A stretch of DNA of 25,029 nucleotides. Source: an uncultured Candidatus Saccharibacteria bacterium. Lineage in GTDB: Bacteria; Patescibacteriota; Minisyncoccia; Phycocordibacterales; UBA9973. Position 1 is the stretch's first letter. The number at the start of each line of letters is the position of its first letter. The stretch spans positions 2,177 through 27,205 of the forward strand of contig CAZHDU010000003.1 in NCBI GenBank assembly GCA_964531535.1, given 5' to 3'. The notes below the pieces were generated by a model. The model saw only the letters and a program-made list of their open reading frames with translations. It made no database searches and was not told the DNA's origin. This document shows, one piece after another, positions 1 through 25,029 of the stretch. A program made the translations under genes and the position numbers.

Positions 1-2175
1 CACGTTTGGAATATCTCGAGTAGTGATCTCTGGACCAAGCTTGGTGTCGCGAACCACTGCAGTGAATTCTTCGACATACACAGAAGTAAATTTACTTTTC
101 TTGACCAATCTTTCAGAGATAATGATCGCGTCTTCGTAAGTATTACCAGACCAAGAGAGGAATGCTACGAAAATATTTTGTCCGATAGCGATTTGTCCGT
201 CGACTGTACTTGTAGTGTCAGCCAATACATCACCTTTTGAAACTTTTTGTCCGACATCTACTGAAGGGCGTTGGTGAAAGACAGCAAAGTTGTTATTACG
301 CATAAAGTTGACCAACGGATAAGTAATTTCTTTCTTACCCTTGACCATGACTTTTTTAGCATCGACATAAGAGACGACTCCGTCTTCTTGAGAGACCAAC
401 AATCGTCCGGAATCTCGAGAAGCTAGAGCTTCTACACCAGTACCCACCAATGGAGCTTCTGGCAATACGCAAGGCACAGCTTGCTTCTGCATGTTTGATC
501 CCATCAGCGCACGGTTGGCATTGTTGTGTTCCAAGAAAGGAATCATCGAAGTCGCTACTGAGAAAGCTTGGTTGGCAGCTACGTCGATGAAATCAATCTC
601 ATCACGAGACACTGTACCTGGCTCAGTCTTGATACGAGCTTCGACTATTTCTTGTGTTATTTTTCCATTCTCATCATAAGGAATTCCAGAGTGAGCGATG
701 TTGTATTTTTCTTCTTCGAGACCGTTTAGGTAGACGATTTCACCAGTGATTTTTCCATTCTTCACTTTGACATATGGAGTCTCGATGATTCCAAATTCGT
801 TGATTCGGGCATATGTAGACAAGTGCAAAACGAGACCAATGTTTGGACCTTCAGGTGTGTGAATAGGACAGATTCGGCCATAGTGCGAAGGGTGCACGTC
901 GCGGACTTCTAGTCCAGCTCTTTCTCGAGTTAGACCGCCGGGACCGAGAGCTGACAATTGGCGCAAGTGTTCCATCTCATACAAGACGTTTTCTTGACCC
1001 ATGAATTGAGACAATTGGTTGGTAGTAAAGAATTCTTTAATACGAGCTTGGAGTGGACGTTGGTTGATGATTTGGATTGGCATTGCAGTCTGCACATCAA
1101 TGATAGACATACGGTCTTGGATGTTTCTCTTGATTTGCATCATACCTGTGCGAACTTTTTGTTGCAGAATTTCTCCGACAAAACGAACTCGTCTTTGACC
1201 CAAGTGATCGATATCGTCAGCTTGAGCAGTCGGAGTGTGGTTTAAAGCGATGATGTGCATGACTACAGTCGCCACATCTTCTTTAGAGATAGTTCGGCGA
1301 GCCATAGAAACTTCATCCATACCCTTTTCAAATCTTTGATTGAATCTAAATCGTCCGACTGGAGACAAGTCATATCTCTCAGCTGTAAACAAAGAATCGA
1401 TAAATTCTTTCGCGTTTTCAGCAGTGGCCATGTCGCCATCGCGCAAACGCTTGTAGACATCGACATAAGCATCGTTTACATTTTTCGCTGTATCTTTAGC
1501 TAGACAAGCCTTGATATTGGCTTCAAAATTTTCTCGGAATGGTGATTTGACATCGAAAGCTTTCAAGATGGCGTCATCAGTGTGATAACCCATGACTCGC
1601 AAAAGCGCAGTGACTGGGAATTTTCTCTTTTTATCTATTCTGACATAGATAGCCCCGTCAGATTCTGATTCAATTTCTATCCATACTCCACGAGCTGGAA
1701 TCATCTTTGCGCCGAAGTATCGGATACCTTTGGTCTCGGATTCAGTAAAGAAAACGCCAAAAGATCGCGCCAATTGGGGCACGATGACACGCTCTACTCC
1801 ATTGATGATGAAAAGTCCGTGTGGAGTCATCAGTGGCAGCTCCGACATGAAAATTTCTTGTTCTTTGACAGTACCCAGTATTTTGTTGGTCAACTTTACT
1901 CGAACTTTGAGTAGACCTTGATATGAAAGTTTGTTTATCTTAGATTCGTTTTCATCTGTCTTGGATTCTCCGAGAGAGAACGACAAGAATTCTAGTTGAA
2001 ACTTTTTTCCAGAATAATCGGAAATAGGTGAAAATTCTTTAAAAACTTCTCCGATTCCTTTTTCAATCAACCACGAAAAAGACTTTAATTGAGCTTCAAT
2101 TAAATTTGGAAAAGGTGCTAACGGCTTCTTGTATTTCGAAAAATACTTCTTCGGACGCGTTGTATCTTTTTGCAT
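1..2175 (-). CDS. rpoB: DNA-directed RNA polymerase subunit beta (5' part; runs off the window)
   Basis: Not in the ORF track because there is no stop in the window. Manual translation from ATG at 2175 gives MQKDTTRPKKYFSKYKKPLAPFPNLIEAQLKSF...FIINGVERVIVPQLARS...DDIDHLG.RRVR...LSALGPGGL...VRDVHPSHYGRICPIHTPEGPNIGL...VRDTKLGPEITTRDIPNV, all hallmark RpoB motifs. Confidence 0.98.
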   Translation of the reverse strand, partial: MQKDTTRPKKYFSKYKKPLAPFPNLIEAQLKSFSWLIEKGIGEVFKEFSPISDYSGKKFQLEFLSFSLGESKTDENESKINKLSYQGLLKVRVKLTNKILGTVKEQEIFMSELPLMTPHGLFIINGVERVIVPQLARSFGVFFTESETKGIRYFGAKMIPARGVWIEIESESDGAIYVRIDKKRKFPVTALLRVMGYHTDDAILKAFDVKSPFRENFEANIKACLAKDTAKNVNDAYVDVYKRLRDGDMATAENAKEFIDSLFTAERYDLSPVGRFRFNQRFEKGMDEVSMARRTISKEDVATVVMHIIALNHTPTAQADDIDHLGQRRVRFVGEILQQKVRTGMMQIKRNIQDRMSIIDVQTAMPIQIINQRPLQARIKEFFTTNQLSQFMGQENVLYEMEHLRQLSALGPGGLTRERAGLEVRDVHPSHYGRICPIHTPEGPNIGLVLHLSTYARINEFGIIETPYVKVKNGKITGEIVYLNGLEEEKYNIAHSGIPYDENGKITQEIVEARIKTEPGTVSRDEIDFIDVAANQAFSVATSMIPFLEHNNANRALMGSNMQKQAVPCVLPEAPLVGTGVEALASRDSGRLLVSQEDGVVSYVDAKKVMVKGKKEITYPLVNFMRNNNFAVFHQRPSVDVGQKVSKGDVLADTTSTVDGQIAIGQNIFVAFLSWSGNTYEDAIIISERLVKKSKFTSVYVEEFTAVVRDTKLGPEITTRDIPNV

Positions 2176-2352
2176 ATTTGCTTACCCGAAAACAAACAAA
2201 AAGAAATCAAAGAAAAATAAAAGAGAAAGCACTTTTCTTTAAGTTCTTAAAATTTATTTAGAGATATGATTAAGTTAATAAACCCTTGTAATGTAAAACC
2301 CAAACCAAAACATACAGGATTCCATCCAGTACTCAATCATTGAATCTCAGTT

Positions 2353-2381
2353 AGACTACTCTATTTCACGCTATTTGTCAA
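2353..2381 (-). promoter_or_regulatory. Sigma70-type promoter for rpoB
   Basis: Minus strand TTGACA (2381-2376), 17-bp spacer, TAGTCT (2358-2353); implies a 5' leader of about 170 nt. Confidence 0.7.
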
Positions 2382-2402
2382 TGCCATAATAAAAAGCGAC
2401 AT

Positions 2403-2411
2403 TGTGGATAA
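2403..2411 (-). promoter_or_regulatory. Perfect DnaA box
   Basis: TTATCCACA on the minus strand, 21 bp upstream of the rpoB -35 element. Single copy. Confidence 0.5.
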
Positions 2412-2419
2412 CCTAGCAC

Positions 2420-3262
2420 CTAGGGAGCGACAATTTTAAATTCTGGACTAGAATATTTTTTCTGTTGATCGCTCTTACTAGAGATAACTATGCGAAAACC
2501 GTCACCTGGTAAAATTTTTCGTTCACCAAAAAGTTCAAGACGAGGAACCTTCCATGAAATATATTTTTCTGAAATAACTGCTCCCGTTTCTGGCGTTAGA
2601 CTAATACTGCCATTTTTATGGCCTAGAAATGCATAATCAGTTGCGCTAGAGATACTAAAACCTTCCCAAGTTATTTTATAAGTTTGACCCTCTATCAAGG
2701 TTGCACCAGAAGTGGGAAATGTAATTTTTCCATCCTTGGTCGCAGATGAAACAATTTTAAACACTGGACTATATTGTGTTGAAGCACCACTAGTAAAAGA
2801 AATACGATAACCATCTACTGGCGCCACAGTATGGTAACTATCACCACCATTCATATAACCAAGTATTGACGGTACAGTCCAAGAATATGATTTTTGTGAA
2901 GTTTCTCCAATTCTAATAGAACCAGCTTGATCATTTTCAAGATATAAACTGTAGCTGGTATTACTATTGGAATTTATCCAAGTTATATTGTAAGTTTGAC
3001 CTTCTATTAATGTCGCCCCTACCGTTGGAAATGTTACAGCTAATTTTTCTATTGTAGAACTTGGGTTTTTGTCTGCAGCTTTTTGAGGAGTAGCGTCACT
3101 ACTATCATCAACTAGTTCATCTTCTAGATTTTCTGCCTTATCATTAAAATTTTCTAGAGGTTTCTTGCTATTATAGATTGCATACCCACCACCTACTGCA
3201 CCTAAACCTAAAACCATTAGTAAAACTAACATTAAGGGAGCAAAACCTTTTTGATATTTCAT
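2420..3262 (-). CDS. Pilin-like N-terminally anchored surface protein with two tandem Ig-like/Ser-Thr-rich domains
   Basis: Likely start MKYQKG|FAPLMLVLL (ATG at 3262, preceded by TGTTG-TATAAT 7 nt upstream). Prepilin-like G|F plus a hydrophobic helix, then two repeats of xTFPTxGATLIEGQTYxITW...YSPxFKIV. Confidence 0.8.
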   Translation of the reverse strand: MKYQKGFAPLMLVLLMVLGLGAVGGGYAIYNSKKPLENFNDKAENLEDELVDDSSDATPQKAADKNPSSTIEKLAVTFPTVGATLIEGQTYNITWINSNSNTSYSLYLENDQAGSIRIGETSQKSYSWTVPSILGYMNGGDSYHTVAPVDGYRISFTSGASTQYSPVFKIVSSATKDGKITFPTSGATLIEGQTYKITWEGFSISSATDYAFLGHKNGSISLTPETGAVISEKYISWKVPRLELFGERKILPGDGFRIVISSKSDQQKKYSSPEFKIVAP

Positions 3263-3270
3263 ATTAAAGA

Positions 3271-3312
3271 TTATACAACATCCCCCCTCTTTTTCCACTC
3301 ATCAATTAGTTT
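3271..3312 (-). other. Orphan duplicate of the trmD 3' end (encodes KLIDEWKKRGDVV-stop)
   Basis: Minus strand aaa cta att gat gag tgg aaa aag agg ggg gat gtt gta taa, versus the current trmD end aaa ttg atc gat gag tgg aaa aat. Both encode KLIDEWK. Confidence 0.75.
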
Positions 3313-3996
3313 ACGTGTTCAGCGAGGCCTTGCCTAGCTGAAAATCATCTTTATAACTCAACCAATCTATAATTTCTCTAAGAAATGATTTTTTGCTTGG
3401 AAAGTACTTTGGGAAAACATCTATATTAAGAATCTTACCCTGCGTCCTGCCTTCTTCCAGAAAATCTAGATAGCTCGAATATCTATAGGTATTTAGATAT
3501 GTAAAAGCTTCTCCTTGATTCTTTATACCTACTTCTTTCCAATCACCCTGAATGAGTTTTACTGGATTTAAGTGAATATAAGAAAAAATATATTTTAAAT
3601 AACGATCTGTATCTAAATGCTGAGCTTTAAACTTACCCTCAAATAGACTACCTGTTCTTTGATACTTTTTATTAAAATACATTGAATATGCAGTGCTCAG
3701 TTTTTGCATAAAATTACTTATGTTTTCATCTCCAACTTGAGTGGTTAAAATATGAAAATGATTAGGCATTAGACAATATGCTCCGATACTCACTAAACAA
3801 TCATCACGATTTAAATCAAATAATGTTTGACCCTTTTTTAAATTACCAATCTTGAGATTGCCCTTCTGATTGCACGCATAAGACCAATGAAATGCATATA
3901 GTCCTCTGGGTCTAGAAAAATTCTTTGCTTACTATTTCCACGATTATATATGTGATAATATTCCCCAGAGACTAGTTTTACACTACGTGTCGACAT
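3311..3996 (-). pseudogene. REP-associated tyrosine transposase (RAYT/TnpA-REP, IS200/IS605 Y1 HUH family), frameshifted
   Basis: ATG at 3996 gives MSTRSVKLVSGEYYHIYNRGNSKQRIFLDPEDYMHFIGLM (YHIYNRG motif). The sequence then shifts frame near 3877-3880 into YACNQK...IGAYCLMPNHFHIL (HUH)...YFNKKYQRTGSLFEGKFK...YIHLNP (catalytic Tyr). Confidence 0.85.
3318..3342. repeat. REP-like palindrome copy 1
   Basis: ttcagcgaggc-ctt-gcctagctgaa: 11-bp stem with one mismatch and a 3-nt loop. Encodes the RAYT C-terminus QLGKASLN. Confidence 0.9.
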
Positions 3997-4018
3997 AACA
4001 TTATCATATCAAGCACTG

Positions 4019-4043
4019 TTCAGCTAGGCAAGGCCTAGCTGAA
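4019..4043. repeat. REP-like palindrome copy 2 (opposite orientation)
   Basis: ttcagctaggc-aag-gcctagctgaa: perfect 11-bp stem, just upstream of the RAYT start. Confidence 0.9.
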
Positions 4044-4047
4044 AACC

Positions 4048-4076
4048 TTGACTATGACCACAATAAGTCCTAATCT
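4048..4076 (+). promoter_or_regulatory. Sigma70-type promoter for cargo ORF 4122
   Basis: TTGACT (4048-4053), 17 bp, TAATCT (4071-4076). Confidence 0.55.
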
Positions 4077-4121
4077 GAATTTTAGTTTTGCTCCCAACAC
4101 AAGAAACAAAGGAAAGGAATA

Positions 4122-4544
4122 ATGATACCCTACGCACAGAGCATATTGCCAGCTGACGATGTGCAGTTGCTTATGCGCATAAGGCAAGCACTGGAAGCAT
4201 TGCCAGACATCGATCTGGGTGTCGACGAAGAAGGTGAAGAGATCACCCTCTCTTGCCACATACTGTCACGGGCTGTGGCGAAGGTCTTCGGTCTGAAGTG
4301 TCGAAGTGGCTTCTACTATCCAGGGTTCTCTCACTCCTGGCTGGTAACAGCTTCAAACAACGTCATCGATGTACTCCCGCCAGGCATAGTGGGTGGACCA
4401 ATATTGGCGGATGGAAGCCCTTACTCTCCGTCTATCAAACAGTACATCAGGCGAGACGTCAGAAAGATTTCCGACGGTAACTTTAGCCAACCGAGTTTCC
4501 GTCGTTCAGTGAGAAGAATCATCCGTGAACTTAAAAATAAATAG
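4122..4544 (+). CDS. Hypothetical protein, possible transglutaminase/papain-like Cys-His-Asp enzyme
   Basis: 140-aa ORF with its own promoter, an AGGAAAGGA Shine-Dalgarno-like site and a terminator. Motifs SC45HIL, G...H71SWL, VID83V. Confidence 0.7.
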   Translation: MIPYAQSILPADDVQLLMRIRQALEALPDIDLGVDEEGEEITLSCHILSRAVAKVFGLKCRSGFYYPGFSHSWLVTASNNVIDVLPPGIVGGPILADGSPYSPSIKQYIRRDVRKISDGNFSQPSFRRSVRRIIRELKNK

Positions 4545-4558
4545 GAAAGGACCTCATC

Positions 4559-4600
4559 GCACCCAGAAAGTATCCCAACTTCTCTGGGTGCTTTCTATTT
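4559..4600 (+). terminator. Intrinsic terminator after ORF 4122-4544
   Basis: gcacccaga (4559-4567) pairs with tctgggtgc (4583-4591), followed by tttctattt. Confidence 0.65.
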
Positions 4601-4633
4601 AAAGCTCAGCTAGGCCTTGCCTAGCTGAGCTTT
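4601..4633. repeat. REP-like palindrome copy 3, containing the trmD stop codon
   Basis: aaagctcagctaggc-ctt-gcctagctgagcttt: perfect 15-bp stem. The trmD TAG is at 4623-4621. Confidence 0.9.
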
Positions 4634-5280
4634 GTCTTATTTTTCCACTCATCGATCAATTTATGGTTGCCAGATAAGAGTATTTTAGGGACTTTGTAGT
4701 TTTTACCCTGAGCTTTGCCGAAGGGATATTTCAAGACTTCCGGGCGAGTGTAGACTTCACTACTAGATACCCGCTCTTCTTCTAAAGACTCGTACGTACC
4801 CAAAACCCCAGGAACCTGGCGAGAAATAGAATCGATCAAAACCATAGCCGGAATTTCACCTCCAGTCAGCACATAATCCCCGATTGATATTTCTTCGGCT
4901 TTAAGAATCTTTTGCACTCGGGCATCTATCCCCTCGTATCTTCCAGAAATTAAAATTATGTCTGTATATTTTTTTGCAGATTTTTTAGCGTATTCAGTGT
5001 CGAATTTTTTACCACTTGGAGAAAATAGAATAGTCTTTGTCGTCTTTTTATTTTTAATTTTTATTTTAGAAAAAGCTTTCAGAAAAAATTCTGGTCGCAA
5101 CACCATCCCTGGCCCTCCGCCATAAGGCCGACCGTCGACCCGCTCTTTGGGCTTACAAAAACTCATTGGATTATAAAATCTTACAGAGATTTTTTTGTCC
5201 TTAATCGCCCGGCCCAAAATAGACTCTTGTAAATAAGAATCAAACATCTCTGGAAAAATTGTAATTATGTGGAAATTCAT
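4621..5280 (-). CDS. trmD: tRNA (guanine37-N1)-methyltransferase
   Basis: MNFHIITIFPEMF, VDGRPYGGGPGMVL, SGRYEGIDARV, SIGDYVLTGGEIPAM, VPKILLSGNH. Confidence 0.97.
   Translation of the reverse strand: MNFHIITIFPEMFDSYLQESILGRAIKDKKISVRFYNPMSFCKPKERVDGRPYGGGPGMVLRPEFFLKAFSKIKIKNKKTTKTILFSPSGKKFDTEYAKKSAKKYTDIILISGRYEGIDARVQKILKAEEISIGDYVLTGGEIPAMVLIDSISRQVPGVLGTYESLEEERVSSSEVYTRPEVLKYPFGKAQGKNYKVPKILLSGNHKLIDEWKNKTKLS
4706..4725 (-). repeat. Short palindromic element in-frame within trmD (PFGKAQG)
   Basis: cccttcggcaaagctcaggg, with CCCT/AGGG ends and a central ggc-aaa-gct hairpin. It interrupts ...LKY-[PFGKAQ]-GKNYKVP. Confidence 0.55.
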
Positions 5281-5341
5281 ATAAATAGCTTATAGCTATT
5301 AGGTTATAGCTTGTGGCTTAAAAAAGCAACCAGAAATTAGA

Positions 5342-5376
5342 AATCGCCGCCGGGACGACAATCCCTAACGGCGATT
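5342..5376 (-). terminator. Probable terminator after ORF 5402-5704
   Basis: aatcgccg/cggcgatt outer stem plus ggga/tccc inner stem, followed by tctaatttct on the minus strand. Confidence 0.55.
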
Positions 5377-5401
5377 AGATGCAAACTCGCCTTTTGGCCT
5401 C

Positions 5402-5704
5402 TTACGAAGTCGAGCAGGTTGTGGGGATTTCGACCAGGGTGCCGATGTTGAGATCGGTCAGCTTGGTCAGACGACCCGGAACCACGTCGGCGCCCTTGAA
5501 CGGGCCGACGAACACCCGGGTTTCCCCAGAAAGTTCGACCTGGATCGCTCCAGGGCCAGGATCCGCGGGTGGCAGGTATTTCACATGCCGCACGACGCCG
5601 CAGCTGGACATCGGCATCGGCAGAGTGTTGGTCGAACTGGACATAGCGAACAGTCCCAAAACGGCCAACACAGCGACACAGCCAAGAACAACACGCTCAT
5701 TCAT
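5402..5704 (-). CDS. Small GC-rich secreted/membrane-anchored hypothetical protein
   Basis: GGAGG about 8 nt upstream of ATG 5704. MNERVVLGCVAVLAVLGLFAMSSS is signal-peptide-like, there are two Cys in the mature part, and a downstream terminator. Preferred over the antisense ORF 5379-5765. Confidence 0.6.
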   Translation of the reverse strand: MNERVVLGCVAVLAVLGLFAMSSSTNTLPMPMSSCGVVRHVKYLPPADPGPGAIQVELSGETRVFVGPFKGADVVPGRLTKLTDLNIGTLVEIPTTCSTS

Positions 5705-5800
5705 TTTTTCGCCCTCCAGGGATAGCGGAGAAATGGACCCATCCATTCACGCCACCCCTTTCTAATCTAAATATAGATATACCACAAATCCACAAAAAAT

Positions 5801-5830
5801 CAAAAGACTCAGATTTCTCTGAGTCTTTTG
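5801..5830 (-). terminator. Intrinsic terminator after khpA
   Basis: caaaagactcaga-tttc-tctgagtcttttg: perfect 13-bp stem with a T-run on the minus strand. Confidence 0.85.
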
Positions 5831-5843
5831 CTACAACCTAACA

Positions 5844-6224
5844 TTATATTCCCTTAATCTCATCCATTGCCTCGTCGATAGTCTTTAAGACACTCGGTGC
5901 AGCGCCTGGAGATCTCTCACCAGCTGGTCGAGGAGGGACAGTCATACTGCTTCCCCCATCCATGTGTCTGGTGCCACCTTCTGGTTCGTTGATCTTTAGG
6001 TTTACGCGAGCATTGTTCTTCATACCGATAATGCGGAGCAATGTGCGGATAGCCTTGGCAGTGTTACCCATTCGTCCGATAATCTTACCCATATCAGCTG
6101 GGTTTACAGTCAACGTAATGAGCACGCCCATCTCGTCTACTGTTCTTTCGATGACTACATCGTTTGGATTGTCTACTAGAGCCTTGACCACGTATTCCAA
6201 AAATATCTTGTCTGCGTCTTCCAT
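5844..6224 (-). CDS. khpA: KH-domain RNA-binding protein (KhpA/YlqC)
   Basis: FLEYVVKALVDNPNDV...DMGKIIGRMGNTAKAIRTLL (GxxG KH loop); directly downstream of rpsP, as in the conserved rpsP-khpA locus. Confidence 0.9.
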   Translation of the reverse strand: MEDADKIFLEYVVKALVDNPNDVVIERTVDEMGVLITLTVNPADMGKIIGRMGNTAKAIRTLLRIIGMKNNARVNLKINEPEGGTRHMDGGSSMTVPPRPAGERSPGAAPSVLKTIDEAMDEIKGI

Positions 6225-6285
6225 ATTGTTACTTAAAATTATTATCTTATTAAATCGTGCAGTTGCGACGGTACTGCGTAAGTTA

Positions 6286-6314
6286 ATTATACCCTGTAGT
6301 ATTTTTTTTGCAAA
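6286..6314 (-). promoter_or_regulatory. Internal promoter for khpA
   Basis: Minus strand TTTGCA/TTGCAA (about 6314-6308), 16-17 bp, TATAAT (6291-6286). Confidence 0.5.
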
Positions 6315-6390
6315 ATTTTCTACAAGCTAAACCCCAAAATTCCACATCTTGAGGTTTAAAACTAATTAATATTTATTTTAGACAAAGAAA

Positions 6391-6708
6391 TTATTTCTTT
6401 GCTTTGAGTTCCTTACGTTTTAGAGTAGGTTTCTTTTTAGGAAGCACGTTTTTCTTCTTGCCAGCGACGACTTTGTCGTGAACCAAAAAATTGTGCATGG
6501 TGTCAGAGCATTGTGCGCCCTTACTCATCCAATATTTGATGCGTTCTGCATCGAGTTTCTTGTTGTCTTCTCCTTTCGCCTTTGGGTTATAAGTACCCAA
6601 AATCTCTAGAAAACGGCCACTCTTAGTGCTGTTCTTAGAGTCAGTTAAAACCACGCGAAAACTCGGGTCGTTCTTCCTGCCTATTCTTTGTAATCTTATT
6701 TTCAACAT
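6391..6708 (-). CDS. rpsP: 30S ribosomal protein S16
   Basis: MLKIRLQRIGRKNDPSFRVVLTDS...SGRFLEILGTYNP. Confidence 0.97.
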   Translation of the reverse strand: MLKIRLQRIGRKNDPSFRVVLTDSKNSTKSGRFLEILGTYNPKAKGEDNKKLDAERIKYWMSKGAQCSDTMHNFLVHDKVVAGKKKNVLPKKKPTLKRKELKAKK

Positions 6709-6767
6709 ACGAATGAGTGTAACATAAATTATTTAAAATGCAAGATAAGTGTGCTATAGTAAGGAAA
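6709..6767. promoter_or_regulatory. Divergent extended -10 promoters for rpsP and rnr
   Basis: Minus strand TG-t-TACACT 7 nt before the rpsP ATG; plus strand TG-c-TATAGT 7 nt before ATG 6768. Confidence 0.6.
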
Positions 6768-8678
6768 ATGAAAAACCAAACAAACAAAGCACAGGGCACA
6801 ATCTCCATATCTGCAAAAGGGACTGGATACGTAGCCGTAGGTACCGATAAAAATAAAGGCCAGGATCCAGAAGTGGACTATAAACACCTCCACACGGCTC
6901 TCCACGGCGATACCGTCGAGATATTACTCCATCCCAAGGGCCCGGGCCGACAGACCGCCGAAGTCACCAAGATAATCGAACGCGCCAAGATGCGTTTTTC
7001 TGGCGTACTAGAAATCGAGAATGGCATATATTTCCTCAAGCCCGATGACTCGAAAATGTACACCGACATTTTAGTCCACAACGATTCTTTAAATGGAGCC
7101 GAAGCTGGGCAAAAAGTTTTTGTCGAGATTACTTCTTGGAAAGATCCAAAGAAAGCGCCGATTGGTGAAGTCATCAAAATATTTGGCCGTCCCGGAGAAA
7201 ACAATGTCGAGATGCACGCCATCGCCATGGAAAAAGGCTTTGCGGCCGAGCTCCCAGAAAAAGTCGAAGCTGAAGCTCTGGAAATTAAATCCCAAGGTAT
7301 CCAAGAAAAAGATTTTGCCGGCCGAAGAGATTTCAGAAAGACCCTCACCTTCACCATCGACCCCGCCGACGCCAAAGATTTCGACGACGCAATATCGTTT
7401 CTCGAAGTTTCTCCCGACACTTTTGAAGTTGGGATCCATATCGCCGATGTCTCTCACTATGTCAAAATCGGTAGCGAGCTAGATCGCGAAGCGCGCGAAC
7501 GTGGAACTTCGGTCTACCTCGTCGACCGGACTATCCCCATGCTCCCAGAAATTCTATCCAATGATTTGTGTTCCCTAGTGCCAAACCAAGACCGCCTGAC
7601 TATGAGCGCGGTGTTTGTCCTAAACAAAAATGGAGAAATCCAAAGCGAATGGTATGGGCGGACAATCATACACTCTCAAAAACTATTCACCTATGAAGAA
7701 GCGCAAGTCTAAATCAAAAAAGCCGGAGCGCCACTCCACCGAGAATTAGATATTTTAAATAACATCGCCAAAAAACTTCACAAGGCCAGATTTGCCAATG
7801 GCGCCATCTCGCTCGAACAAACCGAAGTAAAATTTGTACTCGATAAAGACGGCGTGCCGATCAAGGTCATCACCAAAGAACGCGGGGATTCCAACAAGCT
7901 CATCGAAGAATTCATGTTGCTGGCCAACCGTCACGTCTCAAAAACTATTTCCGGAAAAAATATCGTCTCGATTTATCGGGTCCACGATTTACCAAGTCGA
8001 GAAAAGATGACTGATCTCGCTTTCTTCTTGCGCAGTCTTGGCCATAAAGTCTCTCTCGTGGACGGTCTCATCCCTACCCACGAATTAAACAAACTCTTGG
8101 AAAAACTCGCTGGTAAACCCGAAGCCGACACAGTTCAGCGCGCCGTAATTCGCTCCATGTCGAAAGCCATTTATTCTACAAAAAATATTGGCCACTATGG
8201 TCTAGCTTTCGATTATTACACCCATTTCACTTCACCAATTCGTCGCTACCCAGACATCATCGTCCATCGTCTCTTGGCTGATTTCTTAAACAAAAAGAAA
8301 GTGGAATTGAGTAAAGCCGGAATCTATGAGGACATGTCTCGTAAAGCTTCTGAACAAGAAAAACGCGCTTCTGATGCTGAACGCTCTTCTATTAAATACA
8401 AACAAGTCGAATATATGTCGAAACGATTGGGTAAATCTTTCTCTGGTGTAGTCAGCGGCATCACCGAATGGGGCATGTATATCGAAGAACTCGAGACCAA
8501 GTGTGAAGGCATGGTTCGACTACGAGACATGGGCGATGATTATTATGTCTTCAACGAAAAGAAACTCGAACTCCTCGGTCAAAAGAAAAAGAAACGCTAC
8601 CGCCTCGGTGACCAAGTAAAAATTAAAGTCAAAAATGTAGACCTAGAAAAGAAATCCATCGATTACTCCCTGGTATGA
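6768..8678 (+). pseudogene. rnr: Ribonuclease R (RNB family) interrupted by one in-frame TAA at 7710-7712
   Basis: The 5' ORF has a cold-shock OB region and TFTIDPADAKDFDDA, IHIADVSHYV, SVYLVDRTIPMLP. The same frame continues after the stop (IKKAGAPLHREL...GAISLE...SNKLIEEFMLLAN...GHYGL...YTHFTSPIRRYPD, then S1 domain). Confidence 0.9.
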
Positions 8679-10573
8679 GCCAACAAAGAAGTGCAAAAAT
8701 AAAATTATTGCTCGGGAGCTTGGTTATTTTGTCACCAGTTTTCATCTATGCGATACTCCTAGGACCAAAGCCCAACCAGACCGATTTTAAAAGTGGTGAA
8801 GTAATCACCGCGAGCGCAGAGACGGCTCTACCTAAATATGCCTATTTCAATCGAGACTTTAAAAATAATCTAAAAGTCTCAGCCGATGCCTACCTGGTCG
8901 GTGATTTAAATACTGGCGAAATCATCCTCTCCCAAAATGCTAAAGACGTCTACCCTATCGCCTCGGTTTCCAAACTCATGACCGCCCTCATCTCGACCGA
9001 AATCACCAACCCAAACGACATAGCCAAGGCGAGCGCGGAAGCCCTGAAAACTTATGGCACCAACGGAAATTTTAAGAATGGTGAAAAAATAAAAACCGAT
9101 GAACTCTTGTATCCACTCCTCCTCGAGTCGAGCAACGACGCCGCAGAAATTTTGGCTGAACATTTTGATCGTGCCTCTTTCATCCGCAAGATGAACCAAG
9201 AAGCCGAAAAGCTAAACATGGAAAAAACTTCCTATGAAGACCCGAGTGGTCTCTCGCCCCACAATACTTCGACTCCACTTGACCTCTTCAAACTCGCCGG
9301 CTACTTGGTAAAAGAAAAAACTGATTTATTAAAAATCACCACAAAGAGAAATTTTGCAAACAAATCTCACAACTGGTCTAGCACCAATCAATTTTTGCGC
9401 GAGCCGGGATATATCGGTGGCAAGAGTGGCTACACTGACAAAGCCCTAGAGACCGTCATCTCCATGTTTTCCCTACCGCTCGGCGAGAACACCGAGCTCC
9501 TTGTGGCCATCGTCCTCCTCAAAAGTAAAGACCGCTACCAAGATGTAAAAAATATCTTGAACTATTTAAAGAAAAATGTTTACTATGGTGGCAAAGAAGA
9601 TGCAAATACCGATTGGGTCCGGGCCAAGACCGATATGCCCGATATTCGCGACCCAGATTTTATCACCATGAATTTTGCCGGAGACATTATGCTCGATCGT
9701 GGAGTAGAAAACTCAGTCATCAAAAATTTCAACAATGACTTTGGCGCCCTTTTTGAAAACCTAGAAATATTAAAAAAGGCTGACATTAGTTTTGCCAACC
9801 TCGAGGGCCCCGTCTCTGATCTTGGTCGCGACCGACACAACTTATATTCTTTCCGGATGAATCCGACTGTCATCCCGACTCTGGCTGGAGCTGGTTTTGA
9901 TATCGTCTCGGTGGCCAACAACCACGTCGGCGATTGGGGCCGAGATGCCTATGCCGACACCCTGTCTCGACTTCAAGAAAATGAAATCCTCTACACTGGT
10001 GGCGGAGTGAGCGCCAAGTCTGCCGAAGAACCGACAGTCATCGAAAAATATGGAATCAAAATTGGCTTCTTGGGATTTTCTGATGTCGGTCCAGATTGGA
10101 TGAAGGCCACCGACGAAATACCTGGATCAGAAGCTCAAGCAGGCTTGCCCGCCCAGGCAGGATTGTTGCTAGCCAGCAACCCACGCTTTGACGATATTGT
10201 AAGGAACGCTTCACAAAAAGTAGATTACCTGGTGGTCTCATTTCATTTTGGTGATGAATATAAACTCGTCCACAACGCTCGACAAGAATTACTAGCTCAC
10301 AAAGCCATCGATGCTGGGGCCAAGATTGTCATCGGCCACCATCCACACGTCGCGGAAGATACCGAAATTTACAAAGATGGATTCATAGCCTACTCGCTCG
10401 GGAATTTTATTTTCGACCAAGGCTTTTCGCAAAATACCATGCAAGGCATGCTCCTCCAAATCAAACTCGGCCGAGATGGTAGCATGACCACACAAAAAAA
10501 TATAGTTAAATTAAATAGTGTCTTCCAGCCCGAGAAAGTAATCGAGGGCAAAGAGGAGAATGTGAAATTTTAG
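8675..10573 (+). CDS. D-Ala-D-Ala carboxypeptidase (peptidase S11) fused to a CapA/PGA_cap metallophosphatase-like domain
   Basis: N-terminal TM helix; SxxK (ASVSK), SxN (ESSND), KSG triad. Then FAGDIMLDRGV, NLEGP, ANNHVGDWG, HFGDEY, GHHPHV, YSLGNFIFDQ. ATG overlaps the rnr TGA. Confidence 0.9.
   Translation: MSQQRSAKIKLLLGSLVILSPVFIYAILLGPKPNQTDFKSGEVITASAETALPKYAYFNRDFKNNLKVSADAYLVGDLNTGEIILSQNAKDVYPIASVSKLMTALISTEITNPNDIAKASAEALKTYGTNGNFKNGEKIKTDELLYPLLLESSNDAAEILAEHFDRASFIRKMNQEAEKLNMEKTSYEDPSGLSPHNTSTPLDLFKLAGYLVKEKTDLLKITTKRNFANKSHNWSSTNQFLREPGYIGGKSGYTDKALETVISMFSLPLGENTELLVAIVLLKSKDRYQDVKNILNYLKKNVYYGGKEDANTDWVRAKTDMPDIRDPDFITMNFAGDIMLDRGVENSVIKNFNNDFGALFENLEILKKADISFANLEGPVSDLGRDRHNLYSFRMNPTVIPTLAGAGFDIVSVANNHVGDWGRDAYADTLSRLQENEILYTGGGVSAKSAEEPTVIEKYGIKIGFLGFSDVGPDWMKATDEIPGSEAQAGLPAQAGLLLASNPRFDDIVRNASQKVDYLVVSFHFGDEYKLVHNARQELLAHKAIDAGAKIVIGHHPHVAEDTEIYKDGFIAYSLGNFIFDQGFSQNTMQGMLLQIKLGRDGSMTTQKNIVKLNSVFQPEKVIEGKEENVKF
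10127..10162 (+). repeat. In-frame 36-bp palindrome-containing insertion in the CapA domain (SEAQAGLPAQAG)
   Basis: Contains the hairpin cttgcc-cgccca-ggcagg; GGAT is repeated at 10124-10127 and 10160-10163. Confidence 0.55.
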
Positions 10574-10575
10574 TG

Positions 10576-10610
10576 AAAAAAAAGTGGGAGGAAATTGATC
10601 CTGCCCACTT
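10576..10610 (-). terminator. Terminator between convergent genes
   Basis: aagtggg-agga...tcct-g-cccactt stem with an A8 run on the plus strand (T8 on the minus strand). Confidence 0.7.
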
Positions 10611-10667
10611 GTGCGTGAACGAAGCGATACTCTGACCCGTCCACACACAAGTGTGGCGACTACCGAC

Positions 10668-10895
10668 TTACCGACCCAGAGCTTTGTCAAGCTCACGGAG
10701 AGCCTCGTTGACCTGCTCCTCTGTGCCGGAAAGAGTGTAGCCAATTTCTTTACCCGGACCAGCCCCACCAGTGAAAGACAATACGACTCCGGATTTGAGT
10801 TTGATTCCCCCTTTCGAAATAGAGATTGCGAGGAGATCCTTCACGCTGAAAATTTTCAGAGCGTCTGACTCAGACAAATAACCCTTAGCTTCCAT
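10668..10895 (-). CDS. Small hypothetical protein (75 aa)
   Basis: AAAGGA Shine-Dalgarno-like site before ATG 10895 (MEAKGYLSESDALKIF...); terminator downstream. No recognisable family. Confidence 0.55.
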   Translation of the reverse strand: MEAKGYLSESDALKIFSVKDLLAISISKGGIKLKSGVVLSFTGGAGPGKEIGYTLSGTEEQVNEALRELDKALGR

Positions 10896-10965
10896 AGTTT
10901 TCCTTTCGGCAGTGCATCGAGGTGATATACCCAAGAACTTCTTTGTATTTATATATTATTTGCTT

Positions 10966-13104
10966 TTATTTCGCAATAGCTGCGGCTTCGTCTAGTTTGA
11001 CTGATAGCAATTTTGACGCTCCGTCGGCGCCTATGGTCACTCCATAGAGAACTCCAGCTCGAGACATGGTCTCGCGGTTGTGAGTGACCACGATGAGTTG
11101 AGAATGTTTAGAAAGTTTTTCGAGCATATCGCCATATTTGCGCGAGTTGGCTTCGTCGAGGGCCGCGTCGGTCTCATCCAAGACCAAAAATGGTGGTGGG
11201 TTTACTTGCGACATAGCAAACAATAGCGCGATAGAAGTAAGCGATCGCTCGCCACCAGATAGCGCTTGCAATTCTTTGACCTTTTTTTGTGGCAGAGACA
11301 CACTGATATCTACTCCCTGCTCAAACACGAACTCACTTGTCGAACCGTCCGGAGAAGTTTCTTCATCGAGGAGTTCGGCCTCGTCTTTGCGAACTCTTTT
11401 ATTTTCAGAAATGATCGAGAGATTTCCATGCCCACCACCGAAAACCAATTTGAAGAATTCGTTAAATTCGATATTGATTTTGCGAATTCCCTCTTTGAAT
11501 TCCACATCAATTTTTTCTTTCAAATCCACAATCAGCTTTTGCAGAGATTCTATACTCTTATTTAAATCTTCCAATTCTTTCGCCAAAAATTCATCACGCT
11601 CGGTGGCTTCTTTAAATTCTTTCAAGACTTCCGCGCCTCCGCCGAGCCCGGCATCTTCGAGTTTTATTTTAATTCGCTCAATCTTGCGCTTTTGGTCTTC
11701 CTTGGCGGTCAAATCAATCTCGCCTTCGACGACATGGTCGCGATAAGCCAAAATCTCTCGGCCAACCAGAGCCACTCCTTCCCGTAATTCATTTTCGAAA
11801 GCCTCAAATTCCCGACTCAAGTTTACTTCCTTGATATTGATAACTTCGAGCGCGCTCGCCAATTCTTGATGGCGAACCTTGAACGAAAATTTCTCTCGCT
11901 CCAAGTCTCGCAAAGCTTCCATGTGTTTATTCAATTCCTCTTTCAAGGCCTCCGCCGATTTGCCGAGAGCTATTTCTTCTTGTTCCAATCGGGCAATCTC
12001 GGCCATGGTGCTCGTCTGTGAATTCTTTAAGTCGACTAGTTCTTGCTCTTCTTGTTGTCGCTTTTCGATTTGCTCAGCGTGCATCTCTTGGATTTCGTTA
12101 CCACAAAGTGGGCAACGGCCAGAGATTTTGACTCGGTGTTCTTTGGCTTCGAGCATGCCTTCGATGCGCCCGATTTTACGTTCGAGTTCGTTCTTGAGTG
12201 ATCGAATTTCATTTATTTTTTTCTCCAAAGCTCGGAGCTCGTCTATCCTCCCGCCCGAAGCTCCCCCATTTTCATCTTTGATACCCTCTAGTTTTAGCGA
12301 GACTTCGTCGAGCTCGGTCATCAAGTTCTTCTTTTCAGAAAGTAATATTGCTTTTTCTTTTTCCAAATACACACTCTCGCGCTTGAGATATTCTTTGTAT
12401 AGAAGGGCGAGCTCGGCTTCCATCTCTTTAGCCTTTTCAAATTTTTCTACTTGTTTCCTTAAGAAATTTAAATGCGGAGCATTTTCTCGGCGCAACATCG
12501 AGACCTCTTTCATGTTTACAGTCGTCCGCTCGAGTTTGCGTTCGCTCTCTTTGATTTTATATTGATACACTTTGAGCCCGAGCGCATCTTCCACCATAGC
12601 CTTGCGCTCTTTCGGATTGGAGTTCAAAATTCTGTCCGCCTCACCCTGAGAAATAATCTGGTGACCAGAAGCCCCGATATTTACCGAAGCCAAAAGGTTA
12701 TGAATATCTTTCAAGCGAACCTCAGTGCCGTTTAAAATATAATTGTTGACCCCATCAGGATATACCTCACGCGAGATGCTGACTGTATCAAAATTCAAAT
12801 TAACTTCTTCCCCGACATCGTTGGTCAAGCGGAAAACTTTGTCTTTGTTATCGAAATAAATAGTCACCGCCGCCCGAGAACCAGCCGAGAGATTTTTAGA
12901 ACCTTTGAATATCAAATCCGAGCCAGACTTTCCGCGCATAGATTTGATAGATTGCTCGCCGAGCACATAGCGCAAAGCTTCGACGACGTTTGATTTACCG
13001 GAACCATTCGGCCCGACGATAGAGACAATCGGCGTATTAAACTCTAAAACGCTTTTCTGAGAAAAGGATTTGAAGCCATTTAATTCTAGGGTCTTGAGCC
13101 GCAT
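10966..13104 (-). CDS. smc: Short SMC-family chromosome segregation ATPase, lacking a recognisable hinge and carrying a central CPLC motif
   Basis: GFKSF, GPNGSGKSN (Walker A), ISQG (Q-loop), LSGGE signature, LDETDAALD, VVTH. Follows rnc. Only 712 aa. Confidence 0.9.
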   Translation of the reverse strand: MRLKTLELNGFKSFSQKSVLEFNTPIVSIVGPNGSGKSNVVEALRYVLGEQSIKSMRGKSGSDLIFKGSKNLSAGSRAAVTIYFDNKDKVFRLTNDVGEEVNLNFDTVSISREVYPDGVNNYILNGTEVRLKDIHNLLASVNIGASGHQIISQGEADRILNSNPKERKAMVEDALGLKVYQYKIKESERKLERTTVNMKEVSMLRRENAPHLNFLRKQVEKFEKAKEMEAELALLYKEYLKRESVYLEKEKAILLSEKKNLMTELDEVSLKLEGIKDENGGASGGRIDELRALEKKINEIRSLKNELERKIGRIEGMLEAKEHRVKISGRCPLCGNEIQEMHAEQIEKRQQEEQELVDLKNSQTSTMAEIARLEQEEIALGKSAEALKEELNKHMEALRDLEREKFSFKVRHQELASALEVINIKEVNLSREFEAFENELREGVALVGREILAYRDHVVEGEIDLTAKEDQKRKIERIKIKLEDAGLGGGAEVLKEFKEATERDEFLAKELEDLNKSIESLQKLIVDLKEKIDVEFKEGIRKINIEFNEFFKLVFGGGHGNLSIISENKRVRKDEAELLDEETSPDGSTSEFVFEQGVDISVSLPQKKVKELQALSGGERSLTSIALLFAMSQVNPPPFLVLDETDAALDEANSRKYGDMLEKLSKHSQLIVVTHNRETMSRAGVLYGVTIGADGASKLLSVKLDEAAAIAK

Positions 13105-13125
13105 TGCCTATATTCTACCACAGAT

Positions 13126-13821
13126 TTAATCCAACCAATTCTTGAGTTTGAGGGCGGCTTCGGCGGCCTTTTGTTCAGCCTCTTGTTTACTCTTGCCCTT
13201 ACCTTCGGCAATCAAGTTTTTAGCAAAATATATACCGACGGTAAAATGTTTATCGTGATCTGGGCCGGCTTCAGAGAGTACTTTATAAGCTGGAGTAACC
13301 CCGACAAATTCTTGGGCTTTTTCTTGTACCAAAGATTTCGCATCGCGCCACAATTTTTTATTGACGATTTCATCAGTCTTCGGAAGCAATGTCTTCTCGA
13401 TGAATTTCTCGACGACATCATAGCCTTGGTCGAGATACAGCGCGCCGACGTAGGCTTCGTAGGTATTGGCCAAGATATATTGTCTAGCCTTGCCCTTGTC
13501 TTTAGTTTCTCCTTTCGACAACAACAAGTAATCATTCATGCCAGTATCTTCGGCAATCGAAGAGATGATGACCGCGTTTACCAAAGCACTGCGGACCGAG
13601 GTCAATTCCCCTTCGGCATATTTTGGAAATTTCTTATACAAAAAATCAGTGACGATGAGCTCGAGCACAGCATCGCCCAAAAACTCCAAGCGCTCATTGT
13701 GAGCGAGGCCTTGGCTAGGATTTTCGTTGATATATGAACGGTGAATAAAAGCTTGCTTCAGCAAATTTTTATCTTTAAAAATTATTTTTGTCTTTTTTTC
13801 AAATTCTGCAAAATTTATCAT
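13126..13821 (-). CDS. rnc: Ribonuclease III
   Basis: AFIHRSY, NERLEFLGDAVL signature, ANTYEAYVGALYLD, C-terminal dsRBD (GKGKSKQEAEQKAA). Confidence 0.97.
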   Translation of the reverse strand: MINFAEFEKKTKIIFKDKNLLKQAFIHRSYINENPSQGLAHNERLEFLGDAVLELIVTDFLYKKFPKYAEGELTSVRSALVNAVIISSIAEDTGMNDYLLLSKGETKDKGKARQYILANTYEAYVGALYLDQGYDVVEKFIEKTLLPKTDEIVNKKLWRDAKSLVQEKAQEFVGVTPAYKVLSEAGPDHDKHFTVGIYFAKNLIAEGKGKSKQEAEQKAAEAALKLKNWLD

Positions 13822-13826
13822 ACTTG

Positions 13827-13843
13827 CCCCGCTTTGGCGGTGG
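13827..13843. repeat. Short CCGCC-AAAG-CGG-type palindrome between nusB and rnc
   Basis: Minus strand ccaccgccaaagcgggg; resembles the element inside pheT (ccccgccaaggacggg). Confidence 0.4.
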
Positions 13844-14803
13844 TTATTTTTTACTAATTATTTCAATGGCCTTGGTGATGAGCGGGATAATATCATTATA
13901 GATTCGGAGCTCAGGAATTTCCGCAAGCTCAAACCATCTCGCTCCATCGAGCCCACCAGATTTTTCTAGAACCAATTCTTGATATTCACTCTGCGCCAAA
14001 AAGTATACTACCCGTTTTAATATTTTTCCTTTCTCTGGATGAGCAGCCACATATTCATTTTCTCCGAGCTTTTCTTCGATTTCAATATCTAGCCCGATTT
14101 CTTCTTTGATTTCTCGCATGGTCGCAGTGGCTTCATCTTCGCCGTCTTCAAAACCACCCTTGGACAAAGTCCAATAACCAAACACGTCGTGGACTAGGGC
14201 AAAATACGTCTTGCCATCCGCTTTAGCATAGACTAGAGCTCCACCCTTTTTTTCAACTGGTAATTTGGATATGTCGATTGGCTCTTTGCCATCGCCTTTT
14301 TTCTTGCTGACTTGTTCTTTGCCCGGTTCGCCGATTTCTTTATAAACCGCGCCCAAGACACCATTTACGAATTTACCAGAATTTTCACCGCCAAAAGTCT
14401 TGGCTAGTTCGATGGCTTCGTTGATGGCCACCTTTGGAGGGACTTCGTTGCGATCGCCAAACAAAAGCTCGGTGAGGCCGATACGCAAGATATTTCGGTC
14501 AATGATAGAGATCTTGTCGATTGGCCAATCTGGGGCCGCTTTTTCTATAATCTCGTCGATGGAAGCTCGATTGCGCAAAACTTTTTCAGTCAACAAAAAC
14601 ACAAAGTGATCGTCTTCGAGACCAGGAGCGAATTCTTTTAGATTTCTTTTTAAAATTTCCTTAATTTTTTCTTCAGGAAATTCTTTAGTTTTAGTTTCTG
14701 GTTGAGTATTTTCGCCACCAGCCACAGACTCACCTACAGGAGAAAAATCCCATTCAAAAAGAGTTTGTAAGACTATTGATCTAGAAAGGTGCCTGTTGGC
14801 CAT
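13844..14803 (-). CDS. nusB: Transcription antitermination factor NusB fused to a C-terminal Nudix hydrolase domain
   Basis: [49 protein letters not shown]; then [28 protein letters not shown] (Nudix box). Confidence 0.92.
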
Positions 14804-14881
14804 AGTTTATAAAGTTATCAAGTTTTTAAAGTTTATAAAGTTAAATTAAAATGCACTTTGCACTTTATAACTTTCTACTTT
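14804..14881. repeat. AAAGTT/AACTTT short-unit repeat tract forming an imperfect inverted repeat
   Basis: agtttataaagtt at 14804-14816 and 14830-14842; tandem gcacttt at 14853-14866, followed by ataactttctacttt. Confidence 0.6.
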
Positions 14882-14885
14882 AGAA

Positions 14886-15110
14886 CTAGCTCTTAGCTTG
14901 AGCTGCCTTCGCCTTCTTCTGCTTCTTTTCAGCCTTTTTAACCAAATCTAAAACCTTTTTACCGCGGTAAAATCCACATTGACCACAGACAGTGTGGCGC
15001 TTCTTTAGAGCCTGACAGTTTTCACACTTGGCAAAGCTGGTTTCAGCTAGCGCGTGGTGTGAGCGTCTGTTCTTTGTATGCGATTTTGTATGTCTCATTC
15101 GTACTACCAT
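14886..15110 (-). CDS. rpmF: 50S ribosomal protein L32 (bL32)
   Basis: RHTKSHTKNRRSH...CENC...RHTVCGQCGFYRGK, with a Lys-rich tail. Confidence 0.95.
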   Translation of the reverse strand: MVVRMRHTKSHTKNRRSHHALAETSFAKCENCQALKKRHTVCGQCGFYRGKKVLDLVKKAEKKQKKAKAAQAKS

Positions 15111-15153
15111 AATGTGACTATCTTAACATAATCTAAACAAAAAGCAAACAGTA

Positions 15154-15182
15154 TTGTCTTTTCTAGAGGCCCGTGATACCAT
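15154..15182 (+). promoter_or_regulatory. Promoter for the thrS leader
   Basis: TTGTCT (15154-15159), 17 bp including TG, TACCAT (15177-15182). Confidence 0.65.
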
Positions 15183-15188
15183 AAATAC

Positions 15189-15332
15189 TGTAGAGATTGT
15201 TATGGCTACCAACCATAATCCCCGATAAGGGACCAAAAGCTAATCTACAAATAATGAGTAAAAAGTTGGGTGGAACCGCGAACTAGACTCGCCCCGACAG
15301 AAATGAGCAATCATTTTTGTCGGGGCGATTTT
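15189..15332 (+). ncRNA. T-box riboswitch leader (tRNA-Thr sensing, transcriptional type)
   Basis: T-box GGG-TGGAACC-GCG (15268-15280) pairs with CGC-CCC (15290-15295) as the antiterminator. The alternative 18-bp terminator spans 15289-15328 plus a T tract. ACC (Thr) triplets at 15208 and 15232. Upstream of thrS. Confidence 0.85.
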
Positions 15333-15359
15333 AATTTATAAGCAAATAATATAAAACAT

Positions 15360-17102
15360 ATGGAACAAGAAAAATTACACAACACAAGACACTCCTTGGC
15401 TCACCTTCTAGCTGCTGCAGTGCTAGAACTTTACCCAAATGCTAAACGTACGATCGGTCCAGCTATAGATAACGGATTTTATTTTGACTTTGAATTCTCT
15501 ACACCCATATCAGATACAGATTTGCCAAAAATAGAAAAAACGATGCGAAAAATTTTACCAACTTGGACTACTTTTGAGAAGTCAGAACTCTCTGCTGACG
15601 AAGCCAAAAAAGAATATCCTGAAAATCCATATAAGCACGAATTGATAGACGAATTTACAAAGGATGGACAGAAGGTTACTTTTTATAAATCAGGCAACTA
15701 CTGGGATTTGTGTAAAGGTGGGCACGTAGAAAATATGAAGGAAATCGCGCCTGATTCCTTTAAGCTCGATCGCGTCGCTGGCGCATACTGGAGAGGAGAT
15801 GAAAAAAATAAAATGCTGACTCGTATCTACGGTCTCGCATTTAATACCAAAGCAGAGCTCGATGCATACATCCTGCAACAAGAAGAAGCCAAAAAAAGAG
15901 ACCATCGCAAACTAGGACGAGAGCTAGACCTATTTGTTTTTTCAGATTTAGTTGGAGTCGGTATGCCACTTTTTACTCCAAAAGGAAACGTCGTGCGAGA
16001 ACAAATAATCGGATTCTCTCGTGAGTTAAACAATGAACTAGGTTTTGGAGAAGTACATACTCCAAACATAAACAAGGGAGAATTATTTAAAATTTCAGGG
16101 CATTATGATAAATACAAAGAAGACATGCTGTCTGTTACCTCTCAATATGTATCGGATGAAATGTTCTTGAAACCCATGAACTGCCCCCAGCACACACAAA
16201 TTTATGCTTCCCGCCCTCGAAGTTATCGAGACTTGCCTATACGCTATTCAGACTTTGCAGTTTTATATCGAGACGAGAGACCGGGAGAAATGTCTGGGCT
16301 CACAAGACTAAGATCCTTTTCTCAAGACGATGGTCATATCTTCTGTCGTGAAGATCAAATAAAAAATGAAATCAGTAATATTTTATCTGCTATTCAAAAA
16401 GCCTTAAAAGTTTATAAAATAGACTATTGGATGCGCTTGTCATTACGAGATCCAAATAAAAAAGAAAAGTACCTAGGAGATGATTCAGTTTGGGAAAAAT
16501 CTCAAATGATAATGCGAGAACTTTTGAAAGAAAAAAATATTACCAACAAGGAAGCTGAAGGTGAAGCTGCCTTTTATGGACCTAAAATTGATATTATGGC
16601 CGTAGACGCTATCGGCCGAGAATGGCAAATATCTACAATACAACTTGATTTTAATCAACCAAAACGTTTTGAACTTGAGTATGCTGAAAATGATGGCACG
16701 AAGAAAACTCCAGCGATGATCCACCGAGCCTTAATTGGATCCCCTGATAGATTTCTTGGCATTCTAATAGAGCATTATGCAGGTGCATTCCCTCTATGGC
16801 TCTCACCGGTGCAAGTGAAAATAATTCCTGTGCGAGAAAATCACAACGAATACGCCCAGAAGGTTTATGAGATGTTACGAGAAAACAAAATACGAGTTGA
16901 GTTGGACAATGGAGATTCAAATCTGGGTGGAAAAGTTCGCGATGCCAAGAAAAACTTGATGCCGTATTGGATCGTCATCGGTGATAAAGAAATTGAAGCC
17001 AATAAAATTACTCTGGAATCGAGAGACGCTGGAAATTTGGGCCAACTATCTCAAGAAGAAGTCTTGGCGAAACTATTAGAAGAAATTAAGAACAAAAAAT
17101 AA
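15360..17102 (+). CDS. thrS: Threonine--tRNA ligase (lacks the N-terminal TGS domain)
   Basis: RHSLAHLLAAAV, DLCKGGH, GAYWRGDE, RDHRKLG, LKPMNCPQH, RLRSFSQDDGHIF, AFYGPKID, MIHRAL. Confidence 0.98.
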   Translation: MEQEKLHNTRHSLAHLLAAAVLELYPNAKRTIGPAIDNGFYFDFEFSTPISDTDLPKIEKTMRKILPTWTTFEKSELSADEAKKEYPENPYKHELIDEFTKDGQKVTFYKSGNYWDLCKGGHVENMKEIAPDSFKLDRVAGAYWRGDEKNKMLTRIYGLAFNTKAELDAYILQQEEAKKRDHRKLGRELDLFVFSDLVGVGMPLFTPKGNVVREQIIGFSRELNNELGFGEVHTPNINKGELFKISGHYDKYKEDMLSVTSQYVSDEMFLKPMNCPQHTQIYASRPRSYRDLPIRYSDFAVLYRDERPGEMSGLTRLRSFSQDDGHIFCREDQIKNEISNILSAIQKALKVYKIDYWMRLSLRDPNKKEKYLGDDSVWEKSQMIMRELLKEKNITNKEAEGEAAFYGPKIDIMAVDAIGREWQISTIQLDFNQPKRFELEYAENDGTKKTPAMIHRALIGSPDRFLGILIEHYAGAFPLWLSPVQVKIIPVRENHNEYAQKVYEMLRENKIRVELDNGDSNLGGKVRDAKKNLMPYWIVIGDKEIEANKITLESRDAGNLGQLSQEEVLAKLLEEIKNKK

Positions 17103-17107
17103 AATTG

Positions 17108-17332
17108 ATGAAAAAAGTCTTTTTAGTTATTACAGCTCTAGTTCTCATCACATTTTTCTATCCGAAGGAAAGAATTTTTAGTTGTGGTGCTGTATGCACC
17201 AATGAAGGATTCACTAGAGTACAACAAGAAAAACAAAATACTACATGCCTAGGATTTGAAACAATGATGACAAACATTATAGATGCTGATGGTAAAATAT
17301 GTTACGGAATATTTATTAAGAATAAAAAATAA
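17108..17332 (+). CDS. Small Cys-containing secreted/membrane hypothetical protein
   Basis: MKKVFLVITALVLITFFYP signal/TM segment and four Cys; starts 5 nt after the thrS stop. Confidence 0.6.
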   Translation: MKKVFLVITALVLITFFYPKERIFSCGAVCTNEGFTRVQQEKQNTTCLGFETMMTNIIDADGKICYGIFIKNKK

Positions 17333-17342
17333 AAAGAGGTGT

Positions 17343-17873
17343 ATGAAAAATGATTTAATAATCCTGATACTGGGCCCGTCTGGGGCTGGCAAATCTACGA
17401 TCAGCAAAGCTTTGGCTAACAAATTTAAGCGGAGTGCTTATATAGAGATAGATAACTTGAGAGGTATGGTTAAAAAGGGTCACCTCAAGCCCTGGGTCAA
17501 AGGTGGCGACAAGGAATTAATTTTAGGAACATACAACGCAGCCGCTCTAGCCAAAAACTTTATTCAATATGATTACAATGTGATCATCGAAGATGTGGTA
17601 TCAAGTAAACTAAGGCTGGATATGTACCACAAATTACTGAAAGGATATAAATTGAAAATTTTCTTGTTACTCCCTTCAAAAAAAGTTTTAGCCTATAGGG
17701 ATAGTTTGCGACCCAAAGAATTCCAACTCGGTAAAAGATCGCTAGATCTACACGATGCTTTCACGCAAAGAATTACTGAAGAAAACAGATGGCAAGTATT
17801 AGACACTTCACACGAGACACACGAGGCTAGTGTAAAAAGAATTTATAAATTAATAACTAACGACAAGAAATAA
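17343..17873 (+). CDS. P-loop nucleotide/small-molecule kinase-like protein (AAA_33-like)
   Basis: ILGPSGAGKST Walker A, IEIDNLR, NVIIEDV, RDSLR lid-like segment. Likely start is ATG 17343 rather than the overlapping 17283. Confidence 0.8.
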   Translation: MKNDLIILILGPSGAGKSTISKALANKFKRSAYIEIDNLRGMVKKGHLKPWVKGGDKELILGTYNAAALAKNFIQYDYNVIIEDVVSSKLRLDMYHKLLKGYKLKIFLLLPSKKVLAYRDSLRPKEFQLGKRSLDLHDAFTQRITEENRWQVLDTSHETHEASVKRIYKLITNDKK

Positions 17874-18566
17874 TATGCAATTTTTACTCATAGTGTGCAT
17901 GATAGCTGGATATCTATTTCTAGGTATACCTGGAATATTTTTAGGCATAGTCGTCGGCCTCGCCCTCTTCATCCTCGGCCTGTTCTTAAACGCGTAAATA
18001 CAAATAGTTTTAATTAAGCGTGTTTCTCTCAGCAGGTTAAGTAGGATTTCCATAGCTCTCCCGCGATGAGAAATTTTATTTTTTTCTTCTGCAGAAAATT
18101 CTATCAACGGGCGATCTGTGCCGTCAGCTTTGGTAAATAAATCAAAGTGTCTATCGCCGTGATCTTTTAAAGAAGGCGCCACGATATCTCCACTCATCAC
18201 CCCTTCAGCAATTATGGTGTCGTTTTCACCTCTACATAAAGCCAATCGACAGACAGTTTTTATTCGAGAACCGGCAAATTTGTTTCCAATTTGGTATGGA
18301 GTCAAGTGTTTAAAAAAGTCTTTCATATAAGGGCCAGGAAATCCGCCCAGCTCATCAAAATGCACAGAAACATCATCCACTAAAAGTGGTTGCTTAAATA
18401 ATTCGTAAGCTTTTTTTACTTTATGATTTAATATTTCTTCAGAAGTACCCTGGATTTCAGGTTCATCCAAGACAGCTTGTTCGCAATCAAAAAACTCATT
18501 GAGTTTACTTGAAAGCTCTCTGAATTTCATTGGATTGCTGGTAACAATGAGAAGTTTTGATTTCAT
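17850..18566 (-). CDS. rdgB: Non-canonical purine NTP pyrophosphatase (RdgB/HAM1 family), with an anomalous C-terminal extension
   Basis: VTSNPMKFRE, EIQG, LVDDVSV...LGGFPGPYMK, KNKISHRGRA. Confidence 0.88.
   Translation of the reverse strand: MKSKLLIVTSNPMKFRELSSKLNEFFDCEQAVLDEPEIQGTSEEILNHKVKKAYELFKQPLLVDDVSVHFDELGGFPGPYMKDFFKHLTPYQIGNKFAGSRIKTVCRLALCRGENDTIIAEGVMSGDIVAPSLKDHGDRHFDLFTKADGTDRPLIEFSAEEKNKISHRGRAMEILLNLLRETRLIKTICIYAFKNRPRMKRARPTTMPKNIPGIPRNRYPAIMHTMSKNCILFLVVSY
17875..17997 (+). CDS. 40-aa hydrophobic small membrane protein (below ORF-track cutoff)
   Basis: MQFLLIVCMIAGYLFLGIPGIFLGIVVGLALFILGLFLNA-stop; the ATG is 1 nt after the kinase TAA. Confidence 0.55.
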   Translation: MQFLLIVCMIAGYLFLGIPGIFLGIVVGLALFILGLFLNA

Positions 18567-18570
18567 TGTT

Positions 18571-20655
<2,085 letters not shown>

Positions 20656-20670
20656 CTATTGTAGCAAATT

Positions 20671-22491
20671 TTAACGAACTTGCCAACCATTTTTTTCCTT
20701 GATTTTATTGGTTATTTTAGACATAATTTCGTTTACTTCCGCATCAGTCAAAGTCCTCTCAAAAGACTGGAAAACCATGCGAAAAGCATATGAAGTCTGG
20801 TCGCCTTTTGTGAAGGAATCCACCAAGGCTGGCTCTTTGACCATCAACTCCGTGCTATTTTCTTTAAGTATTTTCTTTAATTCCTCTGGACTCTCGCCGG
20901 CAGGCATCCACACAGAGACATCTCGAGAAATAAATGGGAATAGAGACCACGGCGCAAAGCGTGGAGAAGAATTTTGAAGGCGGAAGGTTCCAGTCGAAGG
21001 CTGGAGTAAGTCCGAGAAATTCTTCTCCACGCTTGCAGCAAACTCTTCGAGAGTTTTTTCGACGATATTATTCTTTTCATTATAAGCTACGTGGATTTCT
21101 TCATCTGGTGTCCAGACTGTGCCTATCTCGAAAATCTTGATATTGCTTAGGCCCAAAAGTGGGGCGTTTACTTTATTCAATTTCAAACTCTCGTTTAAGC
21201 CATCACTCAAATTAGCCCGTAGAAATTTTTTGTCTGAAGCGGAAGCCAAAAATGAGACACTTCCCTTATCTCGAAAAACATAAGTTATCACTTCGGAATA
21301 ACCATCCCCTAGTAGCTTGTTTCGAGCTTTAGATATTTTTTGAAAAGTTTCATTTTGACTTGGTTGAAAATCTATCTTTGGTTTTTTCGCTTCTACTTTA
21401 TCATAACCTAAAAATCTACCGATTTCTTCGGCCACGTCTTCTTCGATAACGAGATCAAACCGCATCGGTGGCACGACAATTTCAAAAACGCCATCCGCAT
21501 ATACGTATTCGTATACGTATGCCTTCAAGATATCTTCGACATCAGCCAACGTCAAACCTATACCCAATATCTTGGAAATTTTTTCTAGTGAGAATTTCAA
21601 TTTCCTCTCAGTTGGCTTGGCGCCATAAACATCGACGATATCTTCGAAAGTAGCCTCGGGGCACATTTCCAAAATTGTAGCCGAGAGTTCACGCATAGCG
21701 TAAGAAGCGAGCTCTGGTGACAAATCATTTTCAAATCTCTTCCTGGCGTCTGTAAAAATATTTAAACTTTGTGCAGTCTTGCGGACAGCGGTCGGATCAA
21801 AATTGGCTACTTCTAAAATCACATCGACAGTGTCTCCATCCACTTCGGCCACCTTGCCACCTTTTACTCCGGCTATAGCCAATGCTCTATCTGCATCCGC
21901 AATAACCATATCACTAGGTTTTAATTTACATTCTTTATTATCTAAAGTAGTCAGCATTTCGCCATCTTTGGCTTGTCTAATCACTAATTTTTCTTTTACT
22001 TTCTTTAAATCAAAAACGTGGGTCGGCTGGCCACAATCGAACATCACGATATTTGAAGCGTCTACCATGTTGTTGATACTTCTCTGACCGATAGATTCCA
22101 GGTGTTTTACCACCCAATCTGGACTCGGGCCAACTTTGACACCTCGAACAATTCGCCCCATATAGCGTCTACATTTACTTGTCCCGTCCTTGGCGGGGTC
22201 GCTTTCAACTTCAATTTTTAAATTAGTTGGCTTTGATTCTAGTATCTTGTATTTAGGAGTTGGGTCCAAATACTTAATTTTCAGAAGCGAAGCGATCTCT
22301 CGCGCCACACCTTGGTGAGAAAGTAAATCGTGAGCGCGATCTGGTAAAATTTTTAAATCTAAAATAACATCATCACCCTTGGCTTCTGTGCCATCAACTT
22401 CACAAAGATGATACGTAATAATATCCACCAAATTTTCTGGTGCTGGTGCATCTGGTATATACCATTTAAGCCAATTGTAAGAAATTTTCAT
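20671..22491 (-). CDS. pheT: Phenylalanine--tRNA ligase beta subunit (short form)
   Basis: MKISYNWL, LKILPDRAHDLLSHQGVAREI, SINNMVDASN, GQPTHVFD, RFENDL, PPMRFDL..EEDVAEEIGR, C-terminal FDX-ACB (ISRDVS...ERTLTDAEV). Confidence 0.96.
   Translation of the reverse strand: MKISYNWLKWYIPDAPAPENLVDIITYHLCEVDGTEAKGDDVILDLKILPDRAHDLLSHQGVAREIASLLKIKYLDPTPKYKILESKPTNLKIEVESDPAKDGTSKCRRYMGRIVRGVKVGPSPDWVVKHLESIGQRSINNMVDASNIVMFDCGQPTHVFDLKKVKEKLVIRQAKDGEMLTTLDNKECKLKPSDMVIADADRALAIAGVKGGKVAEVDGDTVDVILEVANFDPTAVRKTAQSLNIFTDARKRFENDLSPELASYAMRELSATILEMCPEATFEDIVDVYGAKPTERKLKFSLEKISKILGIGLTLADVEDILKAYVYEYVYADGVFEIVVPPMRFDLVIEEDVAEEIGRFLGYDKVEAKKPKIDFQPSQNETFQKISKARNKLLGDGYSEVITYVFRDKGSVSFLASASDKKFLRANLSDGLNESLKLNKVNAPLLGLSNIKIFEIGTVWTPDEEIHVAYNEKNNIVEKTLEEFAASVEKNFSDLLQPSTGTFRLQNSSPRFAPWSLFPFISRDVSVWMPAGESPEELKKILKENSTELMVKEPALVDSFTKGDQTSYAFRMVFQSFERTLTDAEVNEIMSKITNKIKEKNGWQVR
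22177..22200 (-). repeat. Short palindromic element in-frame within pheT (DPAKDGTS)
   Basis: Plus strand cccgtc-ctt-ggcggg hairpin (22183-22197) inside ...EVES-D[PAKDGTS]KCRRY. Confidence 0.5.
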
Positions 22492-22492
22492 A

Positions 22493-22828
22493 TTATGCTG
22501 TATATAAATTTAATCTTTTAAATAAAATCGCTGCGTTTCCCCAGACAAAGGGTAAATATACAGGAAAGCCCAGAAAGAAAGTTTCAGCGTATGTCCAAGC
22601 TCCAAAATGAATACACACAGCTTCCGACAACGGACCCAAAACAAACCCCGCACAAAAAAGCCGAAAAGAATTTTTTCCTCCATCAATCATAATCATCAAA
22701 ATAGAACACAACGATAGAATGCCTAAATTAAGAAAATTATTTTGTCTAAAAAATGCCACAGTTAACACCGTACAAATTGCCAATAGGCCAATATAAATAA
22801 ATTTCTTTTTTTCAGAGAAATATTTCAT
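22493..22828 (-). CDS. Small multi-pass membrane protein inside the pheS-pheT operon
   Basis: 111 aa with about 4 hydrophobic segments and a GAWTY...GFPVYLPFVWG motif; TAATG-coupled to pheS and 1 nt from the pheT ATG. Confidence 0.75.
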   Translation of the reverse strand: MKYFSEKKKFIYIGLLAICTVLTVAFFRQNNFLNLGILSLCSILMIMIDGGKNSFRLFCAGFVLGPLSEAVCIHFGAWTYAETFFLGFPVYLPFVWGNAAILFKRLNLYTA

Positions 22829-23547
22829 TAGAATTGATTGAGTCGTAAATCACCTTGATAAAATAACCGCACATCTGGGATGCCAAGTTTAATCATAGCC
22901 ACTCGATCCAATCCGAAACCGAAGGCAAAACCTTGATACTTACTGGAATCAATCCCGCAATTTTTTAATACGTTTGGGTGAACCATCCCCGCCCCCAAAA
23001 GTTCCATCCATTTTCCATTGTGTTTTACATCCACTTCAAAGCCAGGCTCGACGAACGGAAAGAAGCTTGGACGAAGCCGAATCTCTGCATCCTCGCCCAA
23101 AAATCTTTTGAAAAATTCCAAAAGCACCCACTTCATATTGGCCACACTAACGTCTGAGCCAATCATTAAACCCTCGAGTTGGTGAAATTGCATTTCGTGG
23201 CCCGCATCTGTAGCTTCGTTGCGATAGACCTTGCCGGGAACAACTATGGCAAAAGGCGGAGTCATCCCATCTTTCACAAATTTCTCCATAAAATGAATTT
23301 GTGTGTTGGATGTATGTGTACGCAAGACATAGCCAGGCTTATCTTTTATAAAAAAAGTATCCTGCATATCTCGTGCTGGGTGATCTTTTGGAAAATTTAG
23401 CGCGTCGAAGTTGTGCCATTCATCTTCGAGTTCTGGACCAGTCCATACAGAAAAACCAAGGTCGGCAAAAATACGTATGGCTTCATTTATGACCATAGAA
23501 AGCGGGTGTTCACTGCCAGACTGGGATTCTTTTTTATCTTCACTCAT
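22828..23547 (-). CDS. pheS: Phenylalanine--tRNA ligase alpha subunit (lacks the N-terminal coiled coil)
   Basis: HPLS, HNFDALNFPKDHPARDMQDTF, LRTHTS, GKVYRNE, FHQLEG, RLRPSFFPFVEP, GFAFGFGLDR. Confidence 0.97.
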   Translation of the reverse strand: MSEDKKESQSGSEHPLSMVINEAIRIFADLGFSVWTGPELEDEWHNFDALNFPKDHPARDMQDTFFIKDKPGYVLRTHTSNTQIHFMEKFVKDGMTPPFAIVVPGKVYRNEATDAGHEMQFHQLEGLMIGSDVSVANMKWVLLEFFKRFLGEDAEIRLRPSFFPFVEPGFEVDVKHNGKWMELLGAGMVHPNVLKNCGIDSSKYQGFAFGFGLDRVAMIKLGIPDVRLFYQGDLRLNQF

Positions 23548-23579
23548 TCAGTTAATATACCAAAAAAACATCCAAAAAT

Positions 23580-24623
23580 CTACTTAGTTTCGAGGTCGAG
23601 GTTAAATTTTTTATAGTGCTTTTTAAATTGATTTTTGTGCTTTTGACGATTTGGGCCGACGATAAATTGATTTATCTTTTTCGGGAATTTATCGCAGATA
23701 TTACAAATGACTGAACAATACCCTTTGAGTTTGGATTGGCAATCTTGGCAACAGATAAACAAGACGTGGCAAGATTGATTCTTGCAGTGAACATAATCAT
23801 CACATTTGGTCTTCTCGCAAATCTGGCAAAAGGCGATAGTCTCGTCGCCGACTTTCTCGCCCATGCGTTCATCGAAGACGAAATTTTTACCTTTAAATTT
23901 ATTTTGCAATCCTTTTTCTTTGACTCGGTGAGCATAGTCGATGATTCCACCTTTGATATGCTTCACATTTTTAAAACCATTGTGTTTCATCCATGCCGAA
24001 GCTTTTTCACAACGAATTCCGCCAGTACAATACAATAAAACTTCTTCGTCTTTTTTATCTTTAAACATGTCGTGGACTTTCGCCAATTGTTCTCGGAAAG
24101 AGTCCACATTCATAATCTTGGCCTTTTCAAAATGCCCGATAGCAGCTTCGTAAATATTTCGCATATCAATCACCGTCACCCCGCGGTCAATCATATTGTT
24201 CACTTCTTCGGCTTCCGCATATTCGCCAGTGTTTGATGGATCGAAAGTCGAATCATCGAGCCCATCAGCGACAATTTTTGGCCGGACTTTGATAATCAAT
24301 TTCAAAAAACTCGACAAGCCTTTTTCCTCGACAGCAATTTTAAAAGGCACGTCTTTGAACCCAGGAATGCTATACAGAAAATCTTTAAAAGCTTCAAAGT
24401 TTTGCACGGGAACATTCATCTGAGCATTTATCCCCTCGCTTGCCACATAGATCCGACCGAGACACTTGAGCTCTTCGAGTTTATCAAACAACATGTCGCG
24501 CATGGCTTTCGGATCAGCAATTTTTACATAGCGATAAAAAGACAAGGTTTTACGGGCAAAACCTTCATTTTGCAAATCCCGCAACAACTCTTCTTTAGAT
24601 TTGGTATTTACTTTCTTGAACAT
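23580..24623 (-). CDS. trhO: Rhodanese-domain tRNA uridine(34) hydroxylase TrhO/YceA family
   Basis: LSFYRY, GRIYVASEGINAQ, FLKLIIKVRPKIV, IDMRNIYE..IGHF, LYCTGGIRCEKAS, GGIIDY, FKGKNFVFDER, Cys-rich C-terminus. Confidence 0.88.
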   Translation of the reverse strand: MFKKVNTKSKEELLRDLQNEGFARKTLSFYRYVKIADPKAMRDMLFDKLEELKCLGRIYVASEGINAQMNVPVQNFEAFKDFLYSIPGFKDVPFKIAVEEKGLSSFLKLIIKVRPKIVADGLDDSTFDPSNTGEYAEAEEVNNMIDRGVTVIDMRNIYEAAIGHFEKAKIMNVDSFREQLAKVHDMFKDKKDEEVLLYCTGGIRCEKASAWMKHNGFKNVKHIKGGIIDYAHRVKEKGLQNKFKGKNFVFDERMGEKVGDETIAFCQICEKTKCDDYVHCKNQSCHVLFICCQDCQSKLKGYCSVICNICDKFPKKINQFIVGPNRQKHKNQFKKHYKKFNLDLETK

Positions 24624-24651
24624 TTTTAGATATTAGCAAAAAATAATCATT

Positions 24652-25029
24652 TTATCTACTGAGACCACACCATTCACAATCTCTTTTACCGCAACCCTTC
24701 TTTAAGAATTCGAGCGACAAGACTTCGCGGACGCAGGTATTTATCTCCTCTTTCAATTGAGCCAAATTTTCTGCAGTGACTGGGAAAGAATGTTGTTCAA
24801 ATACACCTTTTTTATTTTTCTCTATAAAGTCGAGCATACTCTGATTGATGGTGACATTTTCATCATAGCCATCCAAAAGCAAATGGTAGAAAACAATCTG
24901 GCGTTCGTAATCTTTCTTCTCGTCTTTGGTCTTTTCCGAAAAACTTCGCCCAGTCTTATAGTCGACAATATTGACTCGCCCACCAAACAAATCGTCTAGG
25001 TATTCAATCTTGTCGATCATACCGCTGAT
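24652..25029 (-). CDS. 3' end of a PD-(D/E)XK nuclease-domain protein (probably a UvrD/AddA-like helicase-nuclease)
   Basis: The frame is open to the window edge: ISGMIDKIE...IVDYKTG...RQIVFY, ending in Cys cluster CGKRDCEWC. The helicase part is not visible. Confidence 0.75.
   Translation of the reverse strand: MSGMIDKIEYLDDLFGGRVNIVDYKTGRSFSEKTKDEKKDYERQIVFYHLLLDGYDENVTINQSMLDFIEKNKKGVFEQHSFPVTAENLAQLKEEINTCVREVLSLEFLKKGCGKRDCEWCGLSR

What the first reader, a model, noticed from the sequence alone, without database searches (positions are those of the whole stretch)
3271..4663. REP-bounded RAYT + cargo unit inserted into the trmD 3' end, leaving a displaced copy of the gene tail
Seen directly: 24-bp direct repeats exactly 1350 bp apart (3290-3313 and 4640-4663). 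Their three mismatches are all synonymous in the trmD frame (ttg/cta Leu, atc/att Ile), and the distal copy continues as a complete orphan tail KLIDEWKKRGDVV-stop. Between them lies REP3-cargo-REP2-RAYT-REP1. REP3 supplies the current trmD stop codon, and the RAYT stop abuts the distal repeat. RAYTs are established as REP-flanked HUH Y1 enzymes usually regarded as domesticated and non-mobile. This architecture instead resembles integration of a circular REP/RAYT/cargo unit that carries a replacement gene end, like an integrase attP but with no integrase present. That is inference, and could represent an undescribed gene-end-targeting cargo-delivery system. Alternative: homologous-recombination patchwork in which the orphan tail arrived together with the downstream gene.
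Basis: partly seen in the sequence, partly recalled or inferred. Interest (0 to 1): 0.8.

Follow-up and report, generated by a model that had tools for sequence, protein, structure and literature searches.

The report
Displaced trmD gene tail beside RAYT
A REP-flanked RAYT gene plus a small enzyme gene sits between two copies of the end of the housekeeping gene trmD; the same kind of leftover gene end recurs in related species around unrelated genes with no RAYT, so it is best read as a scar of ordinary recombination at a gene-insertion hot spot, not a new RAYT-driven delivery system.

Summary
There are 24-nt repeats at 3290-3313 and 4640-4663 (21/24, three synonymous mismatches), an orphan tail KLIDEWKKRGDVV-stop, the order REP3-cargo-REP2-RAYT-REP1 between the repeats, the trmD stop inside REP3, and the RAYT stop on the distal repeat. 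The predicted empty site exists: contigs L034-L036 carry trmD ending KKRGNIV, followed 8 nt later by a homologue of the downstream gene, and their alignments to the two window flanks overlap by exactly the 24 nt.

The RAYT-driven reading is not supported.
- A sister lineage (L031/L032, about 95% identical) carries the same unit with an intact RAYT but no orphan tail.
- The five closest RAYT orthologues (69-75% identical) all lie between trmD and rpoB. Their divergence matches that of the neighbouring genes, so the RAYT looks like a long-term resident.
- Eleven other species of about 202 in the genus have orphan trmD tails. Ten of these flank unrelated cargo or only a hairpin, with no RAYT. The duplicated length ranges from 24 to about 190 nt, so there is no fixed att site.
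- Two other genes in this genome show the same tail duplication.

Best reading: additive recombination between lineages, anchored in trmD homology, at a trmD-rpoB accessory-gene hot spot. The exact route (single crossover of a circle, or homology-facilitated illegitimate recombination) is unresolved. Interest is moderate.

The parts
4621..5280 (-). trmD (tRNA m1G37 methyltransferase), 219 aa, ending ...HKLIDEWKNKTKLS-stop. It is a mosaic of two allele types.
   Evidence: Pfam tRNA_m1G_MT E 3.3e-39. The mosaic is mostly L031-like, with L035-like patches at gene positions 211-266 and 598-630.
4640..4663 (-). Proximal 24-nt repeat. It is the KLIDEWK-coding part of the functional trmD.
   Evidence: It is identical to the single copy in the empty-site contigs L035/L036.
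4601..4633 (.). REP3 palindrome. It supplies the last codons and the stop of trmD (AGC TAG).
4556..4600 (+). Imperfect hairpin followed by a T-rich run after the cargo ORF. It looks like a terminator for the cargo gene.
   Evidence: Read directly from the sequence; not tested with the terminator scan.
4122..4544 (+). Cargo ORF of 140 aa at about 52% GC, with a conserved Cys45/His71/Asp83. It is a putative transglutaminase-fold Cys-His-Asp enzyme.
   Evidence: No Pfam or NCBIfam hit. About 30 homologues in Patescibacteria, in unrelated contexts. Conserved triad in alignment A1. AF2 model pLDDT 90.9. Weak fold matches (Z 5-7) are enriched in LapG, NAT, protein-glutaminase and PeiW folds.
4018..4044 (.). 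REP2. Its 23-nt core is 100% complementary to REP3, so the cargo sits inside a REP doublet.
   Evidence: I2
3311..3996 (-). RAYT pseudogene (HUH Y1 family). It is frameshifted by a 4-nt deletion near 3880, and its 3' end reads through REP1.
   Evidence: Pfam Y1_Tnp. NCBIfam REP_Tyr_transpos E 1.3e-12 but below the cutoff, scored on the intact L031 copy. 682/696 nt identical to L031, with the 4-nt gap.
3318..3342 (.). REP1. Four bases separate it from the distal repeat.
3271..3313 (-). Orphan trmD tail KLIDEWKKRGDVV-stop (distal repeat 3290-3313 plus 19 nt). It is contiguous with the native upstream region of the next gene.
   Evidence: It is homologous to the real trmD end plus downstream region in L034-L036.
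2420..3262 (-). Downstream gene for a membrane-anchored Ig-like (Kre9/KNH-like) surface protein. This is a variable cassette; the sister lineage has a different 210-aa gene here.
   Evidence: Pfam PF10342
1..2175 (-). rpoB 5' part. It is the conserved right border of the variable interval.

Best explanation
The two 24-nt repeats are the conserved KLIDEWK-coding stretches of two different natural trmD alleles. One allele ends NKTK..., the other KRG.... The arrangement is a recombination scar at a hot spot for accessory genes between trmD and rpoB in this Paceibacteria-like (CPR) genus.

DNA from a related lineage was added rather than swapped. The recombination was anchored in the conserved 3' part of trmD. 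The other join was either an illegitimate junction (homology-facilitated illegitimate recombination) or the second product of a single crossover with a circular or tandem copy. One complete trmD is kept, now ending inside REP3. The other allele's tail is pushed downstream, still attached to the upstream region of the next gene.

The REP-RAYT-REP module is a long-term resident of this interval. A transglutaminase-fold cargo gene was later caught in a REP doublet beside it. On this reading the RAYT is a passenger, not the engine. For this window the single-crossover route is one possible fit, but the support is weak (see the Against line) and I cannot choose between the two routes.

Shown: the insertion/empty-site polymorphism, the allele identities, the recurrence and the synteny. 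Inferred: the recombination route and its direction.
For: 1. Empty site. L034-L036 have trmD ending KKRGNIV, then 8 nt, then a homologue of the downstream gene. Their alignments to window 5301-4640 and to window 3313-3091 overlap by exactly the 24 nt.
2. Both tail types are natural trmD ends among the closest homologues. P0002 ends NKTKLN and P0003/P0004 end KKRGNIV. NKTK-type ends also occur among other trmD homologues (their loci were not checked for a unit).
3. The window's trmD is a fine-scale mosaic of the two lineages, so recombination between them has happened.
4. The sister lineage L031/L032 has the same unit at 95% identity, equal to its flanks. It has no orphan tail and a different downstream gene (also in runs X3 and X4).
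5. The five closest RAYT orthologues (69-75% aa identity) all lie between trmD and rpoB, flanked by the same REP type. Their divergence is similar to that of trmD, KH and rpoB.
6. Orphan trmD tails occur in G057, G088, G117, G135, G143, G150, G181, G002, G192, G198 and G191. Ten of the eleven have no RAYT between the copies, G192 being the exception. In the eight inspected closely, the cargo includes PemK-type toxin-antitoxin pairs and several unrelated ORFs, and G150 has only a hairpin. The duplicated length is 24 to about 190 nt at 81-89% identity.
7. Two more tail duplications occur in this genome, at an S1-domain gene (C16) and a membrane-protein gene (C17). Neither has REP or RAYT.
8. A second hit to the S1-gene tail appears in about 4 other species (not inspected).
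9. Displaced orphan 3' ends explained by homology-facilitated illegitimate recombination are described for T6SS and rhs loci (PMC5361080). RAYTs are reported as mainly vertically inherited (PMC5581495).
Against: 1. The route is not observed. There are no reads for a circle or an excision junction, because only contigs were available.
2. In three cases a REP of this family directly abuts the 5' edge of the orphan: this window (4 nt), G192 (about 7-12 nt) and G143 (0-3 nt). Some REP or RAYT contribution to making the junction is therefore not excluded.
3. The A/B mosaic is ambiguous. The proximal patch is 47/47 identical to L035, while the orphan region is only about 85% identical. The 'donor-like' start of the distal repeat rests on three synonymous sites that vary widely in the genus.
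4. An empty site can arise by secondary deletion between the repeats as well as being ancestral.
Confidence: 0.6

Rival explanations
1. The duplication is old. The tail was duplicated when the REP-RAYT module first arrived at the trmD end in an ancestor. The orphan was then trimmed or lost in some lineages (L031, G211, G129). The 'empty sites' in L034-L036 are secondary precise deletions made by recombination between the two tail copies. The mechanism is the same as in the best explanation, but the direction and age differ.
For: RAYT orthologues are syntenic at trmD-rpoB in five other species, and G192 also has trmD-REP-RAYT-REP-orphan tail. Recombination between direct repeats would regenerate exactly the chimeric single tail seen in L034-L036.
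Against: The orphan tails of G192 (KVLLSGDHKKIEEWKKTNPGDL...) and of the window (KLIDEWKKRGDVV) differ in length and sequence. The RAYT-less orphan cases need independent events anyway. The trmD genes of L034-L036 are closer to the window than those of the RAYT-bearing species are, so several losses would be required.
Confidence: 0.2
2. The REP/RAYT/cargo unit is a self-mobilising element. Its HUH enzyme excises it as a circle at the REPs, and it integrates into the trmD 3' end while carrying a replacement gene end.
For: The insert is bounded by REPs. The RAYT is intact in the sister lineage. REP1 lies 4 nt from the orphan, and REPs also abut orphans in G192 and G143. The RAYT family is multi-copy in the genus, up to 9 per genome.
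Against: The same unit occurs without duplication in the sister. The orthologues are syntenic with neighbour-like divergence. There is no second copy of the unit in the genome; paralogues are at most 55% identical, and each has its own hairpin. The REP-to-orphan distance is not constant. Ten of the eleven other orphan-bearing species have no RAYT or REP between the copies. An IS608-type insertion at the repeat's 5' edge predicts the opposite allocation of the polymorphic bases from that observed. The local RAYT is frameshifted.
Confidence: 0.08
3. The repeats are the attL/attR remnant of an integrase-mediated island that targeted the trmD 3' end and later lost its integrase. REP/RAYT and the cargo are later or surviving occupants.
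For: Replacement of gene 3' ends with diverged duplicates is typical of integrase-borne islands (general knowledge). The cargo differs in GC content.
Against: No recombinase gene lies in the insert here. No recombinase-like ORF was noticed in the eight other insert loci read through, although those ORFs were not scanned against domain libraries. The 5' edge of the orphan falls at very different trmD positions, 24 to about 190 nt before the variable end, so there is no common core site. Other genes show the same pattern with unrelated repeat sequences.
Confidence: 0.05
4. Assembly artefact: a chimeric join of two strains at the repeat.
For: The genome is an 80-contig MAG with 5% contamination, and strain variants coexist in related samples.
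Against: The repeat is only 24 nt with three mismatches, too short to mislead an assembler. Logan contigs of two runs span each junction by more than 100 nt with no differences. Those runs may be the source sample, so this support is not independent. Analogous structures occur in at least 11 other assemblies.
Confidence: 0.02

Closest known systems
REP-associated tyrosine transposase (RAYT) with flanking REPs (Nunvar 2010, PMC2817692; Bertels 2017, PMC5581495)
   Same: It is an HUH/Tyr Y1 protein flanked on both sides by its cognate palindrome. Each RAYT paralogue in this genome has its own hairpin type. Orthologues are syntenic across species, consistent with vertical inheritance.
   Different: Only about 6-7 REP copies occur in the genome, and two of them lie in frame inside ligA and rsmI. 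The family is multi-copy in the genus. The score is below the NCBIfam equivalog cutoff. A protein-coding cargo gene sits inside the REP2/REP3 doublet. The local copy is frameshifted.
Displacement of gene 3' ends leaving orphan tails in rhs, CDI and T6SS effector loci, attributed to homology-facilitated illegitimate recombination (Kirchberger 2017, PMC5361080, and references therein)
   Same: A conserved 5' gene part acts as the anchor. New DNA is added downstream and the older 3' ends are pushed further down. Arrays can be nested (three trmD tail pieces in G143). No element-encoded recombinase is involved.
   Different: Here the gene is a housekeeping tRNA methyltransferase, and the displaced piece is only 13-65 codons with no immunity-gene logic. 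The organisms are ultra-small CPR bacteria. The recombination route has not been demonstrated.
Minimal mobile elements of Neisseria (Saunders & Snyder 2002, cited in PMC1538595)
   Same: An interval between two conserved genes (trmD and rpoB) holds different whole-gene cassettes in different lineages, probably exchanged through flanking homology.
   Different: As I recall them, classical minimal mobile elements are replaced cleanly by double crossover. Here a fraction of events is additive and leaves duplicated gene ends.
Integrase-borne genomic islands at gene 3' ends (attL/attR)
   Same: A gene end is duplicated, with one copy completing the gene and one left as an orphan.
   Different: There is no integrase, no fixed core and the duplication length varies.

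Membership tests
RAYT (REP-associated tyrosine transposase) | HUH motif and catalytic tyrosine of the Y1 transposase fold | tested here: met
   Pfam Y1_Tnp E 3.8e-9, 37 bits against a cutoff of 23. PNHFHIL and YIHLNPV are visible in the translation.
RAYT (REP-associated tyrosine transposase) | Match to the curated RAYT equivalog model | tested here: inconclusive
   NCBIfam NF047646 REP_Tyr_transpos E 1.3e-12, but 47.9 bits is below the 80-bit cutoff.
RAYT (REP-associated tyrosine transposase) | Gene flanked by its cognate REP palindromes | tested here: met
   REP2 lies upstream and REP1 at the 3' end. The same holds in orthologues L050-L054. The other paralogues have their own hairpins.
RAYT (REP-associated tyrosine transposase) | Cognate REPs or REPINs dispersed in many extragenic copies | tested here: not met
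   Only 6-7 copies in 726 kb; three are at this locus and two lie inside ORFs.
RAYT (REP-associated tyrosine transposase) | Vertical, housekeeping-like inheritance at a conserved locus | tested here: met
   The five closest orthologues all lie between trmD and rpoB, with neighbour-like divergence. No tree was built.
IS200/IS605-type autonomous transposon | Several near-identical copies, with insertion 3' of a short fixed target and no duplication | tested here: not met
   There is no second copy of the unit, and paralogues are at most 55% identical. The flanks carry a 24-nt homologous repeat.
Integrase-mediated island at a gene 3' end | Tyrosine or serine recombinase gene in or beside the insert, and a constant core crossover site | tested here: not met
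   No recombinase is found in the window insert. None was noticed among the ORFs listed for eight other inserts, which were not domain-scanned. The 5' edges of the orphans vary from 24 to about 190 nt.
3'-end displacement by additive recombination (HFIR-type) | One intact gene plus one or more displaced homologous 3' fragments downstream, of variable length, diverged like alleles | tested here: met
   Seen in the window and in 11 other species. Copy identity is 81-89%, and fragments are nested in G143.
3'-end displacement by additive recombination (HFIR-type) | Illegitimate joint with microhomology; a DNA-uptake or recombination system present | not tested
   The joints were read but microhomology was not assessed statistically. 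Competence and recA genes were not searched for.
Campbell-type single crossover of a circular intermediate | Reciprocal distribution of donor and recipient polymorphisms in the two repeats; a detectable circle | tested here: inconclusive
   The pattern is compatible but rests on three synonymous sites. No raw reads were available to look for a circle.

The most novel reading that the evidence does not exclude
Tail-duplicating, recombinase-free gene gain may be a general and frequent route of accessory-gene acquisition in these ultra-small CPR genomes. Cassettes that carry a copy of the 3' end of a conserved gene would loop out by recombination between the tail repeats. They would then re-integrate by a single RecA-type crossover into the same gene end in relatives, possibly helped by REP hairpins or RAYT nicking at the cassette border. 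Conserved gene ends would then serve as portable attachment sites without any integrase.
Probability: 0.2. Interest if true: 0.65.

Novelty: new variant of a known kind. Interest (0 to 1): 0.42.

Why it matters
CPR/Patescibacteria genomes are tiny and carry few classical mobile elements, yet they vary in gene content. This locus shows one concrete route. The interval between trmD and rpoB collects toxin-antitoxin pairs, surface proteins, a RAYT and small enzymes. About 6% of species in the genus keep a leftover trmD end as a footprint of additive recombination. Such orphan gene ends could be used as markers to map recombination-driven gene gain genome-wide in uncultured lineages. The result also corrects a tempting over-reading, since the evidence here fits the RAYT being a resident and not a delivery vehicle. 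The REP doublet enclosing a gene, and the REPs translated inside ligA and rsmI, are small additions to REP/RAYT biology outside Proteobacteria.

Tried and rejected
- Rfam (gathering threshold) and tRNA scans of the whole window found nothing, so there is no tRNA-type attachment site and no known RNA in the GC-rich island.
- Exact and degenerate searches for the orphan-tail junction in JGI metagenome contigs and GTDB genome contigs found nothing.
- A homologue search with the downstream Ig-like protein found no close relative (best 45% identity over the full length), so no closer empty-site strain could be found.
- Cargo homologues in four other contigs show no flanking REPs or gene-end repeats. 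The cargo is therefore not generally carried by this kind of unit.
- Laying public runs gave only assembled contigs, with no circle junction and no empty-site variant. This says nothing about rare forms.
- Foldseek against the PDB gave no significant match for the cargo model. Only the weaker VIA-align hits point to the transglutaminase-like fold.
- No orphan KH-gene tail lies in the GC-rich island 5330-5796.
- A shared motif among the three repeat pairs in this genome (trmD, C16, C17) was looked for by eye and none was seen.
- G118 (one ORF with a split match), G193 (two contigs) and G175 (weak hit) were dropped from the orphan count. G182 was not inspected.
Full report
**1. What is in the sequence**

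The region is read on the minus strand in this order:
- KH-domain gene (5844-6224)
- a GC-rich island (5330-5796)
- trmD (4621-5280)
- REP3 (core 4604-4630)
- a plus-strand 140-aa cargo ORF (4122-4544)
- REP2 (4018-4044)
- a frameshifted RAYT (3311-3996)
- REP1 (3318-3342)
- an orphan trmD tail (3271-3313)
- a membrane-anchored Ig-like protein gene (2420-3262)
- rpoB (1-2175)

The 24-nt direct repeat (3290-3313 and 4640-4663) is 21/24 identical at 1350 nt spacing. Its three mismatches are synonymous in the trmD frame, and the distal copy continues as KLIDEWKKRGDVV-stop. REP3 provides the last codons and the stop of trmD (...KLS-stop, AGC TAG). The RAYT reads through REP1 and stops on the first bases of the distal repeat.

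Logan contigs of two public runs match the window at 100% and cross both junctions. This gives no hint of misassembly, although those runs may be the source sample.

**2. The organism and the REP/RAYT system**

The genome is a 726-kb, 80-contig MAG. Its closest TrmD homologues are labelled Paceibacterota/Patescibacteria.

The REP (TTCAGCTAGGC-NNN-GCCTAGCTGAA) occurs only 6-7 times. Three copies are here, and two lie in frame inside ligA and an rsmI-like gene, where they encode SARQGLAEV.

The genome has three further RAYT paralogues (32-55% identical), each flanked by its own hairpin type. This is the classical pairing of a RAYT with its cognate REP.

The local RAYT carries the HUH motif and the tyrosine region. 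It has a 4-nt deletion near 3880 compared with the intact 225-aa copy in the sister contig L031 (682/696 nt identical). It passes Pfam Y1_Tnp but stays below the NCBIfam RAYT equivalog cutoff.

**3.

Among the closest TrmD homologues both tail types exist as real gene ends. P0002 (92% identical) ends NKTKLN. P0003 (92%) and P0004 (88%) end KKRGNIV.

The contigs that encode P0003 and P0004 (L034-L036) have trmD followed after 8 nt by a homologue of the downstream gene. Window 5301-4640 and window 3313-3091 align to adjacent stretches of those contigs that overlap by exactly 24 nt. Relative to them, window 3314-4639 is therefore an insertion bounded by the repeat, and the orphan tail is a genuine trmD end.

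**4. Evidence against the RAYT unit as the agent**

(a) Contigs L031/L032 come from two other samples, and the same form appears in runs X3 and X4. They are about 95-96% identical to the window over RNase R, S16, KH, trmD and rpoB. They carry the same trmD-REP3-cargo-REP2-RAYT-REP1 unit at 95% identity, with an intact RAYT. After REP1 there is no orphan tail, only a different 210-aa gene.

(b) The RAYT family is common and multi-copy in the genus: 145 of 212 genomes have a match, with up to 9 copies each. However, the five closest orthologues (69-75% identical; G211, G129, G192, G158, G008) all lie between trmD and rpoB, flanked by the same REP type. Their divergence is similar to that of the neighbouring trmD (61-71%), KH (71-78%) and rpoB N-terminus (78-86%). 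This is the signature of a long-resident, vertically inherited RAYT, as described for the family (PMC5581495).

(c) Orphan trmD tails are recurrent. A degenerate pattern and a search with the C-terminal 54 aa of TrmD over 212 species-level genomes of the genus flagged second copies. Inspection confirmed them in G057, G088, G117, G135, G143, G150, G181, G002, G192, G198 and G191. With the window this makes 12 of about 202 genomes that have a trmD match.
- Ten of the eleven have no RAYT between the copies; G192 is the exception.
- In the eight inspected closely, the cargo includes PemK-type toxin-antitoxin pairs and several unrelated ORFs. G150 has only a hairpin.
- The orphan begins anywhere from 24 to about 190 nt before the variable end of the gene. 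The copies are 81-89% identical, like alleles of different lineages.
- G143 holds three nested tail pieces.
- No recombinase gene was found in the window insert, and none was noticed among the ORFs listed for the eight other inserts, which were not domain-scanned.
- A fixed attachment site is therefore excluded.

(d) The same genome holds two more examples at unrelated genes. An S1-domain gene on contig C16 has its last 47 nt repeated at 45/47 after a 227-aa opposite-strand gene. A membrane-protein gene on C17 has its last 40 nt repeated at 39/40 after a 412-aa ORF. Neither locus has REP or RAYT. A second hit to the S1-gene tail is seen in about four other species (not inspected).

**5. Why the repeat ends where it does**

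The 3' edge of the repeat (after GAGTGGAAAAA) is simply where TrmD alleles stop being conserved. The residues after EWK vary freely across the genus. The only real junction is the 5' edge of the orphan, and it lies at a different place in each case.

**6. Likely route**

The window's trmD is a fine mosaic. It is mostly L031-like, with L035-like patches at gene positions 211-266 and 598-630, and it switches to the L031-like tail right after the repeat. The distal repeat starts with bases that match L031's proximal copy and then continues L035-like.

This is the pattern expected if an L031-type circular or tandem copy of [tail-REP3-cargo-REP2-RAYT-REP1] integrated by one crossover inside the repeat, into a genome whose trmD end and downstream gene were of the other type. 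The support is weak for two reasons.
- The 'donor-like' start rests on three synonymous sites that vary widely in the genus.
- The proximal patch is 47/47 identical to L035, while the orphan region is only about 85% identical.

The alternative is homology-facilitated illegitimate recombination, with one end anchored in trmD or rpoB homology and the other joined illegitimately. It explains the variable orphan lengths equally well, and it is the published explanation for displaced orphan 3' ends in T6SS and rhs loci (PMC5361080).

The empty sites could also be secondary deletions between the repeats.

In three cases a REP of this family directly abuts the orphan: the window, G192 and G143. The distance is not constant (0-12 nt), and a REP is also simply the last feature of the preceding gene. 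I therefore give little weight to RAYT-made joints, but I do not exclude them.

**7. The cargo**

The 140-aa ORF has about 30 homologues, nearly all in Patescibacteria. They sit as singletons in unrelated places with no REPs around them. Cys45, His71 and Asp83 are invariant or nearly so. A confident AF2 model (pLDDT 90.9) has no significant Foldseek match. Its best VIA-align matches (Z 5-7, below the level that can be trusted alone) are enriched in transglutaminase-like Cys-His-Asp enzymes such as LapG, arylamine N-acetyltransferases, protein glutaminase and PeiW. I read it as a small transglutaminase-fold enzyme of unknown substrate.

The cargo lies between REP3 and REP2, whose cores are perfectly complementary. 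Orthologous loci without the cargo have only trmD-REP-RAYT-REP. The cargo with one REP was therefore added later.

**8. Comparison with known systems and verdict**

The RAYT/REP part is an ordinary, if REP-poor, member of a known kind. The orphan tail belongs with displaced 3' ends in polymorphic toxin loci and with cassette exchange between conserved genes (the minimal mobile elements of Neisseria). Here it applies to a housekeeping gene in CPR bacteria and recurs in about 6% of species of one genus. That makes it a new variant of a known kind, with moderate interest. The claim of an undescribed RAYT-based gene-end-targeting delivery system is not supported.

The genus counts include three unpublished genomes (G098-G100). 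G098 and G099 showed a single trmD-tail match and G100 none, so no specific claim rests on them.

Noticed in passing
window 5330-5796: A GC-rich island (about 60% GC against about 35% around it) lies between the KH gene and trmD, with a 114-aa minus-strand ORF (5402-5746) that has no Pfam hit. It is absent from the sister contigs L031-L033 and from runs X3/X4. It has no Rfam hit and no duplicated KH gene tail. A 36-nt piece (5340-5374) recurs upstream of trmD in L034/L035.
   Followed up: partly
G000 contig C40:5057-5077 (ligA) and C5:14514-14534 (rsmI-like): Copies of the same REP lie in frame inside two housekeeping genes and encode SARQGLAEV. This resembles the in-frame palindromic elements of Rickettsia.
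   Followed up: partly
window 4706-4725; L045 (G143:C2) trmD: Small hairpin-like inserts are translated inside trmD. PFGKAQ occurs in the window and its close relatives. An 11-codon hairpin insert (ACPVGSTLSFG) lies between NYK and VPK in G143, and a related hairpin alone separates the two tails in G150.
   Followed up: partly
G000 contig C16:1356-1402 and about 2113-2160; contig C17:5001-5040 and about 6292-6331: Two further gene-tail duplications flank inserted genes: an S1-domain gene with a 227-aa surface-protein gene, and a membrane-protein gene with a 412-aa ORF. The copies are 45/47 and 39/40 identical, and neither locus has REP or RAYT.
   Followed up: partly
G000 contigs C4:2805-3452, C21:7740-8363, C15:7354-7986: Three more RAYT paralogues, each flanked on both sides by its own distinct hairpin (for example AAAATAGTGGACAC-TCG-GTGTCCACTATTTT around the C4 copy).
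   Followed up: partly
L041 (G057:C16) and L044 (G135:C2): A PemK-like toxin gene with its antitoxin sits between the trmD tail copies in two different species.
   Followed up: no
window 4018-4044 and 4604-4630: REP2 and REP3 form a perfectly complementary inverted pair that encloses a whole gene, like a REPIN doublet with a 560-nt coding spacer.
   Followed up: no

What the first reader, a model, noticed from the sequence alone, without database searches (positions are those of the whole stretch)
10966..13104. Hinge-less SMC with a Rad50-like zinc-hook motif at the coiled-coil apex
The head motifs and the rnc-smc gene order indicate canonical condensin-type SMC. However, the protein is 712 aa rather than the roughly 1150-1200 typical, and its middle is continuous heptad-like sequence with no globular hinge. 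A single C331-P-L-C334 (12114-12103) lies between the two coiled-coil arms. CXXC hooks are the established dimerisation device of Rad50/SbcC, not of Smc. This suggests a miniaturised condensin that dimerises through Zn, with arms less than half the usual length, which bears on how loop extrusion works in tiny cells.
Basis: partly seen in the sequence, partly recalled or inferred. Interest (0 to 1): 0.72.

Follow-up and report, generated by a model that had tools for sequence, protein, structure and literature searches.

The report
Hinge-less short Smc with zinc hook
This tiny-genome (Patescibacteria) bacterium's only chromosome-organising Smc protein has half-length arms and no hinge. At the arm tip it carries the two-cysteine "zinc hook" motif of the repair protein Rad50, a hinge-to-hook swap that the papers I could search describe only as a laboratory construct.

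Summary
ORF 10966-13104 (-) encodes a 712-aa protein with a genuine Smc head (B. subtilis Smc head E 7e-75; Rad50 only 7e-11). No SMC hinge is found in the gene or anywhere in the 94.65%-complete genome.

The protein's only two cysteines, C331-P-L-C334, sit on the predicted fold-back loop between two roughly 150-residue arms. The Cys pair is invariant in all 120 close homologues. A profile of the tip finds the P. furiosus Rad50 zinc hook as the best two matches in the whole PDB (E 2.5e-5).

The genome holds scpA, scpB and parB but no sbcC or sbcD. This is therefore the Smc of Smc-ScpAB, not a repair ATPase.

Hinge loss and short arms are widespread in the sampled phylum (hinge in 10 of 401 genomes). 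Most relatives, including a congener with the same gene neighbourhood, carry a Cys-free two-helix tip instead. CxxC tips are a minority, and one clade for all of them is rejected (AU p 1e-8).

Zinc binding and dimerisation are inferred, not shown. This scan has already reported the same design in other genomes. I found no paper describing it in nature.

The parts
10966..13104 (-). smc gene, 712 aa: hinge-less, short-armed Smc with a CPLC tip
12574..13104 (-). N-terminal half of the ATPase head (aa 1-177), with Walker A GPNGSGKS at nt 12991-13014
   Evidence: PDB Smc heads 3zgx/5xg3 align to aa 2-207
12124..12573 (-). N-terminal arm strand (aa 178-327), with a conserved break at GGASGG near 275-281 and the near-invariant LGRIEG motif at 311-316
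   Evidence: AF2 helices 178-274 and 282-327; conservation
12079..12123 (-). Tip loop SGRCPLCGNEIQEMH (aa 328-342); CPLC is at nt 12103-12114; putative zinc hook
11440..12078 (-). C-terminal arm strand and joint (aa 343-555)
   Evidence: AF2 helices 343-447, 449-456, 465-485 and 490-555; best structural match is Smc head with coiled coil and joint, 5xei
10966..11439 (-). C-terminal half of the head (aa 556-712 plus stop), with signature LSGG at nt 11251-11262 and Walker B FLVLDE at nt 11173-11190
13126..13821 (-). rnc (RNase III), 21 nt upstream of smc: the classical rnc-smc order
13844..14803 (-). nusB-NUDIX fusion gene, first gene of the tightly packed nusB-rnc-smc row

Best explanation
The gene is the Smc subunit of a ParB-loaded Smc-ScpAB chromosome-folding complex. 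It belongs to a Patescibacteria lineage that lost the globular hinge and about half of each arm. In this sub-lineage the usual Cys-free two-helix tip has been replaced by a roughly 15-residue loop, G-[RK]-C-P-x-C-G-x-E-[IL]. Two such loops, one from each Smc, are proposed to share one Zn2+ through four cysteines, as in the Rad50/SbcC hook. That would close a rod or ring only about 22 nm long. ScpA would bridge the heads, and ATP binding and hydrolysis would drive DNA translocation as in other Smc complexes. Shown here: head identity, lack of a hinge, position and conservation of the Cys pair, the partner genes, and the derived and patchy distribution of the hook. Inferred: zinc binding, dimerisation at the tip, and loop extrusion.
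For: Head identity: TIGR02168 scores 499 bits and the best PDB matches are B. subtilis and Geobacillus Smc heads at 7e-75 to 1.6e-67. Foldseek's best match is an Smc head with coiled coil and joint, 5xei, at 3.6e-32. No hinge: Pfam finds none in the protein or the genome, and AF2 shows a plain hairpin with CPLC on the loop 328-342. Cys pair: it is invariant in 120 of 120 close homologues, and the Walker A to Cys distance is 300 residues in 78 of the 89 homologues that could be measured. Ligands: the protein has only two Cys, and the nearby His at positions -8 and +11 are not conserved (26 and 43 of 120). A four-ligand site therefore needs two chains. Likeness to Rad50: a profile of the tip (50 sequences, 86 positions) hits the P. 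furiosus Rad50 hook structures 1l8d (2.5e-5) and 6zff (7e-5) as the top two of 177,635 PDB sequences, aligned through ..G+CP+CG.E+. In addition, 41 of 50 tips hit Pfam Rad50_zn_hook, all below the curated cut-off. Partners: scpA and scpB lie adjacent on contig 28, parB is present, and there is no sbcD and no second SMC-family gene; the only other SMC_N hit examined is an ABC transporter. Local replacement: a same-genus genome (G256) keeps the same rnr...smc neighbourhood and 75-78% head identity. Its tip shares only 7% identity and is 31-39 aa longer, while the hook-bearing congener G284 has 73% tip identity. A functional precedent exists: B. subtilis Smc with the P. furiosus Rad50 hook in place of its hinge supports normal growth (PMC5344682). 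The reverse swap works in yeast Rad50 (PMC6969161).
Against: No measurement or reliable model of the dimer or of zinc binding exists. The tip is the least confident part of the AF2 model, with pLDDT about 50-65. Matches to the Rad50 hook family stay below Pfam's curated threshold (17.6 bits for this protein's tip against 24.3; best member E 1e-4), and part of the PDB profile score comes from coiled-coil composition. Most relatives manage without any cysteine at the tip, so a covalent-like tip link may not be essential in this group. The arms are far shorter than any functional engineered B. subtilis Smc, whose shortest working class had arms of 253-267 aa. The mechanism may therefore differ from the textbook one.
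Confidence: 0.68

Rival explanations
1. The protein is the Smc of Smc-ScpAB, but the CxxC is only a local cap that stabilises the hairpin turn, with or without metal. The two Smc chains would be held together by arm-arm packing and by ScpA at the heads, not by a shared zinc.
For: Most hinge-less relatives have no Cys at the tip, only two short helices, so tip chemistry is variable. The second CxxC group lacks the Pro and has different flanks (CIYC, CRTC, CRYC, CAAC, CGYC, CAMC).
Against: A two-Cys site cannot complete a tetrahedral metal site within one chain here: there is no other conserved Cys or His. The motif and flanks match the inter-chain Rad50 hook better than anything else in the PDB. 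CxxC tips recur in lineages that cannot be forced into one clade, which suggests selection for a specific function.
Confidence: 0.2
2. It is a Rad50/SbcC-type DNA-repair ATPase rather than a condensin.
For: A central CxxC with no hinge and a moderate arm length is the Rad50/SbcC architecture. There are weak NCBIfam Rad50 hits of 57-73 bits.
Against: Smc models score far higher (499 bits, against 32 for sbcc). PDB Smc heads score 7e-75 against 7e-11 for Rad50. No sbcD/mre11 was found in the genome. scpA, scpB and parB are present. The gene sits at the rnc-smc position. On the head tree it nests among hinge-less and hinge-bearing Patescibacteria Smc.
Confidence: 0.03
3. It is a decaying or mis-assembled smc whose hinge was lost by deletion or assembly error.
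For: The genome is a draft of 80 contigs with 5.2% contamination, and a neighbouring gene (rnr) carries an in-frame stop.
Against: More than 100 homologues on independent contigs share the same length and tip. All ATPase motifs are invariant. The Walker A to Cys spacing is fixed. Contigs from three further studies bridge the tip without indels.
Confidence: 0.02

Closest known systems
Bacterial Smc of the Smc-ScpAB condensin (B. subtilis / Geobacillus type; NCBIfam TIGR02168; PDB 3zgx, 5xg3, 5h68)
   Same: Head sequence and fold, the joint, all ATPase motifs, the position after rnc, and the partner genes scpA, scpB and parB.
   Different: There is no hinge domain. Arms are about 150 residues per strand, against the 321-373 residues of the B. 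subtilis constructs in the wild-type length class. A CPLC loop sits at the tip. The full-length model score falls below the curated cut-off, 499 against 567 bits.
Engineered B. subtilis Smc(Zh): Smc hinge replaced by the P. furiosus Rad50 zinc hook (Burmann et al. 2017, PMC5344682)
   Same: An Smc head and arm joined to a CPxCG hook. The chimera supports normal growth, which shows that the design can work.
   Different: That protein is a laboratory construct with near full-length arms, and its truncations worked only in defined length classes no shorter than about 253 aa. This one is natural, has arms of about 150 aa, and arose from a two-helix tip rather than directly from a hinge.
Rad50/SbcC zinc hook (Pfam PF04423; P. 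furiosus Rad50 hook, PDB 1l8d, 6zff)
   Same: A CPxCG motif at the exact fold-back of an antiparallel coiled coil, with flanks aligning as G-[KR]-C-P-x-C-G-x-E-[LI]. These are the top two PDB matches of the tip profile.
   Different: The head is not of Rad50/SbcC type, no Mre11/SbcD partner was found, and the Pfam score is below the curated cut-off.
Hinge-less short Smc of other Patescibacteria with a two-helix tip (e.g. P0122, or G256 of the same genus)
   Same: They are orthologous: they share the neighbourhood, have 75-78% identical heads, the same arm breaks and the LGRIEG motif.
   Different: Their tip is a Cys-free pair of short helices (337-355 and 360-377 in P0122), about 31-39 residues longer than the hook.
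Hinge-less SMC cluster of marine Actinobacteria (Sussfeld et al. 2025, PMC12153180)
   Same: A natural SMC-clade protein without a hinge.
   Different: The authors state that the CXXC motif is absent from that cluster. It comes from a different phylum.

Membership tests
Bacterial Smc (Smc-ScpAB; TIGR02168) | Smc-type ABC head with Walker A, signature and Walker B motifs | tested here: met
   Motifs found at aa 31-38, 615-618 and 639-644. SMC_N scores 9.7e-62. PDB Smc heads score 7e-75. Foldseek matches 5xei, 5h68 and 5xg3.
Bacterial Smc (Smc-ScpAB; TIGR02168) | Full-length model score above the curated cut-off | tested here: not met
   499.3 bits against a cut-off of 567.35. The match comes in two stretches, the best covering model positions 1-428.
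Bacterial Smc (Smc-ScpAB; TIGR02168) | Globular SMC hinge dimerisation domain (PF06470) | tested here: not met
   No hit in the protein or in the genome, which is 94.65% complete. No globular middle domain in the AF2 model.
Bacterial Smc (Smc-ScpAB; TIGR02168) | Long antiparallel coiled-coil arm (321-373 residues per strand in the wild-type length class of B. subtilis constructs) | tested here: not met
   It is antiparallel and helical, but with only about 150 residues on the N strand, 178-327. Comparison values come from PMC5344682.
Bacterial Smc (Smc-ScpAB; TIGR02168) | Kleisin ScpA and kite ScpB encoded in the genome | tested here: met
   scpA scores 53.2 bits and scpB 130.9 bits, adjacent on contig 28 and both over the cut-off. 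Physical binding was not tested.
Bacterial Smc (Smc-ScpAB; TIGR02168) | ParB loader present | tested here: met
   TIGR00180 scores 161.6 bits on contig 13.
Rad50/SbcC | CxxC hook at the apex of the coiled coil | tested here: inconclusive
   The motif is present and lies at the fold-back. A tip profile hits 1l8d at 2.5e-5. Pfam PF04423 scores only 13-18 bits against a cut-off of 24.3.
Rad50/SbcC | Rad50/SbcC-type head | tested here: not met
   TIGR00618 scores 32 bits against a cut-off of 478. Rad50 models score 57-73 bits against cut-offs of 700-1087. PDB Rad50 scores 7e-11.
Rad50/SbcC | Mre11/SbcD nuclease partner | tested here: not met
   TIGR00619 finds nothing in the genome, which is 94.65% complete, so absence is not proven.
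Rad50/SbcC | One Zn2+ bound by four Cys from two chains | not testable with these tools
   This needs metal analysis or a structure.
RecN | RecN model score above the cut-off | tested here: not met
   TIGR00634 scores 42.9 bits against a cut-off of 407.85.

The most novel reading that the evidence does not exclude
Nature has repeatedly exchanged the dimerisation module at the tip of Smc. Within one order of Patescibacteria, a hinge-less Smc with a two-helix tip gave rise, in lineages that cannot be one clade, to Smc proteins closed by a Rad50-like Zn(Cys)4 hook. One of these exchanges occurred within a single genus, at an unchanged locus. If so, a ParB-loaded Smc-ScpAB motor works with arms of about 22 nm and with at least two non-hinge closures. 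The hinge and the long arm would then be dispensable for the core mechanism.
Probability: 0.55. Interest if true: 0.82.

Novelty: new variant of a known kind. Interest (0 to 1): 0.72.

Why it matters
Models of SMC loop extrusion give roles to the hinge (DNA binding, a gate, contact with the heads) and to the length and phase of the arms. A natural, conserved Smc-ScpAB system with no hinge, half-length arms and a hook closure is a minimal version of the motor. It would be small enough for structural and single-molecule work.

The side-by-side existence of hook and two-helix tips in near-identical proteins offers a ready-made comparison of closures. It also shows that surveys seeded on hinge alignments would miss such proteins. 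The length survey in PMC5344682 was seeded in that way.

Tried and rejected
1. Complex prediction of two copies of the tip (aa 268-398, with alignment A2) plus Zn gave no verdict: score 0.19 against a mark of 0.42, and the controls were not run. It counts neither for nor against binding.

2. A degenerate DNA pattern for G-[RK..]-C-P-x-C-G, run across 201 genomes of the order, gave 23 genomes with hits. The reversed control pattern gave a similar number, so the pattern is not specific. Only hits that fell inside an Smc ORF were used (G458).

3. No run listed as holding the gene is on record as RNA. One library labelled RNA-Seq cDNA holds a 192-nt contig over the tip, but the tool flags it as probably DNA. 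Nothing is claimed about expression.

4. The weak SMC_N match on contig 44 was considered as a possible RecN or SbcC. It is an ABC transporter.

5. Four literature searches found no paper on a natural hook-bearing Smc or on hinge-less Smc in Patescibacteria. The library lacks most subscription journals, so this is 'not found', not 'does not exist'.

6. The direction of change (hook gained or lost) could not be settled from the second tree because its backbone is poorly supported.

Full report
**Observation**

The minus-strand ORF 10966-13104 encodes 712 aa. It has Walker A at aa 31-38, the signature LSGG at 615-618 and Walker B at 639-644. Pfam places SMC_N across residues 3-697 (9.7e-62) and finds no SMC_hinge. 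Rad50_zn_hook appears only as a sub-threshold hit at residues 329-354. rnc ends 21 nt upstream, preceded by a nusB-NUDIX fusion, with no convincing promoter or terminator between them.

**Head identity**

- NCBIfam SMC_prok_B scores 499 bits. This is below its 567-bit cut-off because the middle of the model is unmatched.
- The sbcc model scores 32 bits, recN 43 bits and the Rad50 models 57-73 bits.
- Against all PDB sequences, the best matches are Smc heads of B. subtilis and Geobacillus at 7e-75 to 1.6e-67. Rad50 heads reach only 7e-11.
- The AlphaFold2 model's best structural match is an Smc head with coiled coil and joint, 5xei, at 3.6e-32.

**Architecture**

The AlphaFold2 model was built on 148 aligned sequences and has mean pLDDT 83.6. 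It shows helices 178-274 and 282-327, a loop at 328-342 carrying CPLC, then helices 343-447, 449-456, 465-485 and 490-555. There is no globular middle domain. The N strand of the arm is therefore about 150 residues, roughly 22 nm if extended as a coiled coil. That figure is my estimate at 0.148 nm per residue. For comparison, functional B. subtilis constructs fall into arm-length classes of 253-267, 321-373 and 407-435 aa (PMC5344682).

**Genome context**

The assembly is 726 kb in 80 contigs, 94.65% complete with 5.2% contamination.

- No SMC hinge is found anywhere in it.
- scpA and scpB are adjacent on contig 28, and parB is on contig 13.
- No sbcD was found.
- The only sbcC-model hit is this gene itself.
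- The next-best SMC_N hit, on contig 44, is an ABC transporter; the three weaker hits were not examined.

The protein is thus the Smc of a ParB/Smc-ScpAB set.

**The Cys pair**

- All 120 homologues returned by a search with the arm region carry C-P-[LTM]-C. They are 58-100% identical over residues 200-520 and are named Nomurabacteria, Paceibacteria or Parcubacteria by their sources.
- The consensus is [KR]-E-N-[KR]-V-K-[IL]-[SA]-G-[RK]-C-P-x-C-G-x-E-[IL]-x-[ED].
- The Walker A to Cys distance is exactly 300 residues in 78 of the 89 homologues that could be measured.
- Neighbouring His residues are not conserved, and most homologues have no third Cys. A tetrahedral site therefore needs two chains.
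- A profile of 50 tips finds the two P. furiosus Rad50 hook structures, 1l8d and 6zff, as the top two of 177,635 PDB sequences (2.5e-5 and 7e-5). The next hits are coiled-coil noise at 0.009 or worse.
- 41 of 50 tips touch Pfam Rad50_zn_hook, always below its cut-off.

**Wider picture**

- In 401 genomes sampled from the same phylum, PF06470 was found in 10, belonging to three families.
- An Smc match at E <= 1e-20 was found in 154 of the 401. This tally includes one unpublished genome, G154, on which nothing else here rests.
- Five genomes without a match, 93-100% complete, indeed lack Smc.
- Smc ORFs in the phylum range from about 676 to 1093 aa.
- Of the 60 Smc genes first fetched, only G284, of the same genus, has a central CxxC.
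- Of 150 representatives of 50%-identity clusters, 8 have one and 142 do not.
- The majority form carries a Cys-free insert at the tip. AlphaFold2 folds it (pLDDT 87.8 overall, 77-80 in the insert) as two short helices, 337-355 and 360-377 of P0122. Similar segments are visible across many families of the phylum.

**Evolution of the tip**

The first tree used head-only sequences, with tip columns excluded, and was rooted on hinge-bearing Patescibacteria Smc.

- The CPxC clade is nested (support 99) with the two-helix proteins P0122 and G256, inside an order-level clade (support 100).
- Seven other CxxC representatives sit elsewhere in that order-level clade.
- Forcing all CxxC rows into one clade costs 167 log-likelihood units, with AU p 1e-8. 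The group was defined by the motif, but the test was run after the first tree had been seen.

Four further genomes of the order, from four other families, also carry central CxxC: CPVC, CPYC, CGAC and CPTC. A second tree needs at least six changes of state. Its backbone is weak, so the number and direction of changes are open. All sampled outgroups in the class and phylum lack CxxC, which favours gain.

G256, of the same genus, keeps the same rnr...smc neighbourhood. Compared with the window protein:

| Genome | Tip type | Head identity | Tip identity | Tip length |
|---|---|---|---|---|
| G256 | two-helix | 75-78% | 7% | 31-39 aa longer |
| G284 | hook | 76-81% | 73% | same |

The tip was therefore replaced locally in an otherwise orthologous gene.

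**Authenticity**

Contigs from wastewater, freshwater and unlabelled metagenomes of three other studies bridge the tip at 92-99% identity, with no insertion, deletion or joint.

**Literature**

- Replacing the B. subtilis hinge by the P. furiosus Rad50 hook gives a functional Smc (PMC5344682).
- A MukB hinge can replace the yeast Rad50 hook (PMC6969161).
- A hinge-less SMC cluster in marine Actinobacteria was reported to lack CXXC (PMC12153180).
- I found no paper on a natural hook-bearing Smc, or on hinge-less Smc in Patescibacteria, in the held library.

**Earlier notes of this scan**

This scan's own earlier notes report the same hook design in several other Paceibacteria genomes and in many DPANN archaea. 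They also report the two-helix tip in other Patescibacteria. This is therefore a repeat find within the scan.

- the phylum-level counts;
- the head tree and the AU test;
- the same-genus contrast at one locus;
- the PDB-wide profile match of the tip.

**Verdict**

This is a real gene and a genuine Smc orthologue with no hinge, short arms, and a conserved Rad50-like CPxC loop at the fold-back. Zinc-mediated dimerisation is the best-supported mechanism, at about two chances in three, but it has not been measured.

Noticed in passing
window 6738-8678 (+): The RNase R gene (rnr) is a single reading frame interrupted by one in-frame TAA at 7710-7712, splitting it into 324-aa and 274-aa ORFs. Relatives G284 and G256 have uninterrupted ORFs of 682 and 694 aa. 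It could be a pseudogene, a strain variant or a sequencing error.
   Followed up: partly
window 13844-14803 (-) and 8675-10573 (+): There are two domain fusions: NusB with a C-terminal NUDIX domain (319 aa), and an S11 D-Ala-D-Ala carboxypeptidase fused to a PGA_cap/CapA domain (632 aa).
   Followed up: partly
phylum sample: 247 of 401 sampled genomes of the phylum gave no Smc match at E <= 1e-20 with this protein. Five of them, 93-100% complete, were checked with TIGR02168 and have no Smc (best score 30 bits). Smc seems to be missing from many lineages of this phylum.
   Followed up: partly
L053-L055 (G202, G037, G217; family f26) and many loci of about 870 aa (e.g. L044, L039): Patescibacteria Smc proteins without a Pfam hinge come in length classes of roughly 680-780, 820-920 and about 1070 aa. 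Earlier notes of this scan attribute the longer classes to matched duplications of about 90 residues in both arms. I did not test that.
   Followed up: no
window aa 311-316 of Smc (nt 12157-12174): The motif L-G-R-[IL]-E-G, 15 residues before the tip on the N strand, is near-invariant in both hook and two-helix forms of the order, although it contains two glycines within a predicted helix. Its role is unknown.
   Followed up: no
L071 (G458, family f203): This Smc carries K-I-K-M-S-G-K-C-P-V-C-G, nearly the same flanks as the window's clade, yet it branches outside the clade that unites the window's clade with two-helix proteins. This hints at transfer of the hook cassette by recombination, or at a second gain.
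   Followed up: partly
window 10668-10934 (-): An 88-aa ORF directly downstream of smc has no Pfam match. ftsY, which follows smc in Bacillus, is not here.
   Followed up: no

What the first reader, a model, noticed from the sequence alone, without database searches (positions are those of the whole stretch)
15189..15332. Unusually compact transcriptional T-box riboswitch controlling thrS in a CPR-like genome
The antiterminator and terminator are textbook, but only about 60 nt (15189-15249) are available for the anticodon-sensing domain. That domain can form UGUAG/CUACA and AUUG/UAAU basal helices enclosing two small hairpins (UUAUGG-cuACCaa-CCAUAA and CCC-gauaa-GGG). There is no AGAGA/T-loop elbow-binding platform and no recognisable Stem II. 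Thr codon ACC occurs both in the apical loop (15208-15210, as in ultrashort actinobacterial ileS T-boxes) and in the 3' internal loop (15232-15234, canonical position). T-boxes are best known from Firmicutes and Actinobacteria, and ultrashort ones are translational. A minimal transcriptional version would be a new architecture.
Basis: partly seen in the sequence, partly recalled or inferred. Interest (0 to 1): 0.72.

Follow-up and report, generated by a model that had tools for sequence, protein, structure and literature searches.

The report
Minimal threonine T-box leader of thrS
The 170 bases ahead of the threonyl-tRNA synthetase gene of this ultra-small (CPR-type) bacterium form a real but drastically reduced tRNA-sensing T-box transcription switch, which lacks parts that published reviews call necessary for terminator-type T-boxes.

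Summary
Window 15189-15338 holds a T-box antiterminator with bulge UGGAACC and an overlapping 18-bp terminator. A sensing domain of about 60 nt sits directly ahead of thrS.

Rfam's T-box model scores 26.7 bits against a cut-off of 93, and matches almost only the antiterminator.

I collected 44 distinct relatives of the same build. Every downstream ORF I checked (26 loci) was ThrRS, except one small ORF that comes first. Findings across the 44:
- ACC in the 7-nt apical loop is invariant (44/44).
- P1, P2 and the antiterminator covary strongly.
- The second ACC (15232-15234) is not conserved. It is the remnant 5' strand of a fourth mini-hairpin (P4) that most relatives keep.

In 22 of the 23 leaders examined, a sigma-70-like promoter ends 12-18 nt before the conserved AUUG, so there is no room for a long Stem I. 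The host tRNA-Thr(GGU) has discriminator U73, which matches UGGA.

This copy is among the most reduced members. It has no K-turn, no elbow platform, no Stem II domain, a vestigial P4 and no Stem III.

I found no paper describing T-boxes in CPR. This scan has noted the same family many times on other DNA. I rate it a new variant of a known kind; function has not been tested.

The parts
15154..15182 (+). Predicted sigma-70-type promoter: -35 TTGTCT (15154-15159), 17-nt spacer, extended -10 TGaTACCAT (TG 15174-15175, hexamer 15177-15182). Predicted transcription start about 15189-15190.
   Evidence: Read from the sequence. It is a modest match (8/12 plus TG) and falls below the threshold of the tool. 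Its position equals that of near-consensus promoters in relatives: the -10 ends 12-18 nt before AUUG in 22/23 leaders. Inferred; not mapped.
15189..15199 (+). P1 5' strand: P1a UGUAG (15189-15193), 2-nt purine bulge AG (15194-15195), P1b AUUG (15196-15199). Contains the conserved AGAGAUUG.
   Evidence: P1a covaries (UA/AU/GC/CG types). P1b AUUG/UAAU is invariant in 41-43 of 44.
15200..15218 (+). P2 specifier hairpin: 6-bp stem (15200-15205 with 15213-15218) and a 7-nt anticodon-loop-like loop CUACCAA (15206-15212). The Thr codon ACC is at 15208-15210, followed by A15211.
   Evidence: All 6 pairs show changes on both sides and 97% of cells are paired. The loop is CUACCAA in 33/44 and ACC is present in 44/44.
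15220..15231 (+). P3, a variable hairpin (CCC-GAUAA-GGG).
   Evidence: A hairpin of varying length and sequence occupies this position in nearly all relatives. It forms in the minimum-free-energy fold.
15232..15240 (+). Vestigial P4 / A-rich joining strand ACCAAAAGC. It contains the 'second ACC' at 15232-15234.
   Evidence: About 26 of 44 relatives fold two hairpins here. The second is typically A-CC-(A-rich loop)-GG-C. This copy has only one G on the 3' side, so no stable helix forms. ACC is absent at this position in, for example, L034, L035, L014, L017 and L022.
15241..15249 (+). P1 3' strand: UAAU (P1b) and CUACA (P1a).
15250..15265 (+). Unstructured purine-rich linker (AAUAAUGAGUAAAAAG). 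It stands where about half of the relatives carry a Stem III hairpin.
   Evidence: Linker fold energy is 0 kcal/mol here and in 21 other members; it is -6 to -21 kcal/mol in Stem III-bearing members. The flanking GAG...AAAG purines are retained.
15266..15297 (+). T-box antiterminator. Helix A1 pairs 15266-15270 with 15293-15297. The 7-nt bulge is UGGAACC (15271-15277), with UGGA at 15271-15274. Helix A2 pairs 15278-15281 with 15289-15292.
   Evidence: Aligned to the RF00230 antiterminator at high posterior probability. The outer pairs of A1 covary. UGGA is complementary to the UCCA end of tRNA-Thr(GGU), whose discriminator is U73.
15289..15338 (+). Intrinsic terminator: 18-bp hairpin 15289-15328, then a U-rich tract 15329-15338. 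Its 5' arm is the 3' strand of the antiterminator.
   Evidence: -32.4 kcal/mol. An equivalent terminator is present in 23/23 relatives, with different upper-stem sequences.
15360..17102 (+). thrS, threonyl-tRNA synthetase (580 aa): the regulated gene.
   Evidence: Pfam tRNA-synt_2b 1e-42, HGTP_anticodon 2e-22, tRNA_SAD 5e-11.
14886..15110 (-). rpmF (ribosomal protein L32), transcribed divergently. It bounds the space available for the leader.
   Evidence: Pfam Ribosomal_L32p 3e-15.

Best explanation
This is a tRNA-Thr-responsive T-box transcription attenuator of thrS with a minimal build.

Proposed mechanism:
1. Transcription starts at about 15189.
2. The first roughly 60 nt fold into a junction. 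P1 carries a conserved purine bulge. P2 stacks on it and shows the Thr codon ACC in a 7-nt, anticodon-loop-like apical loop. P3 and a vestigial P4 branch off.
3. The anticodon of tRNA-Thr(GGU) pairs with ACC by loop-loop contact.
4. If the tRNA is uncharged, its 3' UCCA pairs with UGGA (15271-15274) in the T-box bulge. This holds the weak antiterminator (about -7 kcal/mol) against the far stronger terminator (about -32 kcal/mol), and RNA polymerase reads into thrS.
5. If the tRNA is charged or absent, the terminator forms and transcription stops at the U tract.

Shown here:
- the sequence elements;
- the mutually exclusive helices;
- covariation of the helices;
- invariance of the codon;
- a ThrRS gene downstream at every locus checked, bar one small ORF first;
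- the match to the host tRNA;
- the conserved position of the promoter.

Inferred: tRNA binding, discrimination of charging, the start site, and any tertiary contacts. One possibility for a tertiary contact is that the A-rich P4 loop or joining strand and the invariant P1b/bulge replace the missing elbow platform and Stem II.
For: - Antiterminator and UGGAACC bulge align to RF00230.
- Terminator is present. Energies are -32.4 against -7.4 kcal/mol.
- ThrRS lies downstream.
- tRNA-Thr(GGU) is in the genome, with U73 and no encoded CCA.
- There are 44 distinct homologous leaders; at all 26 loci where I checked the downstream ORF it was ThrRS, apart from one small ORF that comes first. ACC is present in 44/44 and CUACCAA in 33/44.
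- Covariation: 93.8% paired against 32-42% slid, and 131 against 39 double-change cells.
- 23/23 have an overlapping terminator.
- The promoter lies directly 5' of P1 in 22/23.
- The minimal form is retained between lineages whose ThrRS proteins are only about 55-67% identical.
Against: - No experiment and no RNA data support it.
- The element scores far below Rfam's T-box threshold (26.7 against 93).
- It lacks the elbow-binding platform that a review states is essential in transcriptional T-boxes (PMC7583486).
- This copy also lacks Stem III and a stable P4.
- Its own promoter match is modest.
- The nearest relative (ThrRS 93% identical) and most of the genus lack the leader, so it is dispensable.
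- The covariation alignments were fitted to the model, which biases pair counts towards the structure.
Confidence: 0.85

Rival explanations
1. The transcript starts further upstream, inside or beyond rpmF. In that case a normal-length Stem I exists and the 60-nt domain is only part of it.
For: The promoter in this window is only an 8/12 match and the tool did not list it. The minimum-free-energy fold of a longer RNA pairs 15158-15163 with 15190-15195.
Against: Only 78 nt lie between the rpmF start codon (15110) and P1. RF00230 aligns no Stem I there: 69 model positions are deleted. In 22/23 relatives a promoter, often near-consensus TTGACA-16/17-TATTAT, ends 12-18 nt before AUUG. This includes loci with other upstream genes. 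Sequence similarity between relatives begins at the promoter and P1.
Confidence: 0.03
2. The sensing domain is a decaying relic. The leader acts as a constitutive or non-specific attenuator, or is on its way to being lost, and does not read tRNA-Thr through the apical ACC.
For: P4 and Stem III are lost here. The leader has been deleted entirely in most of the genus, including the closest relative. One relative (L058) keeps the antiterminator without a recognisable sensing domain.
Against: ACC and the loop are invariant. P1a and P2 keep pairing through compensatory changes across 44 lineages, including others that lack Stem III and P4. That pattern indicates purifying selection on the structure.
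Confidence: 0.06
3. Control is translational or mixed, as in actinobacterial ultrashort ileS T-boxes, and the hairpin at 15289-15328 does not act mainly as a terminator.
For: All previously described T-boxes with a terminal-loop specifier are translational (PMC7583486). The U tract here is interrupted (UUUUAAUUU).
Against: The hairpin ends 31 nt before the ATG and does not cover the start region. No Shine-Dalgarno sequence is sequestered. An 18-bp GC-rich stem plus a U run is a standard intrinsic terminator, and it is conserved in 23/23 relatives.
Confidence: 0.04
4. P2 is a protein operator, for example ThrRS autoregulation through a tRNA-like arm as in E. coli thrS, and not a codon display.
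For: P2 looks like an anticodon stem-loop: a 6-bp stem and a 7-nt loop of the form YU-NNN-AA.
Against: The loop shows the codon ACC, not a Thr anticodon (GGU, UGU or CGU). A complete T-box antiterminator whose UGGA matches the tRNA follows it.
Confidence: 0.02

Closest known systems
Canonical (class I) transcriptional T-box leaders, Rfam RF00230, such as Bacillus subtilis tyrS and thrS
   Same: Same antiterminator with the UGGNACC bulge, a mutually exclusive intrinsic terminator, a codon matching the regulated aaRS, a bulge base matching the tRNA discriminator, and an NNC codon followed by a purine.
   Different: There is no K-turn, no internal specifier loop with an S-turn, no AG-bulge/distal-loop elbow platform, no Stem II or IIA/B pseudoknot, and here no Stem III. 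The codon sits in an apical loop inside a junction. The element is about 110 nt up to the end of the antiterminator. It scores 26.7 bits against the 93-bit cut-off.
Actinobacterial ileS T-boxes with ultrashort Stem I (Sherwood, Grundy and Henkin 2015, as cited in PMC7583486 and PMC7778990)
   Same: The specifier is shown in the terminal loop of a short hairpin, and there is no elbow-binding platform.
   Different: Those are translational, using a sequestrator of the ribosome-binding site. According to the review, they depend on a Stem II domain. This leader ends in a terminator, has no recognisable Stem II or pseudoknot, encloses the specifier hairpin in a conserved basal helix (AGAGAUUG/CUAAUCU) with extra hairpins, and serves Thr and thrS in CPR.
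glyQS-type T-boxes (Stem II-less transcriptional T-boxes)
   Same: Transcriptional, with no Stem II domain.
   Different: glyQS keeps the long Stem I with its platform, and keeps Stem III (from my knowledge of the family and PMC7583486). This leader has neither.
Other compact thrS leaders in Patescibacteria seen here (L116, L106, L105)
   Same: ACC in a 7-nt hairpin loop, the UGGA bulge, a terminator, and thrS downstream.
   Different: They lack the P1 AGAUUG/UAAUC junction. They are a bare hairpin, a hairpin in a simple stem, or a hairpin followed by an element resembling Stem IIA/B. This suggests several reduction routes within the phylum.

Membership tests
T-box riboswitch (RF00230 in the broad sense) | T-box sequence forming an antiterminator with the 7-nt bulge UGGNACC | tested here: met
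   15266-15297 aligns to model positions for aGGG-UGGUACC-GCG...CGUCCC at high posterior probability. A1 covaries.
T-box riboswitch (RF00230 in the broad sense) | Alternative terminator (or sequestrator) that shares a strand with the antiterminator | tested here: met
   Terminator 15289-15328 plus U run; -32.4 against -7.4 kcal/mol; present in 23/23 relatives.
T-box riboswitch (RF00230 in the broad sense) | Specifier codon matching the amino acid of the regulated gene | tested here: met
   ACC (Thr) at 15208-15210 ahead of thrS; invariant in 44/44 leaders. Every downstream ORF checked (26 loci) was ThrRS, except one small ORF that comes first. The position is apical, not the canonical internal loop.
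T-box riboswitch (RF00230 in the broad sense) | The N of UGGN is complementary to the discriminator base of the cognate tRNA | tested here: met
   UGGA against U73 of tRNA-Thr(GGU) at G000:C24:6755-6827. Other T-boxes of the same order carry UGGC or UGGU ahead of other aaRS genes.
T-box riboswitch (RF00230 in the broad sense) | Long Stem I with K-turn, S-turn specifier loop, and AG bulge plus distal loop (elbow platform) | tested here: not met
   RF00230 alignment deletes Stem I. Only about 60 nt lie between the predicted start and the linker. AGAGA is present but in the basal helix. No GA/GA K-turn signature is seen (read from the sequence).
T-box riboswitch (RF00230 in the broad sense) | Stem III next to the antiterminator | tested here: not met
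   The 16-nt linker 15250-15265 does not fold. Stem III is present in about half of the relatives.
T-box riboswitch (RF00230 in the broad sense) | Score at or above Rfam's gathering threshold | tested here: not met
   26.7 bits against 93.
T-box riboswitch (RF00230 in the broad sense) | Antitermination dependent on uncharged tRNA | not testable with these tools
   Needs in vitro transcription or reporter assays.
Ultrashort-Stem-I translational T-box (actinobacterial ileS, TBDB class II) | Specifier in the terminal loop of a short Stem I | tested here: met
   Loop CUACCAA at 15206-15212.
Ultrashort-Stem-I translational T-box (actinobacterial ileS, TBDB class II) | Stem II with S-turn plus IIA/B pseudoknot supporting the codon-anticodon helix | tested here: not met
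   P3 is variable in sequence and length and P4 is vestigial. There is no conserved S-turn or CCGUUA-type element. A functional analogue cannot be excluded.
Ultrashort-Stem-I translational T-box (actinobacterial ileS, TBDB class II) | Translational output (sequestration of the ribosome-binding site) | tested here: not met
   An intrinsic terminator ends 31 nt before the ATG and nothing pairs with the start region.

The most novel reading that the evidence does not exclude
A natural transcriptional T-box of about 110 nt senses tRNA co-transcriptionally through only two base-paired contacts: an anticodon-loop-like codon hairpin and the NCCA-binding bulge. A new junction module supports these contacts. 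It consists of the invariant AUUG/UAAU helix with its purine bulge, plus an A-rich P4 or joining strand. This module would replace the elbow platform, the Stem II domain and even Stem III. If so, none of those parts is intrinsically required for kinetic (terminator-type) control.
Probability: 0.5. Interest if true: 0.8.

Novelty: new variant of a known kind. Interest (0 to 1): 0.68.

Why it matters
A field review (PMC7583486) holds that transcriptional T-boxes need a long Stem I with the elbow-binding platform, because tRNA must bind fast. It also holds that truncated Stem I forms are translational and depend on Stem II.

This leader and its family pair the smallest kind of codon display with a strong terminator. 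This copy also drops Stem III. If it works, it sets a new lower bound for a kinetically controlled tRNA sensor. It would also be a compact target for structural and single-molecule work, and possibly a small part for synthetic tRNA-responsive switches.

It also shows that Rfam- and TBDB-style annotation misses T-box regulation in CPR/Patescibacteria. In these organisms, which are thought to scavenge amino acids, control of aaRS genes by charging level is of physiological interest.

Tried and rejected
- **Rfam at gathering threshold.** No hits in the whole window. The sub-threshold hits other than T-box (AS-pc01, BSnc120, miRNAs) only match the terminator hairpin.
- **Second T-box in the genome.** The weak RF00230 hit on contig C11 lies in coding sequence without T-box features. 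R1 finds nothing else.
- **Second ACC as specifier.** Rejected. It is not conserved and is explained as the P4 5' strand.
- **Pseudoknot between loop CCAA and UUGG of helix A1.** Rejected, because A1 varies (CCGGG, UCGGG, CUCGG and others) without loop change.
- **K-turn in P1.** There is no tandem G-A signature on the 3' strand (read from the sequence).
- **Same junction with other codons.** I ran a pattern scan of 185,579 species genomes. It required AGATTG, a first codon base other than A, CTAATC and the T-box. It gave 14 hits. Only three were true members, and all three carry ACC shifted by one base. The rest were canonical Firmicute T-boxes or chance. This junction class therefore looks specific to Thr, and no natural specifier swap is available as a test.
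- **Literature.** Four searches linking T-box with CPR, Patescibacteria, metagenomes or terminal-loop thrS found nothing relevant.
- **MAFFT alignment of full leaders.** It misaligned the variable P3/P4 region. I used model-based alignments instead.

Full report
**Setting.** The window is G000:C3:2177-27205 of a 726-kb, 80-contig genome estimated 94.65% complete, which is CPR/Patescibacteria-like in size. The ORF at 15360-17102 (+) is threonyl-tRNA synthetase (Pfam tRNA-synt_2b, HGTP_anticodon, tRNA_SAD). The ORF at 14886-15110 (-) is ribosomal protein L32. The finding lies in the 249-nt divergent intergenic region between them.

**Observation.**
- P1a pairs 15189-15193 with 15245-15249.
- There is an AG bulge at 15194-15195.
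- P1b is AUUG/UAAU, 15196-15199 with 15241-15244.
- P2 pairs 15200-15205 with 15213-15218. Its loop is CUACCAA, with ACC at 15208-15210.
- P3 spans 15221-15231.
- A second ACC lies at 15232-15234.
- The antiterminator spans 15266-15297 with bulge UGGAACC at 15271-15277.
- An 18-pair terminator spans 15289-15328 and is followed by a U-rich run.

ViennaRNA gives -32.4 kcal/mol for the terminator and -7.4 for the antiterminator, the usual T-box asymmetry. The whole leader folds far better than shuffles, with z = -4.5.

Rfam finds nothing at gathering thresholds. At relaxed thresholds RF00230 matches at 26.7 bits (cut-off 93, E 3e-4). Only the antiterminator aligns confidently, and 69 Stem I positions are deleted.

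AGAGA is present at 15192-15196, but in the 5' strand of the basal helix and not in a distal bulge.

**Comparative evidence.**
- I took ThrRS loci from 60 relatives. The same leader appeared upstream of thrS in eight of them, but not in the closest ones, including a relative with 93% identical ThrRS.
- A covariance model built from six leaders (R1) found the element in 17 of 151 evenly sampled genomes of the order. I classified the hits.
- A second model (R2) found strong matches (at least 78 bits) in 25 of 151 genomes of the genus.
- A pattern scan of 185,579 species genomes recovered three more members. Their records are titled Patescibacteria group bacterium UBA3466, Candidatus Saccharibacteria and Candidatus Paceibacterota.
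- At the 26 of these loci where I checked the downstream ORF (23 order and genus loci; one further phylum-sample locus of the loop-ACC kind), it was ThrRS in all but one. That one has a 198-aa ORF first.

**Structure across 44 distinct leaders (A7).**
- 93.8% of pair cells form standard pairs, against 32-42% when partners are slid by 1-3 columns.
- 131 cells show changes on both sides, against 39 ± 5 in shuffles, and 0 of 500 shuffles reach the observed values (for the 23-sequence set).
- All six P2 pairs, four of five P1a pairs and the outer A1 pairs covary.
- P1b (AUUG/UAAU with a terminal G-U) and the two-purine bulge hardly vary. Covariation therefore cannot test them, but their invariance suggests a tertiary or recognition role.
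- These alignments are fitted to the model, which favours the structure. The slid-partner control, which keeps relatedness, is the fairer comparison and is still far lower.

**Which ACC is the specifier.** The loop is CUACCAA in 33 of 44. The rest are CCACCAA, UCACCAA, UUACCAA, CUACCGA, CUACCAC, CAACCAA and one 8-nt variant, so ACC is present in all 44. The second ACC is not conserved; it is absent, for example, in L034, L035, L014, L017 and L022. explain why it recurs. About 26 of 44 members fold a fourth mini-hairpin (P4) just before the 3' strand of P1, typically A-CC-(A-rich loop)-GG-C-UAAUC. The "ACC" is the linker A plus the CC of that stem. In this window one G of the 3' side is missing (ACCAAAAGC), so P4 is vestigial. 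The family is therefore a four-way junction, and this copy is a three-way remnant.

**Length of the leader.** In 22 of 23 leaders the best sigma-70-like promoter ends 12-18 nt upstream of AUUG. That puts the start at the first bases of P1. Many of these promoters are near consensus (TTGACA-16/17-TATTAT). The arrangement also holds where the upstream gene is not rpmF. In this window the match is modest: TTGTCT-17-TACCAT with an extended -10 TG. It falls below the threshold of the tool, but it is in the same position. Only 78 nt separate the rpmF start codon from P1. A normal-length Stem I is therefore excluded on comparative grounds, though not by mapping.

**Match to the tRNA.** The genome encodes tRNA-Thr(GGU) at C24:6755-6827, with discriminator U73 and no encoded CCA. 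UCCA is complementary to UGGA. The other two tRNA-Thr genes (CGU, UGU) would mismatch ACC at the wobble position. The leader loop 5'-UACCAA-3' is complementary to tRNA positions 37 to 32 (A37, U36, G35, G34, U33, U32). I note this as inference only, because position 37 modification and the U-turn normally limit pairing to three bases.

**Transcriptional output.** All 23 leaders examined have a hairpin of -32 to -56 kcal/mol. Its 5' arm is the 3' strand of the antiterminator, and a U run follows it. The upper-stem sequences differ between lineages. In this window the hairpin ends 31 nt before the ATG and does not touch the start region.

**What is missing here.**
- There is no K-turn signature.
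- There is no internal S-turn specifier loop.
- There is no platform formed by a distal loop and bulge.
- There is no conserved Stem II or IIA/B element, since P3 varies freely.
- P4 is vestigial.
- There is no Stem III. The 16-nt linker 15250-15265 does not fold, as in 21 other members. About half of the family has a hairpin of -6 to -21 kcal/mol there. The purines flanking that site (GAG...AAAG) are retained.

Up to the end of the antiterminator the RNA is about 110 nt.

The same minimal form persists in lineages whose ThrRS is only about 55-67% identical to this one, with compensatory changes. That argues for function and against decay.

**Context in the phylum.** Other Patescibacteria carry thrS T-boxes with long, canonical-looking Stem I and an internal ACC-A specifier (L085/L107 and L081). 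Still others carry even simpler loop-ACC hairpins (L116, L106, L105). In the same order, leaders ahead of AspRS-like genes have a K-turn-like UGAUG and a very short Stem I with an internal specifier. Reduction of T-boxes thus seems general in this group and has taken several routes. The AGAUUG/UAAUC junction class itself appears to be Thr-only. This genome has only this one T-box.

**Known or new.** The WIREs RNA review (PMC7583486) states three things. [quoted passage not shown] That motif is essential in them. Intermediate and ultrashort Stem I's belong to translational T-boxes, in which Stem II becomes essential. TBDB built its collection from RF00230 plus an Actinobacteria-specific class II model (PMC7778990), and neither would report this element. 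Searches combining T-box with CPR, Patescibacteria, Saccharibacteria, Parcubacteria, metagenomes or thrS terminal loop found no description. Subscription journals are largely not covered, so this is absence in the searchable library only.

This scan has noted the same kind of leader many times on other genomes: 85 notes. Those are unverified AI notes. One suggested a four-way junction, which I tested and confirmed for the family. Another said miniature T-boxes serve several amino acids. I could not reproduce that for this junction class, but I saw reduced Asp-type leaders in my own data.

**Verdict.** This is a genuine member of the T-box mechanism class by its switch domain, codon and tRNA match. 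It fails the Stem I, Stem II and Stem III architecture and the Rfam threshold. It is best filed as a new structural variant of a known kind. Function is inferred, not shown.

Noticed in passing
L004, L005, L006, L008, L010 (thrS upstream regions of genus relatives): Relatives without the T-box have only about 70-100 nt between rpmF and thrS. An extended -10-like TGnTAnnAT box ends about 7-9 nt before the thrS ATG, so thrS there may be expressed as a leaderless or nearly leaderless mRNA.
   Followed up: no
L064, L066, L067, L045-L047, L049, L051 and others (order relatives): A second class of reduced T-boxes (bulge UGGC or UGGU) lies ahead of AspRS-like ORFs. It has a K-turn-like UGAUG and a Stem I cut down to a 3-4 bp hairpin, with an internal AGUA-GAC/GAA(C) specifier region. 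The register of the codon (Asp, Glu or Asn) is ambiguous.
   Followed up: partly
L058 (G183 thrS leader): The antiterminator and terminator are intact, but a near-consensus promoter sits where the sensing domain should be. A congeneric genome (L043) has the full domain. This may be a T-box without a specifier domain.
   Followed up: no
L085/L107 (G206) and L081 (G210): Other Patescibacteria carry thrS T-boxes with long, canonical-looking Stem I and an internal ACC-A specifier. Canonical and minimal forms therefore coexist in the phylum.
   Followed up: partly
L038 (G154): The compact Thr leader is followed first by a 198-aa hydrophobic ORF, not directly by thrS.
   Followed up: no
window 13844-14803 (-): A single ORF combines a complete NusB domain with a NUDIX hydrolase domain.
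   Followed up: no
G014, G060, G026, G051, G005, G050, G019: Several relatives have ThrRS matches of only about 410 aa, starting near residue 171 of this protein. These forms lack the N-terminal (TGS/editing-side) part.
   Followed up: no
window 15347-15352: A -10-like TAATAT lies 7 nt before the thrS ATG, downstream of the terminator. It has no convincing -35. A weak terminator-independent basal promoter cannot be excluded (read).
   Followed up: no
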